The notes below the pieces were generated by a model. The model had not been told where the DNA came from and did no database searches. It saw nothing but the letters and a program-made list of their open reading frames with translations. From Candidatus Woesearchaeota archaeon (GTDB lineage Archaea > Nanobdellota > Nanobdellia > SCGC-AAA011-G17 > GW2011-AR18): 64,000 nucleotides of DNA. The stretch covers positions 2,198 through 66,197 of the forward strand of contig JAGVZM010000002.1 in NCBI GenBank assembly GCA_018302545.1, read 5' to 3'. Positions 1 through 64,000 of this stretch are shown piece after piece; position 1 is the stretch's first letter, and each line of letters begins with the position of its first letter. The position numbers and the translations under genes were made by a program.

Positions 1-155
1 CTCTCAGCATCTAGTTCAGTATTATAAATAGAACTTCCTACATCATCCACTCTATAACTATCTAATACAAAACCAACATAAGCTCCTGCAAGAAAAATAA
101 AGATAGCTATTAAAAAAGCAGTTAGCAGCATAATTTTTCTAAATACTTTCACCAT
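1..155 (-). CDS. partial ORF (N-terminal part, runs off the window): hypothetical membrane/secreted protein
   Basis: ATG at 155..153, open to position 1; hydrophobic N-terminus MVKVFRKIMLLTAFLIAIFIFLAG. Confidence 0.3.
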   Translation of the reverse strand, partial: MVKVFRKIMLLTAFLIAIFIFLAGAYVGFVLDSYRVDDVGSSIYNTELDAE

Positions 156-1393
156 TTCTTTTCAGCTCCACTAAACTCTAAAATAAAAGCATGCAACCAT
201 TGCATACTTCTAAACAAGGGATATATAAAGATGTAAATAAGGGAAGGTATATAAAACTTCCATTTCTCGCCAACATATTTATGTGCTGCTAAGTATAGAT
301 ATAACCCTAAGAACAAAACAACTAAACTTGGAAAAAGTAAATTCCAGTTTAAATTTAAAATAAATTGAAGGAGTGTAGGAAAATCAAATTCAAGAAAAGC
401 AAGTTTCATTATATAAATCTTAAAAGCTAAATCAAGAAATAAAGTAACTATATGATAACCAAACAGACCAATAGAAAAGAATACACAAAGTAAAACAAAA
501 ACTTCTAAAGGAATTTGAAACATGCCTAATAGACCATAGTTTTTATTTAATATCATTTTTTTGTATTTTAAATTGTTATACATAAATCCTCTAAACCATC
601 TAACTCTCTGCATCCACATTGTTTTTATTTTAGTAGGCACTTGAGTTCTAAAATTGCCATGTTCACACATTACAATCCTATAATCATTATATCTTAGTCT
701 CATAGCAATCTCAAAGTCTTCAGTTAAATTGCCAACATCAAAGCCGCCAATCTTTTTTAAAATACTAGTTCTAAATAAACTAAGTGCATTAGTAATATGT
801 AGAGTATCTGCAGTTCCTAATAATTTCCTAACAAAAGCAGCCATTACATATTCCAAGTTTTGCATCCTAGCAATGAAATTTCCTTTATTCTTGATTAAAG
901 TAATAGCAACAACAGCCGCAACATCAGAATTATTTTTATCATAAAAATATTTAACCATATTTTTTAATAAATTTTTATCAGAAACAGAATCAGCATCATA
1001 AACCCAAAAATATTCTCCAGTTGCTTCCTTGAGAGCAGTATTCAATGCTCCGCCTTTGCCTAAATTTTGATTGTGTTTAATTAGTTTAATTTTAAACTTA
1101 GACTTAGAAATAAAATTATTAAGAACTTTAATAGTATTATCCTTACTTTTATCATCAACAACAATAACCTCTAAATTATTAGTAGGATAATCCTGAGAAA
1201 AAATGGATTTTAAAGTTTGAATAACAGCTTTTTCCTCATTCCAAACAGGAACAGCAACAGTAATATTAGGAAAGGTTTTGAGATCTGGGAGTTTCTTATC
1301 ATAATATTTAGTAGCAAAGTTAAGTATAATCCATAGTATAGCTACAAAAGTAGATATAAATGAGATAATCCAAATATAAATTTCAAATAGCAT
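149..1393 (-). CDS. membrane-bound family 2 glycosyltransferase (processive GT2, cellulose-synthase-like)
   Basis: N-terminal TM, GT2 motifs VAVPVWNEE...VVDDKSKDNT, DAD, QRVRWFRG; C-terminal TM helices. Confidence 0.75.
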   Translation of the reverse strand: MLFEIYIWIISFISTFVAILWIILNFATKYYDKKLPDLKTFPNITVAVPVWNEEKAVIQTLKSIFSQDYPTNNLEVIVVDDKSKDNTIKVLNNFISKSKFKIKLIKHNQNLGKGGALNTALKEATGEYFWVYDADSVSDKNLLKNMVKYFYDKNNSDVAAVVAITLIKNKGNFIARMQNLEYVMAAFVRKLLGTADTLHITNALSLFRTSILKKIGGFDVGNLTEDFEIAMRLRYNDYRIVMCEHGNFRTQVPTKIKTMWMQRVRWFRGFMYNNLKYKKMILNKNYGLLGMFQIPLEVFVLLCVFFSIGLFGYHIVTLFLDLAFKIYIMKLAFLEFDFPTLLQFILNLNWNLLFPSLVVLFLGLYLYLAAHKYVGEKWKFYIPSLIYIFIYPLFRSMQWLHAFILEFSGAEKKW

Positions 1394-2842
1394 TTATTGA
1401 ACGCTCCTATTAATACTCCACAATCCAACATCATCATTAACAACTAAGGGTATAAAGTAATTACCCCCATAAGTTAACAAAAACATAAATTTTTCATTAT
1501 TGTTATTAAAATATCTTATTTTAGTTTTTTTATCAAACAAAATATAAGTCACATTATAATTATTAAAATAACTTAAAGTTTTATTTAAATCAGTAGAGTT
1601 CATTATGACTTCAAAGTCATTAATTCTCTGGTCTATATCTGAAACATAAAGAGCATTTTCATCTAAAAAAGTTTTCTTGTTAGCATATTTTATAAAATCA
1701 GCATTACGATAGCTTGAAAAAACAACATCTTGATTGTCATGTGATTTCAAAAGCTTAATAGCTTGAAAATAGTTTTGATCAGGAGAAAAATTAGGAAGTT
1801 CATTATAATAAACTAAAAATGAAAATAAAATACCACAAATCAATACTAACAAAGTCATAAATTTAAATATGCCAGATTTCCAATTGTGTTTAAATAACAT
1901 GGAAAAAGCTAAAGCTGCAAAAAAAGCCATTAAAAAGGAGAGATAAAACAAGATATAATGATTATAAAAAGCAAATAACAACAAAAAGAACAAAACAAGA
2001 TAAATAAAAATAAATCTATAAAATCTATTATAGTAAAAATAAATTCCGATCAAAGCTAAAACAAAAATGAAAAGACTAAACCCATATTTTCCGCCAAATT
2101 CAAATATGATAAAAGAGATTAAGTTTACAAAGGAGAATTCTCTTAAACCCAACAAAAAGTCAGGAGGTAAACCAATAAATAAAAGTCTATAAAATTGTAG
2201 AATAAAAGAAATTAAAAAAAAAGTTAATAGTAAAGAAAATTCCTTATAACTCTTCTTTGTATAAGCATAAAAAAGAAAACTAAGTAAAACAAGGAATAAT
2301 CCAAATATAGAAAAGAAACCACTAAGTAAAAAAGATAAATAACTTAAAATTTTTTTGTCAGTTTTAAATAAATAAAAGCCTAAAATAATAAAAAAAACAG
2401 AAGCAAGATACTTAGTAGATACAGAAAAAAAATATAAAAAAGTAGGAGAGACAATTAAAATTAAAGATGCCATAAACTTTAATTCTGGCTTTACTTTATC
2501 TACTAAAAGATAAAATAAAACAAATGACAAAATACCTAAGAAAAAAGGTAAAATCCTGACTAAAAGTCCTGGACTAAAGCTAATTAGATAATACCAACCA
2601 AATTCTTCTAAGTTGACTCTGCCCCCATAACTAAGTTCATCAAAATTATTAATAGCATTTAAATTAGAGTAATCAGCCAGTCTTAAACTATTATAACTAT
2701 CCCCATCTAGAAGCAATCCATTTGTAGAGTAAAACCTAATATAATGAGATAAGCCTAGTAAAAATATACATAAAACAAGGAGGATCCAAAAATACTTCCT
2801 AGCAGTGAACAAAGTAATACCTCCCTTCTCTAAAAGATTCAA
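1394..2842 (-). CDS. polytopic membrane protein, GT-C fold glycosyltransferase-like (PMT/ArnT-type)
   Basis: more than 10 predicted TM helices, DGDSY acidic motif in first loop, soluble C-terminal domain. Confidence 0.45.
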   Translation of the reverse strand: MNLLEKGGITLFTARKYFWILLVLCIFLLGLSHYIRFYSTNGLLLDGDSYNSLRLADYSNLNAINNFDELSYGGRVNLEEFGWYYLISFSPGLLVRILPFFLGILSFVLFYLLVDKVKPELKFMASLILIVSPTFLYFFSVSTKYLASVFFIILGFYLFKTDKKILSYLSFLLSGFFSIFGLFLVLLSFLFYAYTKKSYKEFSLLLTFFLISFILQFYRLLFIGLPPDFLLGLREFSFVNLISFIIFEFGGKYGFSLFIFVLALIGIYFYYNRFYRFIFIYLVLFFLLLFAFYNHYILFYLSFLMAFFAALAFSMLFKHNWKSGIFKFMTLLVLICGILFSFLVYYNELPNFSPDQNYFQAIKLLKSHDNQDVVFSSYRNADFIKYANKKTFLDENALYVSDIDQRINDFEVIMNSTDLNKTLSYFNNYNVTYILFDKKTKIRYFNNNNEKFMFLLTYGGNYFIPLVVNDDVGLWSINRSVQ

Positions 2843-4307
2843 AACAGAGGTTATTCTTAGTATAACTCAAACCATTTATACCATAGAATTCTTTGGTTTC
2901 ATCAGAAACATAAATAAAATTAATATTATACTTCCTCAATAAATCTAAAGCTAATGCTTCACTAGGAGTAGTATAAATAAGTTCTATATCCCTATATCTA
3001 ACAACTGGATCAGGAGCAACTGCAAAATTAGTGTCTATCACATTTTTCCTCATGCCATAATAATTTATTAGATTACCCTCTTCAAAATTTCCCAAGATAA
3101 CATGCTCAGGTAGAGTATTAATACTTAACCACTTAATTTGCTTTACTTTATTATCTGTTAATTGTCGAGAATTATTAGCAGAATCATAAGAAGGAATAAA
3201 AGATAAAAAAATAAAAGAGAATATTAAAACAACTACGAATACTGTTCTCAATCTAATAAACTTAAAATTACTAAAATAGTCATAAACCAAAGTAAAAGTA
3301 GAAGAAGAAAACACACATAGAACTAAACCTAAAAAAATTAAACCAATAGATATTGATAAAAATCTAAAAAAAAGCAATATTAAAACTGAAAGACCAAAAG
3401 AAGCAAGTAAATAAGCAAGTTTCTTCTTTTCTCTTATAACACTAACATAAACCCCAAAAGCTCCCAAAACTAGAGGTAAAAGACCCAATCCAAAGATTAA
3501 ATCTGTAGAGGAAAATTGTCTAAAGAGATCATTAAAAATATTAGAAGGGATATTATTCCAGAGCAAGCCTAATCCATGTTGCAAAATCATTTTTTTATAT
3601 ATTAAAAGTTGTAATAATAAGATTAGAAAAGAAGAGAAGAAAATTGCTTCCTTTTTAATCCTAGTGGAAGATAAAGCTCCTCCAGATAATAAAAAAAGAT
3701 ACAAAAAACCCATAAAAACAAATAGTAGAGAAGAAGGATGTAATAAAGGCAACAAAAAGGAACCTAGAACAAAAAACCAAAGATATTTCTTATCATCCAA
3801 TCTAGTCAAACTATATACCATAAGTAATAAAAGTGGCAGAATAAATGTGTAAATAGAAAGATTATTTAGAGTTTCATAAAATATTAAAGGATAAAACCCA
3901 AAAAGCAAAGAAGAGAATAAAGCACCAAAAGAATTACCGCTTATATCTTTAGATACTAAATAAACCACAAAAACAGTTAAAGAAATTGCTAACTCAGGAA
4001 TCAACTTCAACATAAAAACAGAACCAAAACTAAATAACGCCATTAAAATATGAAATAAATGAGGATAGATTACATCAATACCACCATAACTCAAAGGATC
4101 ATAAATCATTACAGTTCCTTTTTCTAATATGTGTTCAATATACTTCAAGTGAAAATAAGCATCATCGGTATTGAAATATTCTACCTGAAAAGCAAAGTAC
4201 ATTCTAAATGCTAAAATAAATAAAAAGATAAGTAAAAGTAAAATATGTTCAACTTTTATCTTCTTCATTAGTTTTCTCCCCAGAGGATATATTTTCACTA
4301 TTAACAT
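2799..4307 (-). CDS. polytopic membrane protein, GT-C fold glycosyltransferase-like (dolichyl-phosphate-sugar dependent)
   Basis: about 12 TM helices, NTDDAYFHLKY DD motif in first extracytoplasmic loop, C-terminal soluble domain; real start may be the internal Met (MKKIKVEH). Confidence 0.45.
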   Translation of the reverse strand: MLIVKIYPLGRKLMKKIKVEHILLLLIFLFILAFRMYFAFQVEYFNTDDAYFHLKYIEHILEKGTVMIYDPLSYGGIDVIYPHLFHILMALFSFGSVFMLKLIPELAISLTVFVVYLVSKDISGNSFGALFSSLLFGFYPLIFYETLNNLSIYTFILPLLLLMVYSLTRLDDKKYLWFFVLGSFLLPLLHPSSLLFVFMGFLYLFLLSGGALSSTRIKKEAIFFSSFLILLLQLLIYKKMILQHGLGLLWNNIPSNIFNDLFRQFSSTDLIFGLGLLPLVLGAFGVYVSVIREKKKLAYLLASFGLSVLILLFFRFLSISIGLIFLGLVLCVFSSSTFTLVYDYFSNFKFIRLRTVFVVVLIFSFIFLSFIPSYDSANNSRQLTDNKVKQIKWLSINTLPEHVILGNFEEGNLINYYGMRKNVIDTNFAVAPDPVVRYRDIELIYTTPSEALALDLLRKYNINFIYVSDETKEFYGINGLSYTKNNLCFESFREGRYYFVHC

Positions 4308-4812
4308 TTTCTGTTTTTTCTTCCAATACTTTATCCATTTTAATTTTTAATTGATTTTCAACTATGTCAAAATAATCAAAAAATTTGCTAGTTAATTTAA
4401 TTATTTTAGATCTACCAAAAGGTTCAGAAACAATAAAGTCTAATTCTTTCAAAAGTTTTATATGATCATAAGCTCCATTTCCCCTTATTTTTATTATTTC
4501 GCTTTGTAATGCTGGATTCTTATATGCAATAACTGCTAAAGTCTCTTGTGTAGCCCCATCAAATTCAGCTTCTTGTAATAATGATTGAGTCAGGTGAAGA
4601 TATTCTTTTCTTATATTCAATTTCCATTTATCTACCTGTTGGGTTATCTCCAAGGAACAATTCTTATTTTTGTAATCTTTCACTAATTCAAACAAAACTT
4701 CTTTCAAATAACCAACACTAGCAATTCCAGTCATCTTACTAATCTCATCTAATCCTATAAATCTACCAGTAGTAAACAAGATAGCCTCTACTTTATTTTT
4801 ATCTTCCTGCAT
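4249..4812 (-). CDS. scpB: segregation and condensation protein B (ScpB)-like
   Basis: ILFTTGRFIGLDEI and ETLAVIAYKNPALQSEIIKIRGNGAYDHIKLLKELDFI match ScpB winged-helix repeats. Confidence 0.55.
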   Translation of the reverse strand: MQEDKNKVEAILFTTGRFIGLDEISKMTGIASVGYLKEVLFELVKDYKNKNCSLEITQQVDKWKLNIRKEYLHLTQSLLQEAEFDGATQETLAVIAYKNPALQSEIIKIRGNGAYDHIKLLKELDFIVSEPFGRSKIIKLTSKFFDYFDIVENQLKIKMDKVLEEKTENVNSENISSGEKTNEEDKS

Positions 4813-4859
4813 GAGAGAAATAAAAACAATTTAATTTAAAAGACTTACGTAAGGTAAAT

Positions 4860-5255
4860 CTACCTAAAAGAATTAGGAGAACAAACTCTAAAGACAACAC
4901 CCTCCTCTCCAACAGACCTAACAAAGATATTAATTCCATTAATATTTTCAACACTATTAACATCTATATTCCCTAAAACCCCATTAATACCAAATGTAAC
5001 AACATCTGAAGTAAAGTCCTGCAAAATTATTGTTCTACCAACATTAGGAGCATTTAATGCAGAATTTCTTAAATTAGATCTAAAATCAACCCCATCACAA
5101 AGTTCAAAATCACTAGAATTGTTTTCACTTCCAACATCCTTAACAACATTTCCTGTAATAAGATCTCCACTTAAAATTTTATTTCCATAGAACCCTATAC
5201 TAAAAACTAATAAAACAATTACAATTCCAAAAACAGACCAAACCACTTTTTGCAT
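4860..5255 (-). CDS. hypothetical secreted/membrane-anchored protein
   Basis: N-terminal TM/signal MQKVVWSVFGIVIVLLVFSIGF; no recognisable domain. Confidence 0.35.
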   Translation of the reverse strand: MQKVVWSVFGIVIVLLVFSIGFYGNKILSGDLITGNVVKDVGSENNSSDFELCDGVDFRSNLRNSALNAPNVGRTIILQDFTSDVVTFGINGVLGNIDVNSVENINGINIFVRSVGEEGVVFRVCSPNSFR

Positions 5256-5291
5256 ATTAAGAATAAACCTAATATAAATATATAAAATTAT

Positions 5292-6389
5292 CTAAAGTTC
5301 AACAGAATACCTTAGTATAGCTGCAACACCACCAAGTTCTTTTAATTGGGATCCTTCTTTAGTATCAAGACTAATAATAAATACATTAGTTCCCGTTTCA
5401 TTAGCTTTTTCTTCATATTCCTCAAGTTTAGAAAAACTCTCACTTAATAATAACTTATCAACTGCCCCATATTCTAAAGATTTTAAAACATCGGCAGGAC
5501 CATAAACCGCCTTATCTGAATTTTTAGATATTAGGGTAAAAAATTCATTAACAATCTTTTTTTCCTTTACAACTTCAGCTTCAGATAAAACATCCTGAGA
5601 TCTTTCAACTAATTCATTTAAACCTTCTTCATCAGTATAAGAGATATCCTTAATTGCTAAAACTTTCTTTCTTAATTCAGCATGAAGATGATTAGAATTA
5701 AAAAAAGTTTCTTTTGTTGGACCCGGACCACCTATTAATATACCCTTAAGATCCTTCCCTATTGCAGCAAATTCAATATTCGCAACATCAGAAACTCTCT
5801 TATAAAACTCATTAGCTGCCTCTTCTCTCAATCTTGCATACCTTTGTTGGGACCAGCCACCAACTTTCAATTTTCCAGGAACAGTAGAACTAAAATCTCT
5901 AATTACTTGTATGCTTTTCCCTTTTAATAAACCAAGTGTAGCTTCTCTATTATCCAAAACAAGCAATCCGTATATTTCATTTATTTGAATCATAGAATCC
6001 AAAGGATCTAAAATAAAAGTTTGATCACATCTATACATCCTAATGTTAACAGGAACAGGAGGCTCAACACTCCAGACTTGTATATCTTGTTTTCCTTCCT
6101 GCTCTGAAACATTACCAGAAAAAGCAGCCAATCCATTAGAAGGAGTAACCTTAAATAATCTCAAATGTCTTATCATCCTTTCTAAAGCATCTTGTACATT
6201 CTGTCTAGTAGTCTTGTCTTTTATATTAGAAGCAGTTCCTTGTTCCTGTGCCAAATGTTGAATTATTTTATTAAGATCATATCCTATAGGAATATAAACT
6301 GTAATAAGCTCAGTATGTCTAGCTCTATATTTTTTAAGTTCATTAACAAATTTCCTTAATTTAAATTGATTTTTTGTGTCCATATTCAA
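5292..6389 (-). CDS. prf1: peptide chain release factor aRF1 (eRF1 family), with GGW in place of GGQ and NIKD in place of NIKS
   Basis: strong colinear similarity to aRF1: ELITVYIP, TASNIKDKTTRQNV (NIKS region), EIYGLLVLDNREATLGLLKGK, VPGKLKVGGWSQQRYARLREEA (GGQ region). Confidence 0.8.
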   Translation of the reverse strand: MNMDTKNQFKLRKFVNELKKYRARHTELITVYIPIGYDLNKIIQHLAQEQGTASNIKDKTTRQNVQDALERMIRHLRLFKVTPSNGLAAFSGNVSEQEGKQDIQVWSVEPPVPVNIRMYRCDQTFILDPLDSMIQINEIYGLLVLDNREATLGLLKGKSIQVIRDFSSTVPGKLKVGGWSQQRYARLREEAANEFYKRVSDVANIEFAAIGKDLKGILIGGPGPTKETFFNSNHLHAELRKKVLAIKDISYTDEEGLNELVERSQDVLSEAEVVKEKKIVNEFFTLISKNSDKAVYGPADVLKSLEYGAVDKLLLSESFSKLEEYEEKANETGTNVFIISLDTKEGSQLKELGGVAAILRYSVEL

Positions 6390-6403
6390 ACCCGAATTAA
6401 TTG

Positions 6404-8785
6404 CTAAAACTCTATTTTAAGTTCCTTTCCATATTTTATTTCTTTGGCTTGCGTAACTGCCTTTAAGTCTTTATCTAATAATTTAAGACTTGTATAACAA
6501 TTCAAAAGTTTTAAAGGTTCCTTTAAAGATTTACCTTTAGAAGACTTCTCCTTCCTAACAAAACTAACTACTTCTACAAATTCATTCCCAATTTTCTCAG
6601 ATTTCTTATCAACTAAATTTTTATCAAAAATAGGCCAGGTACTAATATGCAAACTTTTATCCTTCTCTTTATCCTTAAATATGTCTTGATATAACTGTTC
6701 TGTAATGTAAGGCATAATAGGAGCAAATAATTTTAAGATATTAAGTAAGCAAGTATATAAAGTAAATAAAGAACTATCACGTTCTTTACTCTTACCTTCA
6801 CTATAAATCCTATATTTAACAAACTCTAAGTAATTATCACAAAAATCTTTCCAAAAGAATATATCAATCGCAGCTTTAGCTTTACTATATTCATAAACTT
6901 CAAATGCTTGAGTGCAAATTTGAATAGTATTATTCAATTTATTCAAGATCCATTTATCTATAATTTCTAACTCAACTTTTTTCAATTTGTAATTATCCAA
7001 ATGTTGTCTTGCAAAATTAAAAGAGTTCCATAATTTAGTAACTGTTCTTTGTCCAGTACTCAATTCCTTCTCCAAGTATCTCAAATCATCTCCTAATTTA
7101 GAACCTGCTGCCCAAAATCTTAAAGCATCTGCACCGTATTTATCTAAAACTTCTGCAGGTTCTATAGCATTACCTTTACTCTTGTGCATAGCTTGCCCTT
7201 TAGGATCCAAAACATGCCCAGAAATAACTATATCTTTCCAAGGAAGTTTGTTATGATGATATAAACCTTTAACAATTGTATAAAAAGCCCAGGTTCTTAT
7301 TATATCATGTGCCTGAGGTCTTAAACTACAAGGATACATTTTATCAAAATCAAAATCATAAACATTATCCTTTACCCAATTTAAAATAATTTGAGGAGTT
7401 ACACTAGATGTAGCCCAAGTATCCATTACATCCTTTTCTGCTTCAAATTCATTATTACCACATTTACATTTAGTCTTAGGCTTATCATTTAAAGGATCAA
7501 CAGGAAGTTGTTTTTCATCAGCAATAATAACTTCAGAACAGTTCTTACAATACCAAACCGGAAAAGGAACTCCAAAATGTCTCTGCCTAGATATACACCA
7601 GTCCCATTGCAAACCTTGAATCCAATGCTCATATCTTAACCTCATAAATTGGGGATACCAATTTATTTTTTTACCTTCATCAATAAACTTCTTTTTATTA
7701 TCCAAAACTTTAATGAACCATTGTTTTGTACTTAAGAATTCTATTTCTGTTCCGCATCTTTCATGTACATTAACAACTTGTTTAAGAGGTTCTTGTTTAA
7801 CTAAAACTCCTGCCTCTTTCCAATCTTCTAAAACTAGTTCTCTAGCCTCTTTTACACTCATACCTTTATACTTTCCTGCTTTATCATTCAATTTTCCATC
7901 TTTATCAAGGATATGTATAACCTCTAATTCTGGATGTTTCCTTACAAATTGAAGATCATGAATATCTCCATAAGGACACCAATATACTGCACCTGTTCCA
8001 AATTCAATTTTAGAGAAGTCATCAGCTATTATTGGAACCTGAATATTACTAATAGGAATTGTTGCTTTCTTACCAATTAAATTCTTATATCTTTTATCCT
8101 CTGGATGAACAGAAATAGCAATACAAGCCATCATAAGTTCAGGCCTTGTAGTAGCAAAAGTTATGTTGCTTCCCCCCTCAACTTCAACTTTTACATAATT
8201 TAATTTAGATTCTCTTTCTTTGTCTTCCAAATCAGCTTGAGCTATAGCTGTTTGACAATGAACACACCACATAGTAGCGTCCTCACTTTGATAAACTAAT
8301 TTTTTCTTGAATAGATCAATGAAAGATTTTTGAGAAGTCCTTATGCAATGCTCATCTATCGTAGAATAAGTTTTAGAAAAATCACAGCTCATACCCACTA
8401 ATTTCCAATCATTAATAAAATCAGGTTTAATTTCCTCAATAGTCTTTTCACATAATTCTACAAATTCATGTCTACTCATTTTTGTAGACCTAACGTTCTT
8501 TAATTTCTCAACTAATTTCTCTGTAGGTAAACCATTATCATCTGTACCAAAAGGAAAAAAAACATTATCTCCTTTCATTCTATGATATCTAACAACAATA
8601 TCTTGTTGTGTATAACTAAAAGCATGTCCTAAATGCATCTTACCAGATACAGTAGGAGGAGGAGTATCTACAACATAAGGTTTAGCTTTAGATTTTTTAT
8701 TAAATACATAAACCTTTTCTTTTTCCCAAAATTCTCTCCATTTCTTTTCTACATCCTTAAAAACATATTTATTGTTACTATTCAT
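6404..8785 (-). CDS. valS: valine--tRNA ligase (ValRS), class I
   Basis: VVDTPPPTVSGKMHLGHAFSYT (HIGH), KMSKSKGN-like MHKSKGN; start taken at MNSNNKYVF (longest ORF extends to 8866). Confidence 0.8.
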   Translation of the reverse strand: MNSNNKYVFKDVEKKWREFWEKEKVYVFNKKSKAKPYVVDTPPPTVSGKMHLGHAFSYTQQDIVVRYHRMKGDNVFFPFGTDDNGLPTEKLVEKLKNVRSTKMSRHEFVELCEKTIEEIKPDFINDWKLVGMSCDFSKTYSTIDEHCIRTSQKSFIDLFKKKLVYQSEDATMWCVHCQTAIAQADLEDKERESKLNYVKVEVEGGSNITFATTRPELMMACIAISVHPEDKRYKNLIGKKATIPISNIQVPIIADDFSKIEFGTGAVYWCPYGDIHDLQFVRKHPELEVIHILDKDGKLNDKAGKYKGMSVKEARELVLEDWKEAGVLVKQEPLKQVVNVHERCGTEIEFLSTKQWFIKVLDNKKKFIDEGKKINWYPQFMRLRYEHWIQGLQWDWCISRQRHFGVPFPVWYCKNCSEVIIADEKQLPVDPLNDKPKTKCKCGNNEFEAEKDVMDTWATSSVTPQIILNWVKDNVYDFDFDKMYPCSLRPQAHDIIRTWAFYTIVKGLYHHNKLPWKDIVISGHVLDPKGQAMHKSKGNAIEPAEVLDKYGADALRFWAAGSKLGDDLRYLEKELSTGQRTVTKLWNSFNFARQHLDNYKLKKVELEIIDKWILNKLNNTIQICTQAFEVYEYSKAKAAIDIFFWKDFCDNYLEFVKYRIYSEGKSKERDSSLFTLYTCLLNILKLFAPIMPYITEQLYQDIFKDKEKDKSLHISTWPIFDKNLVDKKSEKIGNEFVEVVSFVRKEKSSKGKSLKEPLKLLNCYTSLKLLDKDLKAVTQAKEIKYGKELKIEF

Positions 8786-9011
8786 TTTATCAACTCCAAA
8801 TAAGATGGTATATAAAATATAATGTAAATGCAATAGCCTAAAGGCTATGCCACCACTACAGAACAAACTAATAAAAACAATACAACACTGAAATTATTGT
8901 TTCTAATCATAAAAAAAAGATAATTAAAAGATATTAAAACCTTTCGATTGAAAACATTTTTAGATTTTAAATAAAAAAGACATAAAAAACTATAATGAAA
9001 AACAGCAAAAA

Positions 9012-9020
9012 CTTTAATAA
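9012..9020 (+). promoter_or_regulatory. TATA-like box upstream of tRNA-Phe
   Basis: CTTTAATAA about 26-34 nt upstream of tRNA 5' end. Confidence 0.3.
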
Positions 9021-9045
9021 GAGTAATTTAATCAAAAACAATATT

Positions 9046-9169
9046 GGGCCTGTAGCTTAACCTGGGAAAGTACACGACTGAAGCTCGTGTTATTGTGACT
9101 GATTAACAGGAATTGTTAGTTGGCAATAAGGTTCAAATGAGCTTGTCTCTGAAATTCCCACCGGGCCCA
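9046..9169 (+). tRNA. tRNA-Phe (anticodon GAA) with two predicted introns in the T-arm (9098..9129 at 51/52; about 9139..9156 at 60/61)
   Basis: acceptor GGGCCTG/CGGGCCC, D-arm GCTT-AACCTGGGA-AAGT, anticodon arm CACGA-CTGAAGC-TCGTG; splicing yields T-arm GTGGG-TTCAAAT-CCCAC; both inserts flanked by 4-bp central helices and 3-nt bulges (BHB). Confidence 0.55.
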
Positions 9170-9329
9170 GATTTTAATTTAAATCCAAAAATAAGATAAA
9201 ATACTTATATCCTACAAAAACATGAGGGTATCTCAACTTGCATTTAATTGTGAATATACTAGAAAGAATTCGGGAATATGGTGCAAATAAAAGAATAATC
9301 AAACTTAAAAAGAAATCAAAATCTAAAAA

Positions 9330-9890
9330 ATGATGAAACATATAACTAACTTTATCTATGAATTAGGACAATTAAAAAGAATAAAACATGAGGGTTGGAG
9401 ATTGATAGGTGTTGAAAACCCTGAATCTGTAGCAGACCATACAACAAGAGCAGCACAAATTGCATTCATATTAGCAAATTTAGAAAATTACAAAAATCCC
9501 TATGAAGTTTGTACTCTAGTAGTTTTTCATGATATTGGAGAAACAAGAGTTGGAGACATACATAAAGTAGCAAATAGTTATATTAAAGTTGAAGAAGAAA
9601 AAGCAGTTGAAGATCAAACAAGTAAATTAAATGAAATTGGAAAAGAAATTTTAAAGATTTGGAAGGAATCAGAAAATAGAAATACTCTAGCAGGAGAGAT
9701 AGCAAGGGACGCAGATTTATTAGAACAGGCATTTACAGCAAAAGAATTAATAGAAATAGGCCACGAAAAAGCACAAGATTGGATAAATAACGTCACAAAA
9801 GCACTAAAAACTGAATCAGCAAAAAGATTACTTAAAGAACTACAAGAAATTAATTCCACAGATTGGTTCGATGGATTAAAAAAATTATGA
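9330..9890 (+). CDS. HD-domain phosphohydrolase (YfbR-like 5'-deoxynucleotidase family)
   Basis: H..H...HD motifs: VADHTTRAAQIA, VVFHDIGETRVGD. Confidence 0.65.
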   Translation: MMKHITNFIYELGQLKRIKHEGWRLIGVENPESVADHTTRAAQIAFILANLENYKNPYEVCTLVVFHDIGETRVGDIHKVANSYIKVEEEKAVEDQTSKLNEIGKEILKIWKESENRNTLAGEIARDADLLEQAFTAKELIEIGHEKAQDWINNVTKALKTESAKRLLKELQEINSTDWFDGLKKL

Positions 9891-9929
9891 ATAAAAAACT
9901 TTAAATATAATTCAAAACTAAAATTAAGT

Positions 9930-10448
9930 ATGAATTCAAAAAAAGGTGCGATTGAACTTTCTATGACTACTATCATAGTTATTGTATTAGGAGTAACTTT
10001 ACTAATTTTAGGTTTGGTTTTTGTAAGAGGAATATTTGATAAGTTAGGAGGATTAACAGAAAAGTCCTTCTTGATAGCAGATAAAGAATTACAAGATAGA
10101 ATTGGAGCTTCAGATAGAATCTATGTCCCCGGAGTGGACTTTGAATTAGAACCGGGAGCATCAACAACAATCACAATTGGAATACAAAATCTTGCAACAA
10201 ACGACGAAGCAACACCATCAACTTTTAAATTAGAAGTGAAACCTGGAGATGAAGCAAGTAAAAGATTAAAAGTAACTCTACCTCCAGAACAAAGCCTAAG
10301 GATAGGACAAAGTAAAGGATTACCTCTAAAGGTGCAATTACCAGAAGGTTCAAATCCTGGAACAAGTTATTCTTTAACTATTAGAGTTCTAAAAAATAAA
10401 GAATTATATGATGAACAATCAATATTCATTTCTGTAAAAAAATCTTAA
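9930..10448 (+). CDS. type IV pilin-like protein with class III signal peptide
   Basis: MNSKKGAIELSMTTIIVIVLGVTLLILGLVFV: KG followed by a charged residue then a hydrophobic helix; Thr/Ser-rich beta-rich C-terminal region. Confidence 0.45.
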   Translation: MNSKKGAIELSMTTIIVIVLGVTLLILGLVFVRGIFDKLGGLTEKSFLIADKELQDRIGASDRIYVPGVDFELEPGASTTITIGIQNLATNDEATPSTFKLEVKPGDEASKRLKVTLPPEQSLRIGQSKGLPLKVQLPEGSNPGTSYSLTIRVLKNKELYDEQSIFISVKKS

Positions 10449-10681
10449 AAGTAAAGTCTAGGGACATCTTCTCGTAATTCATGATCTAAACTATCCCTTA
10501 AATCCATATAGGATCTAACAGCAGGACGATAAAACTGAGAAAGAGAGATCATACCACTAGAAGCATTAACTCTTTCAGCAAGATCCATTAGAATAAGCGC
10601 TAAATCTTCTCCACAAAGGTCTTCTTTCTGAATTCGATTAAGTTCATTAGAGAGATTTTCCGCAGTTATTGGTTTTGCCAT
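10445..10681 (-). CDS. hypothetical small protein
   Basis: ORF only. Confidence 0.3.
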   Translation of the reverse strand: MAKPITAENLSNELNRIQKEDLCGEDLALILMDLAERVNASSGMISLSQFYRPAVRSYMDLRDSLDHELREDVPRLYF

Positions 10682-10717
10682 AAAATAAAAAGAAAATAAA
10701 GAAATTAATAAAATTAT

Positions 10718-11257
10718 CTAAGCAGCTTCCGGAATATTATTTAACTCATTATAATTATCTAAACTCTCTTTAGCTCTCTTCAAATAATTAATAGAAGTAA
10801 TTAAATATCCACAAACTAATATCTTATTTTTAGGTATAGGAAACATTCTTCTTTCCATCTCAGGACCCCACATATCTTTATTTAGGGTTTTTAAAATTCC
10901 AGAATCTTCAGATTCAAGAGCTAAAATCCAATTGTTAATCATATCTCTAAGTTGATCTAAACTCTTTATAGTATTCATAGTATTTACAGTATTCTTCAGT
11001 TTCTCTTCAATAAAAATAATTCCATTTCTAATCTCTTTCCTAATATTAATTAATTTAGCTTTAACATCTGTGTTATACATCTCATAATGCCTATGGGCTG
11101 GCTCAAATCCTTTCAAACCATCTAAGAAATTACCCATAAACTCAAAACCGCTCCTTAAATTAGTCTTAGCCACATCCAAATAAGAATTCATTTCCTCATC
11201 CATAACCTTTTTTCTTGTAGAAGGTAAACCCCCTTTAAAAAAATCAATGATTCCCAT
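10718..11257 (-). CDS. hypothetical protein
   Basis: ORF with typical composition; same-strand cluster with neighbours. Confidence 0.35.
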   Translation of the reverse strand: MGIIDFFKGGLPSTRKKVMDEEMNSYLDVAKTNLRSGFEFMGNFLDGLKGFEPAHRHYEMYNTDVKAKLINIRKEIRNGIIFIEEKLKNTVNTMNTIKSLDQLRDMINNWILALESEDSGILKTLNKDMWGPEMERRMFPIPKNKILVCGYLITSINYLKRAKESLDNYNELNNIPEAA

Positions 11258-11298
11258 AATACTAGAATAACTATTTTTAATTTAAATAGATTTCCATA

Positions 11299-11568
11299 CT
11301 ATATTTCATCTAATCTAAAAGATTTAGAAAAACTCTCAATTCTTTTATTAATCCTAAATCCTCTAAGGTTTATACCATATATTGAAGGCTTACCTTTATC
11401 TACAAACTTAACCCCACATTCAAGGGAGCTTAGTTTATTCTTTCTAACTTCACAATATAAATCCCCCTTATGTTCTTGATATTTAGTAAATACATAGTCT
11501 AATATCCCAAAATTATAACTAAAAGCAATTAAAAAAGCACTATATTTAATAGTCTGCCCCAATGTCAT
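11299..11568 (-). CDS. hypothetical protein
   Basis: ORF, start overlaps upstream gene stop. Confidence 0.3.
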   Translation of the reverse strand: MTLGQTIKYSAFLIAFSYNFGILDYVFTKYQEHKGDLYCEVRKNKLSSLECGVKFVDKGKPSIYGINLRGFRINKRIESFSKSFRLDEI

Positions 11569-11957
11569 TTATATTTCCCTCCCTTAATACAACTATAAAA
11601 TTCAGACTCCAGTTCCATCCATCTAAAAACAAGCCTTCTCTTTTCTTCCTCAGTAAATTTTTCAAAAGTATAATCTGGATCACCAACCATGAGCCCATCT
11701 TCTCTTAAGTATATAGGAATTCTTCTCTGATAAAAGTTAAGGTATAGTTCATATCTAGAATTAAAATTAATTACTCCCAAAACTCCAATATTCCTCCCCT
11801 GTTCTTTTGTAGGAAAACCAGGTTCAGCTTCATAAGGAATAGATTTTACCCTATTTATTATGCTTTCAATATTTTCATGATAACTATAAGTCAAAGAGGA
11901 AATAGCTAAAGCACCAAAAACAAAACTTAAACTTCTTCTTGTATTATTTAACGCCAT
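11565..11957 (-). CDS. hypothetical secreted protein
   Basis: signal peptide MALNNTRRSLSFVFGALAISSLTYS. Confidence 0.35.
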   Translation of the reverse strand: MALNNTRRSLSFVFGALAISSLTYSYHENIESIINRVKSIPYEAEPGFPTKEQGRNIGVLGVINFNSRYELYLNFYQRRIPIYLREDGLMVGDPDYTFEKFTEEEKRRLVFRWMELESEFYSCIKGGKYK

Positions 11958-12024
11958 AAGAAAAAATTTAAAACTAGATTAATAAATTCTAATAAAGAAT
12001 TTCCGAAAGATTTTCAAAAAAGTT

Positions 12025-12333
12025 TTAATCATCACTCTTTATGCCTAATCTTTCCTCTAATTCTCTTATCCTTTCATTATTTTTAATTCCAGAAGCAATA
12101 CCCATAACAGCAGCACCACCTATAACTTGAAGAGAAGAAAATAACTGACGCTGTTCTTCTAGAAGAGCACCTAGTATAGGTCCCTTTGAGATTTCATAAA
12201 GTTGTGTAGCCTCACTAGGAGCAACATATTTCAATAAAGAAATCCCCGTATAAAGACCTTGAATAGCATCCAAAACTCCAAAACCAACGGTGCTAAGACC
12301 AGCATACCACAAGAAATCATAATATTTTGCCAT
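12025..12333 (-). CDS. hypothetical membrane protein (glycine-zipper-like)
   Basis: two hydrophobic segments, GxxxG-rich. Confidence 0.35.
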   Translation of the reverse strand: MAKYYDFLWYAGLSTVGFGVLDAIQGLYTGISLLKYVAPSEATQLYEISKGPILGALLEEQRQLFSSLQVIGGAAVMGIASGIKNNERIRELEERLGIKSDD

Positions 12334-12377
12334 GTATAAATGACAAAAAGAAAAATATATAAAGGATGTGTAGAAAC

Positions 12378-12388
12378 CTTTTTAAATA
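12378..12388 (+). promoter_or_regulatory. TATA-like box for S19e operon
   Basis: CTTTTTAAATA about 65 nt upstream of ATG; AAGGAGC Shine-Dalgarno at 12438..12444. Confidence 0.3.
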
Positions 12389-12453
12389 CCTTAAAAGTCA
12401 CAAATTAATCTTAAAGGGCTAAAACCCAATTACTCCGAAAGGAGCTCAAGAAA

Positions 12454-12879
12454 ATGGTAACAATATACGACGGAGATATACAAAAATCTATAGAAAAACT
12501 TAGTTCTAGTTTAAAATCTAGTATTAAAGTACCAGAATGGGCAAAATTTGTCAAAACAAGCTCAGGAAAACAAAGACTTCCTGAAAATCCAGATTGGTAT
12601 TATATAAGGGCAGCATCTATTCTAATAACAGTATATAAAAGAGGTCCTATTGGAGTCTCAAAATTAAGAATGAAATATGGAACAAAAAAAGATAGGGGCC
12701 ATAAACCAGAAAAGTTTGTAAGAGCTTCTGGAAAAATAATAAGGGATATCTTACAACAATTAGATAAAGCAGATTTAACTATTTACAAAAAAGACGGAAT
12801 TCACAAAGGAAGAATAATTGCTCCTAAAGGAAGATCATTAGTTGATAAAAATGCAGTTATTATAAAAAATGAAAACTGA
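12454..12879 (+). CDS. rps19e: 30S ribosomal protein S19e
   Basis: PEWAKFVKTSSGKQRLPENPDWYYIRAASILITVYKRGPIGVSKLRMKYG. Confidence 0.85.
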   Translation: MVTIYDGDIQKSIEKLSSSLKSSIKVPEWAKFVKTSSGKQRLPENPDWYYIRAASILITVYKRGPIGVSKLRMKYGTKKDRGHKPEKFVRASGKIIRDILQQLDKADLTIYKKDGIHKGRIIAPKGRSLVDKNAVIIKNEN

Positions 12880-13114
12880 AAATAATTTAGAAGAAATGAA
12901 AAAAATGCAAGAACAAATAGCAAAGCTAGAGTTAATTGCAAAAAATCAAATGACTAATTCAGCAGTATCCAGATATGGAACATTAAAATCTGCACATCCA
13001 AAAAAAGCATTGCAAGCTGCAACAATAATTGCCCAATTAGTCTCACAAAATCAAATTCAAGAAAAAATAACAGATGAACAATTCAAACAATTATTAATAA
13101 GTATGGAGCAATAG
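12869..13114 (+). CDS. PDCD5/TFAR19-like dsDNA-binding protein
   Basis: conserved archaeal neighbour of rps19e; helical small protein with matching length. Confidence 0.65.
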
Positions 13115-13289
13115 AATGGCAAGAAACAAACCAAAAGCAAAAAAACTAAGATTAGCAAAAGCAGCAAAACAAACAAAGTGGGCTCCCCTTTGGTTAGTTC
13201 CAAAAATAGAAAAAGGATTAAGAAAGGTTCATCCAGCAAGATATACAACTAAAAAAAGACACTGGAAAAAACATAAAATAAGTGCATAA
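13106..13289 (+). CDS. rpl39e: 50S ribosomal protein L39e
   Basis: [57 protein letters not shown]; not in the supplied ORF track (about 60 aa). Confidence 0.7.
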
Positions 13290-13824
13290 GAAAATGGCAG
13301 AAGAAAAAACATTCACAATAAATTTAAGAAGAGAATTCATAAAAAAGCCTAATTATAAGAGAAGTAAGAAGGCAATAACTGCAATAAAAGAATATACATT
13401 AAAACATTTAAAGACAAAGGAAGTAAAAATAGGGCCAAAATTAAACCTAAAAATATGGGAAAGAGGAAGAAAGAATCCTCCACCAAAAGTAAAAGTAAAG
13501 GCAATCGTCGAAGATAATATAGCTTATGTTGAACTTCCAGGTTTCGAATTCATTAAACAAAAGCCAAAAGAAGAAAAAAAGTCAGTAGCAGATAAATTAT
13601 TAGGTAAAAAAACACAATCAGAACAAAAACAAGAAGAAAAGAAAGCTGAAGAAAAAGAATTAGCAAAAGAAGCTGAAAAGGAAATAGAAGTTAAAGAAAA
13701 AAAAGAACATAAAAAGGGGATAACAGCCCAAAAAACAAAAACTCAAGAAGAAATGATTGAAAAAGTTAAAGACGAAGGTCAAAAAATAGGCAGAACAGGT
13801 AAAAAAGGTTCAAAGAGTCAATAA
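13282..13824 (+). CDS. rpl31e: 50S ribosomal protein L31e with about 90-aa K/E-rich C-terminal extension
   Basis: [64 protein letters not shown] then low-complexity KE tail. Confidence 0.8.
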
Positions 13825-13863
13825 AATCAAAATCCTTTAATATATTTCTAAAATACATTTTCC

Positions 13864-14064
13864 ATGGAAAAAAATCTAAGTTATGAAAAAGAATTAGAAT
13901 TAGCTGAAGATTATGCAAATGATGGCCCTTATGATTGGGATGAAGAACATATGGAAAGATGTCTCAGAAAGGCAATAGAGAAAGCTAAGAAAGAAGGTGT
14001 TGATATCTCAAAAGAAGTAGAGCGTATAAGAAAAATTTGGAAGGATCAAGAAAATGGAAAATAA
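13864..14064 (+). CDS. hypothetical small acidic protein
   Basis: ORF only. Confidence 0.25.
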   Translation: MEKNLSYEKELELAEDYANDGPYDWDEEHMERCLRKAIEKAKKEGVDISKEVERIRKIWKDQENGK

Positions 14065-14141
14065 ATTACCTTATGAAAATCTTTCGGAAATTCTTAGTAA
14101 ATCATTATAAGGGATAAAAGATTATATAAGTTAATTCTAAA

Positions 14142-15557
14142 ATGAAAGTAATAGCTAGAGAGATAATCCAAAATAAAATATTATATGATTTAATATACAA
14201 AGAAAAGTATGACTTTAAAACAAAATTAAAGATTTTTTTGGGTAATCGTCCTTTCATTACAATATTAAAAAAACAAAGAGAAAGAAATAAACTTTATGAA
14301 GGAGAATTAGTTGTAGTAAGGATTAATAAAGAAAATAGAATATACGAATTCATAACAAAAATTAGGGAATGGGGAAAAATAAATATCCCCATTAAAATAA
14401 TTAAAGATTTATCAATAAAAAACAAAGAAAAATTAAAGATAGAATTAATTAAAAATAAAGAATTTAAAAACATAAACAGAGAAAACACTATAAATCTAAC
14501 GAACATAATAAGGTTTAATAAGAAGTTAGAGATTATAAATAGAAATGAAAAGTATATAACAATTTACAAAACAAGTTGTATACCAATTACAATTCCTAGA
14601 ATAATAAAGATAAATGAAGATTTGATAGAAGCAATTTATTTACTGCATGGAGATGGACATTATCAAAAAAAATTATATTTTTCAAACAAGAATTATGATC
14701 TACATAAATTTATAATAAACACTTTCAATAAACAATTATTTATTCCTAAAAAACTATGGAGATATAGAATTAACCACAATAAAAGAGAATTAATAGATAA
14801 AGCAAAAAATTTTTGGATAGAAAATTTAAAGGCAAATAAAAAGAGATTTTATGAAACAAGAAAATTAAGCAGTTTTAATACAGTAAAATATGGAAACTTA
14901 AGATCAATAATAGATAATACAATAGTTTCAGAAATATTCAATTATTTAATTCATAAAATCAAAATAGATAAAGAAAGACTAAGTTTAATTGCTTTAAATG
15001 GAATACTCTCAGCAGAGGGGAATGCTCAAATAGATAAAAAAGGTTTGCACAAAATAACAATTGCATATAACGAAGACGAGAAACAAATGTTCATTAATTT
15101 ATTAATAAAATCAAACCTAAAGAATTTCAAAATAGAACAGAATAAAAGGTTTTGTATTAGAAAATGGGAGCACCAATACAAATTCATCAAAAAATTTCTT
15201 TCAAATAATCTTATACCCTTCAATAAACATAGTGAGAGAAGATTAAACCTTATAATAGGTTTTCTAAATCATTCATACACAAGATCTGCAATAAAATATC
15301 TAGAGATATTAAAACAAGGAAAGAGTTATGAAGAGATAGCAAAAACATTAAATCATAGAAAGGATTCAGTTTTAGAGTTACTCAAAAAAGATAGATATAA
15401 AAAGTTTACTAAGAAAACAATTTCAGGTAAGATTAAGATAAATAAGAGAGGTAAAGAGTTTATAGAAATAACAGAAAAATTAAAAAACATGTTAAAAGAA
15501 ACAGAAAAAGAATATTTAGAGTACATAAAACCAATAAACAAATTCAAGGAGGAGTAA
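14142..15557 (+). CDS. free-standing LAGLIDADG homing-endonuclease-like protein (two motifs)
   Basis: motif 1 IYLLHGDGHY, motif 2 LNGILSAEGNA about 120 aa apart, each followed by the typical helix/sheet pattern; K/N-rich; C-terminal HTH-like segment. Confidence 0.5.
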   Translation: MKVIAREIIQNKILYDLIYKEKYDFKTKLKIFLGNRPFITILKKQRERNKLYEGELVVVRINKENRIYEFITKIREWGKINIPIKIIKDLSIKNKEKLKIELIKNKEFKNINRENTINLTNIIRFNKKLEIINRNEKYITIYKTSCIPITIPRIIKINEDLIEAIYLLHGDGHYQKKLYFSNKNYDLHKFIINTFNKQLFIPKKLWRYRINHNKRELIDKAKNFWIENLKANKKRFYETRKLSSFNTVKYGNLRSIIDNTIVSEIFNYLIHKIKIDKERLSLIALNGILSAEGNAQIDKKGLHKITIAYNEDEKQMFINLLIKSNLKNFKIEQNKRFCIRKWEHQYKFIKKFLSNNLIPFNKHSERRLNLIIGFLNHSYTRSAIKYLEILKQGKSYEEIAKTLNHRKDSVLELLKKDRYKKFTKKTISGKIKINKRGKEFIEITEKLKNMLKETEKEYLEYIKPINKFKEE

Positions 15558-16562
15558 ATGAAATTACCGTTTGAAGAAGAAAATAGAAAAATTTTAGTGA
15601 AGAAAGAAGCTTCCACAGATCCCAAATTTGGGAAAAAACCAGAAGAACGAACAGTAAGAGAACTGTTAGAGTCTTCGGTAATATGTTTAAACAAAGTAGA
15701 AGGTCCTTCTTCACACCAAGTAGCAGACTATGCAAAAAAAGCTCTAGAAGTAGAAAAAATCGGTCACGGCGGGACACTTGGAATCTTTTAAGATTAGTGA
15801 AATCCTGCAGTAACTGGGGTTCTACCTATATCTATAGGAAAAGCTACAAGAATAATGGAGGCTCTTCTAAAATCAGGAAAAGAATATATTTGTTTAATGC
15901 ACATACATACTAAAGTTCAACAATCAAAGATACACAAAGTAGCTAAACAATTCTTAGGAAAAATAACCCAAATGCCTCCTGTAAAGTCTGCAATTAAAAG
16001 ACAATTAAGACAAAGAGAAATTTATTACTTAGAAATCCTAGAAATAAAAGATCAAGATGTACTTTTCAAAGTAGGATGTCAAGCAGGAACCTACATAAGA
16101 ACACTCTGTGTTGGATTTGGAAAAGAATTAGGAACCAATGCGCACATGCAGCAATTGATAAGAACAAAGGCAGGACCATTTAATGACAAAGAATGGTATT
16201 CTCTACAAGACATAAAAGACGCATATCAATTATACAGAGAAGAAAAAGAAGAACAATTAAAGAAAATTCTAAAACCAATAGAGTTTGCCATACAACATTT
16301 ACCTAAAGTATGGGTAAATGATAATACTATAGATTCAATATGCCATGGCGCATCATTAAAAGTCCCAGGAATAATAAAAGTCCATTCAAAGATAGAAAAA
16401 GAAGAATTAGTAGCTATAATGACTTTAAAAGAAGAATTAGTTGCTTTAGGAACATCAAAGATGAATTCAGAAGAAATGATAAAAAATCAAAAAGGATTAG
16501 CAATAAAAACAACAAAAGTCTTTATGGATCGAAATACATACCCTAATTTTAAAAAAGCTTAA
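15558..16562 (+). CDS. cbf5: H/ACA RNP pseudouridine synthase Cbf5 (TruB family), interrupted by a 21-nt BHB intron at 15781..15801; spliced product about 327 aa
   Basis: exon 1 ends ...EVEKIGHGGTL + G; exon 2 supplies AT-CCT-GCA... giving [35 protein letters not shown]; colinear with Cbf5 through the C-terminal PUA domain. Confidence 0.8.
15781..15801 (+). other. predicted archaeal BHB (bulge-helix-bulge) pre-mRNA intron in cbf5
   Basis: GAATCTTTTAAGATTAGTGAA holds TAA, TAG and TGA in frame; exon CACT pairs intron AGTG (4-bp central helix); 3-nt bulges TG|G and AA|A; 6-bp outer helices GCGGGA/TCCTGC and AATCTT/AAGATT. Confidence 0.75.
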
Positions 16563-16586
16563 AAATATTTCTGATAAACTTTTAAA

Positions 16587-16808
16587 ATGACAAAATGTAA
16601 ATATGAATATCAACAAATAGGATACATTAATTGCAATTATAATGGAGAATGTCCATATAAAAAATTAAATGAAGGAATTAGATGGGAATTAGATGAACTA
16701 GGTCCTACCTGTGAAAGACCTAAAGACCTAGAACCCCCAAAATTAGTAGATCTCCCAAATAAAAATAGAAGGCTAGAAACAATATTAGAATTTCTTCACC
16801 TAGTATAA
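16587..16808 (+). CDS. hypothetical small Cys-containing protein
   Basis: ORF with 4 Cys. Confidence 0.3.
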   Translation: MTKCKYEYQQIGYINCNYNGECPYKKLNEGIRWELDELGPTCERPKDLEPPKLVDLPNKNRRLETILEFLHLV

Positions 16809-18868
16809 ACAACATCATACTTAACTAGATTACATTCCTTATGACTCTTAACCTCAACGAAATTCTTCAAAATTTTCAAAACATCTTCAAGATTATATTT
16901 AATCTCCAATTTATCATCAAAACTAAAGGGAATAAATTCATTCTTTTCATAACAAACAAATTCATTCAATCTCAATAAGGTATTCAAATTATTATGAAAA
17001 ACAAACCCATTACCTTCCTGAACTAAAAACATTTTACTAACTAAACTAGTTAATAAACTCAAAGCTTTAGAAAATTGTATTCCTGTTTTAGCAAATACAT
17101 CTGCAGCAGTAAATTTTTTATTCATTTCTATACAAGTAGCTAAAACTTTTATCTCTTCTTTACTCAATTTATCAAAATCCAAGAAAAAATCAACACCAAC
17201 TCCCCTCTCAAGATCGTTAATTATCTGCCCATTATATAGATTAATTAAAAGATTAAACTCTTTATTATTTTTTATACAAGTAAACATATAACATGGGATC
17301 ATAATAGCTTTCAGACTCTCAATCTTCCTATTAACCAAACCTTTAATCTCTTCTTTAGTAACCTTAGGTCTTATCATACTAACAACTTCCTTACCAGTAT
17401 CATTCCATTGTCTTTTTTTAACTTCAACATCTTCAGAAATTAATTGTTTAGGTAATTCTTCATATTCAATATCCGCATCAACAAAAGTACCAACAACATC
17501 TATACTTTGACCACCATGCAAAGTCATTCTAGGTCTGACATCAATAAACAAAGGCATATCAGAAATACCCACAAGCATAGCAGTTCCTACATGCAAATTA
17601 ACAATTTCCTTCTCAGTCTCAGAAGTTATACCTTCAACAGAATTACTTATAGATTTAAGATCATTAGGATTAGTTATTTTTAATATAAATTGAGTACTAC
17701 ATTGTGAAAGAACAGTCTTGTCTAAACGTGCAGGTCTTTGTGTAACTAAAGCAACACCTAAACCGAACTTTCTACCTTCAGCTATTACTTGTCTTAAAAT
17801 AGGAGAGCTTTTAGCTTCTCCAAAATTTCTTTCAGGAGAATAATTATGAGCTTCCTCCACAACCAAAAAAAATGGTGGAATTTCCCCTCTTTTTCTAGCA
17901 CTAAATAAATCATTAACTAATTTATAAACAATAATCTCTTGCACTTCTTGGGGCACCCCTCTTAAATTAAGAATACTACATTTTCCAACTTTAACCAAAT
18001 CATTTGGAGTTGTACCATCAGATTCAGAAAATATATTTAAACTTTTCAAATAATCAATAACATTTATTAAAGTCCATTTAGCATTATTCTCTTCTGATTG
18101 TAAACTCAGCATTAATTGATCAAAATCATTTACTCTATTAATATTACTTAAAGCACCATACAATAAACCCATTTGACTGCCGCTTAATTTAGCAGGAAGC
18201 ATATGCATTAATTCACTTCCAGTCATGCCTTTTGTATTTAATTTTAAAAGTTTAGCTTCTGGATTTTTCTCAACATCAGGACTAAATTCTTGTATTTGTT
18301 TAAAATAACCTTTAGGTTCTAATCCGAATTTTTTTAACATCTCTCCATCTTTACTAGGATACTTTAAACTAGAATATTCTCCATGTGGATCAATAACAAC
18401 AATTGGAATTTTTCTTTCTAAAATTTCTTCTAAAAGAATAGAAACCAAATATGACTTTCCAGATCCAGACTTAGCTAATACTGCTAGATGTTTAGTAATT
18501 ATTTTATTTAAATCCAAATAAACTTTAATATTTTCTCTATCTTCTAACACCCCCACATAAGCACCCCTTTTACTTTCTTTTAAACCCAAAATATTCCTAA
18601 CTATCTCATCTTCAGCATATTCTATCTCTGCACCGGGTTCCAATGGTGTCCTTAAATTTCTTAAAATACCAAATTTATCTCTATAACCCATAATATTACA
18701 TTTAGCTTTAGTTTCTTCTTTCTCTTTTTGAACATCTACAATTTGAGCTAAAACAATATAATCTTCTTTATGTTTCGCTTTAACATACATAAATTTCTTA
18801 GCAGTATCCTCTACTAGAAAGTAAAATTCATTAGTACCACTTTTTCCAATTATATGTCCAAGGACCAT
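16796..18868 (-). CDS. herA: HerA-like (DUF87/FtsK-HerA superfamily) P-loop ATPase with about 200-aa C-terminal extension
   Basis: HAS-barrel-like N-terminus, Walker A AKSGSGKSYLVS, VIDPHGEY, Walker B VVEEAHNY, VALVTQRPARLDKTVLSQCSTQFILKITNPNDL. Confidence 0.7.
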   Translation of the reverse strand: MVLGHIIGKSGTNEFYFLVEDTAKKFMYVKAKHKEDYIVLAQIVDVQKEKEETKAKCNIMGYRDKFGILRNLRTPLEPGAEIEYAEDEIVRNILGLKESKRGAYVGVLEDRENIKVYLDLNKIITKHLAVLAKSGSGKSYLVSILLEEILERKIPIVVIDPHGEYSSLKYPSKDGEMLKKFGLEPKGYFKQIQEFSPDVEKNPEAKLLKLNTKGMTGSELMHMLPAKLSGSQMGLLYGALSNINRVNDFDQLMLSLQSEENNAKWTLINVIDYLKSLNIFSESDGTTPNDLVKVGKCSILNLRGVPQEVQEIIVYKLVNDLFSARKRGEIPPFFLVVEEAHNYSPERNFGEAKSSPILRQVIAEGRKFGLGVALVTQRPARLDKTVLSQCSTQFILKITNPNDLKSISNSVEGITSETEKEIVNLHVGTAMLVGISDMPLFIDVRPRMTLHGGQSIDVVGTFVDADIEYEELPKQLISEDVEVKKRQWNDTGKEVVSMIRPKVTKEEIKGLVNRKIESLKAIMIPCYMFTCIKNNKEFNLLINLYNGQIINDLERGVGVDFFLDFDKLSKEEIKVLATCIEMNKKFTAADVFAKTGIQFSKALSLLTSLVSKMFLVQEGNGFVFHNNLNTLLRLNEFVCYEKNEFIPFSFDDKLEIKYNLEDVLKILKNFVEVKSHKECNLVKYDVVYTR

Positions 18869-18970
18869 TACAAAACTTGATTTCTTAGCTTATTTATAAA
18901 ATTTTGTCATAAAAATAATAAAAAAGAAAAAATAAGTAAAATAAGATTAAAACCAATATAATTATTAGAA

Positions 18971-19156
18971 TTATTGCTCTTTCTTATTTCTATAGCAGTC
19001 TTTACAAAAAACCTCTCTTCCTTCAGATGGCTTGAATGGTACTTCACATTCCTGTCCGCATGAAGAACAAGTTGCTTTGTGCATCTCTCTAGGGCCTCTA
19101 TTAAAGTTGCCTCTACTACCGCCTCTGTGGCCTCTGTGCTCAAAACTATTTTCCAT
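18971..19156 (-). CDS. zinc-ribbon protein (CxxC...CxxC, zf-trcl-like)
   Basis: CSSCGQECEVPFKPSEGREVFCKDCYRNKK; preferred over the overlapping 104-aa ORF 18907..19221. Confidence 0.45.
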   Translation of the reverse strand: MENSFEHRGHRGGSRGNFNRGPREMHKATCSSCGQECEVPFKPSEGREVFCKDCYRNKKEQ

Positions 19157-19317
19157 TTATCTCTCCTAAATAATACAAAGAACGAAACCTTCATATCATT
19201 TAAAAAATGCAATAAAATCACTATTTATATAAGTTACGTTTCTAAAAATAGCTTAAAAAAAGGCAATTGATGAGAATAAATAGAATCTTTTATAATTCTT
19301 TCCAAATTTAATACATT

Positions 19318-20337
19318 ATGAAAACACTACCAATCCAAAAAGAAATCCCAAAATTTAAAGGCTTAATTAAAATAGATAGAGAATCCCAAATACCCCTTAT
19401 AGGAATAATTCAAATAGGCATAATTGATAGAGGTTCTTCATTATTGCAAATAAGAGCTTCAACTGCATGTAATATGAAATGCCAATTTTGCTCAACAGCC
19501 GCAAATTCTTATGATATTCACCCATATAACTACGAAGTAGAATTATTTTATTTAATAGATTGGGTTAAAGAAGTTATTAGATTAAAAGACAACCAAGTAA
19601 ATCAGATAAACATAGATTCCGTAGGAGAACCAACTGCATATAAAGATATAGTAAACTTAGTCAGAGAATGTAAGAAAATTCCAGAAATAAAATTAGTAAC
19701 GATGCAAAGCAATGGAACCTTATTAAACGAAGAATTGATAAAAAAACTAGAAAAGGCAGGCCTAGATAGAATAAACCTATCCGTACATTCTTTAGAAGAT
19801 CAACAATCAAAAGAACTATTTGGATCAAATAATTATAATCTAAAAAAAATATTAGAAAATGCTAAACTAATAAACAAATCAAAGATAGAGTTAAATCTAA
19901 CTCCAGTATATCTCCCAAATATAAACGATAAACAAATTTCAGACTTAATTGAATTCGCAAAAGAGATCAATTGCAGAATTTCCATTCAAAAATATGAAAT
20001 TTATAAATATTCAAGAAAGATGAAAAAAGTAAAAGAGCAGAATTGGTTTAAATTTTATAGAAAATTAGAAGAATTAGAAAAAAAACATGATTATAAGTTA
20101 AAAATTGGACCTACAGATTTCGAGATTTATAAATCAAAGAGAATACCTTTAGAATTTAAAAGAGGAGATATAATAACTGCAGAGGTAATAATGCCTGGAT
20201 GGATTAAACAGGAGAAGATTGCAAAAGCAAACAATAGAGTTATAACAATCGTAGATTCAGATGCAAAGATGGGAGATAAAATAAGAGTAAAAATTCTCGA
20301 ATCTAAAGATTCAATCTACATAACTAAAAAAGTTTAG
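19318..20337 (+). CDS. radical SAM protein with C-terminal TRAM domain (putative RNA-modification enzyme)
   Basis: CNMKCQFC (CxxxCxxC) radical SAM cluster motif; C-terminal DIITAEVIMPGW...IRVKILESKD TRAM-like. Confidence 0.7.
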   Translation: MKTLPIQKEIPKFKGLIKIDRESQIPLIGIIQIGIIDRGSSLLQIRASTACNMKCQFCSTAANSYDIHPYNYEVELFYLIDWVKEVIRLKDNQVNQINIDSVGEPTAYKDIVNLVRECKKIPEIKLVTMQSNGTLLNEELIKKLEKAGLDRINLSVHSLEDQQSKELFGSNNYNLKKILENAKLINKSKIELNLTPVYLPNINDKQISDLIEFAKEINCRISIQKYEIYKYSRKMKKVKEQNWFKFYRKLEELEKKHDYKLKIGPTDFEIYKSKRIPLEFKRGDIITAEVIMPGWIKQEKIAKANNRVITIVDSDAKMGDKIRVKILESKDSIYITKKV

Positions 20338-20492
20338 TGAATTCCAATTTCTCAAAACAATAAATACCCTATATAGATTATATATAACTACTAATAAGTA
20401 AACAACGAAAAAAATAACATTTAAATAGAAAAAATTACAAAAATCTAATTAAATAAAGATCAAAAATAAAAGATATAGGAGGTAGATAAAAA

Positions 20493-20861
20493 ATGGCCAA
20501 AAATAATTCAACATCCGAAATGATTGGCGGTTGGTCCTTTATAGTTGGTGCATTAATTGCATTAATTCTAGGAGTTATACCATCAACAGCAAATAAGCCA
20601 TGGGTAATTGGTTTATTATTAGTACTTGGTGTGATTGTTGGATTAATCAATATAACAGATAAAGAAATTGTTCCATTTTTAATAGCCTGTGTTGCATTTT
20701 TAGTTGCCGCCCCTACATTCGGAGCAGCAGTAGCAGCAGGAGGATTTGGAGCAACCTTTAGTTGGTTAACAAGAATATTAACACATATAGGTGTTTTCGT
20801 AGTTCCAGCAGCTGTTATAGCATCAATTAAAGCAATTATGGCTTTAGCAGGTTCAAAATAA
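20493..20861 (+). CDS. hypothetical integral membrane protein
   Basis: strong SD AGGAGG at 20478, 3-4 TM helices, Gly/Ala-rich. Confidence 0.45.
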   Translation: MAKNNSTSEMIGGWSFIVGALIALILGVIPSTANKPWVIGLLLVLGVIVGLINITDKEIVPFLIACVAFLVAAPTFGAAVAAGGFGATFSWLTRILTHIGVFVVPAAVIASIKAIMALAGSK

Positions 20862-20866
20862 ACCTG

Positions 20867-20880
20867 TTTTTTTCTTTTTT
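20867..20880 (+). terminator. T-tract putative archaeal terminator
   Basis: TTTTTTTCTTTTTT immediately after stop. Confidence 0.3.
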
Positions 20881-20925
20881 ATTATTTTAGAAAACCTTAA
20901 TTAATCAAACAAAAACAATTTCTTA

Positions 20926-21924
20926 ATGCAAATAATAGCACAGTGTATTCCAAACCTAGAAGAAATCTCAATAAAAGAGATTAAAGAGTTAATAAATCAA
21001 GAATCAAAAATAATAATTCCAGGAAGAATAAAATTTAATGCAACAAAAGAAGAAATAAAAAAATTAGCTAAGAAAACAAGGAGTATACTAAAAATTTATT
21101 TATTCATAGAAAAAATAGAATTCAAAGAGTTAGATGATTTAGAAGAACAAATAAAAAAGATAAAATTCCCAGAAATAAAAGAACCATTTGCTGCAAAATG
21201 TGAAAGAAAGGGAAATCACAATTTTACATCTAACGATATAGAAATAATAATAGGTGATTCTATAAAAAATAAGAAAGTAGATTTAAAAAATCCAGAAACT
21301 ATAATAATAGCAGATATACTAAAACAAGATTGTCTAATAGGCATAGAAATTTCAAATAATTTAAGTAAGAGAGATTATAGAATAAAGATATTGTCTAATT
21401 CTATAAATCCTTGTTTAGCTTATTGTATGTTAAGAATCTCAGAAGTTAAAGAAAAAGAAACAATTTTAGATCCTTCCTGTAAATCAGGAGAAATTATAAT
21501 AGAAGCATTTTTATCATTTAAGACCTTAAAAGGTTACGCAACAGATTCTTTACTTAATCACTTAAAAGCGCTTGAGATTAATTCTAAAATAGCGCAAGTA
21601 TATAAAAAAATAGAAATAAGTAGGCAAGACATAGAATGGTTAGATACTAAATTTAATGAAGAAGAAATAGATCATATAATAACATTTCCACCATATCCTT
21701 CCAAAATTTTTAAAGAAAAAAAAGCAGAGAGATTATACAAAGACCTATTTCATGCAGGTTCTTACATCTTAAAAGAAAAAGGAAACATAACAATATTAAC
21801 AAATTCCCCAAAGTTACTAGAAAAAACAGCAAATTCAGAAAATTTCAAACTCAAAAAACAATATAAATTAAATTATATGAATCAAGAATTTTATATCTTG
21901 GTATTCAGTAAATCTTTTAAATAA
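20926..21924 (+). CDS. THUMP-domain RNA (guanine-N2) methyltransferase, Trm14/RlmL-like
   Basis: THUMP motif KRDYRIK; SAM motif ILDPSCKSGEIIIEA; FPPY-type catalytic motif IITFPPYPS. Confidence 0.6.
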   Translation: MQIIAQCIPNLEEISIKEIKELINQESKIIIPGRIKFNATKEEIKKLAKKTRSILKIYLFIEKIEFKELDDLEEQIKKIKFPEIKEPFAAKCERKGNHNFTSNDIEIIIGDSIKNKKVDLKNPETIIIADILKQDCLIGIEISNNLSKRDYRIKILSNSINPCLAYCMLRISEVKEKETILDPSCKSGEIIIEAFLSFKTLKGYATDSLLNHLKALEINSKIAQVYKKIEISRQDIEWLDTKFNEEEIDHIITFPPYPSKIFKEKKAERLYKDLFHAGSYILKEKGNITILTNSPKLLEKTANSENFKLKKQYKLNYMNQEFYILVFSKSFK

Positions 21925-21942
21925 ATATAAAGTCGTAAAAAC

Positions 21943-23814
21943 ATGACAAATCCAGAAAATCAACTAATAGACCAAAGATTACAAAAATTAGAAGAAATAA
22001 GAAAGTTAGGAATAGAGCCATATCCCTATTCATACAAAACAAATACTACAGCAAAAGAAATTAAAGAAAAGTTCTCAAAATTAAAGAATGAAGAAAAAAC
22101 TAAAGCTAAAGTATCCCTCTCTGGAAGATTAATGACTATTAGGAGAATGGGTAAAGCATCTTTTGCTCACTTACAAGATCACACAGACAAGGTACAATTC
22201 TACATAAGAGAAGATGAAGTAGGAAACTCTGAATATGAAATATTTAAAAAATTAGATATGGGCGACATTATAGGAATAGAAGGAATAATATTCAAAACAA
22301 AGACAGGAGAAGTTTCTATATGGATAAAAAAATTAACTTTCTTATCTAAGTGCCTACGTCCCTTACCAGAAAAATGGCATGGATTAAAAGATGTAGAAGC
22401 AAGATACAGACAAAGATATCTAGACTTAATAGCAAATCCAGAAGTAAAGGAAATATTCATAAAAAGATCTAAAATAGTATCTGCTGTAAGAGAATTTTTA
22501 GAGATGAAAGGTTATATTGAAGTAGACATTCCAACTTTACAACCTCAATATGGGGGAGCAAATGCAAAACCATTCAAAACCCATATTAATGCTTGGAATA
22601 TAGATCTATATTTGAGTATTTCACCAGAGTTATATTTAAAAAAATTAATAGTTGGAGGATTTGATAAGGTCTTTACTATTTGTAAAAATTTTAGGAATGA
22701 AGGGGTTGACAAAACGCATAATCCAGAATTCACAATGATGGAGTGTTATGCAATAAATGAAGACTATAATTATTTATTAGAATTAATCGAAGATTTATAC
22801 ATATATGCAGCTGAAAAAGTTTTAGGAACAACAAAGATAACTTATCAAGGACAGAAAATTGATTTGAAAAAACCATGGAAAAGACTAACAATGTATGAAT
22901 CACTAAAACAATATGCTAATTTAGATGTCTCAAAAATGTCAGATAAAGAATTAATAAAACAAGCAAACTCACATGGGGTTCAAATAGAGAAAAATACACC
23001 AAGAGGATTAATAATTGAAGCATTATTTGGAGAACTAGTAGAAAAACATCTTATTCAGCCCACTCACCTAATAGATCATCCAAAAGAGACAACACCACTA
23101 TGCAAAGTAAAAAGGGGAGATGAATGTCTAATCGAAAGAGTCGAACCTTATATTAATGGATGGGAAATTGGAAATGGTTATTCTGAATTAAACGATCCAA
23201 AGATACAATATGAATTATTCAAAGAACAAGAAGAAAGAGGAAGAGCGGGAAATGAGGAATTCCATCCAATGGACGAAGATTATGTTAAAGCTTTAGAAAC
23301 AGGTTTACCTCCAACAGCAGGAGTTGGCTTAGGAATTGATAGAATGGTAATGTTACTAACAGATTCCACTACAATAAGAGATGTAATATTATTCCCTACA
23401 ATGCGTCCAGAAAATAAAGATGAGGAAAAAATAACAAAAGAAAATATTTTAGAACAAGAAGGAATAATAGTTGGCAAAGTAGTAAAAATAGAGAAACACC
23501 CAAATGCAGATAATTTAAAAATATGTACTATAAACATAGGAAATAAAGAGGTAATTTCTGTAACAAACTGTAAAAATGCAAGAGAAGGAATGATAATTCC
23601 AACAATATTAACAGGAACAAAATATTTTGATTGGAAAGGTTCAGGAAAAATATTAGTAGCAAAAAGATCAGAGTTAAGAGGAATAGAAAGCAACGCTATT
23701 ATGGGCGCTGGAGAAGAAATAGGATTGCCAACTCCAGAAGACAAAAGAGAATTAATATATGAACTAAAATCCGGAAAACCAGGAGACAAAGTAAAAGATC
23801 ATATACATAGATAA
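21943..23814 (+). CDS. lysS: lysine--tRNA ligase, class II, fused to C-terminal EMAP-II/Trbp111-like tRNA-binding domain
   Basis: N-terminal OB anticodon-binding domain; motif 2 FRNEGVDKTHNPEFTMMECY; motif 3 GLGIDRMVMLLTDSTTIRDVILFP; C-terminal VGKVVKIEKHPNADNLKICTINIG. Confidence 0.85.
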   Translation: MTNPENQLIDQRLQKLEEIRKLGIEPYPYSYKTNTTAKEIKEKFSKLKNEEKTKAKVSLSGRLMTIRRMGKASFAHLQDHTDKVQFYIREDEVGNSEYEIFKKLDMGDIIGIEGIIFKTKTGEVSIWIKKLTFLSKCLRPLPEKWHGLKDVEARYRQRYLDLIANPEVKEIFIKRSKIVSAVREFLEMKGYIEVDIPTLQPQYGGANAKPFKTHINAWNIDLYLSISPELYLKKLIVGGFDKVFTICKNFRNEGVDKTHNPEFTMMECYAINEDYNYLLELIEDLYIYAAEKVLGTTKITYQGQKIDLKKPWKRLTMYESLKQYANLDVSKMSDKELIKQANSHGVQIEKNTPRGLIIEALFGELVEKHLIQPTHLIDHPKETTPLCKVKRGDECLIERVEPYINGWEIGNGYSELNDPKIQYELFKEQEERGRAGNEEFHPMDEDYVKALETGLPPTAGVGLGIDRMVMLLTDSTTIRDVILFPTMRPENKDEEKITKENILEQEGIIVGKVVKIEKHPNADNLKICTINIGNKEVISVTNCKNAREGMIIPTILTGTKYFDWKGSGKILVAKRSELRGIESNAIMGAGEEIGLPTPEDKRELIYELKSGKPGDKVKDHIHR

Positions 23815-23937
23815 ATTAACTTCCGAATAGAAGCAAAGAAAACTTTATAAACACTCAAAAACGGTAATTTCAATGAAAAACGAGGTTTTAAGCTAATATT
23901 CTCGTTTTCAATAAAAATAATTGAGGAGGCAAACAAG

Positions 23938-24108
23938 ATGGGTGAACTGTTAGTTGTAAGAAGTAAAATAAAAGACGTTGCAAAGGGAATGAACGTTGCT
24001 GGTGATTTTGCAGACGCTTTAAGTGAAAAAGTAGAAATGTTAATTAAAGACGCTTGTAGAAGAGCTAAAGAAAACAAAAGAAGCACTATTCAACCTAGAG
24101 ACTTATAA
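23938..24108 (+). CDS. small histone-fold-like DNA-binding protein (DUF1931/HMf-like)
   Basis: strong SD GAGGAGG; 56 aa; RSKIKDVAKGMNVAGDFADALSEKVEMLIKDACRRAKENKRSTIQPRDL resembles archaeal histone helix2-3 (RKTIKAEDI); not in ORF track. Confidence 0.4.
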   Translation: MGELLVVRSKIKDVAKGMNVAGDFADALSEKVEMLIKDACRRAKENKRSTIQPRDL

Positions 24109-24119
24109 ATCTCTAGTAT

Positions 24120-24135
24120 ATTTTCTTTTTTTATT
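24120..24135 (+). terminator. T-tract putative terminator
   Basis: ATTTTCTTTTTTTATTT. Confidence 0.25.
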
Positions 24136-24182
24136 TAATTTTCATAAACTATTTATATTAATAAATTAAATTCTATCTATAA

Positions 24183-24599
24183 ATGACATCAAAAATTAAA
24201 GGTTCTAGAACTGAAAGAGAATTAGTTCAACTATTCCAAAATACAGGAAATTGGAGTGCAATTAGAGTAGCAGGCTCAGGTTTAACTAAAAATCCAAATC
24301 CAGATGTTTTAGCAGGAAACGGTAAAAGATATTTAGCACTAGAATGCAAAGCAACTAAAAAAACCTCCAAACACATATATGAAGAAGATGTAATACAAAT
24401 AATAACATTTTCAAACAAATTCGGAGCAGAACCCTGGTTTGCAATAAAATTCAATAGAAAACCATGGTTATTCCTAAAACCAGAGCAATTAAACAAAACA
24501 AAAAGTTCAAATTCAAGTATTAATTTAAGATTAGCAGAAGAAATAGGTTTAACATTTGAGAGATTAATAGAAGGAGGAGAATTATGCAAAACACAATAA
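24183..24599 (+). CDS. hjc: Holliday junction resolvase Hjc
   Basis: KGSRTERELVQLF, AIRVAGSG, PDVLAGNGKRYLALECKATKK. Confidence 0.8.
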   Translation: MTSKIKGSRTERELVQLFQNTGNWSAIRVAGSGLTKNPNPDVLAGNGKRYLALECKATKKTSKHIYEEDVIQIITFSNKFGAEPWFAIKFNRKPWLFLKPEQLNKTKSSNSSINLRLAEEIGLTFERLIEGGELCKTQ

Positions 24600-24964
24600 A
24601 ATATAGCGGTTTAAAAAATCTTAATCCTATAGAACAACAGATAATAAATCAGATATTAGAAAGAGAATATCCAAGAATTCAAAGAATGATAAAAAATGAA
24701 TCAGATTTGCATGTCCATATAAAAACAGTAAAGAAAGATACAAGAAAAAGATACATAATAAGTATACGTTTAGAAGCTGCTACAAAAATGTATTCTACAA
24801 AAACAAAAGACACAGAAGAAGCAGGCGACTGGGATATAAAAAAAGCAACACACAAAGCAATAGAACATTTAGAATCAGAAATAAAAAGAAGTATAAAACC
24901 AGATGAAGGAAAATGGAAAAAAAGCAAATTAAGAAAGATCTTAGAAAAAATCAGGGGAGAATAA
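24584..24964 (+). CDS. hypothetical protein, translationally coupled to hjc
   Basis: ATG overlaps hjc stop. Confidence 0.4.
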   Translation: MQNTIKYSGLKNLNPIEQQIINQILEREYPRIQRMIKNESDLHVHIKTVKKDTRKRYIISIRLEAATKMYSTKTKDTEEAGDWDIKKATHKAIEHLESEIKRSIKPDEGKWKKSKLRKILEKIRGE

Positions 24965-25049
24965 ACCTCCCAAAAATTTTTCAAGATTTTTGAAAATCTT
25001 TCAGAAATTTCTACTAAACCCTTTTTAACCAAAGAAGTTAATTAGTTTT

Positions 25050-26042
25050 ATGAAAAAAATAATATACATAATAATAACTTTAATTTTTTTGCCATTAGTA
25101 TATGCAGAATGTGATTGTACTTGTGAAGATCCAAAAGCAAATCTATCCTTACCAGAAGGCCATTGCAATATTTCATTAACATTAAAAACAGATAAAGATA
25201 GGTACAAAAATGAAGAGAAAATAACAATTTTCAATGAATTGACAGAAAAAAAACAAGACTTTACTATTGAATATTGGATAGAGGATATAAAAGGAGAGAT
25301 AATAAAAGAAAAAACTGAGACAAAAAATACAAATAAAAAACAATTCACACCAAAACTAACTGAGAATACAACTTTAGTAATAAAAAACAACTTAACTTAT
25401 TTAGATTGTAAAAATATAATAGTAGAGAACTATAATAAGGTAGAAGTATTCATAGAAGTCCAGCCAAAAAAAGAACCAGAATTAGAATTAATTAATTATT
25501 CAAAGAAATTAAATTTATCAGACGAATTAAACATCTCTTTAATGATATATTCAGGAGATAATATAAACTATTCAATAGCCTTTTGGATTGACAATATAAC
25601 AAAAACAGAAGATTATAAGATAGATCAAAGATACAAAAATGAAACAGTAAATCTAAGTATTAAGATCCCAAATAACTGTAGTATAGAATCAAAAAAGTAT
25701 GATTTAATAATAAAATCTCAAGAAAAAGAAATAAAGAAAAAAATAGATATAGAAAACAATTGCAAGGAAAAAGAGGAAGAACTAGAGGAAAATACAGAAA
25801 AATGCATTTTAAGCATACATTCAGAAGAAAATAACTCCGAAAACATTATAAATCAAAGTGCAAACCCAATCACAGGATTCACAATATATGAATCCACAAC
25901 AATAAAATCAAAGGAAATAGCTAAATACTTATTGATGATTATATTAGCATCAATTTTAGTATTTATAATCACAATAAACAAAGGAGTAGGAAAAGCAATA
26001 AAAGAATATTCACAAAAATGGTCTTCACAATTAGAGCACTGA
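25050..26042 (+). CDS. cell-surface protein (signal peptide, C-terminal TM anchor, many N-x-S/T sequons)
   Basis: MKKIIYIIITLIFLPLVYA signal; C-terminal KYLLMIILASILVFIITI anchor. Confidence 0.5.
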   Translation: MKKIIYIIITLIFLPLVYAECDCTCEDPKANLSLPEGHCNISLTLKTDKDRYKNEEKITIFNELTEKKQDFTIEYWIEDIKGEIIKEKTETKNTNKKQFTPKLTENTTLVIKNNLTYLDCKNIIVENYNKVEVFIEVQPKKEPELELINYSKKLNLSDELNISLMIYSGDNINYSIAFWIDNITKTEDYKIDQRYKNETVNLSIKIPNNCSIESKKYDLIIKSQEKEIKKKIDIENNCKEKEEELEENTEKCILSIHSEENNSENIINQSANPITGFTIYESTTIKSKEIAKYLLMIILASILVFIITINKGVGKAIKEYSQKWSSQLEH

Positions 26043-26407
26043 TTGAAGTTCTGGGTTTTCCTGAAGAACACATTAAAGAAATTGTAAAAAAAGTATTAGA
26101 AAAACTAGAAAAAGAAGACGGGATAGAAATAATAAATAAAGAGATACATGAAACCCAAAAAGTAAAGGAAACCTTCTTCTCGTGTTTTACAGAATTAGAA
26201 TTAAAGATACATGATTTAAGTATACTATTAAAGTTCTGTTATGATTATCTTCCCTCAAATATTGAGATATTAGATGCAGATAACATAACTATACCCTCAA
26301 GAGAGTTCAACTTAAGTATAAATGAAATGTTAGAGAGGTTGCACCAATATAATATAATAGTAAACAACCTATCAAACCAAGTCAAAAAATTAGAAAAGCC
26401 TCAGTAG
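26018..26407 (+). CDS. hypothetical protein
   Basis: ORF only. Confidence 0.3.
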   Translation: MVFTIRALIEVLGFPEEHIKEIVKKVLEKLEKEDGIEIINKEIHETQKVKETFFSCFTELELKIHDLSILLKFCYDYLPSNIEILDADNITIPSREFNLSINEMLERLHQYNIIVNNLSNQVKKLEKPQ

Positions 26408-27738
26408 TTCTTTCTCTTTTGAACGCTCTCAACAAAACCCTCAAATTTATCTTTTTTAGGTTTCATTTTTCTATAAACAATAAATATTATTAACAAAAAG
26501 ATTATCAAAAATATAAACAAAAGAATAAAACCATATCCTCCTTCATCTCCATTTTTAATTGTAGTCTTATTAAATTCAACAAAAGAGTTATTAACAGAAT
26601 TATTAATTTCATTATCAACTTGAACATTAATAGATTTATTAAGAACATTCAAACTAACAGGGATACTAACAAAAGCATTTTCTGCACTTCTAACTTTTAA
26701 GGTACCGTAATAATTTCCAGGTTTTAAATTACTACTATCCTTAAACCCAAAAGAAAATGAAATACTATTATTAGCACTTAAAAAGCTAATCTTAGAGGGT
26801 TCAATCTCAAAAAGATCATCATCAAAACCTTCAGTATAATAACTCAAATTATGCAAATCCACACTGGCATTATTAACAACGACAATTTGTCCTGGAGGAT
26901 AATAATCTCCTATGTTTGTATTTGGCAAACTTATATTTATTAATTTTATACCAGAACCTCTAGTTAAGTAAATTGCATCATTAATTCCAGTCAAATCAAT
27001 ATTTTTTTTAGCCAAGTCATCTGGTTTAACATTAGTATCATTATTATTTTCAGATTTTTCAACATAATTAGTATCAATAATAAAAGGAATGATATAATTA
27101 CCAGAACCATAATCAACAAGAATTCTTCCATTAAATCTAGAAGCCCTCTTATTAAATAAAGAAGTTCTGACTTGAACATTTTTAGATTTATCAGGAGCAA
27201 GATTAAAATTAGATTCATCTAAACTAAAAAAGCCGCCTTCTGCAACTAAAGAGATAGAAACAGAATTATTCATTTTATTACTAAAAACTAAAACAAAAGG
27301 CACTTCATCTCCAGAATTTACAGCCTGATAAAAATATCCAGGCCTTATACTAACACTAGATTTATTAACAATCTTAAGATTAGAAAAAAAATCCTGTCTC
27401 TTCAATATCCCCTTTTCAATATAATTTATATTTTTAAAGCCAATCATATATTCCCCAGAAACAACTTGAGGCAAATCAAAATAAAAAGCATAAAAAGTAT
27501 TGTTAATCTTAACCTTATTTTTAATAATATTCAAAGAATTATTATTCATGTCTAATAATACTATATCAGAAACAGAAAGATCCCTATTTAAAGACAAATT
27601 TGTAAAAACTTCAAATTGAACAGTTTCAAAAGAACCATAGTCATTTTTATAAAGATTAATTTCAAAATCAGAAGCATTAACAAAAGAGATAATTAATAAA
27701 AATGAAACAACAACCAAAAAAAGATTTCTAAAAAACAT
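26401..27738 (-). CDS. cell-surface protein (signal peptide, C-terminal TM anchor, N-glycosylation sequon-rich)
   Basis: MFFRNLFLVVVSFLLIISFVNA; C-terminal GFILLFIFLIIFLLIIFIVYRK. Confidence 0.5.
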   Translation of the reverse strand: MFFRNLFLVVVSFLLIISFVNASDFEINLYKNDYGSFETVQFEVFTNLSLNRDLSVSDIVLLDMNNNSLNIIKNKVKINNTFYAFYFDLPQVVSGEYMIGFKNINYIEKGILKRQDFFSNLKIVNKSSVSIRPGYFYQAVNSGDEVPFVLVFSNKMNNSVSISLVAEGGFFSLDESNFNLAPDKSKNVQVRTSLFNKRASRFNGRILVDYGSGNYIIPFIIDTNYVEKSENNNDTNVKPDDLAKKNIDLTGINDAIYLTRGSGIKLINISLPNTNIGDYYPPGQIVVVNNASVDLHNLSYYTEGFDDDLFEIEPSKISFLSANNSISFSFGFKDSSNLKPGNYYGTLKVRSAENAFVSIPVSLNVLNKSINVQVDNEINNSVNNSFVEFNKTTIKNGDEGGYGFILLFIFLIIFLLIIFIVYRKMKPKKDKFEGFVESVQKRKNY

Positions 27739-27739
27739 A

Positions 27740-29602
27740 TTAACCTTTAAGTAATTTTTGAGCTTCCTTTAAGGATTTATCTAAATCATCTTCCCCTTTA
27801 ACTCTAGGGCTAGGGCCTAAGGGTCTTAAAGGCCTTGTGGGAGTAAAAGGCTTTGTAGCAGGTTTAACAGGTTGTATAGTTGGTCTTTGAACAGGTTTAA
27901 ATTCTGCTTGTCTCCTAAAGTTTTCAAAATTGGGCCTATCAGATTTTTTCTTAAACAAACTTCCTAAATCTACTTTACCAGTTTTAACATATTTAAAGTA
28001 AAAGAAAGCTCCTCCTCCCCCTAAGATTACCAAGATAATTAACAACCATAACCACCATAAACTACTAGGCTCATCTTCAATAGGAGGTAATGTGGTGTCA
28101 TCTTCATCATCATCCTTAGGAACCTTAAATGGTTCCTCCTCTTTATCATCATCAGAATCTAAACAAGCAACTCTACATCTGCCGCCACAATCAACACCTT
28201 CCTCATCACCATCTTGTCTTCCATTATCGCAAACACATAAAGGATCCTCAACACATGCAGAATCACCACAATCAGTTAAACCATCTCTATCATTATCAAT
28301 ATCATCTCCACAAACCTCAACATCTAAACTAACTCCATCTGAAGGAGTACTGGGTAAAGAAACCCTAGATAATTCAGCACCATGTAAAGCAATTAAAGCC
28401 CAGGAAGTACTCTCTATACTATTCCCCCAATGACCTTCATCTTTATCAACCCTTTTTTGTAAAAAATCAATGCCTTTAGAGACTGCTTCACCTGCTCCTC
28501 CCAAATCAGTTCCAAGTAAACCAAAAATAGAAACACTTGTATCTTTAATACTTCCTCCCCAACTACCATCAACAGCTCTTTGTAATTTAACTAGATCATT
28601 GATAAAAGAAGGCAATACATTAGAAGCTTTAAATCTAATCCTATTCAAAAAACCCAATTTATCTGCTTGATTTCTTTTAGTTAGAGATTGACTCTCTAAA
28701 TAAATGTGTGTTCCTAAATTATCTAAACTTAACTCACTATTACTTCTAACAGAACCAACTTCAAGTAATGCCCAAGTAGCATATAATGTACTTTCATAAT
28801 CACATCTAGAATCTGTTTTAGTTCTACCAAAACAAGCATTAGCAATTTTTAGATTCGTATTAAAACCCGCATCACTCCTTTGAATAAAAAAAGTACTTGC
28901 ACTTGGTTTAAAAACTAAAGTAATAACTGGATCTCCTAAATCTTGATTACAAGATATTCCAATATTTGGCTGAACTTCTGTTCTAACTAAATTTCTACTA
29001 AGTTCATTTAGACTTATATAATACCCGCTTCTTCCACCTGTTGATTTTATTTTATCTCCCTCAATAGTATATGTTTTGGTCCTTGTACCTCCGTAATTAA
29101 CTTCACAAGTACCATTATTCCCTTTAACAACAATCCACCAATCTCCAGTTGGGGGCATAGCAACCCTAGAACTCCTTAACCAGTTTACTTCTTCACTAAC
29201 ATTCCTTCCAGCCAAAGCTAAAGTCAAAGTAGCTAAAGAAGTATCCTTAACATTACAATTACCTGCAGGCCAACAACCATCAGAATCCCTATTGCTTTCA
29301 ATTCTTTCAATCATACCTTGTACATTAATATCACCTTTTTGCATCAAAGCTATAGTTGATAAAGACATTTCATCCACACTTAAAGATGAAGTATTACTAA
29401 CTTTATCATAGAGCCATTTGTAAGATTTATCTTGACTAAATCCTGAAGATTGAACTCTAAACCTAGAACCAGTACTAGAATCTTGATCTGAACTAGAATC
29501 TTCTTCATCAGAAGAAGTATGGTTTTCTGCATAAGCAAAAGACAGACACATTAAAAAAACCAGAATAATGACTAAAGACTTAAAAAACACACCTCTTTCC
29601 AT
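27740..29602 (-). CDS. surface protein with prenyltransferase/terpene-cyclase-like alpha/alpha-toroid repeats, Cys-rich stalk, TM anchor and Pro-rich cytoplasmic tail
   Basis: signal peptide; repeats DGCWPAGNC..TSLATLTLALAG, DGSWGGSIKDTSVSIFGLLGT, EGHWGNSIESTSWALIALHG; CGDDIDNDRDGLTDCGDSAC; TM LWWLWLLIILVILGG. Confidence 0.5.
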   Translation of the reverse strand: MERGVFFKSLVIILVFLMCLSFAYAENHTSSDEEDSSSDQDSSTGSRFRVQSSGFSQDKSYKWLYDKVSNTSSLSVDEMSLSTIALMQKGDINVQGMIERIESNRDSDGCWPAGNCNVKDTSLATLTLALAGRNVSEEVNWLRSSRVAMPPTGDWWIVVKGNNGTCEVNYGGTRTKTYTIEGDKIKSTGGRSGYYISLNELSRNLVRTEVQPNIGISCNQDLGDPVITLVFKPSASTFFIQRSDAGFNTNLKIANACFGRTKTDSRCDYESTLYATWALLEVGSVRSNSELSLDNLGTHIYLESQSLTKRNQADKLGFLNRIRFKASNVLPSFINDLVKLQRAVDGSWGGSIKDTSVSIFGLLGTDLGGAGEAVSKGIDFLQKRVDKDEGHWGNSIESTSWALIALHGAELSRVSLPSTPSDGVSLDVEVCGDDIDNDRDGLTDCGDSACVEDPLCVCDNGRQDGDEEGVDCGGRCRVACLDSDDDKEEEPFKVPKDDDEDDTTLPPIEDEPSSLWWLWLLIILVILGGGGAFFYFKYVKTGKVDLGSLFKKKSDRPNFENFRRQAEFKPVQRPTIQPVKPATKPFTPTRPLRPLGPSPRVKGEDDLDKSLKEAQKLLKG

Positions 29603-29652
29603 CTTTCATATTCAGCGTAATATATTTATAAAAGTTTCTATAAAGATAAATA

Positions 29653-30156
29653 ATGATGCCTAAAAAATTTATTAAATATAATCCCGAATTATTTGCAAAA
29701 GGAAAGAGAGGTTTGATTTATGTATTTAAAAAAGATAATAAAAAGATAGCAATAAAAATAAAAAATCCAAAATCAGAGGCAAAAGATAGAATTCAAAATG
29801 AAGCAAAGTTTTTAAAAATTTTAAATAAATATAAAATAGGTCCAAAGATAATGACATCTGGTAAAGACTATTTTTGTTATGAGTTTATAGAAGGAAAATT
29901 ATTAAGAGATTATTTAAAAGAAAATAAAAATCCAGAAAAAGTATTAAAACAAATTATGCAACAATGTAAAATTTTAGATAAATTAAAGATAAACAAAAAA
30001 GAGATGCATAAACCTATAAAGAATATAATAATCAAAAAAGATAAAGTAATATTATTAGATTTTGAAAGATGTTATTATGCAAAAAAACCACACAATGTAA
30101 ATCAATTTAAAGAATTTCTAAGAAGATTTAACGAGCATAAGAAGTTTTCCCAGTAG
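29653..30156 (+). CDS. small Bud32/RIO-like atypical protein kinase (possibly inactive)
   Basis: Gly-loop-like AKGKRGLIYVF, K in AIKIK, LLDFERC (DFG-like); catalytic-loop Asp apparently replaced (HKPIKNIII). Confidence 0.4.
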   Translation: MMPKKFIKYNPELFAKGKRGLIYVFKKDNKKIAIKIKNPKSEAKDRIQNEAKFLKILNKYKIGPKIMTSGKDYFCYEFIEGKLLRDYLKENKNPEKVLKQIMQQCKILDKLKINKKEMHKPIKNIIIKKDKVILLDFERCYYAKKPHNVNQFKEFLRRFNEHKKFSQ

Positions 30157-30979
30157 AACTACTTCTTCTAGGAGGAACGCTACTTGCTCTTCTAAGGGGT
30201 TTTAGAGCAGCCCTCAAATCTCTTTGATAAGCCTCACTAGGAACATAACCAGGAACTACAGGCTCTATAATTCCATATTTTCCAGCTAACATTCTACTAA
30301 GCTCATCTCTTGAAAAGATTCCTAATCTATCATCTGGATCTTGATCACTAAAGCCTTTAATAATTTGTTCTGGATTGTATATCCCTGTTCTTTCAATTAA
30401 ACTAAGTAAAGACAAAATAGACCCTCCCCATTCTGGGTTTCTATTATCATTAACTCTAGGATTTTCTATTAAACCTAAATTCCTTTTAATCATAACCAAA
30501 GGATCTTCAACTGTAAATTCAATTCCAAATAATCCATTAGTTTGAGTTCTAGAATAACGATCTTCATAACTTGCATAAGTATCAAAATGATAACTACCTC
30601 TTGAAGGGTCTTCCTCTATCAAAAAATTTGAGGAAGAAGCTATACCTATAGTTTCCTCCCTTTTAGCAGCAAGACCATAAGAACGATGTAATTGAATTAA
30701 GGAATCTGAAGAACCTAATAAAACAACATGATCATTACCTTTCCAATGAGTTAAAACCTCAGTTCCAAATTTATCAACTAAATGCATCAAAGCACCATAA
30801 GCACCAACAAAAGTAAGATTTGATAAAAGTCCAGAACGAATATAAGCATTCAAATCTAAAGCAGATAAAAAAGTTCTTCTTGGAGCAGAATTATCCAAAG
30901 CATCTTGTAAAGCTAAAAATTCTTCAAGTGTTTTTTCACCACTCTTAAAAACAGCTTCTTCTAAATGCCCCAAAACCAT
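30128..30979 (-). CDS. hypothetical protein in Fic island, Arg/Ser-rich disordered C-terminus
   Basis: ORF with higher GC and different codon usage than surrounding genome; same strand and downstream of fic. Confidence 0.4.
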   Translation of the reverse strand: MVLGHLEEAVFKSGEKTLEEFLALQDALDNSAPRRTFLSALDLNAYIRSGLLSNLTFVGAYGALMHLVDKFGTEVLTHWKGNDHVVLLGSSDSLIQLHRSYGLAAKREETIGIASSSNFLIEEDPSRGSYHFDTYASYEDRYSRTQTNGLFGIEFTVEDPLVMIKRNLGLIENPRVNDNRNPEWGGSILSLLSLIERTGIYNPEQIIKGFSDQDPDDRLGIFSRDELSRMLAGKYGIIEPVVPGYVPSEAYQRDLRAALKPLRRASSVPPRRSSSTGKTSYAR

Positions 30980-31046
30980 TCAAAAATAAAAAAATTAATC
31001 ATTTATAAATTTTTATATTGACAAAAAAATAGATCCAAAAGAAGAA

Positions 31047-32024
31047 TTATTCAGATTTAGAATGAACACTAGTTTTAAAACCATAATCAAGTGCACATTT
31101 AGTAACAATCCCATTAACTTGTTTATAACCTATATCTCCTGTGACATCCAATACTTTATCCTTTCTACCAGAACATTCAATATCTAAAATTCTAACTTTT
31201 ACTCCCTGTCCTCCAATATGATGGCCATAACTTCTAATCCTTTGTGCAGTAGAAATAACAATTGCCCTATCAGGAACATCTACTAAAGTAACAACATATT
31301 TCCTCTGAGCCCTTAGATCCTCTTCTAATCTCCTAGCAGAACCCAAAACCTTTGTAGCTACAAATGTTCTAAACAAATTTTCACCATCACTTGGTTTTTC
31401 AAAAGAACTAGTTTTTGCATATCGATCTTTTAAAGCAATATTCAACAGAGCTATGTAATGTTCTCTATCAGAGGGAACTATAATTCCTGGAGTGTATCCT
31501 GATTTTTTCAAGCAATAACCTTGTACTAATCTAGCAGATCTACCATTACCATCTACAAAAGGATGAACTTGAACAATTTCTAAATGTGCTTCTATCGCTT
31601 TTAAAACAGGATGAGCTTGACTGTGTTCCATCAATTCTACTAAACTTTTCATTCTGCCAGCAATTTGATCATAATCATGTGGAGGATTAAAACTCCCAAA
31701 TTGAACTTCAGTAATTCTAAAATTTCTTGTTTTATTTTTATCTGGTTCTATTAAATAACCTAAAGCAGCTAAAGTCCCTAAACTTAAACCATACATATCT
31801 AAATGACTTGAAGCAGAATCTAAATTTTGGAGGGCTACTCTCTCCCTCTTTCTCAAAGCAGATTTTTTTAGATTTTCTTCCTCTAACTCTAAGGACAATG
31901 AATGTTTGGCTGCCTCAGCAAGCAAAGTGTTAAACTCTCTAGTTCTTAATGAACTAGAATATTCTGGATGAACATTAATTCTCTCTACTACTTCATCTAT
32001 TTTAGCAAGTAACTTTTTCATCAT
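31047..32024 (-). CDS. fic: Fic/Doc family protein (adenylyltransferase-type)
   Basis: canonical Fic motif HPFVDGNGRSARLV. Confidence 0.8.
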   Translation of the reverse strand: MMKKLLAKIDEVVERINVHPEYSSSLRTREFNTLLAEAAKHSLSLELEEENLKKSALRKRERVALQNLDSASSHLDMYGLSLGTLAALGYLIEPDKNKTRNFRITEVQFGSFNPPHDYDQIAGRMKSLVELMEHSQAHPVLKAIEAHLEIVQVHPFVDGNGRSARLVQGYCLKKSGYTPGIIVPSDREHYIALLNIALKDRYAKTSSFEKPSDGENLFRTFVATKVLGSARRLEEDLRAQRKYVVTLVDVPDRAIVISTAQRIRSYGHHIGGQGVKVRILDIECSGRKDKVLDVTGDIGYKQVNGIVTKCALDYGFKTSVHSKSE

Positions 32025-32089
32025 TCAGAAAAAATAATAGTCAATTTATAAATCTTTCTATTAGATTACCACCATTAAATAGTAAAAAA

Positions 32090-33397
32090 TTAATGACGGT
32101 TTGATTTCTTCTTAACATTACTAGAAGCCATTTTAAGCATTTTTAAAGCATAATTAACAGGATTCTTGCATTTACTACAAATACCGTCATCACATTTAAT
32201 GCTCATAGTTTTATAATAACTAGGGTTATCACAATTAGGAGGCAAAACCAATTTCTTCTGCCTTTTAAACCAACTTATCTGAGCCTTAACATAACCTTCT
32301 CTTAAAGGTTCAGCATTTCTTTTATTCCACTCAAGCATAAACTTCTCTATATCTTCTAGATTCCAACCAACATTTTGTAAAAAGTTAACTAAAATAAAAA
32401 TGCCTCTCTTCCTTCCATCTTCCTCTACGCCTTGCATTAATTTTAAAATACAAGGAGGAAAATAATCAACCTTTATTGGAACCTTAGGAGCCTCAAACTT
32501 TCTAGTAATTGTTATTTGTTTCTCTTCAATATAATTAGTTTTTCTAGCCCAATCAAAAGCTTGTATCAACAAATTTTTAGCTTCATCCTTTTCAACATTC
32601 TCTGAATCTAAAAATTTCAATCCAAATTTGACATTATCTATCTTTGCCTGTCTAATGTCAAAATCCTTAATAGTCTTCAAAGGTATACTAACTAACCCAG
32701 ATTTTTCATTTATACTATAAGCACATCTAAACAAATGTCTACTAGATATTAAAACACTATCGATATCTACTAACTTAAAAGGATCCAATTTATTCTCTTT
32801 AATAACATCTTCAACTTTTTTTCCAACACTCTTAGCAGCATCTTCTACTGTATGAGTCTCTAAAATCTTAGCACTTAAATGTTCTTTAATCATATTCTTA
32901 AGATATTCAGAAATAACTCTCACACCATCAGGAAAATAATCTTTTATATTAACATTATTAACATTAGAAGGGAAAGCTTCAAAAGGAATACCAATATGGA
33001 ATCCACGATTACCTGAATATTTTATAGAAAAATTCTTAACATCATTAAACCTTAAAGCATCTTCTAAAAATTCAGCGCACATAATACTAAAGTTTAAATT
33101 TTTACTATCCAAATCCAAGATACAACTCCAACCAATCCTTAAGTTATCTAATTCTTTCTTACTCAAACCACTTTCAAGCATCATAGGATCTTTCCAAATT
33201 TCCTCACTAACATGAAAAGAAGTCATACCTTGTTTAACTAAATCATTAATATCTCCCTGAAAATTAACAATCTCTGGTCTTTTTCCCCTAATATCTCCAA
33301 ACCAAGCCTGAACCTCTCTATTTTGAGATAGTCTCATCAATTCTTTTTGAACTTCGTTTTGAGAATAATACTCTTTTATTTTTTTAAGATCAGACAT
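32090..33397 (-). CDS. priS: archaeo-eukaryotic DNA primase small-subunit (PriS)-like protein with C-terminal Cys-cluster extension
   Basis: AEP motifs ILDLDSKN (DxD) and YSGNRGFHIGIPF (SGxRGxH); C-terminal CDNPSYYKTMSIKCDDGICSKC. Confidence 0.55.
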   Translation of the reverse strand: MSDLKKIKEYYSQNEVQKELMRLSQNREVQAWFGDIRGKRPEIVNFQGDINDLVKQGMTSFHVSEEIWKDPMMLESGLSKKELDNLRIGWSCILDLDSKNLNFSIMCAEFLEDALRFNDVKNFSIKYSGNRGFHIGIPFEAFPSNVNNVNIKDYFPDGVRVISEYLKNMIKEHLSAKILETHTVEDAAKSVGKKVEDVIKENKLDPFKLVDIDSVLISSRHLFRCAYSINEKSGLVSIPLKTIKDFDIRQAKIDNVKFGLKFLDSENVEKDEAKNLLIQAFDWARKTNYIEEKQITITRKFEAPKVPIKVDYFPPCILKLMQGVEEDGRKRGIFILVNFLQNVGWNLEDIEKFMLEWNKRNAEPLREGYVKAQISWFKRQKKLVLPPNCDNPSYYKTMSIKCDDGICSKCKNPVNYALKMLKMASSNVKKKSNRH

Positions 33398-33465
33398 AAA
33401 ATAAATAGATTTACAATATTTATAAAAACTTCCAAGAAAAAGATATGATATCTACAAAATATATT

Positions 33466-34005
33466 TCATCTTCTATTATAAATACTAACCCCTGCATTAG
33501 TCAATCTAAATTTAACAAAATATTTTCTTAAATCTAAATTTCTAACTACGCATTCAAAGACTCCTAAAGCCCCTTGATGACTAACAATTAAAATAGTTCC
33601 AGAATTATGTTTCTGTAATATGTAACTATAAAATTTCTTAATCCTCTTTTGGACGTCCAACCAATTCTCACCACTAAAAGATTTCTGATGAAATTTATCT
33701 CCTTTCAAATCAGCATGTTCATATTCTTCCTTGCTTTTACCTTCAAAGATACCATATCTTTTTTCTCTTAATAACCTGTTCTTAATAATCTTAACATTAT
33801 GATATTTAGCGATAATTTTAGCAGTATCAAGACATCTTTTCAAATCACTTGTATAAATAATCTCAATTTTATTATTTTTTAAAGATTTAGCAGTCTTCTC
33901 AACTTGATCCTTTCCTTTCTGAGTTAAATGCCCAGGTAACCAACCTTGAATTATATGTTTTCTATTTTCTCTAGTTTGACCATGCCTGACAAAAATTAAT
34001 TTCAT
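33466..34005 (-). CDS. histidine phosphatase family protein (phosphoglycerate-mutase-like)
   Basis: LIFVRHGQTRENR (RHG motif), YTSDLKRCLDTAKII. Confidence 0.7.
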   Translation of the reverse strand: MKLIFVRHGQTRENRKHIIQGWLPGHLTQKGKDQVEKTAKSLKNNKIEIIYTSDLKRCLDTAKIIAKYHNVKIIKNRLLREKRYGIFEGKSKEEYEHADLKGDKFHQKSFSGENWLDVQKRIKKFYSYILQKHNSGTILIVSHQGALGVFECVVRNLDLRKYFVKFRLTNAGVSIYNRR

Positions 34006-34036
34006 AATAATAAAAAGAAGAGGATTACTTATAAAT

Positions 34037-34441
34037 CTAATTCATACCTTGTATTTCTTTTTGTAATTGCATTAATTTATTTCTAGTATTATTAATCTCA
34101 GTTTTTAATTGAATCATAAAATCACTAACTTCTTGCATTTGGATATTGACTGTCTGTTTAGCTTCATGCAAACTCTTTTCAACACAAAGATTACTACCAA
34201 CATTCATTACAACACTTTGATTATCATTTAAAGAACCTTTCAAAAAAATCCCATTACCTAAGGGAATTAAAGATTCAGTATCTTTTTTAGTATTAGAAAT
34301 AACATCTAAATTCTCATTTAATTTCATAAGATCATTTATGTGTTTTTCTATGTTTTCAGAATTTTGCTCTAATTGTTGTAATTGCTGCATTAACATCTGA
34401 AATTCCATATACTTATGTTGCATTTGATTATTTTCAGACAT
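34037..34441 (-). CDS. pfdA: prefoldin alpha subunit
   Basis: coiled-coil, hairpin, coiled-coil: IPLGNGIFLKGSL...VVMNVGSNLCVEKSLHEA; conserved position after rpl14e. Confidence 0.55.
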   Translation of the reverse strand: MSENNQMQHKYMEFQMLMQQLQQLEQNSENIEKHINDLMKLNENLDVISNTKKDTESLIPLGNGIFLKGSLNDNQSVVMNVGSNLCVEKSLHEAKQTVNIQMQEVSDFMIQLKTEINNTRNKLMQLQKEIQGMN

Positions 34442-34836
34442 TATTCTTTTTTAGAAGAAGTTTTCTTCTTAACTACTTTTTTAATTTTAGACTCTTTTTT
34501 ATTGTCAAGTTTAGATTCCTCAGGCTTATCCAAATGTTTTTGTAAAGATTTTCTAATCTTAACAGGCTTTTGTTTTTTATCTCTAGCCTCTCCTTCCTTA
34601 GGTTCTTTAAAATCGAAACCTGCTTCTTTCAAAGCTTTTCTAACTTCTTCTGTTTTGGCTCCTTTTTTAATCTTAGCTTGGCTACCTAAAAATTCCAAAT
34701 GAATTAAATTACATTTTTTTCTTCTTGTTAATCCATCCACTAAAACAAATTTATCATCAACAACATCAACAACTGCGCACAATTGCCCAGCATCTCTTCC
34801 AGCAATCTTCAAAGCAATTTCCCCAACTTTAACCAT
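34441..34836 (-). CDS. rpl14e: 50S ribosomal protein L14e (KOW) with K-rich C-terminal extension
   Basis: VKVGEIALKIAGRDAGQLCAVVDVVDDKFVLVDG. Confidence 0.8.
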   Translation of the reverse strand: MVKVGEIALKIAGRDAGQLCAVVDVVDDKFVLVDGLTRRKKCNLIHLEFLGSQAKIKKGAKTEEVRKALKEAGFDFKEPKEGEARDKKQKPVKIRKSLQKHLDKPEESKLDNKKESKIKKVVKKKTSSKKE

Positions 34837-35119
34837 CTTGTTTCACCATGCCTTTTGCTTTTTGAACCATAACCTTCCTCATGCAACCACTACAAAGAAC
34901 CCCTCCATAAGGTCTCTCTGGTCTTTTTTGAGTCTTACTTAATTTTTTAATTTGAGCAACTATTCCTCTAGCAACCCCAATTAAATATTTGCCACAATCT
35001 CTACATTGAGGTTTACCTGGTTTTCTTCTCTCATAATGAATGACATTATCCCCAGTAGGAGTTCTTCTATGAACTCTTCTCAAACTTCTTGATCTAAATC
35101 TTGGTTGTACCATTTTCAA
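34829..35119 (-). CDS. rpl34e: 50S ribosomal protein L34e
   Basis: RFRSRSLRRVHRRTPTGDNVIHYERRKPGKPQCRDCGK...YGGVLCSGC. Confidence 0.8.
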   Translation of the reverse strand: MKMVQPRFRSRSLRRVHRRTPTGDNVIHYERRKPGKPQCRDCGKYLIGVARGIVAQIKKLSKTQKRPERPYGGVLCSGCMRKVMVQKAKGMVKQDG

Positions 35120-35571
35120 TGCACCTTCAAAATCTTTCTTAATATTAAACTAAATATAAGGGAAAAGACAATATAATTACCTATTCCCCCCATACCTAAA
35201 AAGACAGTACCAAAAGGTTCATAAATGTTTCTTATCCAAGTAAATATCAATATAAAAGGAATAAGAGTAACTAACATAGGTTTTAAGCTCTGTTTAAATT
35301 GTTGAATTATTAAATCCATTTGCTCTGCTTGTACTTTCTTATTAACTTCCATCATTTTCTTAGGATCATTCTTATGCTTCTTAATTTCATTCTGCATTTC
35401 TTTAGACCTTTCCTTAAAAGATTTCATCAGTTCTTGATCTGTCAAATATTTAAAAGCCAATAAAGAAACTAAAGATAAAATAAAAGAGATTACAATTATC
35501 CCAAATAATGGGCTTATATTTATAGCCCAACCAAACAAAAATCCTAAAATCTGATCTACAAAACTAACCAT
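35116..35571 (-). CDS. DUF106 family membrane protein (archaeal Oxa1/YidC/EMC3-like insertase homologue)
   Basis: 3 TM plus coiled-coil topology; conserved position between secY and rpl34e. Confidence 0.6.
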   Translation of the reverse strand: MVSFVDQILGFLFGWAINISPLFGIIVISFILSLVSLLAFKYLTDQELMKSFKERSKEMQNEIKKHKNDPKKMMEVNKKVQAEQMDLIIQQFKQSLKPMLVTLIPFILIFTWIRNIYEPFGTVFLGMGGIGNYIVFSLIFSLILRKILKVH

Positions 35572-35572
35572 T

Positions 35573-36946
35573 TTAACTATCCCCCCCCATCATCTTTCTC
35601 AAAGAAGGATGCATATCCATCATATGTTGTTTAGCTATATCCTCATATAATTTATATATAATCATAACAGCTAATAAGATACCTGTACCTCTTGACAAAG
35701 CTCCAAGCAAATCTGCTCCTGCAGCAATCAAACCAATAGATAAACCACCCATAACAGTCAAAGGAAAAATATATCTCTCTAGTATTCTCTCTAAAATTCT
35801 TTGATCAGTCCTAAATCCAGCTACATGCAATCCAGCAGCCCTAATCTGTTTAGCTTGACTTTGTGCATTCATACCTGCACTTTGCACCCAAAAAATAGAG
35901 AACACAACAGAACCCAAAGCTAAAACAACCATATAAACCATTGCCTTGAAAACATCACTTGCCACTAAACTTCCGGAGATAGCATTAAGTACTATAGGAC
36001 TACCACTAACCCAAGATGCAATTGAAGTAGCAGTAGCAGAACTAACTATTTCCCTTGTTTGTAAAAAAGTAACTGCTAGTTGTATATTAGCCAACAAAGC
36101 AGCTATTAATATAACTGGAATATTACTTGTGTATAAAAAATTCAGAGGCCATCTAACCCCATACCCTCTCACTCTTCCAAAACTTAAAGGAATTTCTACT
36201 TTCATAGCTTGTCCATAGACACTTATAACAAATACAATAATAGTCGCAATTATTGCAAAAGCAGCTGTAAAAGCCTCACTAGTAGAACCATTAATCAAAC
36301 TTAAAATAAAAACAAAGAATGCGCCAATAGGAGCACCATCAGAACCAACTCCAAAAGCAAAAGTGCCACTACTAGTCAAAGGACTAAAAGCCCTAATAAA
36401 GATCTCAGCAGCAACACCTGAAGCTATAAACAGACTAACACCTGAACCAAAACCCCATTTGTTAGTAACTTCATCCATATAAAATATTAAAATACCTCCA
36501 ATAATCAACTGAGTTATTAAAATATATTCCATACCAGGTTGTGCTCTTAAACCATTTAACATAACATAGACAATTGCTTCAAAAATAATAAAAAACCAAG
36601 TAGTTAATTTTTGTAAACTCTGAAAAAAAGTCCTACCATCATGTGTAGTTGTATCTATCTTTAAGATACCAGAACCAACAAGTAACTGTAAAACAATAGA
36701 TCCGGTAACAATAGGACCTATTCCTAAACTTAAAATAGAACCAAAGCTAGCACCAAGGATAATAGATAATTCTCTAAATTGTGAAAGTGCATTACTTTCT
36801 AAACCATATAAAGGAATCACTCCTAAAATAAAAAAAGAAACTAAAATCATTAAAGTCCATTTTAACTTAACTTTAAAATCCAACTTTTTCTCTGGTTTTC
36901 TTACCTCTGGTATAAAAGAAACTACCTTAGTTACTAGATCCTTCAT
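35573..36946 (-). CDS. secY: preprotein translocase subunit SecY
   Basis: 10 TM, SecY signature regions; downstream of rpl15. Confidence 0.9.
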   Translation of the reverse strand: MKDLVTKVVSFIPEVRKPEKKLDFKVKLKWTLMILVSFFILGVIPLYGLESNALSQFRELSIILGASFGSILSLGIGPIVTGSIVLQLLVGSGILKIDTTTHDGRTFFQSLQKLTTWFFIIFEAIVYVMLNGLRAQPGMEYILITQLIIGGILIFYMDEVTNKWGFGSGVSLFIASGVAAEIFIRAFSPLTSSGTFAFGVGSDGAPIGAFFVFILSLINGSTSEAFTAAFAIIATIIVFVISVYGQAMKVEIPLSFGRVRGYGVRWPLNFLYTSNIPVILIAALLANIQLAVTFLQTREIVSSATATSIASWVSGSPIVLNAISGSLVASDVFKAMVYMVVLALGSVVFSIFWVQSAGMNAQSQAKQIRAAGLHVAGFRTDQRILERILERYIFPLTVMGGLSIGLIAAGADLLGALSRGTGILLAVMIIYKLYEDIAKQHMMDMHPSLRKMMGGDS

Positions 36947-37397
36947 CTTTATTTATGATAACACCACCCTTTTCTTGAATTTTCTTACTTGCACTATTTG
37001 AAATATGCTCAGCATCTAATTTTAATTTAACACTCAATTCTCCTGTTCCTAACAATTTTTGATAACCTAACTTACTCAAATTCACAATATACATATCTTT
37101 CTCTTTGCTAATCAGCTTACTTTCCAAATAAAAGTTTAATTTCTTTTGTAAATCTTTTATATTAATAGCTTTAACTTTTTTAATCATCTTCTGAGGTCTA
37201 TGAAATCCTCTTTTACCAAAATATTCATTACCATATAATTTTAAAATAGTAGGCTTTTTTTGATCAGCCCTCTTTCCAGTTCCAGCCATGCCCTTACCGC
37301 CCCTATTACCTGCACCTCTTCTCTTCTTTTTACTGCCACAACCATGTGTATGACTTCCTCTGTACCTTGAAAGCTTTCCTCTCTTATTTACTGTCAT
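36927..37397 (-). CDS. rpl15: 50S ribosomal protein L15 (uL15)
   Basis: RYRGSHTHGCGSKKKRRGAGNRGGKGMAGTGKR. Confidence 0.85.
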   Translation of the reverse strand: MTVNKRGKLSRYRGSHTHGCGSKKKRRGAGNRGGKGMAGTGKRADQKKPTILKLYGNEYFGKRGFHRPQKMIKKVKAINIKDLQKKLNFYLESKLISKEKDMYIVNLSKLGYQKLLGTGELSVKLKLDAEHISNSASKKIQEKGGVIINKDEGSSN

Positions 37398-37861
37398 AGC
37401 ATTTTCCTCACAAGATTATTTATTTCTTTACCCCTATATCCTAAAGAACCACCTAAACTAAAAGGTTTTTTTATACCTTCTCTCTCAAAGCCCCCGCGAG
37501 GTGGAGTCAATCTAAAAAAAGGTTTTAAACCTGGAACTTCTTTTAGTTTAACTTTTCCTTCAATAAAATTATTAATAAATTCATCAAATCCTGCTTTAGC
37601 ATTATCTTTTAAATATTTTTCAGTTAGAGGATGGTTGCCTACTATCTTGCCTCTTTTCTCAAATAATAATTTAACAGTCTCTTTATCTGCCTCTCCCCAA
37701 GTAATATAATCCTTAAGTCTCGCCAACATACCTATTCTTTCAGGAGTATTATCAACAAGCACACAACTATTTTTCTTTATTAGTTTAAGAGATTTCAAAG
37801 TATCTTTAAAATTTCTATTAATATTTAAAACTCCTCTAACTTGAACAACAGCTAATTTCAT
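37394..37861 (-). CDS. rpl30: 50S ribosomal protein L30 (uL30)
   Basis: MKLAVVQVRGVLNINRNFKDTLKSLKL. Confidence 0.85.
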   Translation of the reverse strand: MKLAVVQVRGVLNINRNFKDTLKSLKLIKKNSCVLVDNTPERIGMLARLKDYITWGEADKETVKLLFEKRGKIVGNHPLTEKYLKDNAKAGFDEFINNFIEGKVKLKEVPGLKPFFRLTPPRGGFEREGIKKPFSLGGSLGYRGKEINNLVRKML

Positions 37862-38586
37862 AATTCACTCCTAACAAAAGCACCATCAACAACTCCAGAT
37901 TGAGCACAAAAATCATCATTAACCTTAACTTTATTCAATTCTCTCAAAGCTTCGAAAGTAGCCATGAAAAAATTCAGTTTTGTTGAAGTATTCCCTAAAC
38001 TCTTAGAATAAACATCTTTAATACCCGCTAATTCTAGAATCTTTCTACACTTTCTTTCTGCATTCAAACCAGTTCCCCTAGGTGCAGGTTTAAATGTTAC
38101 TTCTACACTACCATGTTTTCCATAAACTCTAAAAGGAATTGAATGATGGGTTTTACAACCACAGTCCCAAGATCCACAACCTCTTCTAATCTTAATAAGA
38201 TTTAATTTAGCATTTCTAATAGCCTTCTCTCTTGCAGGTACAGTTTCTTTACTACTTCCAAAACCAACACCAACAAAACCATTTTTGTTACCCACAACAG
38301 CAAATGCAGAAAACTTCATTCTAGATCCCTCTGAAGTTATTTTTTGAGTTTGTTTCCAAATACTCCCTTTACCACCACCAAACTTACCCTTACTTTGACC
38401 AACTTCTAAAAGTTGTGTCTCTAAATCAGGCAATAAAGCATCTACTAACTCAGCCTCAAGAATTCTATAACCACTATCAAGGATGTAAGCAATATCTGTT
38501 ATCTCTCCAGATTTCACTCTTCTACCTAACTCAGTCTTAGGATTCCACTCCTCCAAATTAAATGTTTTACCTTTTAACATTTGCAA
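37858..38586 (-). CDS. rps5: 30S ribosomal protein S5 (uS5)
   Basis: dsRBD plus S5 C-terminal domain: RMKFSAFAVVGNKNGFVGVGFGSSKE. Confidence 0.9.
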   Translation of the reverse strand: MQMLKGKTFNLEEWNPKTELGRRVKSGEITDIAYILDSGYRILEAELVDALLPDLETQLLEVGQSKGKFGGGKGSIWKQTQKITSEGSRMKFSAFAVVGNKNGFVGVGFGSSKETVPAREKAIRNAKLNLIKIRRGCGSWDCGCKTHHSIPFRVYGKHGSVEVTFKPAPRGTGLNAERKCRKILELAGIKDVYSKSLGNTSTKLNFFMATFEALRELNKVKVNDDFCAQSGVVDGAFVRSEL

Positions 38587-39154
38587 TCATCTTCTCCTTA
38601 GCTTGATCAAAATATTTGCTTAAATCTTCTGGTTTAAATCCATTTTTAAGATAAACAGAAAACTGCTTCTTATAAACTTCACTATCTTTAACCTTTTTAG
38701 CATAATCCTCTATATGTTTACCAGAAACTCTATCTTCACTTGGTAAAAAAGATTCATTAACCTTAACTTTAAATCCTGAATCAATCAATCCTTTAGAAAC
38801 ACCAAATAAAGAAGAGCCCTTAACAACCCTATTAAATCCAAAATCAATAATTCCAGTATCAATACCTTTTTGTAAAGCTTTAAGACCACATAAAAAACCA
38901 ACAAGATAAGAAGAAGGTAAATTTCCTCTATGAGCTTTCCAACCATATTTAATAAGTTCTCTCGAATGGCTAGAAACCAAAACTTTGTCACCTTTTAAAT
39001 CAAAACCTACAATCTGAACAAGTATATTATTCAAAGAAATCCTAACAATCACTCTAAACATATTAGAAGATATAAGTTTCAACCTAGTCCTATAATCTGT
39101 TTTCCCTTCTCTCTTTCTTCTATAAGCCAAAGTATATGCATTTCCTTTTTTCAT
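38567..39154 (-). CDS. rpl18: 50S ribosomal protein L18 (uL18)
   Basis: position and RRKREGKTDYRTRLKL. Confidence 0.85.
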   Translation of the reverse strand: MKKGNAYTLAYRRKREGKTDYRTRLKLISSNMFRVIVRISLNNILVQIVGFDLKGDKVLVSSHSRELIKYGWKAHRGNLPSSYLVGFLCGLKALQKGIDTGIIDFGFNRVVKGSSLFGVSKGLIDSGFKVKVNESFLPSEDRVSGKHIEDYAKKVKDSEVYKKQFSVYLKNGFKPEDLSKYFDQAKEKMIANVKR

Positions 39155-39612
39155 TTTTTATCCTTCTTTAACCATAATTCATGTTCTGTTAAGTAAAGTT
39201 TTATATGTCTTCTGCTTCTGAAAAATCCCCCTCTAGATTTAACTCTCAAGTGCCTATAAGTTTCTCTAGAGATTTTTTGATCAGTAACCAATGAAGAAAC
39301 TAAGTCTCTCTGAGCTCTAATAGAATTCATCCAATTTTGTTTTCTAGACAATCTTGCAGTTTCTTTTCCTTTCTTATTACCTGGACCATTTCTTCTACCC
39401 TTACGTTTTTGGATTATTCTCTTTCTTATTCTAGATCTTGATATTCCTCTTTTAGGTTTAACTAAAATTACTCCATTAGAGATTAAACCTCTTAAATCTT
39501 CTTTAGTCACAGCTTCTTTAATTTCATTAGACTTCTCAGGATTAAACCAAACTCTACCCAAACCAATATCTAGTAACCTAGCAACCATTTCTTTTTTACT
39601 TCTTAGGTTCAT
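39151..39612 (-). CDS. rpl19e: 50S ribosomal protein L19e
   Basis: MNLRSKKEMVARLLDIGLGRVWFNPEK. Confidence 0.85.
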   Translation of the reverse strand: MNLRSKKEMVARLLDIGLGRVWFNPEKSNEIKEAVTKEDLRGLISNGVILVKPKRGISRSRIRKRIIQKRKGRRNGPGNKKGKETARLSRKQNWMNSIRAQRDLVSSLVTDQKISRETYRHLRVKSRGGFFRSRRHIKLYLTEHELWLKKDKK

Positions 39613-40270
39613 TCTTCTTCACTCCTTTCTTCTTTGGCTTAGATTCTTTAGTTGATTCCGTATTTTCTGCATAAGGATCTATCCTATGATCATCTTTATC
39701 TAATCCTTTAGAATTGCTAGTATCTTCTTTCGAATCTTTATGATGTGAATGATCATGATCTTTATGTTCATGAGATTCTTCTTTCTTTTTTTCTTTTGCT
39801 TCACTTAATTTTTTCTTTTTCTGCTCTTTTCTAGATGCAGAACCTTGTTTTTTAGAAATCAAAATATCTTTAACACTAACAACATAAGCTTCTATATCTT
39901 TAACACCCAAGACTTTAAGGCCTAAAGATTTAGCCTTATCTAAAATTAATAATCTCTTTTTAATGCCTACTCCAGAAGAGATAATCACACAACAATTTTC
40001 TACTACTTTACTGAGATCATTAATATTAGAAACAAGAATAGGCATTAATCCATGTTTGGTTAAACCTTTAACTAAATTAGGACCCGCATAACCTATTGAA
40101 GGAATATTCCTATGCCCTCTAAAACCTCTTCTTAATTTACTTTGAATACCTTTAGGTTTTCTCCACTTTCCTCTAAATTGTTTAATCTTATTAGCTTCTT
40201 GTCTCTCAAAAGGAGGAGTTTTATCTTTAATTTTCTTTCTCAAATCCAATAAAGGTTTTATTTTATTCAT
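39596..40270 (-). CDS. rpl32e: 50S ribosomal protein L32e with about 90-aa His/Lys/Glu/Asp-rich C-terminal extension
   Basis: FRGKWRKPKGIQSKLRRGFRGHRNIPSIGYAGP core; tail HEHKDHDHSHHKD. Confidence 0.8.
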   Translation of the reverse strand: MNKIKPLLDLRKKIKDKTPPFERQEANKIKQFRGKWRKPKGIQSKLRRGFRGHRNIPSIGYAGPNLVKGLTKHGLMPILVSNINDLSKVVENCCVIISSGVGIKKRLLILDKAKSLGLKVLGVKDIEAYVVSVKDILISKKQGSASRKEQKKKKLSEAKEKKKEESHEHKDHDHSHHKDSKEDTSNSKGLDKDDHRIDPYAENTESTKESKPKKKGVKKNEPKK

Positions 40271-40818
40271 TCTTCATCTCCTGGTTTTAAAATAATAAAA
40301 CAACCATCTTGGAATATTCTTCTATCCCTATTTGTAATTCTAGTGTTTTGCTCTATCTTAGCAGCAGTCTGACCTACCTTCTCTTTATCTAATCCATCGA
40401 CTAAAATAAGGTCACCTTGAACCTTTACAGATACCCCATCAACAAAGCTTGTCTTTCTAGGAACTTTTTCACCTAAAAAATTCTTAATAACAAGAGAATT
40501 ACCTTCAACAGTAACAGTCATAGGGAAATATCCTGAACATATCTTCAACTTAGCTTTATATCCTTCTTGAACTCCTATAAACATATTTCTTACATGTGCT
40601 TTATAAGTATTCATAAACATTTTATCAGAATTAGAAAATCTAACACCATTCTTATTCTTAAAAATAACTACCCCATTTTCAACAACCATAACAATTCTTG
40701 GGTTCAAAAAAGTTCTTTCTAAACTACCTTTAGTTCCCTTAACAAAGATAGTATTATTCTCTACTTTAACTTCCACTCCTTGTGGAATACTAAGTTGAGC
40801 AACGTAAATTTTCTTCAT
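40267..40818 (-). CDS. rpl6: 50S ribosomal protein L6 (uL6)
   Basis: two L6 alpha/beta domains; position in cluster. Confidence 0.85.
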   Translation of the reverse strand: MKKIYVAQLSIPQGVEVKVENNTIFVKGTKGSLERTFLNPRIVMVVENGVVIFKNKNGVRFSNSDKMFMNTYKAHVRNMFIGVQEGYKAKLKICSGYFPMTVTVEGNSLVIKNFLGEKVPRKTSFVDGVSVKVQGDLILVDGLDKEKVGQTAAKIEQNTRITNRDRRIFQDGCFIILKPGDEE

Positions 40819-40819
40819 T

Positions 40820-41212
40820 TTAATAACAATAAGCTATAAGCTTGCCTCCAATGCCTTTATCTAAAGCCTCTTTATGAGTCATAATTCCTTTTGAAGTAGT
40901 CACAATAAATAAACCAAAATTTTTAGAAGGTAAATATCTTTTTTCAAAAGTTTCATAATTATCCTTTGTAAAAGAAAATCTAGGTTTGACAACTCCACAT
41001 TTATTTATATTACCTATTAAATTAATTTTTATCCATCCCCCTCTAGACTCATCAACAACAGAAAAGTCACCAATATAATTACTATCCTTAAGTAATGTTA
41101 ACACTGAAACCAAAATTTTAGATTTAGGTCCAACTAAACATTCATTCTTACCCTGTTTCTCACTGTTTAAAATATGACTTAAACAATTTGCTAATGGATC
41201 ATTCAAACTCAT
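40820..41212 (-). CDS. rps8: 30S ribosomal protein S8 (uS8)
   Basis: MSLNDPLANCLSHILNSEKQGK. Confidence 0.85.
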   Translation of the reverse strand: MSLNDPLANCLSHILNSEKQGKNECLVGPKSKILVSVLTLLKDSNYIGDFSVVDESRGGWIKINLIGNINKCGVVKPRFSFTKDNYETFEKRYLPSKNFGLFIVTTSKGIMTHKEALDKGIGGKLIAYCY

Positions 41213-41220
41213 TTTTCCTC

Positions 41221-41451
41221 CTAGCTAAATTTCTTAAAACCAATTTTCTTAGCATCCTCCCTAAAACACATTCTACACATCTGAATTCCATAACATCTTA
41301 TATGAGCACCAAATCTACCACATCTTCTACACCTTCTCAAACCAATTCCAGTAGTCCTAATTTTAGGTGAATTATGCTTCAAAAATTTCTTCTTTTTAGA
41401 TTTTTTCGCATCTAGTTGTTTAAAAACCTTAGTAAATTCTTTAATAGTCAT
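41221..41451 (-). CDS. rps14: 30S ribosomal protein S14 (uS14, zinc-binding type Z)
   Basis: [27 protein letters not shown]. Confidence 0.8.
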
Positions 41452-41963
41452 TATTCATCCTCCAACACCAAACTAAATTCTTTTTTCATGAAATCCATAG
41501 CTTGAACATCACTAATATTGTGCCTGCTAGGAATCTTTCTTTTTAATTTGGATCTTCTCTTAATTCTAAATCCTTTTCTGCTTAAAGTAACAGCCGCTTC
41601 TAAACCTATAACTCCTATACTCGCTTCATAAGGAACTTCAGGAATATCTATATACTCTTTAATACCAAATGAAAAATTACCAAACTTATCAAACTTTCTC
41701 ATAGAAATACTATTATCCATTGCACTCAACAATCTTTTCAGGAGTTTAGAAGCTTCCTTTCCTCTAACCGTAACTTTACATGCAATAGGTAATTTAGGTC
41801 TAACCCCCCAAGTAGGAATTCTCTTATCACTACTTGTTTGAACAGGTTTCCTTCCAGAGATATTTTTAAGTAATCTCATAGCCTTATCTAATTTATCTCC
41901 AGGACTACCAACCCCAATGTTAAGGGTAACTTTTTCAACATGTATTTCTCTCATTAGATTCAT
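41451..41963 (-). CDS. rpl5: 50S ribosomal protein L5 (uL5)
   Basis: [18 protein letters not shown]. Confidence 0.9.
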
Positions 41964-42676
41964 GATTTAGCCTCCAAGCCAACTTCAACTTTTCCATTAC
42001 CAACAACAAAAACATAATTCCTCAAAGTAATATAATCTTTATCACCAATCTCAAGAACAAGTTTAGCAGCCTTCATATCTTTAGAAGGAACTAATTCTTT
42101 GACCTTTGCAATAACCCCAACATAACTGCCATCTACCAAATAAACAAAAGATCCTTTGTCTAGAGAAAATAATTTATTTATCTTCTTATTTTTTAGATCA
42201 TATAATACACTATCTCCGATTTTTGCATCAGATTTATCCAATAAAATATTTCTGCCATCATGGAAAGTTATCTGTAATTTCCCATTTTTAACAATAGACT
42301 TTTTAATAACTTTCAAGAGTTTAGTATTTTGTTCATCTTTATCTAAAGGAATTAAAACAAAATTTCCTTTTTTATTAAACACTATTTTATAAGACTCTTT
42401 CAATTTAGGAAGTTCTATAATATCCATTATACCTATTGGAAACTTATAATCTTTTCTAACAACACCATCAATTAAAAGACCACCAGAATTAATTATATTT
42501 TTAACTTCTTTAGCAGTCTTTGCATAATTTAATAAATTTTTAAGTAAAAAATTCACAGTCAAGCATCTTGACAGAGGGTGCGGTCCCGCTAAAGGTCTTG
42601 TTATATATTTGTTTTCCTTTCTAGCTAATTTCCAATTTTTTGGCGATGCCAACCTAGATAAATGATTTTGTCCCAT
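41960..42676 (-). CDS. rps4e: 30S ribosomal protein S4e
   Basis: MGQNHLSRLASPKNWKLARKENKYITRPLAGPH. Confidence 0.9.
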   Translation of the reverse strand: MGQNHLSRLASPKNWKLARKENKYITRPLAGPHPLSRCLTVNFLLKNLLNYAKTAKEVKNIINSGGLLIDGVVRKDYKFPIGIMDIIELPKLKESYKIVFNKKGNFVLIPLDKDEQNTKLLKVIKKSIVKNGKLQITFHDGRNILLDKSDAKIGDSVLYDLKNKKINKLFSLDKGSFVYLVDGSYVGVIAKVKELVPSKDMKAAKLVLEIGDKDYITLRNYVFVVGNGKVEVGLEAKS

Positions 42677-42677
42677 T

Positions 42678-43055
42678 TTATTTCCTCTCTAATATTTTCT
42701 TTCTATATTTATCCTCCATATTTAACTCAGTTATAAGTAAATTAGAAGGATCTATAGGTCTGGTTAACTTAGTTCCATCTCTTTTAACATTAACAACCCC
42801 CTCAACATAAACAGAGTGGTTTACTAAACTAACCCTAGTAACTTTAGCAACTCTCCCTTTAAACTCTCCAACAATAACTTTAACAAGATCTCCCTTTCTA
42901 ACAGGAAGATTTCTCTTTCCATATTTTTGTTTTAAATCTTTACTTAACCTAACACTCATAAATTTTCTAATTATGTGTAAAGGAGCATTATATCTATACT
43001 TCCTTTGTTTTCTAGGATTTTTACTCCCAACCCATTTTCTACTCCACAATTTCAT
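42678..43055 (-). CDS. rpl24: 50S ribosomal protein L24 (uL24, KOW)
   Basis: NPRKQRKYRYNAPLHIIRKFMSVRLSKDLKQKYG; start chosen at internal Met overlapping rpl14 stop (longest ORF to 43067). Confidence 0.8.
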   Translation of the reverse strand: MKLWSRKWVGSKNPRKQRKYRYNAPLHIIRKFMSVRLSKDLKQKYGKRNLPVRKGDLVKVIVGEFKGRVAKVTRVSLVNHSVYVEGVVNVKRDGTKLTRPIDPSNLLITELNMEDKYRKKILERK

Positions 43056-43056
43056 T

Positions 43057-43458
43057 TTACACCACAAGTTTAGCTATTTTAGTAACAGCAGGCCACCTTT
43101 GTGATACCTCCTTAGCAATTGGACCTTTAATTAATGTTCCTTTTGGATTTCCTTTATCATCCTTTAAAACGACTGCAGCATTATCTTCAAATTTAACCCT
43201 AGTACCATCAGATCTTCTATATTCTTTTTTTTGTCTAACTATAATTGCACTAACAACCTTCTTTCTCATTTCAGGATTCCCTTTTCTAACAGACGCAACA
43301 ATATGATCGCCAACGCCCCCACTTAAGTTTCTTCCCTTAACAGTTTTAGCTCTTTTAAAAGACATAACAAATAAAATCTTAGCTCCTGAATTATCACACG
43401 CGAGTACATAAGATCCTTTTTGTATTCCTTTTGTTATATTTGCTTTTAATGCTTTCAT
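43057..43458 (-). CDS. rpl14: 50S ribosomal protein L14 (uL14)
   Basis: LACDNSGAKILFVMSF... Confidence 0.9.
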   Translation of the reverse strand: MKALKANITKGIQKGSYVLACDNSGAKILFVMSFKRAKTVKGRNLSGGVGDHIVASVRKGNPEMRKKVVSAIIVRQKKEYRRSDGTRVKFEDNAAVVLKDDKGNPKGTLIKGPIAKEVSQRWPAVTKIAKLVV

Positions 43459-43772
43459 TATAATTTCTCCACAATTACAAAGTTTTTAGTTTTACTTATA
43501 GGCCTAGTCTCAACTATCCTTACTTTATCTCCTACTTGTGCATTTATGCATATAGGATTATGAACTTGTATCTTACTTCTCCTTTTTTCATATCTTTGAT
43601 ATTTGGGCAAGTAAACAATTCTACTCCACTGTACTACTGCAGATTTTTGAGCACCAGATTTAACAACTTGAGCAATAAACTCTCTACCTCTAAGTTTCAA
43701 ACCAGTCTCCTCTACTACCATCTGCACAGAGCCCTTTTCAACTTCCATTATTTTTTGTTTTTTCTTAACCAT
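43458..43772 (-). CDS. rps17: 30S ribosomal protein S17 (uS17)
   Basis: OB-fold; KTKNFVIVEKL. Confidence 0.85.
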   Translation of the reverse strand: MVKKKQKIMEVEKGSVQMVVEETGLKLRGREFIAQVVKSGAQKSAVVQWSRIVYLPKYQRYEKRRSKIQVHNPICINAQVGDKVRIVETRPISKTKNFVIVEKL

Positions 43773-44091
43773 TTTTACCTTGACTTTCTTTGATTATTAT
43801 TGAATCAGCGTTGAATCCTAATTTCTGCAACTCTGCTTTGACCTTTTCAACATGATTACCTTGTAACTCTATAACACCATTCTTAGATGTTCCGCCACAA
43901 GCAAGTTTAGTCTTAAGTTTTTTACTAAGATCCTTAAGATCAATAGTCTTTTCATCAAAGCCTTCCACTACAGTTGCTAATTTACCATATCTTTTTTTAA
44001 CAACTTTAATAGTTATCTTTTGACCTTCCCTGGCAATAGTTTGACAAACACAAAGGTCTTTAGGTAAACTACAAACACTGCATATTTCCAT
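43765..44091 (-). CDS. translation initiation factor SUI1/eIF1 homologue
   Basis: IKVVKKRYGKLATVVEGF...LACGGTSKNGVIELQGNHVEKVKAELQKLGF. Confidence 0.75.
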   Translation of the reverse strand: MEICSVCSLPKDLCVCQTIAREGQKITIKVVKKRYGKLATVVEGFDEKTIDLKDLSKKLKTKLACGGTSKNGVIELQGNHVEKVKAELQKLGFNADSIIIKESQGKNG

Positions 44092-44316
44092 TTATTTTGT
44101 CGTTACCTCCTTCTTATTTTTCATATTCAAAATTGTCTTCATTCTAGCAATATTTTTTCTAATTACTTTAACTTTTCCTGGATTCTCAGGAGGAGTACCT
44201 CTTGAGATTTGAGATCTATATTTAATTAGTTCCATATTTAGTTCTTGCATATTTTTTCTAATTTCTTCTTCTCCCATATTTTTTAATTCATTCTTCTTTA
44301 GTTTCGCCATTTTCAA
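44092..44316 (-). CDS. rpl29: 50S ribosomal protein L29 (uL29)
   Basis: MKMAKLKKNELKNMGEEEIRKNMQELNMELIKYRSQ. Confidence 0.8.
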   Translation of the reverse strand: MKMAKLKKNELKNMGEEEIRKNMQELNMELIKYRSQISRGTPPENPGKVKVIRKNIARMKTILNMKNKKEVTTK

Positions 44317-45121
44317 CTTCCTGTTTTACTTCTTTTGTTTTTTTCTTTGTTCTCTTTTTAGGTTTTTCCCCAGTTTCAACTTCAGTAGTCTTAATTTCCT
44401 CTTTGACATCAACTGATTTTTCTTCAACAACTGGTTTAGGTTGATCTAAAACCTCAGAAGATTTTTTAGCTTGTACAATTATATCTTGTTCACTAACTGG
44501 AGTGCTAACAACTTTAATTTGATCTTCTCTAATTTTTATATCATCAGGCAAAACAACCTCTGAATGCAATATACTAACCTTTATTCCAATAGTACCACTT
44601 CTTAAGTTACAAGACTCATAAGACCTATCCATATAATTTTCTGAAACATCACCTGATTTTTTCAAATAGCCTGCTGAAAATCTCCAAGTTTTAGCTCTTT
44701 CACCAGGAACTCCCCTTCCAGATATAACAATTTCTATTCCTTTTGCTCCTGCCCTCATAGCATCCTCTAAGGCTTTGTAAGCCATAGCCTTAAATCTCTT
44801 AGGACCAAACCTATCAAATCCAGTAATCAAAGATCTAGATACAGATGAAGCATCAACTAAAGGATTAGGAATTTCTAAAACTTCTAGCTGAGGATTTTCC
44901 ATATTAAACTTAGTTTTCAAAATATCTGTTAATTTCTTAATGTTAGCTCCTTTTCTACCAACTATTAAACCAGGTCTAGAGGTATAAACACTAATCTTCT
45001 CTCCTAAAGGAGTTCTCTGCATAGCAATATAACTACAGCTAGTTGCACCTAAGAAACTAAATACAAAATCTTGTATTTGTTTTTCCTTCACTTTTTCAGC
45101 AATAATCTGTCTTTCAATCAT
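44288..45121 (-). CDS. rps3: 30S ribosomal protein S3 (uS3) with K/E-rich C-terminal tail
   Basis: KH domain RPGLIVGRKGANIKKLTDIL. Confidence 0.9.
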   Translation of the reverse strand: MIERQIIAEKVKEKQIQDFVFSFLGATSCSYIAMQRTPLGEKISVYTSRPGLIVGRKGANIKKLTDILKTKFNMENPQLEVLEIPNPLVDASSVSRSLITGFDRFGPKRFKAMAYKALEDAMRAGAKGIEIVISGRGVPGERAKTWRFSAGYLKKSGDVSENYMDRSYESCNLRSGTIGIKVSILHSEVVLPDDIKIREDQIKVVSTPVSEQDIIVQAKKSSEVLDQPKPVVEEKSVDVKEEIKTTEVETGEKPKKRTKKKTKEVKQEVENGETKEE

Positions 45122-45558
45122 TTTTTACCTTCCTTTTTATCTTCCACATTTCTCTCTTCAACAATCAATTCAACATGAGTATTTTTCATTTTAGTTCTAC
45201 CCTTCCTAGTAGAATGCCATCTAGCCTCAGCCTTATCAGCTTTAGCATGAACTAAATATAAACTATTAACATTCAATCCCTTATTTTCAGCATTAGCCTC
45301 TAATGAATTAAACAAATTCAAAAATTCAGTACCTGCTTTAACTGGATATTTACCAGGACCAACACCTTTCCTATGGCCTCTATTCCAACTATATCTCCTA
45401 ACAGGAACAGCCCTCTCCTGATCAACAGTATATTGAATCATTTGTTTAGCTTGTTTTAGAGATTTACCTCTAATATAATTACAAATCTCAACAGACATTT
45501 TAGTAGAGATATTTAAAGATCTTCCACTAACCTTTGCAGTATTATTCTTATCAACCAT
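45118..45558 (-). CDS. rpl22: 50S ribosomal protein L22 (uL22)
   Basis: position and conserved core. Confidence 0.85.
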   Translation of the reverse strand: MVDKNNTAKVSGRSLNISTKMSVEICNYIRGKSLKQAKQMIQYTVDQERAVPVRRYSWNRGHRKGVGPGKYPVKAGTEFLNLFNSLEANAENKGLNVNSLYLVHAKADKAEARWHSTRKGRTKMKNTHVELIVEERNVEDKKEGKK

Positions 45559-45559
45559 T

Positions 45560-45958
45560 TTACTTCACACTAACTGATGAACTTGATTTAGTTGCACCAA
45601 TACCTGGAGCATTATGTCCAACTTTCTTTCTTGTTAAGGCAAATTCACCTAAATACATACCTAACATATCAATTGTGATTTCAATAGGAACAAACTCCTT
45701 TCCATTATAAATATGAATAGTAGTTCCTAAAAATTCAGGAAGTATAATCATGTTTCTACAGTGAGTTCTTACAGGTTTCTTTAATTTTCCTTCTTTACCT
45801 TTCTTGACTTTTAACAAAAGTCTTTTTTGAGCATCAGTCAATCCTCTTTTCAAAGTTCTTCTAGCTCTTGCAGGAACGTATTTCGCAAAATCAACTAAAC
45901 TCATATTCGCCAGTTCCTCTACAGTCTTTCCTTTAAAATTTACTTCTTTCCTTGCCAT
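45560..45958 (-). CDS. rps19: 30S ribosomal protein S19 (uS19)
   Basis: HCRNMIILPEFLGTTIHIYNGKEFVPIEI. Confidence 0.9.
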   Translation of the reverse strand: MARKEVNFKGKTVEELANMSLVDFAKYVPARARRTLKRGLTDAQKRLLLKVKKGKEGKLKKPVRTHCRNMIILPEFLGTTIHIYNGKEFVPIEITIDMLGMYLGEFALTRKKVGHNAPGIGATKSSSSVSVK

Positions 45959-45960
45959 AT

Positions 45961-46674
45961 TTACTTCTTCCTACCTGTTCTTCTCGGTGCTACTTTTCCT
46001 ACCTTTCTTCCTGGTGGAGCATGTCTAGGCGCAATACTTGATTTACCTTTATGCCTACCTCTTCCTGAACCAAAAGGATGTTCAACTGCATTCATCGCTA
46101 CAGCAGAAGTAACAGGATATAATTTACCTCTAGCTCTCATAGCATGCCATTTTTTTCCAGCTTTGACAAATGGTTTTTCAAGTCTACCACCGCCAGCTAC
46201 TTGTCCAACAGTTGCCCTACACTTAGCATTAAATTCTTTTTCTTTTTTACTAGGCATTAATAATTTAACCTTACCCTCTGTTCTCGCCAAAATTTTTGCA
46301 AAAACTCCAGAAGATCTAACAAACTTACCACCGTCTCCTGGTTTAGATTCTATATTATAAACAAAAGTTCCTTCTGGGATCTCAGATAATGAAAGTGTAT
46401 TCCCATTATTGATACTAGACTTATTTCCTGTAAACACTTGATCACCAACAGCCAATCCTTCTGGAGCAATCATATAACAAATTTCTCCATCTTCATATTG
46501 AACAACTGCTAAAGGAGCACTATGACTAACACTATGCATTAACTCAACAATTACTCCAAAACAACCTTCACTATTAAAAGATTTATTCTTAGCTCTAGCA
46601 AAATATCTATGACTAAGTGCTACATATCTCCTAGTTCCTCTTCCTCTCTTCTGTGAAGTTATTCTTTTTCCCAT
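45961..46674 (-). CDS. rpl2: 50S ribosomal protein L2 (uL2)
   Basis: MNAVEHPFGSGRGRHKGKSSIAPR. Confidence 0.9.
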   Translation of the reverse strand: MGKRITSQKRGRGTRRYVALSHRYFARAKNKSFNSEGCFGVIVELMHSVSHSAPLAVVQYEDGEICYMIAPEGLAVGDQVFTGNKSSINNGNTLSLSEIPEGTFVYNIESKPGDGGKFVRSSGVFAKILARTEGKVKLLMPSKKEKEFNAKCRATVGQVAGGGRLEKPFVKAGKKWHAMRARGKLYPVTSAVAMNAVEHPFGSGRGRHKGKSSIAPRHAPPGRKVGKVAPRRTGRKK

Positions 46675-46935
46675 TTACATTAACCCCAATTTAGTCATTA
46701 TATCAATTGCTGGATTAGCCTCATTTAATTTGACATATGCTCTTTTTTTTCCATCAACATTCAAAAAAGTATTTACTTTATCAACTTTAACATCAAATAA
46801 TTTTTCAACAGCCTGTTTAATCTCTTCTTTTTTAGACTTCAAATCTACAACAAATAATAATTTATTTTCCCTATCCATAAGTCTAATCGCTTTTTCTGTA
46901 GCCAGAGGATATTTTATAACTTGATCTTTTTTCAT
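46675..46935 (-). CDS. rpl23: 50S ribosomal protein L23 (uL23)
   Basis: IKYPLATEKAIRLMDRENKLLFVVD. Confidence 0.85.
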   Translation of the reverse strand: MKKDQVIKYPLATEKAIRLMDRENKLLFVVDLKSKKEEIKQAVEKLFDVKVDKVNTFLNVDGKKRAYVKLNEANPAIDIMTKLGLM

Positions 46936-47702
46936 TTCTTCACTCCAATAAACAACTTCTCTTTATCCATAGTTTCCAAAGCATTTTTAGTAAATATGCA
47001 GGCTCTAGGTAAGTTGTAATTCAAAGACAATAAATGCGCATTCAAACTCTTAACGTCAATAGTATCATAACCAGGAAGATTATTCAGAGCTTTAACAACA
47101 TCACAATTCTTTGTAACGACAACTAAAGGATTCTTCTTATATCTAACAGCCCTTCCTCTAGATTTACCCCTTCCAGCTTTAAAAATTTTTTTTCCATCAA
47201 CATCAAAACCTAAAGTCTCCAAAACTTTCTTAACATCTTTAGTAACTTTAATACTTTCAAACTTAGAATCAATAATAGTCAATTTATTTTGTTGCTGAAT
47301 ACCACTTAAAGCACTTCTAATAGCCTTTCTTCTTTCCTTAACATTAATCTTTAATTCCCAATTTTTACTAGCTTTAGGAGGATGCGCCCTTCTACCTCCA
47401 ACAGTACTTGATATTAAAGCACCAACCCATCCAAACTGCATACCTCTTCTCCACATTGTTTTTCTTGGAACTCTAGATATTCCCTTACCATAAGAACCTT
47501 TATAATTCCTTCTTCTTCTAGATAATTTAGCAGAATAATTCTTTCCAGCCCTAGGCATAGTTCCATAAGGCTGTCTTAAATGACTAAATATAGCTAATTT
47601 AGCTCTATTGACCAAACCAGGCTCATATTCTTCAGTAAATTGAATAGGCAATTCTATACTACTTAGTTTTTTCCCATCCAATCCTAAAACATCAACTTTC
47701 AT
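46932..47702 (-). CDS. rpl4: 50S ribosomal protein L4 (uL4)
   Basis: position and length. Confidence 0.85.
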   Translation of the reverse strand: MKVDVLGLDGKKLSSIELPIQFTEEYEPGLVNRAKLAIFSHLRQPYGTMPRAGKNYSAKLSRRRRNYKGSYGKGISRVPRKTMWRRGMQFGWVGALISSTVGGRRAHPPKASKNWELKINVKERRKAIRSALSGIQQQNKLTIIDSKFESIKVTKDVKKVLETLGFDVDGKKIFKAGRGKSRGRAVRYKKNPLVVVTKNCDVVKALNNLPGYDTIDVKSLNAHLLSLNYNLPRACIFTKNALETMDKEKLFIGVKK

Positions 47703-48703
47703 TGCTTACTCTCCTTACTAATATAATCTACATTTATTCCAGCGCCAAATCCCTTTGTTTGCCTTATAGGACTAGTAAAAGTAATTAATCTTTTAACATG
47801 ACCTGGCAAGCTTCCTTTTATTAATAAATAATCATTCTTAACTAAACCATAATGTAAAAATCCACCTTTAGGATTAACTTTTTCAGGATCAGAACTAACA
47901 AATAAAATATCTTTATTATATTCTGTTCTCAAATGTATACCCATTCCACCAGGCATTTTAACTCCCCACCAAACACGTCCAGGACTCTCAGGACCAAGAA
48001 TATTACCTCTTCTTTTCTTCTCTGTTTTATGGTTTCTTAAATTAATTCCAAATCTCTTAACTGTACCTTGAAATCCTTTACCTATAGTAACAGCATGAGC
48101 ATCAACTTTAATACCTTCTTTTAAAATATCACTAACTTTAATCTCTCTATCAAACAATGTTTTAGCATAATCAAGTTTATCTTTTACATTATTTCCACCC
48201 ACACCTAATTCAAGAACTTCAGGCTTTTTCTTGCCAATTCCTGTTTTTTTAGGCTGTGTGTATATTTTAACTCTTAAATCATAAAACTCTCCAATTTTAG
48301 ACTCTAACTCCTTTATTTTAGAGTCATAATCCTGCTTTTTTGGAAGTTTAATCTTCTTAGCAAGCTCTTTGTCTAATTTTGGATTCATAATTTCAGAAAC
48401 TAAAACTAAATGATTAAATGAATTTTTTTTATAAAATTTTAAAGAAAGAACCTTAATAGAAGGACATTCAACAACAGTAACAGGCCAAATAAGACTCTCA
48501 TTTTTTGTCATTGAATTTGATCTTGTATCCTTAACATTAACATGGGTCATACCAACTTTATAACCAACAAATCCTTGTAAACCAACATCTTTACTTTTAA
48601 CCCAAGATCTAACTCTAGCAACCATTTTCTTAGCCCTCTTTCTAGGCCAAAATTGCTTACTTCCATGTTTAGGATTATTTCTCCTATTTTTTGTGTGTCC
48701 CAT
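47699..48703 (-). CDS. rpl3: 50S ribosomal protein L3 (uL3)
   Basis: HGSKQFWPRKRAKKMVARVRSW...GYKVGMTHV. Confidence 0.9.
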   Translation of the reverse strand: MGHTKNRRNNPKHGSKQFWPRKRAKKMVARVRSWVKSKDVGLQGFVGYKVGMTHVNVKDTRSNSMTKNESLIWPVTVVECPSIKVLSLKFYKKNSFNHLVLVSEIMNPKLDKELAKKIKLPKKQDYDSKIKELESKIGEFYDLRVKIYTQPKKTGIGKKKPEVLELGVGGNNVKDKLDYAKTLFDREIKVSDILKEGIKVDAHAVTIGKGFQGTVKRFGINLRNHKTEKKRRGNILGPESPGRVWWGVKMPGGMGIHLRTEYNKDILFVSSDPEKVNPKGGFLHYGLVKNDYLLIKGSLPGHVKRLITFTSPIRQTKGFGAGINVDYISKESKQ

Positions 48704-48723
48704 TGTTCTTCTCGACCTTTATC

Positions 48724-48737
48724 GGTTTTATAAATCT
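48724..48737 (-). promoter_or_regulatory. TATA box/BRE of the ribosomal-protein operon (minus strand reads ATTTATAAAA)
   Basis: about 25-30 nt upstream of rpl3 ATG; short or no leader. Confidence 0.35.
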
Positions 48738-49027
48738 TTTGCTAAATCCTAGCCTCAAAATCGATAATACACTCTAGAATCAGCGACTAATTACAATCAG
48801 TAGGGTAATAATAAAGACCCAAGAACTTATTTATAAATTTATTGGTAAAAAATAAGTATATACTGTATATGATAAAGTCCTATATTTAAAAATTCTAAGT
48901 AAATATTGGGACAACCTCAAAAAATAAAGTCACCCTTAAGAATTTCAAGAAATAACAAGTACAACAAATTTAGATTCAAAAGACGAGGTTGCCACCCCCA
49001 TAAAAATAAATTTAATAGTAAACAAAA

Positions 49028-49477
49028 ATGAAAGATTGCCTAAGAATGTTATTACCACTAGTTGCAATGGCTAGTTGTTTAGAATCAGGTTGTATAAATC
49101 CAAGAGGAACATATCAAGAAGTAACTAGAACAAAAGGCCCAAGTTCGATAAATTCAAAAACAATTAATTATGGTTTTGCTAGTTCAAAAAATAATGAAGG
49201 ACGAATACAAGTAGCAACCTTATCTTATGGAATAACAAGAGATAAAACTTTCAGAAATTTAAATGATAAATTAGCACAAGCAAAATATGATCCAAAAAAA
49301 TGTTCAGAATTGCCAATATATATAGAAATAACAAGCCATTCTCTAGGAAGATTAGAAAGCAATTTAGAGAGAGGGATAAAAGGCCTAGAAAACTCAAGAG
49401 ATTATCAAGAACTAAAATTGGCAACAAGATTAGAAATGAAAGTTTATAAAGATGAAGCAAGAAAAATATGTAACTAA
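49028..49477 (+). CDS. hypothetical secreted/lipoprotein-like protein
   Basis: MLLPLVAMASCLESGC signal with lipobox-like Cys. Confidence 0.35.
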   Translation: MKDCLRMLLPLVAMASCLESGCINPRGTYQEVTRTKGPSSINSKTINYGFASSKNNEGRIQVATLSYGITRDKTFRNLNDKLAQAKYDPKKCSELPIYIEITSHSLGRLESNLERGIKGLENSRDYQELKLATRLEMKVYKDEARKICN

Positions 49478-50223
49478 GCCTCAAAATCAAATTCATTAAT
49501 TATCTCTTTTCCATCTAGATCTAACTTTCTAACTATCTTACCCTTTTTCTTTGCATGGATTCTAGCCAAAGCAAAATCATTTTGATATTCTTTAGGAACT
49601 ATTATCTCATTAATTATAAAAGTATGATTTATTTTACAAGATTTGAAAGAATCATGAACATCAAAAACAAAGTCTCTAAGAAGGTTCTTATCTGAAGTAG
49701 TAAAAGTACAATAATCTGCCTTAGCATCTTCATCTCCTTTCCCAGGTTTAGCAGACTTAGGACTCTTAACTTTTGTTTTCAAAGAACCATAATCATTAGT
49801 AAAAGTTAAACAATAAACAGCATCTGAAAACTTATTCATCGCATTCAAAATATCATCTTTAGATAAATCCGTATTAATCATATAAGTTCTAACACCTTGA
49901 AATTGTTTAGTCTTATCAATAGGAATTCCTGTAACTTGTTCAAAATCTTTAGCTGTTGTTATAATACCCCCTGTAACATTAACTTTAGTTGTTATTTTTT
50001 CAGCCAATAATCTAACAAATCCTTCTGCGTATTCAAAGCTGGTCTTAATCTTAATTTTAGAACCAACAGTAATTTCCATTATGGCCCTATCTTTAAATTC
50101 GCCTTTACTAAATCTCTTAAATTGTCTATGCTCAAAATCCCCAACAGTTCCCTCAAAAATATTTTTAATAAAATTCATCTTCCAAACATTTCCTTGTATT
50201 TTTTTTCTCCAAATAAAATCCAA
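49474..50223 (-). CDS. hypothetical protein
   Basis: ORF with normal composition. Confidence 0.4.
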   Translation of the reverse strand: MDFIWRKKIQGNVWKMNFIKNIFEGTVGDFEHRQFKRFSKGEFKDRAIMEITVGSKIKIKTSFEYAEGFVRLLAEKITTKVNVTGGIITTAKDFEQVTGIPIDKTKQFQGVRTYMINTDLSKDDILNAMNKFSDAVYCLTFTNDYGSLKTKVKSPKSAKPGKGDEDAKADYCTFTTSDKNLLRDFVFDVHDSFKSCKINHTFIINEIIVPKEYQNDFALARIHAKKKGKIVRKLDLDGKEIINEFDFEA

Positions 50224-50289
50224 TATATAGTTAATATAAAAGTAACAAAGATTAAACTTAATAAAAATAAATTAACCATAAAAAATAAA

Positions 50290-53200
50290 TTATTTACTCT
50301 TTTTTAAATCTTTTCTATTCCTAACATTAAAAATAGAGTAGTAAACAATCAATAAAACTAAAGCAAAAACTAAAGCCCCTATGCCCCAACCAGGAATATT
50401 GTTGGATTCAAAACCAGTAGCACAAACCCCTACAACTCTAAGCGGACTACTCAAACCCATTGCTGTAGCTTCTGCTTGAGTTATTTGATTGGTATTACAA
50501 ACATCAAAACCTAAAGCTGCAAAATTCTGACCACAAGTAACCTCAACATCATCCAACTCTCCATCATTATCTAAATCAATACAACTCTTAAGATTAACAA
50601 AGGACGTCCCAGGAATACCTCTTGTACAAGATTGGCAACAATTAGGTTCATTTATATTACCAGATAAAGAAAGATTACCATTACAAGCTTCACCAACACC
50701 GCATAAATATCCTCTAACACTACCGCAACTAACTGATCCTCCACCAGGACCTCTACCTATTATACTTCCACAATCGTTTCTACAAACACCATCACCACAA
50801 CAAGTCATTCCTCCAAGACAGTCATTATTATTAAGACACTGCCCTCCTATATTAGTAATTCCAGTATACAAAAGACAACTAGGACAAAAACTAGAATTAA
50901 ATCCTCCTAAAGCATTTTCTAGATCAGAAACAGGACCATAATGAATCCAACCTAAGTAAAGATAAGTAGCATTCATAGGAGCAACATAATTAAAATTTAT
51001 TATACCATTCAAAACAGGTATAGCTGTTAGAGTATCTAAAACTACAAGAGAATTAGTATCATTAAATCCAACAACAAAGCTAGTTGCATATCCTGAGAAT
51101 ATTGAAGAACCTCCTCCAAAAGTTGGATCTTCTCTTACACAACTACACTGCAAACTAACTGTTTGACCAACAACAGCTGTAACCATCATTCCTCTATTAG
51201 TTATTGCAGTTCCATTGTTCCAGACACATTCAGTTTGACAAGTATTAGAACAAATAGGATCAGGAAGAACTCTACAAATACCAGAATTCGCACCTTGTTG
51301 AAGAGCGCTACTTCCACTATTAAGATCACAATAAAATCCAGTGCCTAAGGAAGAACAATCATTATTACTACTACAAGTAACAACCTCACATAAACTAGTT
51401 GAAGGATTACAAACCTCAGTTAACCCACAGTCATTATTGGTATTACAAATTGAACAAGTTCCAGTTTGACAAATCAGACATTGCCCAACTAAAGGATTGC
51501 TAGTTCTTAAACATCTTGCATCAGGATAATTCTGACAAGTTCTACCAATCCTACAACCAGAAACACACTGACATCCATCACAAACTTCCCCAATACTACA
51601 ATCACTATCAAAAACACAACTAGCATTAACAATATGAAGTAATTGATCATTTCTATTTCCAGAATCACAAATTAAATTATTATTTGTAGAATTTAGAAAA
51701 TTAAAAGCATATCTTCCCTCATCTAAAAAAGCAGAAGATAAGAAACCAGTACTACCAAAACGAATTGGTGAATAATTACCATATGAAAAAGAGTTATTAT
51801 CTAAATCTCTTAAAGTAAAATTCAAAGATCCACTATTCAAAACATTTCCTTGTGAATCTAACAAACAAGAAAGATAACCTATAGCAGAGTCTCCCTCTTC
51901 AATCGTTAAATTATATCCATTACCGCTATGTAAAATACGGCCGTCAGTCCAATTACAAGAAGGATTACAATTTAAACCTAAATTAGGATCTCTAACTTGT
52001 AAAACCCCTCTAAAGTTATCTACAGAATTACAATTAGGATTAGGAGCACCACCAACTGTAAATATATAAACCCCAGGAGTAGAAGGAACAAAAGATCTAA
52101 TAGCATTACCATTAGTAACACCAATATTAGTATCCACTAAAACAGGGGCAGTTAAACTATTAAAGATATTATAAATCACCAAATTTGTATTTGTGCTATC
52201 TAACAAAGCACCAGAAGAATCTTGTAAACATGAAGCATTTATCATAACATTATCTCCTGTGTTTACACTAACAACATTAGGACCTGAAAGATAATTCCCT
52301 CCTTCCCACTGACAACCAAGATTACATGATACACTAGAAGCTGCCCTAAGAAGACAACTAACTTTATTTCCATCATTATTACAAGAGTAATTAGGATCAC
52401 AAAAATATTGTCCTAATTGATAAACATTTTTACAAGAAGCAAAATCACCAGAACAACTCCATCCATCAGAGACATAACCACAAAGACCTTGATGAGTACC
52501 ACCACCAATTTGAGGACTAACACAAATATTAGTAGAAATATCACAAGTTTCTCCAAGATTACAATCAGAGTTACTCAAACATCCAGGTCTACAAAGACCA
52601 CTAGAAAAATCACAAAAATTACCACTAGGACAAGTAAAACTTTGAGAAGAACAAGTAAAAGTACAAATACCAGGGCTAGCAACTCTTAAATCACAAGTTT
52701 CTCCAAGATTACAATTATTGTTGCTCAAACATCCAGGTCTACAAATTCCAGAAATAGTATCACAATAATTTCCCGAAGTACAAGGAGCATTTTGTCCACA
52801 ATTGTTAGGTGATTGAATTCCACAAATTCTAGTATTAGGATCACAATAATTAGAGCTACACTCTATGTTATTATTACATGAAAGTCCATCAGTTTTTTTA
52901 GGATCACACGAAACACCACTTCCTATATTACTGCAATAATAATTAGTATTACAAAAATATTCTGATGCAGTTAGACCCGAAACTTGTTTACAAGAAGTAA
53001 AATCCCCTGAACAATACCATCCATTTATAGTATCCCCACAATATCCAATATAATTAGTTATAGTAGTTCCACCACTTTGTTGTCCAATAACACAAGTATT
53101 AGTAGTAAAGTCACAAGTCTCACCAGTATCACAAAATTGATTTATTTGTCCACAAGGAGCTCCAGGTATAGCAAAAACAAGTTCAATAGAAAATAAACTA

Positions 53201-53304
53201 ATTAAAACAGCAATAAGTAAAAATAATCCCCTCTTTAACATATAAAATAGAACATCAAAATAGCTATTTAAAATTATTCTTTTAATCAGACCAGATAGAA
53301 ACAA
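50290..53304 (-). CDS. giant (1004 aa) cysteine-rich cell-surface protein with tandem Cys modules and C-terminal TM anchor
   Basis: N-terminal TM/signal; repeated CxSGNxCDxxSGxCRPGCLSNxxCNLGETCD modules; C-terminal GIGALVFALVLLIVYYSIF then basic tail. Confidence 0.55.
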   Translation of the reverse strand: MFLSGLIKRIILNSYFDVLFYMLKRGLFLLIAVLISLFSIELVFAIPGAPCGQINQFCDTGETCDFTTNTCVIGQQSGGTTITNYIGYCGDTINGWYCSGDFTSCKQVSGLTASEYFCNTNYYCSNIGSGVSCDPKKTDGLSCNNNIECSSNYCDPNTRICGIQSPNNCGQNAPCTSGNYCDTISGICRPGCLSNNNCNLGETCDLRVASPGICTFTCSSQSFTCPSGNFCDFSSGLCRPGCLSNSDCNLGETCDISTNICVSPQIGGGTHQGLCGYVSDGWSCSGDFASCKNVYQLGQYFCDPNYSCNNDGNKVSCLLRAASSVSCNLGCQWEGGNYLSGPNVVSVNTGDNVMINASCLQDSSGALLDSTNTNLVIYNIFNSLTAPVLVDTNIGVTNGNAIRSFVPSTPGVYIFTVGGAPNPNCNSVDNFRGVLQVRDPNLGLNCNPSCNWTDGRILHSGNGYNLTIEEGDSAIGYLSCLLDSQGNVLNSGSLNFTLRDLDNNSFSYGNYSPIRFGSTGFLSSAFLDEGRYAFNFLNSTNNNLICDSGNRNDQLLHIVNASCVFDSDCSIGEVCDGCQCVSGCRIGRTCQNYPDARCLRTSNPLVGQCLICQTGTCSICNTNNDCGLTEVCNPSTSLCEVVTCSSNNDCSSLGTGFYCDLNSGSSALQQGANSGICRVLPDPICSNTCQTECVWNNGTAITNRGMMVTAVVGQTVSLQCSCVREDPTFGGGSSIFSGYATSFVVGFNDTNSLVVLDTLTAIPVLNGIINFNYVAPMNATYLYLGWIHYGPVSDLENALGGFNSSFCPSCLLYTGITNIGGQCLNNNDCLGGMTCCGDGVCRNDCGSIIGRGPGGGSVSCGSVRGYLCGVGEACNGNLSLSGNINEPNCCQSCTRGIPGTSFVNLKSCIDLDNDGELDDVEVTCGQNFAALGFDVCNTNQITQAEATAMGLSSPLRVVGVCATGFESNNIPGWGIGALVFALVLLIVYYSIFNVRNRKDLKKSK
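52541..52745. repeat. intragenic direct repeat (two about 55-nt copies, about 90% identical, 52541..52595 and 52691..52745)
   Basis: TCACAAGTTTCTCCAAGATTACAAT...CTCAAACATCCAGGTCTACAAA occurs twice; encodes repeated Cys module. Confidence 0.5.
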
Positions 53305-53689
53305 ACATTAAGATAGTAACTAAAGGAAATAAATTTGTTATAAATGCATATTGTGGGAAAAACCAAACACCCACCATTATTTCAACAACAGCAATAATTG
53401 CAAAAATTTTGCTCATGTGATGTCCCCTTCTAGCAAATACCCAAAATAAAACAAAAGCACCTATCGCACCAGCAAGATCAAATAAACCATTATCAAAACT
53501 TAATAGATCTATAGCATCAACAGCAATTGCAAAAGGTAGTTTCCACAAATCCAAAGCAATATCTAAAAAGTGTTTTAAAGAAAACAAAACAGCAAAAGCC
53601 AGAACAATACCAAAAATAACCCAACCATAATCAAAAGGTTTACTAACAGAATTAACAACAAAACCTGTTAAATCATCTAAACCGAACAT
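53282..53689 (-). CDS. hypothetical integral membrane protein
   Basis: 4 TM helices. Confidence 0.35.
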   Translation of the reverse strand: MFGLDDLTGFVVNSVSKPFDYGWVIFGIVLAFAVLFSLKHFLDIALDLWKLPFAIAVDAIDLLSFDNGLFDLAGAIGAFVLFWVFARRGHHMSKIFAIIAVVEIMVGVWFFPQYAFITNLFPLVTILMFVSIWSD

Positions 53690-53798
53690 GAATTAATTCT
53701 GAATTAATTAATATTTAATACTTTTTAATTAAAGAAAAAGGAGAAGTAAGAAAAATTAAAATAGTGAATGAAAACATTTTATTCATTCATAGAAAAAA

Positions 53799-54212
53799 TT
53801 AATCTTTAGAAATTATTGCATAAATAGCTTTTCCAGGCAACCTCTTTCTAAACCCAGACTTAGCATATTTAATATAACTATTTTTCAAATTAAAATTTAA
53901 CCAAGAATCCATCCAACCTTGAGCAGTATAAACTAAATAATGCCCAGAAGGATATTTTTTAGATCTCTGGATAAAAACAATAGTATTTTCTTTATATCTA
54001 ATTCTTTTATTTCCAATGTATCTATAAAAATATTCTCTTCCAGAAATTCTTAAAGCATTAACAAGGTCTTTACAAATAAATCCCCTAATTCTAGCTAGTG
54101 TAGAATATCTAAAATAATTCTTTTTGGAATAATTATAAGAGTTACCGCAAATGAAAGAAACACATGCAATACCACAACCTAAAGGATCCTTTTGGACAAC
54201 AGCATTTTTCAT
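53799..54212 (-). CDS. papain-like cysteine peptidase domain protein (peptidase C39-like)
   Basis: putative catalytic Cys in DPLGCGIACVSFICG and His in SGHYLVYTAQG. Confidence 0.4.
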   Translation of the reverse strand: MKNAVVQKDPLGCGIACVSFICGNSYNYSKKNYFRYSTLARIRGFICKDLVNALRISGREYFYRYIGNKRIRYKENTIVFIQRSKKYPSGHYLVYTAQGWMDSWLNFNLKNSYIKYAKSGFRKRLPGKAIYAIISKD

Positions 54213-54263
54213 ACAATAAAAGAGTTAGTAAAGTTTATAACAATTAGGATCAATTAGTTAACA

Positions 54264-55061
54264 ATGAAAAAGTTCATACTAATTCTAGTGATGTTAATTC
54301 TAATAATAAGTTGTACTAACAAAGATAAACCTACAAAAGAGGATAAAAGAACAGAGATATACCTCCCATCCCCAGGAACAACTTGGCAATGGCAATTATC
54401 AGGAAAAATAAATACCAATTATAATGTAGAATTATATGATGTTGACCTATTTGAGACATCAATAGAAACAATTAATGAATTACATAATAGAAATATAAAA
54501 GTAATCTGCTATTTCTCAGCAGGTACATTAGAAGAATACAGAGAAGATTATGAAAATTTTCCCAAGGAGATAATAGGTAAAAGCTTATTAGAATGGCCAG
54601 ATGAAAAATGGTTAGATATATCTAATTATAAAAAGTTTTCAGATATCATGGCAAAGCGTATGGATTTAGCTGTAGAAAAAAATTGTGATGGTATTGAACC
54701 AGATAATGTAGATGCATATACTCAGGATAGTGGCTTCAATTTAAGCTACGATAATCAATTAGAATATAATAAGTGGTTAGCAGAAGAAGCACACAAAAGA
54801 AATTTATCTATTGCGTTAAAAAATGACCTAAATCAAGTTAAGGATTTGGTAAATTATTTTGATTTTGCAATAAATGAACAATGCTTTTTATATAATGAAT
54901 GTGAATTACTCCTTCCCTTTATTAAACAAAATAAAGCAGTTTTAGGAGTAGAATACGAATTAGATTTACACCAATTTTGTAAAGAAGCAAATTCATTAAA
55001 TTTTAGTTGGTTGAAAATGGATTTAGAATTAGACGGCAGTAGAGAATCTTGCAACAATTAA
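54264..55061 (+). CDS. glycoside hydrolase family 114-like (endo-alpha-1,4-polygalactosaminidase/PelA-hydrolase-like) lipoprotein
   Basis: lipobox LIISC; TTWQWQLSG, VICYFSAGT, KWLDISN, CDGIEPDNVDAY characteristic of GH114. Confidence 0.6.
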   Translation: MKKFILILVMLILIISCTNKDKPTKEDKRTEIYLPSPGTTWQWQLSGKINTNYNVELYDVDLFETSIETINELHNRNIKVICYFSAGTLEEYREDYENFPKEIIGKSLLEWPDEKWLDISNYKKFSDIMAKRMDLAVEKNCDGIEPDNVDAYTQDSGFNLSYDNQLEYNKWLAEEAHKRNLSIALKNDLNQVKDLVNYFDFAINEQCFLYNECELLLPFIKQNKAVLGVEYELDLHQFCKEANSLNFSWLKMDLELDGSRESCNN

Positions 55062-55093
55062 GTATTTAAAGTTTCATAAAATTTTGAAATCAT

Positions 55094-55202
55094 AGTCCCG
55101 TCGTCTAGATTAGTTTAAAAACTAAAGACAACGGCCCAGGATCGAGGACTCTGGATCAATAGGAGAAATCCTTGGACGGCAGTTCGAATCTGCCCGGGAC
55201 TA
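55094..55202 (+). tRNA. tRNA-Gln (anticodon CTG) with two predicted introns: D-loop (55109..55131, 23 nt) and canonical 37/38 (55155..55167, 13 nt)
   Basis: acceptor AGTCCCG/CGGGACT + A; T-arm GGCAG-TTCGAAT-CTGCC; anticodon arm GAGGA-CTCTGGA-TCCTT after splicing; D-stem strand GTCT pairs intronic AGAC mimic (central BHB helix) with 7-bp intron hairpin. Confidence 0.6.
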
Positions 55203-55337
55203 TTTTTCCAATAAATTTAAATAACTTTAGTCTTAATCTATTTTCATGAAAACATCAAAGCTAATACAAAATAAGTATTTTTTCTTAGCCATGCTTATGA
55301 TGTTCTAATAGCCTAAAATATTTAGGAGGCCATTGCA

Positions 55338-57527
55338 ATGATAAAAAACAACAAACAGATAGAAGAAGGAACTTTTAAATATCTAGAACTATCAAAGAAA
55401 AAAATGAAGAAAAAGTTTTATATCACAACACCAATTTACTATGTAAATGATAAACCTCATGTTGGTCATGCATATACTACAATAATAGCAGATATTCTAG
55501 CAAGGTGGCATAGATTAAAACAAGAAGATGTATTTTTCCTAACTGGATTAGATGAAAACGGACAAAAAACAGTCGAAGCTTCTATAAAGTTCGGATTTAA
55601 AAGTCCACAAGCATGGTGTGATTATATAGCAGAAGAATATCTAAAAACATGGAAAAATCTAAACATAAGCAATGATGATTTTATAAGAACAACAGAAGAA
55701 AGACACCATAAACTTTCTATAGAGTTCACAAAAAAAGTTCAAAAAAAAGGAGACATCTATAAAGGAAACTATATAGGATTATATTGTGAAGGTTGTGAAG
55801 CATACATAACAGAATCAGAATTAACAAAAGAAGGTTTTTGTCCAAATCACAATAAAAAACCAAAGGAGTTACATGAAGAAAATTACTTTTTCAAATTAAG
55901 TAAATATGATAAACAATTACTAGAACATATAGAGAATAATCCAAGTTTCATACAACCCGAGTTCAGGAAAAAAGAAATTATTAATTTCATAAAGCAAGGA
56001 TTAAAAGATATAAGTATCTCTAGGCAGAGTTTAACATGGGGAATTCCTTTTCCTGGAGATGAATCTCAAAGAATTTATGTTTGGTTTGATGCATTATTAA
56101 ATTATTTGCACCCAAAGGAATATTGGCCTGCAAATATACAAATGATGGGTAAAGAAATAATAAAATTTCATTGTATAATCTGGCCGGCAATGCTTCTCTC
56201 AGCCGGATATAAACTTCCAAAAAAAGTATTTGCTCATGGATGGTTAACAATAAATGGAGAAAAGATGTCTAAATCTTTAGGCAATGCTATAGACCCAAAT
56301 CACCTTACTAAAACATTTGGAACAGATGCATTAAGATACTATTATGCAAGAGAAGTACCTTTAGGAAATGATGGAGATTTTTCAGAAAAACAATTAGTAG
56401 CTAGATTAAACAATGAGCTAGCAAATGAACTAGGCAACTTAATTTCAAGAACCTTAACTTTAATAGAAAAAAAATTAAATTCAGAAATAAAAAAAGATAA
56501 GGTAGATAAAACATTATTCAAAGATTTAAAGGTTAAACAAATCGACAAGTTCATCCAAGATATAGAACCCCATAATGCAATTGCATTAATTTTTCATTTT
56601 ATACATTCATGTAATCAATATATTAGCGAAAAAGAGCCATGGAACATCAATAAAGAAAATGAATTAAATAAAATACTCTATAATTTAACAGATGCTATTA
56701 GAATAATATCAATATTGCTCTATTCATTTCTACCAGAAACATGTGAAAAGATTCATAAACAATTATCTTTAGACACTAAAAAATTAAGTTTAGCTCAGGC
56801 TATTCCTGGAATATTAACAACAACAAAAATAAACAAAGGAGAAATTTTATTCCAAAAAGTAATTTTCAAAGAAACAAAAGATGTTTTCAAAAATCCTAAA
56901 TGTTATGTAACTCCAGAAGTGCAAAGATTAGGAATTAAAGTTAAATTTGCAGAATTAATCAACCTAAATATAAAAAAGAAACATATGGGTTTAGAAAAAT
57001 TAAAATCTGAAATAAAGAAAAGTTTCAAACCGAACATAAGAGTACTAAAAGGATATGATAATTACTCTAGATTATTAAACATAGAAGAAGGACAATGCTC
57101 AGTCTACAATTTAATGGATTTAGTTGAAGAAAACGGAAAACTTCCAACAATAAATACAGCTGTAGATAGTTATAATATTATATCTCTTGCTAAAAGCCTT
57201 GTTGTAGGTGCTCATGATAGAGAACATGTAAAGGGACCAGTGAGGTTTGATATTTTTAAAGGAAATGAATTATACATCCCATTATTCACAAATGAAAAAA
57301 AATCAGTTAATAAAGGAGAATTTGGTTGTATTGATGATGAAAAAGTTCTTTGTAGACTAGATATTAAACAAGGCGATCAAACAAAGGTGACAGAAAAAAC
57401 AAAGAATATTATTCTTTATGTACAAGGAAATGAATATACTTCAGAAGAATATTTGCAGGAAGCAATAGAAGAAATTTGTAAGTTAATGATTAGATTTTGT
57501 GATGGAGAATATAAAATATTAAATTAA
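55338..57527 (+). CDS. metG: methionine--tRNA ligase (MetRS) with C-terminal B3/B4-like domain
   Basis: HVGHAYTT (HIGH), EKMSKSLGN (KMSKS), anticodon-binding helical domain; C-terminal about 200 aa with INTAVDSYNIISLAKSLVVGAHDREHVKGPVRFD resembling the PheT B3/4 domain. Confidence 0.85.
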   Translation: MIKNNKQIEEGTFKYLELSKKKMKKKFYITTPIYYVNDKPHVGHAYTTIIADILARWHRLKQEDVFFLTGLDENGQKTVEASIKFGFKSPQAWCDYIAEEYLKTWKNLNISNDDFIRTTEERHHKLSIEFTKKVQKKGDIYKGNYIGLYCEGCEAYITESELTKEGFCPNHNKKPKELHEENYFFKLSKYDKQLLEHIENNPSFIQPEFRKKEIINFIKQGLKDISISRQSLTWGIPFPGDESQRIYVWFDALLNYLHPKEYWPANIQMMGKEIIKFHCIIWPAMLLSAGYKLPKKVFAHGWLTINGEKMSKSLGNAIDPNHLTKTFGTDALRYYYAREVPLGNDGDFSEKQLVARLNNELANELGNLISRTLTLIEKKLNSEIKKDKVDKTLFKDLKVKQIDKFIQDIEPHNAIALIFHFIHSCNQYISEKEPWNINKENELNKILYNLTDAIRIISILLYSFLPETCEKIHKQLSLDTKKLSLAQAIPGILTTTKINKGEILFQKVIFKETKDVFKNPKCYVTPEVQRLGIKVKFAELINLNIKKKHMGLEKLKSEIKKSFKPNIRVLKGYDNYSRLLNIEEGQCSVYNLMDLVEENGKLPTINTAVDSYNIISLAKSLVVGAHDREHVKGPVRFDIFKGNELYIPLFTNEKKSVNKGEFGCIDDEKVLCRLDIKQGDQTKVTEKTKNIILYVQGNEYTSEEYLQEAIEEICKLMIRFCDGEYKILN

Positions 57528-57529
57528 AG

Positions 57530-57727
57530 TCAATCTTTCTTTAAACCAATTCTAATTAATTCAAACCCGATAATTGAAAATATGGAAGACAAAATAACTG
57601 AAATAAAAACAGCATTTCCTAAACTACTTCTTTGGCCGCCAAATAAAGGTTGTGTCATGTAAAAAACACTAATATAAAATAGGAGTAATATAAAAACCCC
57701 AAAAATCAAAGAAATAATTTTTTTCAT
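57530..57727 (-). CDS. hypothetical small membrane protein
   Basis: 2 TM helices. Confidence 0.25.
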   Translation of the reverse strand: MKKIISLIFGVFILLLFYISVFYMTQPLFGGQRSSLGNAVFISVILSSIFSIIGFELIRIGLKKD

Positions 57728-57765
57728 GTTAAATAATATTTAAATATTAAAAAAATAAAGAAAAT

Positions 57766-58011
57766 TTAAGCAGAGCCTTTAAAGCCCCACCATAACATTT
57801 TCAAACCCCATAAAAATACTAACAATCCCAAAGATCTTTCAAATGTAAACCATCCAACTGGAAACATCATTAATAACCCTAGAACAGCAGTTAACAAAGC
57901 ACATAAAACCATACACCAGCTGCCACTCATACACTTACAAGGACTACAATTACACATAGAACACATGTTCTTATTCATTGATTTCATTTCTTTTTTAGCC
58001 ATAAATATCAC
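57766..58011 (-). CDS. hypothetical Cys-rich small membrane protein
   Basis: CSMCNCSPCKCMSGSWC followed by 2 TM. Confidence 0.3.
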   Translation of the reverse strand: MIFMAKKEMKSMNKNMCSMCNCSPCKCMSGSWCMVLCALLTAVLGLLMMFPVGWFTFERSLGLLVFLWGLKMLWWGFKGSA

Positions 58012-58086
58012 ACTCCCTTTAATAGATTATTGATAAAAATTAGATTTAAAATACTTTCCAAAAATAGCTATAAGTTCATATTAAAA

Positions 58087-59409
58087 TTATTTTAAGATCT
58101 TTTGACAAATTATTAAAGTAAATAAAGAAACTGGCAATGAAATTACTGCTGTTTCCGGATTAATTAAATTTGTAATAAACAAAATTAAAACTGTAATTAT
58201 ACCCATCATAAGACTATAAAAAACTGCCTTTTCTTTAAGTTTCCAATAAAAAGATCCAAATACCACTGGAAAAAGAACAAGAGATAAACTGCCTAATGAA
58301 AAACCTATTCTAATAATATCCTGATAAAACGAAGCAATTAAAACTGCTAAAGAAACAAAAATAACCATAAAGACTCTTGTTAATTTTATCATTGAATATT
58401 CACTACATCTTATTGAGTAATTTTTTAAATCCCTAGTTACAATAGAAGATACTACAAAAGTAATCGTATCTGAAGAAGATAAACTAACAGCATAAAGTAA
58501 AATAATTCCAAATTCTTTTAATCCTAAAGGTAATAAGTTTGAAAAACCAGTAAGAAGAGCATCTTCTGGAACTATATTTGGAAAGAACTGCTTAGTTACA
58601 AGTCCAACAACACTTATAATAACTGCTAGAAAAGGAAGTATAAATGCAGAATAGCTTAACCCTTTTTTTACACTTTTCTCATCTTTAGCAGCAAAAATTC
58701 TCTGCCATAAGTCTGGGGCAACAACAATACTAAAGGCACCAATAAGAACAAAACCTAAGATATTTCCAAATCCTAAATTTGTTAAATTTATGTCCAAACT
58801 AGGAACGTCTGCCTTTCCAAAAAGAAATAACCCAACAGTCAAGCTCATTAAAATCATAATCATAAATTGAAAATAATCTGTTCTTAAGACAGCTTTAAAG
58901 CCTGCTAAAAACAAGTAAGTAAGAACAACAAGCCCCCCAATACTAACTGCAATATACAGAGGCAAAGAAAAAATACTTGAAAGAATTTTACCACTAATAA
59001 TAAGATTTACTATTAAGATTCCAAAAAATTGAATGATGAGAATAATGGAAAAAAGAAGGCCATTAGACTTACCAAAAATATTATAAAAGAATTCAGGCAT
59101 AGAATAAGAGTTTGTTAAATCTGCCTTAGTTTTGATATTTATAGCATATTTTCTTAATAATATAAACCCAAAAGCTAAACCTATAAAGAGCCAAATTGCA
59201 GAGAATCCAAATTGATAAATATAAGCCACAAATATAGCTAAGGTTGCACCATCAAAAAAACCTGCACTCATTGTTGCAGCTAATTGCACCCCTTTAACTT
59301 TTCTTTCAGCAATCATAAAACTGTCTTCAGTTTTGCTTCTAGAAGAAATAATACCTATTAAAAAAACTACTAAAAAGTACAATAAGAAAAATACAATCGC
59401 CCAATTCAT
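58087..59409 (-). CDS. sodium:solute symporter family (SSS) transporter
   Basis: about 12 TM; N-terminal SSS signature region SFMIAERKVKGVQLAATMSAGFFDGATLAIFVA. Confidence 0.7.
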   Translation of the reverse strand: MNWAIVFFLLYFLVVFLIGIISSRSKTEDSFMIAERKVKGVQLAATMSAGFFDGATLAIFVAYIYQFGFSAIWLFIGLAFGFILLRKYAINIKTKADLTNSYSMPEFFYNIFGKSNGLLFSIILIIQFFGILIVNLIISGKILSSIFSLPLYIAVSIGGLVVLTYLFLAGFKAVLRTDYFQFMIMILMSLTVGLFLFGKADVPSLDINLTNLGFGNILGFVLIGAFSIVVAPDLWQRIFAAKDEKSVKKGLSYSAFILPFLAVIISVVGLVTKQFFPNIVPEDALLTGFSNLLPLGLKEFGIILLYAVSLSSSDTITFVVSSIVTRDLKNYSIRCSEYSMIKLTRVFMVIFVSLAVLIASFYQDIIRIGFSLGSLSLVLFPVVFGSFYWKLKEKAVFYSLMMGIITVLILFITNLINPETAVISLPVSLFTLIICQKILK

Positions 59410-59494
59410 AAAATAAAAATCTAAAATTTACTTATAAATAATAGTTGTTTTTAAAAAACAACATATTTAAATAAACCAAAAATAAACATAACTT

Positions 59495-60214
59495 ATGGAA
59501 TATCAAAGCTTAAACTATTTAGGATTAAATGAAAAAGAAAAAGAAGTTTATATTTTACTTTTAAAACTAGGAACTAGTAGAGCAAGTAATTTATTACAAA
59601 AAATAAATATCAATAGAAGTGTTCTTTACTCTATATTAAATTCCTTAGAAAATAAAGGATTTATAACAAAAATAATAAAACAAAATCTAACTTATTTTAA
59701 TCCAATAAATCCAAATTTATTATTAAAAAAATACAAAGAAAATGAAAAAATTTTAGAAAAAGAAATAAAAAAATTAACTGAAATTTCTAGTATAAAAATA
59801 GAAAAACCAAAAATACAAATTTTATCTGGACATAATGGAATATTAACTCTTATGCAAGATATTATAGATTCAAAAGAAGAAAATTTAGTAATAGGAGAAG
59901 AAAAGCATTATCATCAAATAGTAGAAATCTATTCAAAACAATTTTTAACAACAATAGAAGAATTAGATTTAAAAGAAAGAGTACTTGTAACTCATGGTCT
60001 TAAAACTTCTCCAAATACTAAAAATTCTGAGAAAAGATATTTACCAAAAGGATATGAATTTTCTTCTTCAGTAGGGATTTATGGAAATAAAGTAGTAATT
60101 GCTTTTTGGAAAGATCCTTTAACATTTCTTTGGATTGAAGATAAAGATTTAGCAGAGAGTTATAAAAATATTTTTGAGATTCTTTGGAAAATAAGAAAAA
60201 AAAGAATTAATTAA
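59495..60214 (+). CDS. TrmB-family transcriptional regulator
   Basis: N-terminal wHTH LGLNEKEKEVYILLLKLGTSRASNLLQKININRSVLYSILNSLENKGFI. Confidence 0.6.
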   Translation: MEYQSLNYLGLNEKEKEVYILLLKLGTSRASNLLQKININRSVLYSILNSLENKGFITKIIKQNLTYFNPINPNLLLKKYKENEKILEKEIKKLTEISSIKIEKPKIQILSGHNGILTLMQDIIDSKEENLVIGEEKHYHQIVEIYSKQFLTTIEELDLKERVLVTHGLKTSPNTKNSEKRYLPKGYEFSSSVGIYGNKVVIAFWKDPLTFLWIEDKDLAESYKNIFEILWKIRKKRIN

Positions 60215-60235
60215 ATGGTAGGCTATGTTAGATTT

Positions 60236-60290
60236 CCTCTGCCTCTAAAAAGGGCTTTTCCGTAAAGGAAGAACTTTGGAGGCAGACAAT
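60236..60290 (+). ncRNA. structured hairpin; candidate H/ACA-like guide sRNA or bidirectional terminator
   Basis: 8-bp lower stem TCTGCCTC/GAGGCAGA, asymmetric internal loop, 6-bp upper stem CTTTTCC/GGAAGA, then ACA triplet immediately 3' of stem; lies between convergent genes. Confidence 0.25.
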
Positions 60291-60337
60291 GCTTAATATT
60301 TTGATTACGTTCTCAAATAGGAAAAATCTTCATACAA

Positions 60338-61321
60338 TCAAGACTTTAAAGAAATATCTACATAATTAAAATATAACTTATGTAATCTAAAAAATTCTCC
60401 TAGGATTATTCTATTATTTTTTTCATAATTATCAAAAATAAGCCTCGCTTCATAAAAGAATAATCTTAAAATTTGTTGATTCGTATTTAAGGCCACTTTA
60501 TAATCATTTTTAAAATTTTTAAGTTCTTTCAAGTATAAATTCCGTACTTCTTTAATTATAAAACTAAATTTCCTTTTCTTGATTCTAAGTTCATGAGAAT
60601 CTAAGAGTACTTTATTTAGTTCTCTCTCATTAAGCAAAGTAAATGAAGTCGATACAAGTTCTAAATAACCAATCATTAAAGATTGGAAATTCTTTCTTTT
60701 TATGAGTGAAAGTTTCTTTGCAAGTAGATCAATGAGTTTTTTCTCTTCTTTAAATGAAAAAAATTCCAAAAAATCTTTAATAATATCCTTATTTTTTCCC
60801 CGAATAAGACTTATAAAAGGAGGTTGATTTTCTAAGGAAGTACTCCATAAAATTGCTGGAAATTCTTCAAGAATTGAAGTAACTTCAGATCCTTTAACTT
60901 TTAAAAATGTTGGAGTTGTTGTTGATTTATTCTTTCTATTTTTTTTAATATTATTTAATATTGATGAGAAAAAAATATGAATAAGGTCGTGTGCAGCAAG
61001 TAGGGAAAGTTCTTTTTTTAATTTTTCTAAAGCTTGTTTTCGGTCAACACCTTCCTGTCTCCATTTTTTGAAAGCCGCGACTAACAATTTTTTTCCTGCA
61101 TACTTAACATAGGATTTAAGAAATAATACTTCTTTTTTAGAGAGCTGATTTTTTGTTACTCCCAGGCCTTTCAAAAACAAATCAAAACATTTTCCCTTAA
61201 TGTAAATATTTTCTATCGATTCTCTAATCTCTTTCTGAGAAAGCAAATAATCAACTCTTGATTTAAAAGTTCTCATGTCAAAAACTAAATATAAAAAGTA
61301 TTTAAAGAATTGTTTTCTCAT
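60338..61321 (-). CDS. hypothetical protein
   Basis: ORF only. Confidence 0.4.
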   Translation of the reverse strand: MRKQFFKYFLYLVFDMRTFKSRVDYLLSQKEIRESIENIYIKGKCFDLFLKGLGVTKNQLSKKEVLFLKSYVKYAGKKLLVAAFKKWRQEGVDRKQALEKLKKELSLLAAHDLIHIFFSSILNNIKKNRKNKSTTTPTFLKVKGSEVTSILEEFPAILWSTSLENQPPFISLIRGKNKDIIKDFLEFFSFKEEKKLIDLLAKKLSLIKRKNFQSLMIGYLELVSTSFTLLNERELNKVLLDSHELRIKKRKFSFIIKEVRNLYLKELKNFKNDYKVALNTNQQILRLFFYEARLIFDNYEKNNRIILGEFFRLHKLYFNYVDISLKS

Positions 61322-61456
61322 CGCAAGTTCAAATCACAAGAGTTTCGCAATATTTAAGTAATACAAGCCATAAGTACAATATAACTAGGAGAAAACAAAA
61401 CAAGAGGGTGAAGCGTTATTCGTCAAAACCCACTCTCGAAAGTTCAGATCATAAAG

Positions 61457-61530
61457 TGGGCCCGATGTGATTTGAACACACGACCCCTACCTTATCAGAG
61501 TAGTGCTCCACCAAGCTGAGCTACGGGCCC
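61457..61530 (-). tRNA. tRNA-Ile (anticodon GAT), intron-less
   Basis: reverse complement GGGCCCG-TA-GCTC-AGCTTGGTG-GAGC-A-CTACT-CTGATAA-GGTAG-GGGTC-GTGTG-TTCAAAT-CACAT-CGGGCCC-A. Confidence 0.85.
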
Positions 61531-61557
61531 TTTAGTTAAAAAAGCTCTAAAGAAGAT

Positions 61558-62373
61558 TTATAAAGATTTTGGGAAGCTTTTATAGAAAGAATAAGGGTCT
61601 AAATCTCCTTTAAGAATTAATTCTCTTTGTGGCAAATTAGTATGAGTAGGACAAAAACCAAATTTTTTCCAAACTAAATATTTAGTTAAATGCTTTCGAG
61701 AATTAAAACTAATAGTTTTCATCCATTTTTCTAACATATATTCACCAGAAATTTCTAATTGATTAGAGATATGGGTCTTTTCATATCTTTTCTTTGGAAA
61801 ATTAAATAAAGTAGATGTTTTGAAATTTAATTCTAATAATTTTTCATTAATTTGAGAAACTAAAGAAAATGAGCTAGAATTAAAACTAATAACTGGATAA
61901 GAATGATAAGTATTTTTTCGTTCCTTAAATGTTAAACAAAAATCAGAATCAGCCAAACCTCTAATAAAATCATTAAGAAATCTAGGTTCGAGTATAATAG
62001 AAGATATAAGATGATTAACTTTTGGACCAACTGGAAAATTAAGGGAAGTACTAAGAAAAGTAAAAATACCTTTGGATTGAGTAGACAATTTAAGGAAATC
62101 TCCTGAGTCCCTATAAATTTCATAGATCCTCAAGTTTTTATTAAATAATTTTTTAAACAATTTTACAAAAAAAATTCTATAAAAAATAGATTCATCTATC
62201 AAATGTCCGGCATATTCTAAAGAATAATAATATTTTTTAGGGTTTCCAAGATGGCCGTCACCCCAATGAATCCCTGAAAAATAACTTAATTCTCTAGTTA
62301 ATTTTGTGGGAATATTGATCTTATGAGAGAGGTCATAATTACTATATTGCACATTAGAAACGTCTAAATTCAT
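61558..62373 (-). CDS. free-standing LAGLIDADG endonuclease-like protein (two motifs)
   Basis: motif 1 FSGIHWGDGHLG, motif 2 FIRGLADSDFCLTF about 105 aa apart. Confidence 0.5.
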   Translation of the reverse strand: MNLDVSNVQYSNYDLSHKINIPTKLTRELSYFSGIHWGDGHLGNPKKYYYSLEYAGHLIDESIFYRIFFVKLFKKLFNKNLRIYEIYRDSGDFLKLSTQSKGIFTFLSTSLNFPVGPKVNHLISSIILEPRFLNDFIRGLADSDFCLTFKERKNTYHSYPVISFNSSSFSLVSQINEKLLELNFKTSTLFNFPKKRYEKTHISNQLEISGEYMLEKWMKTISFNSRKHLTKYLVWKKFGFCPTHTNLPQRELILKGDLDPYSFYKSFPKSL

Positions 62374-62455
62374 TTAACTAATTAAAGAAAAAAGATTTAA
62401 AAGCTATATTTGAATTTTTCCGAAAATATTTCAGAAAAGTTGTGAAGAACATAAA

Positions 62456-62580
62456 CGCCCTAGGCGGGACTCGAACCTGCGACCCCTTGATCTCTGCTCA
62501 GTAAGTAACAGTTTCACAGTCGTTATGTAGAACACAAGTGCTCTACCTGTTGCTCCCTAATAGGTCTGAGCTACTAGGGC
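62456..62580 (-). tRNA. 125-nt tRNA with two predicted introns (D-loop 62550..62565, 16 nt; anticodon region about 62492..62527, 36 nt); anticodon probably TCT (Arg), identity uncertain
   Basis: acceptor GCCCTAG/CTAGGGC + G, T-arm GCAGG-TTCGAGT-CCCGC (one A-C mismatch), D-stem GCTC/GAGC; D-loop intron has intronic GAGC mimic pairing GCTC plus 3-nt bulges; mature anticodon arm CTTGT-GTTCTAA-TCAAG. Confidence 0.55.
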
Positions 62581-62666
62581 GTCTAAGAATTAGGCAACTA
62601 AAATTCTTTAAAAGCTTTTCTAAGATAAAAAATAGAATAAAAAAGAGTAAAATTATAAATTAGAGT

Positions 62667-62736
62667 GTAGCCCTGCTGATTACGCTTATTTTCATAAAAA
62701 GCCAAAGCTTCAATCAACAAGCTTAAGTACAGGGCC
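62667..62736 (+). other. intergenic nested hairpin (GCCCTG...CAGGGC enclosing AAGCTT...AAGCTT)
   Basis: inverted repeats seen directly; function unknown. Confidence 0.2.
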
Positions 62737-62779
62737 TTAAAAAAGAAACCTTTTTTTAATATAAAGTTTTCTAAAAAAT

Positions 62780-63337
62780 ATGATAGAAGCAAGATGGAAA
62801 ATAGAGTCTTATGAAGATACAAGAAATAAAATTCTAGAACTAAAAGCAAAACAAAAAGGAAAATACTCAGCAACAGATATAATTTTTATTCCTAAGAATA
62901 ATAAAAGCCTAAATAAAGAATTTATAAGAGTAAGATCCTACATTGTAAACAATTGGAATACCAAAAATGTTGTGCTAACACATAAAGAAACAAGATGGAT
63001 TAATAATTTTAAAGAGGATATAATTGCAATTAAAAGAGAATTTGACAAAGAACAAGAAGCTATAAAATTTATAGAAGAACAATATAAAAATAGCTTAAAA
63101 GAGTTAGTAAGATTCAAAAGGGAAGGAGAAGATTTTGAAATAAATAATAACAAATTATTTTTAGAAACATTAGAATATTTAGGACCAACAATAGAAATAG
63201 AAACAGATTCAAAAGAATTATTAATAGATTTAGAAAAACAACTAGCTTTAAAAGAAAGAATAACACAGTCTATACCAGAAACAATAAGGTTATTGAAAAA
63301 CAATGAAAGTTTATCACGGTTCTCCAAAAAAGATTGA
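62780..63337 (+). CDS. hypothetical protein, possibly CYTH-like (triphosphate tunnel) domain
   Basis: alternating E/K pattern near N-terminus (IEARWKIE) and later IEIETD; weak. Confidence 0.3.
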   Translation: MIEARWKIESYEDTRNKILELKAKQKGKYSATDIIFIPKNNKSLNKEFIRVRSYIVNNWNTKNVVLTHKETRWINNFKEDIIAIKREFDKEQEAIKFIEEQYKNSLKELVRFKREGEDFEINNNKLFLETLEYLGPTIEIETDSKELLIDLEKQLALKERITQSIPETIRLLKNNESLSRFSKKD

Positions 63338-63713
63338 AGTTTTAATTCCAAAACAAGCAAAAGGTCATAATGGTTTTCAGAATTTAGAAGCAGTATTCCT
63401 AACAGATAATTTCTTAGAAGCTAGTTTATATGCAATAGGAAAATCACTCAAGGGAAAAGCGCATTTTGGAATACAAAAAGGTAAATTAGTAATTATAGGA
63501 AACGCCTCAACTGCTTCAGAGGGGTATGTATATGAGTTTGATCTTCCAGAAAGTGAATTGATTAAAGGAGAACAGAAAGAAGATTTGGGAGTTTATGCAT
63601 ATCAAAATACTCTAATCTGCCAAGATCCAAAAATTGTCAAAATTGAAGAAATTCAAAGTTACATAATTTATGTAAAAAATAAAAATGAATTAATGCAAGT
63701 TCTCTACAGTTAA
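63303..63713 (+). CDS. hypothetical protein
   Basis: ORF only. Confidence 0.35.
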   Translation: MKVYHGSPKKIEVLIPKQAKGHNGFQNLEAVFLTDNFLEASLYAIGKSLKGKAHFGIQKGKLVIIGNASTASEGYVYEFDLPESELIKGEQKEDLGVYAYQNTLICQDPKIVKIEEIQSYIIYVKNKNELMQVLYS

Positions 63714-63958
63714 TCTAAAAATTCTCTCTTCTTTATTTTTTCTGGCAAGTAAGTTTCAGAAATAAAACTAATACCTTTAGAGCTTAAAGACTGTATTTCA
63801 ACTTTAGCTTTATATTCCTTCATTTTCTTAAATTGTCTCTGCCATTCCTTATTGTCTTTAAACCATTCATATTCACTAACTTGTTTTATTCTAGCATAAT
63901 CTGCTTCTTTTAATTTAATAAAATGTTTTTGTAATTGATATTTTTCAACATCATCCAT
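63710..63958 (-). CDS. hypothetical small protein
   Basis: ORF only. Confidence 0.3.
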   Translation of the reverse strand: MDDVEKYQLQKHFIKLKEADYARIKQVSEYEWFKDNKEWQRQFKKMKEYKAKVEIQSLSSKGISFISETYLPEKIKKREFLD

Positions 63959-64000
63959 TGTTATTCCAACATACCTGACACTAGGAATTGTTAACCGCTC

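What the first reader, a model, noticed from the sequence alone, without database searches (positions are those of the whole stretch)
5292..6389. aRF1 homologue with GGQ replaced by GGW and NIKS replaced by NIKD
The protein is colinear with archaeal/eukaryotic class-I release factor (ELITVYIP..., TASNIKDK..., ...VPGKLKVGGWSQQRYARLREE). The universally conserved peptidyl-tRNA hydrolysis motif GGQ reads GGW, and the stop-codon recognition motif NIKS reads NIKD. The GGW codons (plus-strand CCA at 5853..5855 = TGG on the minus strand) were read directly from the nucleotide sequence. A Q-to-W change should abolish the catalytic and methylated glutamine. Possible explanations: an inactive paralogue (Pelota/Dom34-like rescue factor derived from aRF1), altered termination in this lineage, or a sequencing or assembly error.
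Basis: partly seen in the sequence, partly recalled or inferred. Interest (0 to 1): 0.7.

Follow-up and report, generated by a model that had tools for sequence, protein, structure and literature searches.

The report
Release factor with tryptophan replacing catalytic glutamine
The protein that ends translation in this tiny-genome archaeon has tryptophan where every studied organism has a supposedly universal catalytic glutamine, and the same swap is conserved across hundreds of related uncultured archaea, so it is a real natural variant and not an error.

Summary
ORF 5292..6383(-) is a full-length archaeal class-I release factor. It scores 433 bits on the NCBIfam aRF1 model (cut-off 235) and falls below the Pelota cut-off. 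Its GGQ reads G-G-W, with TGG at 5855..5853.

It is not a sequencing error. Of 379 scored homologues, 175 lack the Gln: 149 W, 19 F, 4 M, 2 A, 1 S. These fall in about 16 lineages of Woesearchaeota/Nanoarchaeia, Aenigmatarchaeota and other DPANN-type MAGs.

GGX and GGQ versions occupy the same syntenic slot in two separate clades, so they are orthologues. The stop-codon-reading motifs (TASNIK, YxCxxxF) are invariant, evolutionary rates are normal, and all three stop codons are used.

The change is tightly coupled to Gln at +2 (GGxSQ; 144/175 against 67/199) and Tyr at +5. NIKD is simply the Woesearchaeal norm and is unrelated.

A homing intein sits exactly at GGX|S in many alleles.

Best reading: a working release factor with a remodelled catalytic loop. 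I could not check whole genomes for a second aRF1. No paper describing this was found.

The parts
5292..6383 (-). aRF1 coding sequence (363 aa from the ATG at 6383; the ORF extends to a TTG at 6389). All three eRF1 domains are present.
5853..5861 (-). GGT GGC TGG = G175 G176 W177 (363-aa numbering). This is the position of the universal GGQ; W replaces the catalytic, normally N5-methylated Gln.
5838..5852 (-). TCC CAA CAA AGG TAT = S(+1) Q(+2) Q(+3) R(+4) Y(+5). Q at +2 and Y at +5 co-vary with loss of the canonical Gln. In the AF2 model the helix starts at Q(+2). S(+1) is the intein +1 nucleophile in intein-bearing alleles.
6216..6227 (-). AAT ATA AAA GAC = NIKD, the NIKS-motif position. N-I-K is invariant; D is the lineage norm in Woesearchaeota.
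6015..6035 (-). YRCDQTF = YxCxxxF stop-codon recognition motif, intact (Y117, C119, F123 invariant across GGQ and GGX homologues).
6404..8785 (-). Class-I aminoacyl-tRNA synthetase (ValRS-type) immediately upstream. It is a synteny anchor shared by GGQ and GG[WF] loci.
4249..4812 (-). ScpB downstream. It is a synteny anchor shared by related loci.

Best explanation
This is the organism's orthologous, working class-I release factor. The N domain still reads all three stop codons. The catalytic loop has been remodelled from GGQ-S-x to GG(W/F/M)-S-Q-x-R-Y.

Inferred mechanism, by step:
1. The two glycines and the backbone NH of the third residue still do the chemistry in the peptidyl-transferase centre. 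In bacterial RFs that backbone NH is the catalytic group.
2. The bulky hydrophobic side chain takes over the packing role normally played by the N5-methyl-glutamine side chain. This would make methylation by Mtq2 unnecessary.
3. The Gln two residues downstream lies at the first turn of helix alpha5, with Tyr one turn later on the same face. It probably supplies the amide formerly given by the canonical Gln. This is the same GGxSQ arrangement reported for the aVLRF1 and acVLRF1 branches of the superfamily.

What is shown: identity as aRF1, orthology with GGQ forms, conservation, co-variation, and normal stop-codon usage. What is inferred: that it hydrolyses peptidyl-tRNA, and how.
For: - Family identity: TIGR03676 aRF1 432.7 bits against a cut-off of 234.7; pelota is below its cut-off. 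Best sequence and fold matches are aRF1/eRF1.
- Conservation of the variant: 175 of 379 homologues lack Q (W149, F19, M4, A2, S1). 114 of the 119 nearest neighbours of the Aenigmatarchaeota-type representative are GGW.
- Orthology: the order ValRS-aRF1-ScpB is shared by GGW, GGF and GGQ loci. The order KaiC-like ATPase / aRF1 / Nop5 is shared by GGQ locus L017 and GGW locus L018.
- Intact decoding motifs: T50 A51 N53 I54 K55, Y117 C119 F123, G175 G176 S178 R181 are invariant over GGQ and GGX proteins.
- No rate acceleration: root-to-tip distance 0.278 against 0.252, and 0.293 against 0.297 in the full set.
- aRF1 is the best-conserved gene in its neighbourhood.
- All three stop codons are used: 38 TAA, 21 TGA, 10 TAG in the window, and likewise in related loci.
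- Coupling: +2=Q in 144/175 non-Q against 67/199 GGQ; +2=Q or +3=N in 173/175; +5=Y in 150/175 against 41/199. At lineage level, 15 of 16 lineages have Q at +2, binomial p about 2e-6.
- A permissive background exists: GGQ proteins that already carry V(-3), Q(+2) and Y(+5), such as L004, P0049 and P0060.
- In the AF2 model the helix starts at Q(+2).
- Literature: the backbone amide of the Gln is the catalytic group (PMC6742477; PMC3467058); the Gln side chain has a packing role (PMC5799190); aVLRF1 and acVLRF1 carry GGxSQ (PMC6514570).
Against: - No biochemical data exist for any of these proteins.
- Published work calls every GGQ residue essential in vivo (PMC9589212).
- I could not scan a whole genome for a second, canonical aRF1. 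The window genome is not in the genome collection.
- The Q(+2) rule is not absolute. A 30-member Aenigmatarchaeota subclade reads GGWSAN, one protein reads GGWSAS and one reads GGS..SAG. The 'relocated Gln' step is therefore weaker than the 'functional RF' step.
- Presence or absence of Mtq2 could not be tested.
- The tree is a distance (NJ) tree, so the count of about 16 origins is rough. Some small lineages may have acquired the tract by recombination.
Confidence: 0.6

Rival explanations
1. Specialised or inactive paralogue. The GGW protein binds stop codons or the A site without hydrolysing, as Pelota or the Balon hibernation factor do, and a second canonical GGQ aRF1 elsewhere in the genome performs termination.
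For: Loss of the catalytic Gln is the signature of non-catalytic relatives such as Dom34 and most baeRF1 families (PMC6514570). Whole genomes could not be examined. The 64-kb window holds no second eRF1-family ORF, but it is only part of the genome.
Against: GGX and GGQ forms occupy the same syntenic slot in two clades. GGX lineages nest inside GGQ lineages at up to 85% identity. The stop-codon motifs are invariant and rates are normal. GGW is the overwhelming majority form in the Aenigmatarchaeota-type clade, at 114 of 119. Pelota and Balon matches are far weaker than aRF1 matches. These are small-genome DPANN organisms.
Confidence: 0.1
2. Stop-codon sensor without hydrolase activity, and the only aRF1 in the genome. 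It recognises the stop codon and triggers ABCE1-dependent subunit splitting. The peptide is then freed from peptidyl-tRNA by another enzyme, such as Pth2 or a VLRF1-like hydrolase.
For: The canonical catalytic side chain is absent. The N domain and the C domain are fully conserved.
Against: G-G, S(+1) and R(+4) stay invariant, and the loop length is unchanged. That makes little sense if the loop no longer enters the peptidyl-transferase centre. Non-catalytic relatives show poor conservation and variable loop length (PMC6514570). The substitutions are restricted to W, F and M with a coupled Q(+2)/Y(+5), which indicates selection on a specific loop function.
Confidence: 0.12
3. The by-product of intein traffic. 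A homing intein inserts exactly between GGX and S. Selection on the intein -1 residue, or on the homing site, together with co-conversion of the extein flanks, created and spread the GG[WF]SQxRY tract. The release factor merely tolerates it. This explains origin and spread and does not conflict with the best explanation for function.
For: Inteins (C...HN|S) sit at GGX|S in 74 of 379 homologues, in both GGQ and GGX hosts. Full-length LAGLIDADG inteins are present in GGW alleles L006 and L007. The small GGF lineages P0027 and P0037 show five parallel local changes (-9N, -5L, -3V, 0F, +5Y) toward the main-clade tract, while the rest of the protein groups with GGQ sisters.
Against: Intein frequency is not higher in non-Q alleles (26/175) than in Q alleles (48/204). 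Synonymous sites are too saturated to demonstrate conversion. GGQ proteins that already carry V(-3), Q(+2) and Y(+5) suggest stepwise epistatic evolution. The window allele has no intein.
Confidence: 0.15
4. Sequencing or assembly error, or a pseudogene.
For: None beyond the prior expectation that GGQ is invariant.
Against: An identical protein occurs in 3 contigs or sources, and there are hundreds of independent homologues with W, F or M. The ORF is intact and the model is confident.
Confidence: 0.01

Closest known systems
Canonical archaeal/eukaryotic class-I release factor aRF1/eRF1 (NCBIfam TIGR03676; Pfam eRF1_1/2/3; e.g. PDB 4AF1, 3AGK, 1DT9)
   Same: Same three-domain architecture, same fold, 37% identity to 4AF1, the TASNIK and YxCxxxF decoding motifs, G-G, S(+1), R(+4), the same loop length, and the same genomic slot as GGQ orthologues.
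   Different: The third residue of GGQ is W here, and F, M, A or S in relatives. In the literature that position is described as universally conserved, catalytic and N5-methylated (PMC6144793, PMC5799190, PMC9589212). Q(+2) and Y(+5) are coupled to the change. The protein is short (363 aa), lacking part of the C-domain insertion, like A. pernix aRF1.
aVLRF1 / acVLRF1 families of the aeRF1 superfamily (Burroughs and Aravind 2019, PMC6514570)
   Same: Reported to carry a GGxSQ motif, which is the arrangement seen here (GG-W-S-Q). They are predicted peptidyl-tRNA hydrolases with the Gln two residues after the GG+1 position.
   Different: aVLRF1 lacks the C-terminal Pelota-like domain and has an N-terminal coiled coil. 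acVLRF1 lacks the stop-codon domain. The Pfam acVLRF1 hit here (49.6 bits) is far weaker than the eRF1 domain hits. The window protein is an aRF1 orthologue, not a VLRF1.
Pelota/Dom34 (TIGR00111)
   Same: Homologous M and C domains; lacks the catalytic Gln.
   Different: Pelota has an Sm-like N domain without NIKS or YxCxxxF, and a poorly conserved loop. The window protein scores 120 bits against a cut-off of 177.65 and keeps all decoding motifs.
Balon / MSMEG_1130 / Rv2629 bacterial hibernation factors (aeRF1 homologues)
   Same: aeRF1-fold A-site binders without a catalytic Gln.
   Different: Only weak similarity (NCBIfam 22-27 bits against cut-offs of 320-480; Foldseek E about 1e-19, TM about 0.3). 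They are bacterial and have no stop-codon motifs.
Engineered Gln mutants of RF1/RF2/eRF1 (Shaw and Green 2007; Mora et al. 2003; Frolova et al. 1999, as cited in PMC9589212 and PMC5799190)
   Same: Replacement of the GGQ glutamine by other residues.
   Different: Those are laboratory mutants, reported as lethal in vivo and as reducing efficiency or nucleophile specificity in vitro. Here the replacement is natural, fixed and conserved across deep lineages. My recollection that most Gln substitutions keep substantial in vitro hydrolysis could not be checked, because the paper is not held.

Membership tests
aRF1/eRF1 class-I release factor | Equivalog-level HMM match (TIGR03676) above the curated cut-off | tested here: met
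   432.7 bits against a cut-off of 234.7
aRF1/eRF1 class-I release factor | Three domains N/M/C (eRF1_1, eRF1_2, eRF1_3) and the eRF1 fold | tested here: met
   Pfam hits to all three domains. AF2 model pLDDT 86. Foldseek top hits are aRF1/eRF1, E 3e-38 to 1e-30.
aRF1/eRF1 class-I release factor | Stop-codon recognition motifs: NIKS-type (N-I-K-x) and YxCxxxF | tested here: met
   TASNIKD and YRCDQTF are present. N53 I54 K55 Y117 C119 F123 are invariant in 61 homologues. The fourth NIKS position varies naturally: NIKL in A. pernix (PMC3467058) and NIKD in 105 of the 120 nearest homologues.
aRF1/eRF1 class-I release factor | GGQ peptidyl-tRNA hydrolysis motif with Gln at the third position | tested here: not met
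   The motif reads GGW. G-G is retained and a Gln lies at +2. For this reason I file the protein as an orthologue-by-descent and a new variant, not as a standard member.
aRF1/eRF1 class-I release factor | Orthology: same genomic slot as canonical GGQ aRF1 in related genomes | tested here: met
   ValRS-aRF1-ScpB is shared with GGQ locus L004 and with P0033. A second clade shares ATPase/aRF1/Nop5.
aRF1/eRF1 class-I release factor | Sole class-I release factor of the genome | not testable with these tools
   There is no second eRF1-family ORF in the 64-kb window. The window genome is not in genome contigs.
aRF1/eRF1 class-I release factor | Stop-codon-dependent peptide release, delivery by aEF1alpha, N5-methylation by Mtq2 | not testable with these tools
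   These need biochemistry or proteomics.
Pelota/Dom34 | TIGR00111 above its cut-off; Sm-like N domain; no NIKS or YxCxxxF | tested here: not met
   120.4 bits against a cut-off of 177.65, matching only the M and C domains (residues 142-363). The decoding motifs are present.
aVLRF1/acVLRF1 | GGxSQ catalytic loop | tested here: met
   G-G-W-S-Q. The motif definition is taken from PMC6514570. The residue-level alignment to a VLRF1 sequence was not made.
aVLRF1/acVLRF1 | Domain architecture: no C-terminal Pelota-type domain plus a coiled coil (aVLRF1), or no stop-codon domain (acVLRF1) | tested here: not met
   The window protein has eRF1_1 and eRF1_3. NF041024 acVLRF1 scores 43 bits against a cut-off of 125.

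The most novel reading that the evidence does not exclude
Across a large share of DPANN archaeal diversity, the single release factor works without the 'universal' catalytic glutamine. A Trp, Phe or Met side chain replaces the N5-methyl-Gln, and the Mtq2 methyltransferase becomes dispensable.

Two further possibilities are not excluded:
- Archaeal aRF1 is delivered by aEF1alpha, the same GTPase that carries aminoacyl-tRNA. The hydrophobic residue at the loop tip may also mimic an aminoacyl group or A76 in the aEF1alpha pocket.
- The change may have been driven and spread by the homing intein that targets exactly this site.
Probability: 0.45. Interest if true: 0.9.

Novelty: new variant of a known kind. 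Interest (0 to 1): 0.8.

Why it matters
GGQ is the textbook example of a motif conserved in all three domains of life. It evolved independently in bacterial and archaeo-eukaryotic release factors and has dedicated methyltransferases. The exact role of the glutamine side chain (catalysis, water selection or packing) has been debated for 25 years, using laboratory mutants that are lethal in vivo.

A natural, conserved and repeatedly evolved replacement by Trp, Phe or Met, with defined companion changes (Q at +2, Y at +5), gives three things:
- ready-made working variants to test what the side chain is for;
- a prediction that Mtq2 is lost or re-targeted in these lineages;
- a warning that a missing GGQ does not by itself mean an inactive factor in annotation pipelines.

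The intein at the very same peptide bond adds a rare case where a selfish element and the remodelling of an active site may be linked.

Tried and rejected
- Sequencing error: rejected, because the variant is conserved in hundreds of homologues.
- Pelota or Balon identity: rejected by HMM and fold scores.
- Stop-codon reassignment: rejected. TAA, TGA and TAG are all used, and coding density is 88% under the standard code.
- NIKD as a linked change: rejected, because it is the clade norm with GGQ too.
- A two-residue insertion ('WS') instead of a substitution: rejected, because the loop length between VPGK and ARLRE is identical.
- Second eRF1-family gene in the window: none found with phmmer at E<=10.
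- The genome-contig scan returned only 10 related loci and not the window genome, so a genome-wide paralogue search was impossible.
- DNA-level test for gene conversion around the motif: inconclusive. P0027 against P0033 shows 115 synonymous differences, with no local deficit.
- Protein-wide search for other recurrent co-varying positions: nothing directional beyond the loop.
- Candidate Mtq2 near aRF1 in L018 (13990-14679): it has no NPPY motif, so it is not Mtq2. One NCBIfam call failed on wrong coordinates.
- Shaw and Green 2007 could not be read because it is not held.
- Nine literature searches found no paper that mentions a non-GGQ aRF1, an aRF1 intein, or GGQ together with these DPANN taxa.

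Full report
**1. The observation**

The ORF at 5292..6389(-) is real. Relatives and the identical public protein P0001 (363 aa, named 'peptide chain release factor aRF-1 [Candidatus Woesearchaeota archaeon]') start at the ATG at 6383.

On the minus strand the codons are GGT GGC TGG TCC CAA CAA AGG TAT. NIKD is at 6227..6216.

HMMER alignments to solved aRF1 and eRF1 chains (4AF1, 3AGK, human eRF1) put the W exactly on the Q of GGQ, with no gap. It is therefore a substitution and not an indel.

**2. What the protein is**

- Pfam finds eRF1 domains 1, 2 and 3.
- The NCBIfam aRF1 equivalog TIGR03676 scores 432.7 bits (cut-off 234.7). Pelota scores 120.4, below its cut-off of 177.65, and only over the shared M and C domains.
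- An AlphaFold2 model built on a 61-sequence alignment has mean pLDDT 86.2. Its best Foldseek matches are aRF1 and eRF1 structures (4AF1 at 3e-38; TM 0.83 to pre-accommodation eRF1). Pelota and the Balon hibernation factors are many orders of magnitude weaker.

The 'Pelota-like' reading is therefore refuted.

**3. It is not an error, and it is not rare**

Among the 120 nearest homologues, 13 are GGW, 14 are GGF, 78 are GGQ, and 15 are about 500 aa long because an intein interrupts the motif.

A search of 1.84 billion representative proteins showed further non-Gln representatives at 40-55% identity: GGW, GGF, GGM, GGA and GGS.

I then searched with one of them (P0129, 49% identical to the window protein). 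This revealed a second large clade in which 114 of the 119 nearest homologues are GGW. Sources name these as Aenigmatarchaeota, Nanoarchaeota or Micrarchaeota MAGs and annotate them all as aRF1.

Over all 379 proteins that could be scored, the counts are Q 204, W 149, F 19, M 4, A 2 and S 1. A neighbour-joining tree with Fitch parsimony gives about 16 Q-to-non-Q transitions with a Q root. The number is rough, but the pattern is clearly polyphyletic. For example, the GGF protein P0027 is 85% identical to the GGQ protein P0033.

**4. Orthologue or paralogue?**

The window order is ValRS-type synthetase, then aRF1, then ScpB, then a 502-aa protein, then further genes ending in a GT2 glycosyltransferase. 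All ten related loci fetched from species-representative genomes share the core of this order. They carry GGW (L001), GGF (L002, L003, L005), GGQ (L004) or GGW with an intein (L006-L010). GGQ protein P0033 also has the synthetase upstream, and GGF protein P0037 has ScpB downstream.

In the second clade, GGQ locus L017 and GGW locus L018 both show a KaiC-like ATPase, aRF1 and Nop5 in the same arrangement. L011 shares the ATPase neighbour. L018 lies on a 664,793-bp contig.

So the Gln was replaced in situ in the orthologous gene, in at least two clades. Four further observations agree:
- aRF1 is the most conserved gene of its neighbourhood, for example 74% identity to L001 against 55% for the synthetase.
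- Root-to-tip distances of GGX and GGQ proteins are alike.
- The decoding residues (T50 A51 N53 I54 K55, Y117 C119 F123) and G175 G176 S178 R181 are invariant across both types.
- No second eRF1-family ORF exists in the 64-kb window.

I could not scan any whole genome. A second aRF1 elsewhere is therefore unlikely but not excluded.

**5. Stop codons**

In 69 non-overlapping ORFs of at least 100 aa in the window, the stops are TAA 38, TGA 21 and TAG 10. Coding density is 88% under the standard code. Related GGW, GGF and GGQ loci use the three codons in the same way. Nothing suggests reassignment.

NIKD is the Woesearchaeal norm, present in 105 of the 120 nearest homologues, most of which are GGQ. 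The Aenigmatarchaeota-type GGW proteins keep NIKS. A. pernix aRF1 naturally has NIKL (PMC3467058). NIKD is therefore unrelated to the GGW change.

**6. Anatomy of the remodelled loop**

Loss of the Gln is tightly coupled to two nearby residues.

| Feature | Non-Q proteins | GGQ proteins |
|---|---|---|
| Gln at +2 | 144/175 | 67/199 |
| Gln at +2, or Asn at +3 | 173/175 | 69/199 |
| Tyr at +5 | 150/175 | 41/199 |

The 'Asn at +3' cases are the GGWSAN subclade of Aenigmatarchaeota.

Counting lineages instead of sequences, 15 of 16 have Q at +2 (binomial p about 2e-6) and 11 of 16 have Y at +5. S(+1) and R(+4) never change, and the loop length is constant.

GGQ proteins that already carry V(-3), Q(+2) and Y(+5) exist, such as L004, P0049 and P0060. 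These look like a permissive background.

In the model the loop spans residues 166-178 with lower confidence. The long helix starts at Q179, which is the +2 position. Y182, at +5, lies one turn further on the same face.

Burroughs and Aravind report that the aVLRF1 and acVLRF1 branches of this superfamily carry a 'GGxSQ' motif (PMC6514570). That is exactly the arrangement here, in a protein that is otherwise a classical aRF1.

**7. Mechanism (inferred)**

The literature gives three relevant points:
- The backbone amide of the Gln is the catalytic group (PMC6742477; PMC3467058).
- The two glycines need glycine-only torsion angles, and the Gln side chain has a packing role that is stabilised by N5-methylation (PMC5799190).
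- GGQ mutations are lethal in vivo and lower efficiency or nucleophile specificity in vitro (PMC9589212). aRF1 is methylated by Mtq2 in Haloferax (PMC6144793).

The most economical reading is that GG(W/F/M) keeps the backbone chemistry. The large hydrophobic side chain fills the pocket normally filled by methyl-Gln. The nearby Gln (or Asn) supplies an amide where one is needed.

The restriction to W, F and M, the invariant G-G/S/R frame and the coupled changes argue for selection on a working loop, not for decay. The GGWSAN, GGWSAS and GGS variants show that Q(+2) is not strictly required. I therefore hold the 'relocated Gln' step with less confidence than 'functional release factor'.

**8. 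The intein**

In 74 of the 379 homologues an intein (Cys1 ... His-Asn) is inserted exactly between GGX and Ser(+1), in both GGQ and GGW/F/M hosts. L006 and L007 carry full-length versions with a LAGLIDADG endonuclease domain.

The replaced residue is therefore the intein's -1 residue, and Q(+2) and Y(+5) lie in the immediate C-extein.

Two small GGF lineages (P0027, and P0037 with P0044) differ from their GGQ sisters by five parallel changes confined to positions -9 to +5. These changes reproduce the main-clade tract. That is what co-conversion during intein homing would produce, but it could also be convergent compensation. Synonymous sites are too saturated to decide. Inteins are not enriched in non-Q alleles. 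I treat this as a possible route of origin and spread, not as an alternative function.

**9. Comparison with the known, and novelty**

By descent and architecture the protein is an aRF1. It fails one hallmark of the family, the Gln of GGQ, so I classify it as a new variant of a known kind. It is not a Pelota, Balon or VLRF1 member.

Nine full-text searches found no paper describing a natural non-GGQ aRF1, an aRF1 intein, or GGQ in connection with these DPANN phyla. Current papers still call the motif universally conserved. The library is incomplete, so prior description elsewhere cannot be excluded.

**10. Verdict**

This is a real, conserved and recurrently evolved replacement of the 'universal' catalytic glutamine in the orthologous release factor of many DPANN archaea. 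Interest is high. The main open point is the missing whole-genome check for a second aRF1, together with the absence of biochemistry.

Noticed in passing
L006:9998-12358, L007:9998-12355 (full-length); L008-L010 and P0009, P0012, P0015-P0022 etc. (mini): An intein is inserted exactly at GG(Q/W/F/M)|S of aRF1. The mini-inteins are about 140-150 aa. The versions in L006 and L007 are about 420 aa and carry a LAGLIDADG domain. Many of the 150 best-matching 50%-identity representative clusters are 500-970 aa for this reason. No paper on an aRF1 intein was found.
   Followed up: partly
P0129, P0272-P0277 and about 24 others (Aenigmatarchaeota-type clade): A subclade reads GGW-S-A-N-R-Y instead of GGW-S-Q-A-R-Y. 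The amide residue moves from +2 (Gln) to +3 (Asn). One protein (P0378) reads GGWSASRF and has no amide.
   Followed up: partly
P0027 (L013) against P0033 (L014); P0037 (L015) against P0041 (L016): Small GGF lineages share five local substitutions (-9N, -5L, -3V, 0F, +5Y) with the main GG[WF] clade, while the rest of the protein matches GGQ sisters. This is either a short mosaic or conversion tract, or convergence.
   Followed up: partly
window 4860..5255 (-): A 131-aa ORF with a hydrophobic N terminus and no Pfam family lies between aRF1 and ScpB. In several related loci (e.g. L001, L010) ScpB follows aRF1 almost directly, so this looks like a lineage-specific insertion.
   Followed up: no
window 6383..6389 (-): The mechanical ORF starts at a TTG (6389). 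Homologues and the public protein start at the ATG two codons later (6383). The upstream synthetase gene ends at 6404, so the two genes are about 20 bp apart and are probably co-transcribed.
   Followed up: partly
L007:7060-9450; also L003 and L004 synthetase genes: In L007 the class-I synthetase upstream of aRF1 is only 36% identical to the window's, although the L007 aRF1 exteins are 74-79% identical. Other close relatives have synthetases 55-78% identical. This may be a replacement of the synthetase gene in that genome.
   Followed up: no
window 50290..53304 (-) and 1394..2842 (-): Large ORFs of 1004 aa and 482 aa have no Pfam match at E<=0.001. The 482-aa protein is conserved next to the aRF1 cluster in most related loci.
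   Followed up: no
window 16796..18868 (-); 149..1393 (-); 61456..61530 (-): A HerA/DUF87-type ATPase, a family-2 glycosyltransferase, and a single tRNA-Ile(GAT). The tRNA is the only Rfam or ARAGORN hit in 64 kb. Window GC content is 29%.
   Followed up: no
L018:13990-14679 (-): A 229-aa SAM-methyltransferase (Pfam MTS and Methyltransf_* hits) lies 5 kb from a GGW aRF1 on the 665-kb contig. It has no NPPY motif, so it is not an Mtq2-type glutamine methyltransferase.
   Followed up: partly

Follow-up and report, generated by a model that had tools for sequence, protein, structure and literature searches.

The multiple-intron tRNA genes of the Thermoproteales were reportedly described by Sugahara et al. 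in 2007 and 2008. In these archaea (Pyrobaculum, Thermofilum, and Caldivirga), a tRNA gene can carry up to three short introns of the BHB or HBh' type at noncanonical sites that include 59/60 and 3/4 (PMC4033280, PMC4090602, PMC8450103), and sequential BHB formation has been documented for closely spaced introns (PMC8450103). Both multi-intron tRNAs and T-arm introns are well documented (PMC4033280, PMC12397907); eukaryotic multi-intron tRNA genes likewise have several short BHB-dependent introns per gene, including in the T-arm, although their hosts and enzyme are eukaryotic and some of the genes are permuted. Among the DPANN archaea, ARMAN-1/2 possess multi-intron tRNAs together with an epsilon2 EndA, and Nanoarchaeum equitans possesses split tRNAs (PMC3239211, PMC5829648). 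The BHB geometry is what EndA recognizes (PMC5829648, PMC4090602). The DPANN EndAs, including one from a Woesearchaeota genome, have been reported to be of the alpha4 type with an L3 loop, a form that goes together with increased disruption of tRNA genes and with predicted tRNA sets that are incomplete (PMC5829648). The incompleteness of DPANN tRNA sets in the output of standard predictors has been attributed explicitly to unidentified disrupted tRNA genes (PMC3239211, PMC5829648).

We found that positions 9046 to 9169 on the forward strand of the window, by which we mean the whole 64,000-nucleotide (64-kb) stretch of DNA that was analyzed, constitute a 124-nt tRNA-Phe(GAA) gene, the T-arm of which is broken by two short inserts (Table 1). 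The host is an archaeon of the Woesearchaeota (DPANN). We place the probability at about 86% that this is a functional, and probably the sole, tRNA-Phe(GAA) of this archaeon, with exons of 52, 8, and 14 nt and two BHB introns in the T-arm. The multi-intron archaeal tRNA is a known kind, of which the present gene is another example: its introns, at 51/52 and 59/60, both occupy noncanonical sites of a single co-linear gene. The exons are co-linear (cis-spliced) and contiguous within 124 nt, being neither split nor permuted, unlike those of the split tRNAs of N. equitans. As in the Thermoproteales, the introns are closely spaced, such that removal of the first would precede formation of the second BHB; which introns are present changes from one close relative to the next; similar introns are seen in different genes; and default tRNA finders miss the genes. 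In contrast to those hyperthermophilic crenarchaea, the host here is a mesophilic DPANN archaeon with AT-rich DNA (~29% GC), and both introns lie in the T-arm, leaving an 8-nt micro-exon between them. Site 59/60 has already been catalogued as a noncanonical intron position (PMC4090602), and site 51/52 is absent from the sites listed in a review of Thermoproteales-type introns. With the other DPANN archaea the gene shares the superphylum and relaxed BHB motifs at noncanonical sites. On the basis of the literature, one would expect the enzyme to be an EndA of the alpha4 type that carries the DPANN L3 loop, as opposed to the (alpha-beta)2 form with the crenarchaeal loop (PMC5829648). The published catalogues that we consulted list neither the present gene, nor the combination of 51/52 with 59/60, nor the site turnover in Woesearchaeales tRNA-Phe.

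Table 1. Positions in the window of the exons and introns of the tRNA-Phe(GAA) gene and of its flanking elements
Feature	Positions	Strand	Description	Basis
Promoter-like element	9007..9020	+	A-rich stretch, then TATA-like box TTTAATAA (9013-9020)	read from sequence
Exon 1 (52 nt)	9046..9097	+	acceptor 5' strand GGGCCTG, D-arm, anticodon arm, variable loop, G49-U50-G51	
Intron 1 (32 nt)	9098..9129	+	position 51/52, relaxed HBh' motif	
Exon 2, 8-nt micro-exon GGTTCAAA	9130..9137	+	G52, G53, T-loop 54-59	
Intron 2 (18 nt)	9138..9155	+	position 59/60	
Exon 3 (14 nt)	9156..9169	+	U60, CCCAC, acceptor 3' strand CGGGCCC, discriminator A73	
T-run TTTT	9172..9175	+	3 nt after discriminator	read from sequence

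A sequence-only reading of this DNA had recognized tRNA-Phe(GAA) in the 5' two thirds of the gene, and exon 1 does hold an intact acceptor 5' strand, D-arm, anticodon arm (CACGA-CTGAAGC-TCGTG, with the anticodon GAA), and variable loop (TTATT). Without exon 2, neither the T-loop nor the T-stem pairs 52-62 and 53-61 could form; the CCCAC of exon 3 is the 3' strand of the T-stem, and CCA is not encoded. Of the two intron positions given by that reading, 51/52 stands; the other, 60/61, has to be moved to 59/60, as the bulges it drew itself put the second cut after A59. Taking the second insert as 9138-9155 or as 9139-9156 gives an identical product because positions 9138 and 9156 both carry a T. 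The TATA-like box TTTAATAA precedes the mature 5' end by 33 nt, and an AAAA-N-TTTAAKAA box is also found about 33 to 34 nt upstream of the tRNA-Phe of the relatives L012/L018, L020, and L005. Judged by its sequence, the box would act as a promoter element, and the T-run is likely to be an archaeal transcription stop. A sigma-70 promoter scan was set aside as irrelevant to archaea.

Removal of both introns in silico yields a 74-nt product with the T-arm GTGGG-TTCAAAT-CCCAC, which ARAGORN calls as tRNA-Phe(gaa). The program rejects the gene as it stands and also each form from which a single insert has been removed, in agreement with the earlier claim that the T-arm and the mature tRNA emerge only with both inserts out. 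A brute-force splicing of 194,721 variants, covering all 25 intergenic gaps on both strands, recovered a tRNA at this locus only when two inserts were removed, the best pair being 9098-9129 and 9138-9155. The Rfam tRNA model, run with permissive filters on a 311-nt sub-scan, spans exactly 9046-9169 with 32.4 bits against a gathering score of 29 and a 61-nt T-arm insertion. In the 64-kb window, the gene is missed by default ARAGORN (with and without -i) and by Rfam at gathering thresholds, and a permissive Rfam scan of the whole window misses it too because the filters tighten with more sequence. Splicing without a helix requirement gave dozens of “valid” tRNAs at a third locus; ARAGORN acceptance alone is therefore weak, and BHB quality and comparison with orthologues are needed.

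With respect to BHB quality, both inserts show a 4-bp helix, two 3-nt bulges, and cuts that restore the mature RNA, and the helix, the bulges, and the 9-bp intron helix are exactly as first read. In intron 1, the central helix joins exonic ATTG (9092-9095) to intronic CAAT (9124-9127), with the bulges TG|A (9096-9098) and AA|G (9128-9130), and the inner helix pairs 9099-9107 with 9115-9123 (9 bp, extendable to 11, with pair probabilities of >0.9). The outer helix is limited to one G.U pair, and the motif is therefore of the relaxed HBh' form and not the full hBHBh' form. In intron 2, exonic TTCA (9132-9135) pairs with intronic TGAA (9150-9153), flanked by the bulges AA|T (9136-9138) and AT|T (9154-9156) and by a 3-bp inner helix (GAG, 9139-9141, with CTC, 9147-9149). 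Its outer helix is the T-stem itself, which measures 2 bp as long as intron 1 is present and 5 bp once that intron has been excised, and intron 2 then takes the strict hBHBh' form. When the inserts were shuffled with the splice sites held fixed, the 4-bp helix combined with the observed inner helix arose at frequencies of 5e-6 for insert 1 and 9e-4 for insert 2. BHB shapes as such are common by chance in this AT-rich window, which contains 675 strict BHB motifs versus 434 to 510 in shuffles; in a strict hBHBh' scan of the whole window, the cbf5 gene alone stands out, and the other matches are within the shuffle range.

The inserts could be bounded differently, either as a single composite insertion of ~59 nt or through a partial excision that leaves an enlarged variable region. 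In keeping with this, ARAGORN accepts removals of the inner part of insert 1 (9104-9122, 9106-9117), which give tRNAs of 82 to 89 nt, and the local MFE structure has the insert-1 stem in a shifted register. However, the 8 to 9 nt between the inserts, GGTTCAAAT, are the conserved T-stem/T-loop sequence of all orthologues at the same place; as these nucleotides have to stay in the tRNA, a single insertion is excluded. Moreover, the relative L012 carries no insert other than insert 1, whose excision in the 51/52 register restores a normal tRNA, and the 5-nt variable loop and 5-bp T-stem of the orthologues are obtained only by removing 9098-9129 together with 9138-9155. We consequently regard other boundaries as very unlikely.

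When the BHBs were tested by thermodynamic folding, the MFE of the full precursor was an alternative fold. The AA of the 3' bulge of intron 1 can pair with U44-U45 instead. For intron 2, the local BHB fold (-8.2 kcal/mol) compares with a local MFE of -8.5 kcal/mol, and its probability is ~0 in the full-precursor ensemble and 0.09 to 0.16 after removal of intron 1; the competing pairings are GAGCUU with AAGCUC of the anticodon arm and CUGGGAA with UUCCCA. This alternative precursor fold has -40.7 kcal/mol, versus -27.0 kcal/mol for the cloverleaf with both BHBs. Nearest-neighbor models penalize 3-nt bulges, and folding is cotranscriptional and protein assisted; for these reasons, we treat the alternative fold of the model as a caveat to, rather than a refutation of, the predicted BHBs. 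A guide-like role for the match between the intron-2 GAGCUU and the anticodon-arm AAGCUC was rejected, as chance alone would give about 0.2 6-mer matches of this kind.

Both inserts align as clean gaps with six intron-less orthologues, to which exon 1 aligns without gaps, every stem being paired and covarying. The cloverleaf is 100% paired in eight sequences, with 13 of the 21 pairs changed on both sides, and its covariation score was reached by none of 500 shuffles; the covarying pairs include T-stem pairs across exons 1, 2, and 3. The tRNA-Phe of L020 has an identical, uninterrupted T-arm (GTGGG-TTCAAAT-CCCAC). A homologous intron of 30 nt is present at site 51/52 in L012/L018 (a Nanoarchaeota MAG), and its similarity to intron 1 was reached by none of 20,000 shuffles. 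The two introns differ by compensatory changes, with A-U replaced by G-C in the central helix and C-G by U-A in the inner helix; this structural comparison involves two distinct sequences only, and its pairs were counted by hand, since MAFFT misplaces the 2-nt gap of L012 and renders column-wise counting unusable. No homologue of intron 2 was found in the relatives searched, and it is known from one sequence only. Other tRNA-Phe orthologues in relatives carry BHB inserts at 3/4, 15/16, 18/19, 27/28, and 46/47, and in six tRNA-Phe orthologues, the central helix of every insert (10 of 10) is fully paired (4 of 4 pairs) in the register whose excision yields a tRNA. A regular expression for an intact D-arm to anticodon missed the interrupted orthologues of L005 and L020, both of which were recovered by a brute-force BHB scan. 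Relatives with a tRNA-Phe at the syntenic ValRS position also have it interrupted, at other sites; where synteny was traced via the downstream HD-domain gene, L023 to L026 had no tRNA in the equivalent gaps. Taking these findings together, a tRNA-Phe(GAA) with two BHB introns inside its T-arm, as originally proposed, is supported by in silico splicing, the Rfam match, the shuffles, the clean gaps, and T-stem covariation, as well as by the 51/52 intron homologue and a DPANN host with frequent BHB-type interruptions.

These data also bear on whether the locus is a decaying tRNA-Phe pseudogene with two insertions, with the work being done by a separate intact tRNA-Phe elsewhere. Such a view would account for the failure of standard tools to call the gene and for the thermodynamic weakness of the intron-2 BHB, and the inspected sequence is 64 kb of a genome. 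Against it, the conserved tRNA nucleotides (invariant positions) and exon stem pairs are all intact and covary with those of orthologues, both inserts are placed in register with the BHB rule, insert 1 has a conserved counterpart with compensatory changes in a second lineage, and the promoter-like box and T-run are retained. Further, the orthologues at the syntenic ValRS position are interrupted at other sites, and interruption is therefore the norm here rather than a sign of decay. There is no second tRNA-Phe in the window by ARAGORN, permissive Rfam, or the brute-force scan, and a complete 737-kb Woesearchaeota chromosome has one tRNA-Phe pattern match. Hence, a pseudogene appears unlikely. 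A phage BLAST search and a pattern scan of viral contigs gave no matches. An assembly or chimera artifact comes to mind as the source is a MAG, but three contigs (ENA ERZ27254754, ENA ERZ27254845, and Logan SRR2090155), which derive from different samples and assemblers, are 100% identical over 4.4 to 6.6 kb including the tRNA-Phe, and the inserts carry specific RNA-structural properties; we consider an artifact barely conceivable.

For the gene with two T-arm BHB introns, we propose the following splicing route. Its own BRE/TATA-type promoter would give a precursor of ~124 nt plus leader and trailer, in which A46-G49 (variable loop and T-stem) would pair with the intronic CAAU. The resulting 4 bp would be the central helix of intron 1, with the 3-nt bulges UG|A and AA|G on its two sides and, at its end, the stable 9- to 11-bp intron hairpin of the relaxed HBh' motif. 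EndA would cut two nucleotides into each bulge, and an RtcB-type ligase would join G51 to G52, completing the 5-bp T-stem that is the outer helix of the full hBHBh' motif for intron 2. In that motif, the T-loop UUCA would pair with the intronic UGAA, with the bulges AA|U and AU|U and an inner GAG/CUC hairpin; a second cut and ligation, of A59 to U60, would then produce the 74-nt tRNA, to which CCA would be added. Of the two possible orders, we favor the removal of intron 1 first, since the micro-exon then stays covalently joined to exon 1 and an outer helix is supplied for intron 2. Pfam searches of 70 of the 72 ORFs of the window (62780-63337 and 63303-63713 were left out) found no EndA (tRNA_int_endo) or RtcB domains. 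The lack of an endonuclease gene in the ORFs scanned would fit inserts that are kept as an expanded T-arm or that are removed by a route other than EndA, such as self-splicing or another ribozyme. However, the inserts, at 32 and 18 nt, are far too small for group I or group II introns, with their ribozyme core of at least 200 nt, and they match no Rfam intron family even at an E value of ≤10. An unspliced T-arm would lack the T-stem and contiguous T-loop, which are needed for the D-loop/T-loop tertiary interaction and for binding to EF-1alpha and the ribosome. The precise BHB geometry of the orthologue inserts also speaks for EndA, and we hold retention or another route to be highly improbable.

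If this is the sole tRNA-Phe, the cell cannot translate unless two EndA/RtcB reactions take place in succession, one on each side of an 8-nt micro-exon, and this would constrain both the splicing order and the range of substrates open to the DPANN endonuclease; one of the reactions involves a relaxed HBh' motif, not expected as a substrate of strict alpha4 enzymes. “Missing” tRNAs of DPANN genomes are often taken to reflect an incomplete genome or dependence on a host. Kaneta et al. suspected unidentified disrupted genes behind them (PMC5829648), and the present window is a concrete worked example. The BHB models of tRNAscan-SE had only Crenarchaeota, Euryarchaeota, and Thaumarchaeota in their training set (PMC8450103).

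Across six lineages, the tRNA-Phe orthologues are interrupted at seven different sites, and this scatter gives a picture of intron turnover like that of the Thermoproteales in a lineage that is unrelated and mesophilic and has a reduced genome. The homologous 51/52 intron is shared by two lineages whose ValRS proteins are 68% identical and is absent from closer relatives of each. Together with the position of the cbf5 intron described below, these observations would point to site-directed insertion and not only to vertical descent with repeated loss, through candidate processes such as reverse splicing by EndA and a ligase or homing by recombination. That BHB introns are actively mobile in this Woesearchaeales lineage is a tentative idea, and we judge it on balance somewhat doubtful. 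If true, it would make the spread of archaeal BHB introns directly testable, with DPANN metagenomes densely sampling close relatives.

The window contains four tRNA genes, of which ARAGORN and Rfam at standard thresholds find one; the three missed genes contain seven BHB inserts in total. Besides tRNA-Phe, these are a tRNA-Gln with two introns and a probable tRNA-Asn with three, each needing BHB splicing. The cbf5 gene in the window has a 21-nt BHB intron (15781-15801) with a strict hBHBh' motif, and cbf5 is uninterrupted in all sampled relatives. In crenarchaea, a BHB intron of the cbf5 pre-mRNA is known from the Desulfurococcales and Sulfolobales, where it is lineage specific (PMC2738675). 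The intron here lies at the same codon position and the same nucleotide: both are short BHB introns that split the catalytic Asp codon between its first and second letters, and in both splicing is required for an active enzyme (PMC2738675). They differ in the host, here a DPANN archaeon, and in the motif, which is more relaxed in the crenarchaeal version (PMC10485636). The predicted intron would thus take BHB mRNA splicing beyond the known small crenarchaeal group.

The sequence-only reading had described a tRNA-Phe(GAA) gene with two bulge-helix-bulge (BHB) introns in its T-arm, and its transcription of the locus proved exact on re-reading. The stretch 9046-9097 supplies the 5' strand of the acceptor stem, the D-arm, an anticodon arm carrying GAA, a variable loop of 5 nt, and the T-stem's first three nucleotides. 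Neither ARAGORN nor Rfam at default thresholds gave a match at this locus. When Rfam was run permissively on the surrounding 311 nt, the tRNA covariance model covered 9046-9169 end to end at 32.4 bits, above the gathering score of 29, and placed 61 inserted nucleotides in the T-arm. As had been claimed, removal of both inserts (9098-9129 and 9139-9156) leaves 74 nt, which ARAGORN identifies as tRNA-Phe(gaa); it rejects the gene with neither insert removed and with either one removed alone. A scripted BHB search recovered the two motifs precisely. The site 51/52 stood for intron 1, while the 60/61 assigned to intron 2 gives way to 59/60, where the BHB register places it; the spliced product is unchanged because T9138 = T9156. 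With two minor corrections, namely this site and the relaxed form (HBh', without the full outer helix) of intron 1, the gene is real and the interpretation correct, and we put the probability that it is a functional two-intron tRNA-Phe gene, as judged from sequence, at about 0.86.

Predicted introns and inserts in the window and in related contigs (L numbers), together with the aRF1/Pelota-like genes
Feature	Location	Strand	tRNA site	Details
tRNA-Phe intron 1, window	9098-9129 (32 nt)	+	51/52	Central helix ATTG/CAAT; bulges TG↓A and AA↓G; inner helix 9-11 bp; outer helix one G.U pair (relaxed HBh')
tRNA-Phe intron 2, window	9138-9155 (18 nt)	+	59/60	Central helix TTCA/TGAA; bulges AA↓T and AT↓T; inner helix 3 bp (GAG/CTC); outer helix = T-stem, 2 bp before and 5 bp after intron 1 removal
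tRNA-Phe, L012/L018	L012 1522-1625	-	51/52	
tRNA-Phe, L008	2646-2733		3/4	
tRNA-Phe, L017/L019	L017 2428-2559		15/16 + 46/47	
tRNA-Phe, L020	about 2830-2920	-	18/19	
tRNA-Phe, L005	about 2680-2790	-	18/19 + 27/28	76% ValRS relative
cbf5, window	15558-16562	+		Intron 15781-15801
tRNA-Gln intron, window	55109-55131 (23 nt)	+	15/16	D-loop; GUCU/AGAC
tRNA-Gln intron, window	55155-55167 (13 nt)	+	37/38	Canonical; CUCU/GGAG
Probable tRNA-Asn insert, window	62550-62565 (16 nt)	-	15/16	
Probable tRNA-Asn insert, window	62513-62534 (22 nt)	-	30/31	Only 3/4 central-helix pairs
Probable tRNA-Asn insert, window	62492-62505 (14 nt)	-	37/38	
aRF1/Pelota-like, L004	5378-6898			Intein
aRF1/Pelota-like, L005	7834-8373+			Intein
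aRF1/Pelota-like, L020	5403-7763			Intein
aRF1/Pelota-like, window	5292-6389	-		365 aa; intein-free, likewise L007/L021 copies

The gene sits in a 463-nt gap without genes (8867-9329) between those for ValRS, divergently oriented, and an HD-domain protein. Since both flanking proteins match, at 100% identity, NCBI entries named "Candidatus Woesearchaeota archaeon," the host is a DPANN archaeon. Among the archaeal translation genes of the window (G+C ~29%) are those for ValRS, an aRF1/Pelota-like factor, and MetRS, and a ribosomal-protein operon with SecY. Three "independent" contigs (L001-L003), 100% identical to the window throughout, exclude an assembly artefact and are uninformative on selection. 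Chance is a further alternative: strict BHB-shaped motifs are common in such AT-rich DNA (675 in the window versus 434-510 in shuffles), and in-silico splicing without helix constraints produces many spurious "tRNAs." We therefore place weight on geometry combined with the restoration of a conserved gene. With splice sites fixed, the 4-bp helix and the inner helix as observed arose together in 5e-6 of trials on shuffled intron 1 and in 9e-4 on shuffled intron 2. A SPLITS-like brute-force test, which took one or two BHB-compatible segments out of each of the 25 intergenic gaps on either strand (194,721 variants), returned a tRNA at the tRNA-Phe locus only upon deletion of two segments, the cleanest solution being 9098-9129 plus 9138-9155.

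Orthologs came from two pattern searches, a degenerate one for this type of tRNA-Phe (9 loci in a collection of species-representative genomes) and one that required an insertion (3 metagenome contigs); additional ones were located through ValRS synteny. One contig labeled "Acidobacteriota bacterium" (L010; DATGWN010000029.1) has an archaeal-type tRNA-Phe nearly identical to those of Woesearchaeota and is probably mis-binned. Both window inserts are clean gaps in the alignment with 6 intron-less orthologs, in which 100% of the cloverleaf cells are paired and 13 of 21 pairs show both-sided changes; the covariation score of 0.684 was reached by 0/500 shuffles and collapses with slid partners. 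The T-stem pairs hold (5/5), though spread over exons 1, 2, and 3 in the window, and the relative L020 has an identical T-arm (GTGGG-TTCAAAT-CCCAC), uninterrupted. Intron 1 has a counterpart in a Nanoarchaeota MAG (H52-bin077_1) and a Hainich groundwater contig (L012/L018), where deletion of a 30-nt intron in the same 51/52 register restores tRNA-Phe. The likeness of the two introns lies above all 20,000 shuffles, and that of their unconstrained 5' halves alone was beaten or matched by only 10/20,000. In the L012/L018 intron the central helix reads GTTG/CAAC where the window has ATTG/CAAT (A-U to G-C); the last pair of the inner helix is U-A rather than C-G, and two pairs that are G.U in the window are Watson-Crick. 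Congeners of L012 (L013/L007; flanks 86.5% and exons 98% identical) are without the intron. Intron 2, represented by one sequence, had no homolog among the genomes and contigs searched.

The pattern around this single gene merits more attention than the gene itself. Insert-bearing tRNA-Phe orthologs come from related Woesearchaeota/Nanoarchaeia, 6 others being without inserts; all ten inserts, those of the window included, have 4/4 central-helix pairs and 3-nt bulges at the tRNA-restoring register, and ARAGORN accepts every spliced product. The 15/16 site, at which the intron pairs with the 5' strand of the D-stem, recurs in three different tRNAs: Phe, Gln, and Asn. The tRNA-Gln(CUG) gene (55094-55202, +), missed by ARAGORN and at Rfam thresholds, has two BHB introns, and its 74-nt spliced form is accepted by ARAGORN. 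A locus on the opposite strand (62456-62580, -) is probably, if not certainly, a hidden tRNA-Asn(GUU) with three inserts. Spliced otherwise, it would give a His or Arg tRNA, to which we still allow some probability, and the T-stem of the Asn form contains one A.C mismatch; the Asn solution ranks best among 255 legal anticodon-arm solutions and is backed by comparison with the intact tRNA-Asn of contig L008, including a compensatory 28-42 change.

Dependence on such splicing extends to a protein-coding gene, cbf5. The local MFE fold of its 21-nt insert, which splits the catalytic Asp codon after the first letter, is itself a textbook strict hBHBh' motif (outer helix 6 bp, CACU/AGUG, inner helix 5 bp; -13.6 kcal/mol), the top strict BHB of the window. 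The spliced product (327 aa) regains full DKCLD, TruB_N, and PUA domains and matches Pyrococcus Cbf5 (3lwo_A; E = 2.6e-104) gap-free across the junction. Among the 120 best Cbf5 homologs, the other 119 have no interruption, and these include the proteins of the closest genomes; hence, the interruption is lineage-specific. The crenarchaeal cbf5 pre-mRNA intron occupies the same site (PMC2738675); according to a 2023 review, this intron was still known only from one small set of related archaea (PMC10485636), and none of the literature searched reports a BHB intron in cbf5 outside Crenarchaeota. Evidently, several essential genes of this organism depend on BHB splicing, which makes splicing of the tRNA-Phe more credible.

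We propose that transcription probably starts from a conserved A-rich/TTTAAKAA box 33 nt upstream and that EndA would cleave at the four bulge sites, followed by ligation by RtcB; neither enzyme turned up in Pfam scans of 70 of the 72 ORFs mapped in the window. Removal of intron 1 first would be favored, because its hairpin is the best-supported ensemble element (P > 0.9), because its loss completes the T-stem that forms the outer helix of intron 2, and because the 8-nt micro-exon would stay covalently attached. Exactly such an order dependency was described for closely spaced introns by the authors of tRNAscan-SE 2.0 (PMC8450103). The relaxed motif of intron 1 would call for an enzyme of broad specificity; alpha4-type EndAs that carry an "L3" loop were reported throughout DPANN by Kaneta et al., who associated them with more tRNA disruption (PMC5829648). 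The full precursor has an MFE of -40.7 kcal/mol versus -27.0 for the cloverleaf plus both BHBs, and the ensemble probability of the intron-2 BHB is negligible before intron 1 removal and 0.09-0.16 after; in isolation, this BHB is iso-energetic with the local MFE (-8.2 versus -8.5). The alternative fold is driven by pairing of GAGCUU in intron 2 (9139-9144) with AAGCUC of the anticodon loop/stem (9081-9086, positions 35-40), a complementarity that is probably coincidental (~0.2 such matches expected by chance).

tRNA genes that hold several BHB introns at non-canonical sites are well known from Thermoproteales, Korarchaeum, M. kandleri, N. equitans, and ARMAN (PMC4033280), the 59/60 site is already listed (PMC4090602), and both T-arm introns (PMC12397907) and tRNA disruption in DPANN (PMC5829648) have been noted before; the two-intron tRNA-Phe thus belongs to a known kind. 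The literature searched held no record of the 51/52 and 59/60 pairing with an 8-nt micro-exon, of site-by-site turnover among Woesearchaeales tRNA-Phe orthologs, or of a DPANN cbf5 intron; as its coverage was incomplete, we regard these as leads rather than priority claims.

In 3 relatives, an intein (Intein_splicing, with or without LAGLIDADG) lies within the aRF1/Pelota-like gene adjoining ValRS, and the proteins there span 506-786 aa. A single 435-aa ORF (32090-33397, -) has matches to the families of both primase subunits, small (PriS) and large (PriL), and looks like a fused primase, of a kind described for Nanoarchaeum. Two aminoacyl-tRNA synthetases display unusual domain fusions: MetRS (55338-57527, +) has a C-terminal B3/4 domain, normally a PheRS beta subunit domain, and a class II Asp/Asn/Lys-type synthetase (21943-23814, +) has a C-terminal tRNA_bind (Trbp111-like) domain.

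What the first reader, a model, noticed from the sequence alone, without database searches (positions are those of the whole stretch)
14142..15557. Free-standing LAGLIDADG endonuclease-like gene abutting the intron-containing cbf5
A 471-aa K/N-rich ORF has two LAGLIDADG-like motifs (IYLLHGDGHY and LNGILSAEGNA) at the spacing expected for a single-chain homing endonuclease. It ends 1 nt before the cbf5 ATG, and the cbf5 Shine-Dalgarno lies inside its 3' end. A second two-motif LAGLIDADG ORF (61558..62373) sits between tRNA-Ile and the twice-interrupted tRNA at 62456..62580. In Archaea such endonucleases normally live inside BHB introns or inteins. Here they stand free but next to BHB-intron-bearing genes, which suggests past intron mobility or domestication.
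Basis: partly seen in the sequence, partly recalled or inferred. Interest (0 to 1): 0.6.

Follow-up and report, generated by a model that had tools for sequence, protein, structure and literature searches.

The report
Endonuclease gene partnered with cbf5 mini-intron
A real LAGLIDADG homing-endonuclease-like gene sits directly in front of the cbf5 gene of a Woesearchaeote. In relatives it is almost always found beside a cbf5 whose catalytic codon is split by a tiny RNA intron, which points to a way for such archaeal introns to spread.

Summary

It abuts cbf5, which carries a canonical 21-nt BHB intron (15781..15801). The intron lies between the first and second bases of the catalytic Asp codon, the same position as the crenarchaeal cbf5 intron.

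Every homologue with enough flanking sequence lies next to cbf5, and in three loci it is inverted. Yet 0 of 80 related cbf5 loci from metagenomes carry it. Linked cbf5 genes have the intron in 18 of 19 loci, against 11 of 73 unlinked loci. The one exception has an altered motif.

In three relatives, and weakly in the window, a relic of an older cbf5 5' end lies upstream of the ORF. Another subfamily sits upstream of aIF5B genes whose P-loop is split by a BHB mini-intron.

Best reading: a free-standing homing endonuclease that works with the mini-intron, as in phage "collaborative homing" and yeast WHO elements. Cleavage and target are inferred, not shown. The second ORF (61558..62373) is also a LAGLIDADG fold.

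The parts
14054..14110 (+). Possible relic of an older cbf5 5' end (MENKLPYENLSEILSKSL*), overlapping the end of the 66-aa ORF. Weak in the window itself.
   Evidence: A profile of Cbf5 N-termini from ORF1-less loci hits it at 5.3 bits, E 0.65. That is above every hit in 1195 control segments, whose maximum is 4.0 bits. Clear counterparts lie at the same place in L006 (E 4.2e-7), L021 (1.6e-5) and L004 (0.0045). Sequences are shown.
14142..15557 (+). ORF1: free-standing LAGLIDADG endonuclease-like gene, 471 aa (NCBI: hypothetical protein J4216_01630, Candidatus Woesearchaeota archaeon).
14214..14456 (+). N-terminal beta-barrel domain (aa about 25-105), PhS018/DUF1905/AbrB-MazE-like.
14604..15206 (+). 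Single-chain double LAGLIDADG core (aa about 155-355).
14634..14663 (+). LAGLIDADG motif 1, IYLLHGDGHY, with acidic residue D171.
   Evidence: Invariant among the six closest orthologues aligned. D or E in 26/26 family members.
14994..15026 (+). LAGLIDADG motif 2, LNGILSAEGNA, with acidic residue E292.
   Evidence: Invariant among the six closest orthologues aligned. E or D in 26/26 family members.
15231..15446 (+). C-terminal MarR-type winged helix-turn-helix (aa about 364-435), followed by a long helix.
15548..15552 (+). GGAGG Shine-Dalgarno-like sequence for cbf5, inside the 3' end of ORF1.
   Evidence: Read directly from the sequence.
15558..15780 (+). cbf5 exon 1 (DKCLD domain), ending GHGGTL plus the G of the Asp codon.
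   Evidence: Pfam DKCLD 7.9e-14. Splice reconstruction gives an uninterrupted 327-aa Cbf5.
15781..15801 (+). 21-nt BHB mini-intron between the 1st and 2nd bases of the catalytic Asp codon.
   Evidence: Fold: outer helix GCGGGA/UCCUGC, central helix CACU/AGUG, bulges UG|G and AA|A. The central helix is 4/4 paired, with compensatory changes, in 27 distinct introns. Same position as in Crenarchaeota (PMC2738675).
15802..16562 (+). cbf5 exon 2 (TruB_N, TruB_C_2, PUA).
61558..62373 (-). ORF2: second, unrelated free-standing LAGLIDADG gene, 271 aa (J4216_01940).
61456..61530 (-). tRNA-Ile(GAT), immediately downstream of ORF2. The same arrangement occurs in L011.
62456..62580 (-). Interrupted tRNA immediately upstream of ORF2: tRNA-Arg(TCT) with two inserts, or tRNA-Asn(GTT) with three.
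   Evidence: ARAGORN finds it only after a D-loop insert is removed. Rfam does not detect it. tRNA-Asn(GTT) with inserts holds this position in L009 and L011.

Best explanation
ORF1 is a free-standing LAGLIDADG homing endonuclease that forms a selfish unit with the 5' part of cbf5 and its BHB mini-intron.

Shown:
- The protein has a two-repeat LAGLIDADG core with both metal-binding acidic residues, flanked by two extra DNA-binding modules (an AbrB-like barrel and a MarR-like winged helix).
- Its stop codon abuts the cbf5 start.
- cbf5 is split at the catalytic Asp codon by a 21-nt intron of canonical bulge-helix-bulge shape.

Inferred mechanism:
1. The enzyme recognises the uninterrupted, highly conserved cbf5 sequence around GHxGTL|DPxVTG and cuts it.
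2. In its own genome that site is split by the intron, so the host allele is immune. The tRNA-splicing endonuclease and ligase remove the intron from the mRNA, so Cbf5 is still made.
3. A cut in an intron-less allele (another chromosome copy, or DNA from a related cell) is repaired from the ORF1/intron allele.
4. A short conversion tract copies only the intron, which lies 225 bp from the cbf5 start. A longer tract, anchored upstream, also copies ORF1.
5. The original insertion displaced the old cbf5 5' end, which survives as a relic upstream of ORF1.

For: Fold and active site:
- 9/26 relatives hit PF14528.
- An acidic residue is kept at both motifs in 26/26 members at 18-53% identity.

Linkage:
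- In all 24 distinct loci with enough flank, the homologue is adjacent to cbf5.
- In L016, L020 and L025 it is inverted; in L020 and L025 it sits in the same L31e|cbf5 slot.

Patchiness:
- 0/80 related metagenomic cbf5 loci carry it.
- ORF1+ loci fall in at least 10 places of the Cbf5 tree, next to ORF1-less sisters.

Association with the intron:
- Intron present in 18/19 ORF1-linked against 11/73 unlinked cbf5 genes; Fisher p 1e-10.
- In 10/10 sister contrasts the ORF1+ member has the intron and the ORF1-less sister lacks it; sign test p 0.002.
- The only ORF1+ locus without the intron (L024) has an extra codon in the motif, GTLDPSVVSG.

Homing-cycle states are all seen:
- A 5'-truncated copy beside an intron-bearing cbf5 in L028.
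- An internal deletion in P0007.
- Intron-only alleles.

Relics of a displaced cbf5 5' end lie upstream of ORF1:
- L006 E 4.2e-7, L021 1.6e-5, L004 0.0045, window 0.65.
- None in 55 ORF1-less control loci.

Independent parallels:
- An unrelated LAGLIDADG_3+HTH_3 ORF lies directly upstream of an intron-bearing cbf5 in L048.
- Subfamily members P0122 and P0131 lie directly upstream of aIF5B genes whose P-loop (GH|VDHGKT) is split by a 32-nt BHB intron.

The intron is real: the central helix is 4/4 paired, with compensatory changes, in 27 distinct introns.

Precedents: PMC6083498 and PMC7282813.
Against: - No cleavage assay and no known target. The immunity role of the intron is inference only.
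- There is no sign of recent transfer. The closest ORF1 homologue is 53% identical. The ORF1 and Cbf5 trees are broadly congruent, and the two proteins diverge at similar rates (p-distance 0.556 against 0.535). GC3 is ordinary. No viral relatives were found. Long-term vertical inheritance with many losses would give the same picture.
- The intron occurs in about 11 loci without ORF1 and in Crenarchaeota, where no such gene is known.
- In four lineages ORF1 is fused in frame to cbf5 exon 1, which would be odd for a purely selfish gene.
- The relic in the window itself is statistically weak (E 0.65).
- The tree used for the contrasts is a simple NJ tree of 306 columns.
- ORF1+ loci and ORF1-less loci come from two different collections.
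Confidence: 0.5

Rival explanations
1. ORF1 is a free-standing homing endonuclease that targets cbf5 or the L31e|cbf5 spacer somewhere other than the intron site ('intronless homing'). Its co-occurrence with the mini-intron would then reflect shared history or hitch-hiking, not immunity.
For: - Same fold, patchiness, inversion and relic evidence as the main explanation.
- Other subfamilies flank genes that look uninterrupted: ProRS (L113, L116), a YchF-like GTPase (L112), AP endonuclease (L118), Topo VI A (L011).
- The relic break points lie at codons of about 16, 24 and 51, well upstream of codon 75.
Against: - The 18/19 against 11/73 association and the 10/10 sister contrasts are hard to get by hitch-hiking alone.
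- The single intron-less exception has a changed motif exactly at the intron site.
- The aIF5B subfamily repeats the pattern, with an intron in another catalytic motif.
Confidence: 0.2
2. ORF1 is a domesticated LAGLIDADG scaffold that acts as a DNA-binding regulator of cbf5 transcription, like bacterial WhiA (LAGLIDADG core plus C-terminal HTH), and no longer cuts DNA.
For: - It has three DNA-binding modules.
- It is as conserved as Cbf5 and has co-diverged with it.
- It is divergently oriented in three loci, as regulators often are.
- It is coupled or fused to cbf5.
- Subfamilies are each tied to one housekeeping gene.
Against: - Both catalytic acids are kept in 26/26 members. WhiA has lost them (established knowledge of the WhiA structure; not re-tested here).
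- A useful regulator should not be missing from 80/80 related cbf5 loci, nor occur as truncated or deleted copies.
- It gives no reason for the link with the intron or for the displaced cbf5 5' relics.
- An unrelated LAGLIDADG gene sits in the same slot in L048.
Confidence: 0.17
3. ORF1 is an RNA-level helper (maturase-like) or intron-dependent regulator. It would bind the cbf5 pre-mRNA around the BHB motif and assist or control its splicing.
For: - LAGLIDADG maturases exist; Foldseek ranks the bI3 maturase third for ORF1 and also lists it and I-AniI for ORF2.
- ORF1 is found almost only beside intron-bearing cbf5.
- The same holds for the aIF5B subfamily.
- Yokobori et al. proposed that the intron down-regulates Cbf5 (PMC2738675).
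Against: - About 11 intron-bearing cbf5 loci lack it, as do all Crenarchaeota.
- BHB introns are cut by the splicing endonuclease without helpers (established knowledge).
- The added domains (AbrB-like, MarR-like) are typical double-stranded DNA binders.
- Catalytic acids are conserved.
- Other subfamilies flank apparently intron-less genes.
- It does not explain the relics.
Confidence: 0.08

Closest known systems
Collaborative homing: free-standing endonuclease F-CphI next to the intron-containing psbA of cyanophage S-PM2 (Zeng, Bonocora & Shub 2009; summarised in PMC6083498). Related case: T4 mobE/I-TevIII trans homing (PMC2790892).
   Same: - A free-standing endonuclease gene lies next to a conserved gene.
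- That gene is interrupted by an ORF-less intron at a conserved site.
- Intron-less alleles exist in relatives.
- The intron is proposed to protect the host allele, while the enzyme mobilises the intron.
   Different: - Here the intron is an archaeal BHB intron of 13-38 nt removed by a protein enzyme, not a self-splicing group I intron.
- The enzyme is a LAGLIDADG protein, not an Endo VII/HNH type.
- The host is a cellular DPANN archaeon, not a phage.
- Cleavage and immunity are not demonstrated.
WHO elements of Torulaspora/Lachancea yeasts, the relatives of HO (Coughlan et al. 2020, PMC7282813).
   Same: - A free-standing LAGLIDADG endonuclease with an added DNA-binding domain sits next to an essential housekeeping gene that is its target.
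- It is present in a minority of genomes.
- Intact and decayed copies coexist.
- A fragment of the target gene's end is left beside the element after the gene end is replaced.
   Different: - WHO elements replace the 3' end of FBA1 and rely on sequence differences for resistance. Here the 5' end of cbf5 appears to be replaced, and an RNA intron is the proposed resistance device.
- No tandem clusters are seen.
- WHO proteins derive from inteins and carry zinc fingers. ORF1 carries AbrB-like and winged-helix domains.
Archaeal intron- and intein-encoded LAGLIDADG endonucleases (I-DmoI, I-Tsp061I, PI-PfuI).
   Same: The same fold and the same two-motif, single-chain layout with acidic residues at the motif ends.
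   Different: - Those enzymes are encoded inside the rRNA intron or intein that they mobilise. ORF1 lies outside the 21-nt intron, which is far too short to hold it.
- ORF1 has two extra domains and gives no direct Pfam hit.
WhiA/DUF199 (bacterial transcription factor built on a LAGLIDADG scaffold plus a C-terminal HTH).
   Different: - ORF1 keeps both acidic residues, whereas WhiA lacks catalytic residues (from the literature; not re-tested here).
- ORF1 is rare and patchy rather than universal in its clade.
- ORF1 has an extra N-terminal barrel.
- No sequence homology was detected.
The crenarchaeal cbf5 pre-mRNA intron (Watanabe 2002; Yoshinari 2006; Yokobori 2009, PMC2738675).
   Same: - Same gene and same insertion point, between the 1st and 2nd bases of the catalytic Asp codon.
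- Same size class (16-44 nt there, 13-38 nt here).
- BHB-type boundaries cut after the second bulge base.
- Repeated gain and loss.
   Different: - Found here in DPANN (Woesearchaeota/Nanoarchaeota), where the intron had not been reported in the literature searched.
- Here a linked endonuclease gene exists. Yokobori et al. noted the intron is too short to encode one and asked for such a case.

Membership tests
LAGLIDADG homing endonucleases (single-chain, two-motif) | Two alpha-beta-beta-alpha-beta-beta-alpha repeats, each opened by a LAGLIDADG helix, packed into a pseudo-dimer. | tested here: met
LAGLIDADG homing endonucleases (single-chain, two-motif) | An acidic metal-binding residue at the end of each motif. 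| tested here: met
   D171 and E292 are invariant among the six closest orthologues aligned. D/E at both positions in 26/26 diverse members.
LAGLIDADG homing endonucleases (single-chain, two-motif) | A sequence-profile match to a curated LAGLIDADG family (PF00961, PF03161 or PF14528). | tested here: inconclusive
   ORF1 itself has no hit at E<=1. 9 of 26 homologous family members hit PF14528, best 1.2e-9. Membership therefore rests on transitive homology plus fold.
LAGLIDADG homing endonucleases (single-chain, two-motif) | Site-specific double-strand cleavage of a long (about 18-22 bp) DNA target. | not testable with these tools
   Needs purified protein and a substrate.
LAGLIDADG homing endonucleases (single-chain, two-motif) | Optional, patchy occurrence at one genomic site, with decayed copies (the homing cycle). 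| tested here: met
   0/80 related cbf5 loci carry it. It is scattered in the Cbf5 tree. A truncated copy occurs in L028 and a deleted variant is P0007. No near-identical copies were found in divergent hosts.
Collaborative homing (free-standing endonuclease plus ORF-less intron) | The endonuclease gene is adjacent to a gene that carries an ORF-less intron, and intron-less alleles exist in relatives. | tested here: met
Collaborative homing (free-standing endonuclease plus ORF-less intron) | The enzyme cuts the intron-less allele at or near the intron insertion site, and the intron blocks cleavage. | not testable with these tools
   Indirect evidence only: the 18/19 against 11/73 association, and the one intron-less ORF1+ allele has an altered site.
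WHO-like homing elements (endonuclease plus replaced end of the target gene) | A fragment of the target gene's displaced end lies beside the endonuclease gene. | tested here: met
   Significant in the relatives L006, L021 and L004. Weak in the window (E 0.65, but above all 1195 control segments).
WHO-like homing elements (endonuclease plus replaced end of the target gene) | Discordant phylogenies or divergence of the two ends of the target gene. | tested here: inconclusive
   The L006 relic best matches the sister lineage L063, while the resident 5' end best matches L033. This rests on only 24 residues. No full 5'/3' tree comparison was made.
WhiA-type domesticated LAGLIDADG regulators | A LAGLIDADG scaffold followed by a C-terminal HTH domain. 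| tested here: met
WhiA-type domesticated LAGLIDADG regulators | Loss of the catalytic acidic residues. | tested here: not met
   Both are retained in 26/26 members.
WhiA-type domesticated LAGLIDADG regulators | Near-universal, single-copy presence across the host clade. | tested here: not met
   Absent from 80/80 related cbf5 loci. Only 18 loci were found among 185,579 species genomes.
LAGLIDADG intron maturases | Encoded within, and required for splicing of, the intron it serves. | tested here: not met
   The gene lies outside the 21-nt intron. About 11 intron-bearing cbf5 loci lack it.
Archaeal BHB introns (for the cbf5 interruption) | Helix / 3-nt bulge / 4-bp helix / 3-nt bulge / helix, with cuts after the second bulge base that restore the reading frame. 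| tested here: met
   In 27 distinct introns the central helix is 4/4 paired through compensatory exon/intron changes (CACT/AGTG, CCTT/AAGG, CTCT/AGAG, CATT/AATG, CTTT/GAAG). The spliced ORF gives GHGGTLDPAVTG.
Archaeal BHB introns (for the cbf5 interruption) | Removal from the transcript in vivo. | not testable with these tools
   Needs cDNA or metatranscriptome reads across the junction.

The most novel reading that the evidence does not exclude
A family of free-standing LAGLIDADG/winged-helix endonucleases in DPANN archaea acts in trans as the mobility engine for ORF-less BHB mini-introns. These introns sit in the catalytic motifs of housekeeping protein genes: the Asp codon of cbf5 and the P-loop of aIF5B. 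Each subfamily is tied to one host gene. The intron serves as the immunity device, and the element spreads by replacing the end of the target gene.

If true, this would be the first homing system for archaeal introns in protein-coding genes. It would also explain why the same cbf5 site is interrupted in both Crenarchaeota and DPANN.
Probability: 0.35. Interest if true: 0.85.

Novelty: new variant of a known kind. Interest (0 to 1): 0.75.

Why it matters
In the literature searched, archaeal introns in protein-coding genes are known only from cbf5 of some Crenarchaeota. Their origin and mobility have stayed unexplained because they are too short to encode an endonuclease. Yokobori et al. (2009) explicitly asked for a case with a linked coding sequence.

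- The same intron, at the same codon, turns up here in Woesearchaeota, genetically tied to a LAGLIDADG gene. The locus carries footprints of insertion: relics, inversions and decayed copies.
- A parallel case exists at aIF5B.
- This turns an open question into an experiment: one cleavage assay on an intron-less cbf5 junction.
- If the model holds, "collaborative homing" extends from phage group I introns to protein-spliced archaeal introns.
- It would add a family of long-target, three-module meganucleases.
- It flags that gene callers split or truncate cbf5 and aIF5B in DPANN genomes.

Tried and rejected
- **phmmer of either ORF against PDB sequences.** Nothing useful.
- **ORF1 against ORF2.** No similarity, so they are not paralogues.
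- **Profile search with the 26-member alignment in the 5.8-billion protein set.** It returned only 8 proteins because low-complexity candidates swamped the word filter.
- **The search for related loci with the divergent alignment.** It failed for lack of a conserved stretch; a closer alignment worked.
- **Viral contigs.** No relatives.
- **Foreign composition.** ORF1 has low GC (22.3%), but GC3 is normal, so there is no sign of recent acquisition.
- **Recent horizontal transfer.** Not supported: the ORF1 and Cbf5 trees are broadly congruent.
- **Split ProRS in L117 as another mini-intron.** Rejected. It is 99.65% identical to the intact L116 gene with 5 gaps, so it is probably frameshift errors.
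- **Rfam on the interrupted tRNA.** No hit.
- **Chance ORF in AT-rich DNA.** Rejected, given 131 family representatives and conserved synteny.
Full report
**1. The observation**

The 471-aa ORF at 14142..15557 (+) is present as described. Its TAA (15555-15557) is followed at once by the cbf5 ATG (15558), and GGAGG lies at 15548-15552. The motifs IYLLHGDGHY (aa 165-174) and LNGILSAEGNA (aa 285-295) are there, 121 residues apart.

The window is from a Candidatus Woesearchaeota MAG; the identical protein is NCBI J4216_01630. Pfam and NCBIfam do not call ORF1 a LAGLIDADG protein. The only hit is a marginal PilZNR match on aa 25-87. PDB sequence searches are empty.

**2. ORF1 is a real, conserved, three-domain LAGLIDADG protein**

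- Homologues of 40-53% identity exist.
- A profile search of 1.84 billion representatives finds 131 family members.
- An AlphaFold model built on six orthologues (pLDDT 77.8, pTM 0.71) shows two alpha-beta-beta-alpha-beta-beta-alpha repeats between aa 159 and 354.
- Among 26 diverse members, nine hit PF14528 (best 1.2e-9), several hit winged-helix families, and one hits MazE_antitoxin.
- The family profile hits MarR proteins in the PDB at 1.7e-7.
- Both positions that hold the metal-binding acids in LAGLIDADG enzymes are D or E in 26/26 members.

**3. cbf5 carries a bona fide BHB mini-intron at the crenarchaeal position**

Removing 15781..15801 gives an uninterrupted 327-aa Cbf5 with GHGGTLDPAVTG. 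The region folds into outer helix GCGGGA/UCCUGC, central 4-bp helix CACU/AGUG and 3-nt bulges UG|G and AA|A.

In 27 distinct related introns of 13-38 nt the central helix is fully paired. Synonymous changes in the Thr-Leu codons are matched by changes in the intron: CACT/AGTG, CATT/AATG, CCTT/AAGG or GAGG, CTCT/AGAG or GGAG, CTTT/GAAG.

The insertion point lies between the first and second bases of the catalytic Asp codon. That is exactly where the crenarchaeal cbf5 intron is placed (PMC2738675). That paper notes the intron (16-44 bp) is too short to encode a homing endonuclease, and asks for examples with a coding sequence.

**4. Linkage and distribution**

- In every locus with enough flank, the ORF1 homologue is adjacent to cbf5.
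- The usual Woesearchaeal order is S19e / dsDNA-binding protein / L31e / about 0.25 kb / cbf5 / ... / HerA. ORF1 occupies the L31e|cbf5 slot.
- In L006 the upstream context is different (exosome/Rpb6 cluster).
- In L016, L020 and L025 ORF1 is adjacent to cbf5 but inverted; in L020 and L025 it is visibly in the L31e|cbf5 slot.
- None of 80 related cbf5 loci from JGI metagenomes (46-80% identical exon 2) has a family member. A positive control on L001-L031 worked.
- In an NJ tree of 89 Cbf5 sequences, ORF1+ loci fall in at least 10 places beside ORF1-less sisters. Examples: L001/L033, L016/L085, L031/L091, L026/L053, L006/L063.

**5. Association with the intron**

- Eighteen of 19 distinct ORF1-linked cbf5 genes have the intron, against 11 of 73 unlinked ones. 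Fisher p is about 1e-10.
- In 10 of 10 sister contrasts the ORF1+ member has the intron and its ORF1-less sister does not (p 0.002).
- The exception, L024, has no intron but an extra codon right at the site, GTLDPSVVSG.
- Decayed copies occur beside intron-bearing cbf5. L028 keeps only aa 221-471. P0007 is P0004 with the second motif deleted.

**6. Footprints of insertion**

A profile of Cbf5 N-termini from ORF1-less loci was searched against translated segments upstream of ORF1 in 19 loci. It finds relics of a cbf5 5' end:

- L006 (E 4.2e-7): MKLPFEEANKEVIIRKEAKTNPEF, with its own ATG and an AT-rich promoter-like stretch, then the similarity breaks off.
- L021 (E 1.6e-5).
- L004 (E 0.0045).
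- The window at 14054..14110 (E 0.65): MENKLPYENLSEILSKSL*.
- L020, on the far side of the inverted ORF1 (E 0.92).

In 55 ORF1-less loci (1195 segments) nothing scores above 4.0 bits. The relics end at different codons (about 16, 24 and 51), so the junctions differ between lineages. The L006 relic best matches the N-terminus of its ORF1-less sister L063, while the resident 5' end best matches L033. This rests on only 24 residues.

**7. Parallels**

- In L048 an unrelated 566-aa LAGLIDADG_3 (1.3e-6) plus HTH_3 ORF lies directly upstream of, and in frame with, an intron-bearing cbf5.
- Distant ORF1-family members P0122 (L114) and P0131 (L115) lie directly upstream of aIF5B. There exon 1 (MIRQPIITVLGH) is separated from VDHGKT... 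by a 32-nt insert. The insert has central helix UUGG/CCAA, 3-nt bulges and a covarying inner hairpin.
- Other members are convergent with ProRS (twice), a YchF-like GTPase, an AP endonuclease and Topo VI A.
- No paper in the searched library reports an aIF5B BHB intron. A 2025 paper on archaeal splicing endonucleases, where it touches on protein-coding genes, cites only the three cbf5 papers.

**8. Interpretation**

The pattern matches the homing cycle. Empty sites, endonuclease plus intron, decayed endonuclease plus intron, and intron alone are all seen. The single 'endonuclease without intron' case has a changed site.

It has two experimentally established analogues. One is phage collaborative homing, where the psbA intron blocks self-cleavage by the neighbouring free-standing F-CphI (PMC6083498). 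The other is yeast WHO elements, free-standing LAGLIDADG genes next to FBA1 that replace the end of the gene and leave fragments behind (PMC7282813).

I therefore rank 'free-standing homing endonuclease working with the mini-intron' first, at 0.5.

Against it:
- Nothing shows recent transfer. The closest homologue is 53% identical. The ORF1 and Cbf5 trees are broadly congruent, with equal divergence. GC3 is normal.
- The intron exists without ORF1.
- ORF1 is fused in frame to cbf5 exon 1 in four lineages.
- The added winged helix recalls WhiA.

The rivals are: a homing endonuclease with another target (0.2), a WhiA-like regulator (0.17) and a maturase-like RNA factor (0.08). Each is argued in the structured fields.

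**9. The second ORF**

ORF 61558..62373 (-) belongs to a separate family of 32 proteins. Some of them carry PF14528 or are named LAGLIDADG endonucleases. The family has invariant GDG and GLAD.D[FG] motifs and a very conserved C-terminal KHLTKYLVWKKFGFCPP module.

Its model (pLDDT 92.9) matches I-Tsp061I, I-DmoI and the Tli VMA intein endonuclease at E down to 2.4e-9.

In L011 it lies between an intron-bearing tRNA-Asn(GTT) and tRNA-Ile(GAT). In L009 it follows an interrupted tRNA-Asn(GTT). In the window it lies between the interrupted tRNA at 62456..62580 and tRNA-Ile. So it too is consistently next to an intron-bearing gene.

**10. Verdict**

The thing is a new variant of known kinds (free-standing homing endonuclease, collaborative homing, WHO-like end replacement) in a setting where none was known: archaeal BHB introns in protein-coding genes. 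Cleavage activity, target and transfer remain to be shown.

Noticed in passing
L115:5375-5460 and L114:1955-2040: aIF5B genes in two DPANN contigs have a 12-codon exon 1 (MIRQPIITVLGH) separated from VDHGKT... by a 32-nt BHB-like insert. The insert has central helix UUGG/CCAA, bulges ACA and AGA/AAA, and a covarying inner hairpin. Gene callers start the gene after the insert. In the literature searched, only cbf5 was known as an intron-bearing archaeal protein gene.
   Followed up: partly
L048:1993-3849: A different 566-aa LAGLIDADG_3 + HTH_3 ORF, not matched by the ORF1 family profile, lies directly upstream of an intron-bearing cbf5 and is in frame with its exon 1.
   Followed up: partly
L004:7061-9295; L006:7533-9773: In these relatives cbf5 exon 2 also contains an intein with its own LAGLIDADG_3 domain. 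One gene thus carries a mini-intron, an intein and a neighbouring ORF1 homologue.
   Followed up: no
L004:5401-7032, L021:4260-5831, L023:4848-6416; protein P0006: The ORF1 homologue has no stop codon before cbf5 and runs in frame into cbf5 exon 1. After splicing, an ORF1-Cbf5 fusion protein is conceivable. Otherwise cbf5 starts internally (GTG in L004).
   Followed up: no
L024:3440-3500: This is the only ORF1-linked cbf5 without the intron. It reads GTLDPSVVSG, one codon longer than the usual GTLDPxVTG, at the exact intron site. It could be a resistance change or a scar of imprecise intron loss.
   Followed up: partly
window 62456..62580 (-): An interrupted tRNA missed by ARAGORN defaults and by Rfam. 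After a 16-18-nt D-loop insert is removed, ARAGORN calls tRNA-Arg(TCT) with a 36-nt intron. By synteny and sequence (GCACTTG|ACTGTTA|ATCAAGGGGTC) it can instead be read as tRNA-Asn(GTT) with three inserts.
   Followed up: partly
L011:3822-4881; L009:1591-2611: ORF2 homologues keep the order: intron-bearing tRNA-Asn(GTT), then ORF2, then (in L011) tRNA-Ile(GAT). The tRNA-Asn inserts sit at different positions in each genome (D-loop in L011, T-arm in L009).
   Followed up: partly
L011:1473-2633 (-): A distant ORF1-family member (E 2.4e-27) is convergent with Topo VI subunit A. The adjacent Topo VI B gene carries an intein. The same marine contig also holds the ORF2 homologue.
   Followed up: no
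L113, L116, L117 (ProRS); L112 (YchF-like GTPase); L118 (AP endonuclease): Each ORF1 subfamily seems tied to one particular housekeeping neighbour. Two members each flank ProRS and aIF5B. Whether those neighbours carry hidden mini-introns or variant target sites was not examined.
   Followed up: no
window 13864..14064 (+) and 16587..16808 (+): Two small ORFs (66 and 73 aa) flank the ORF1-cbf5 pair and have no family match. The 73-aa ORF has a counterpart downstream of cbf5 in L032. The 66-aa ORF overlaps the putative cbf5 relic.
   Followed up: no
cbf5 exon sequence around 15769..15808: The outer helix of the BHB is made by conserved codons themselves: GGG-A of Gly-Thr pairs with U-CCN of Asp-Pro. 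This may predispose the site to hold a BHB intron in distant archaeal lineages.
   Followed up: no
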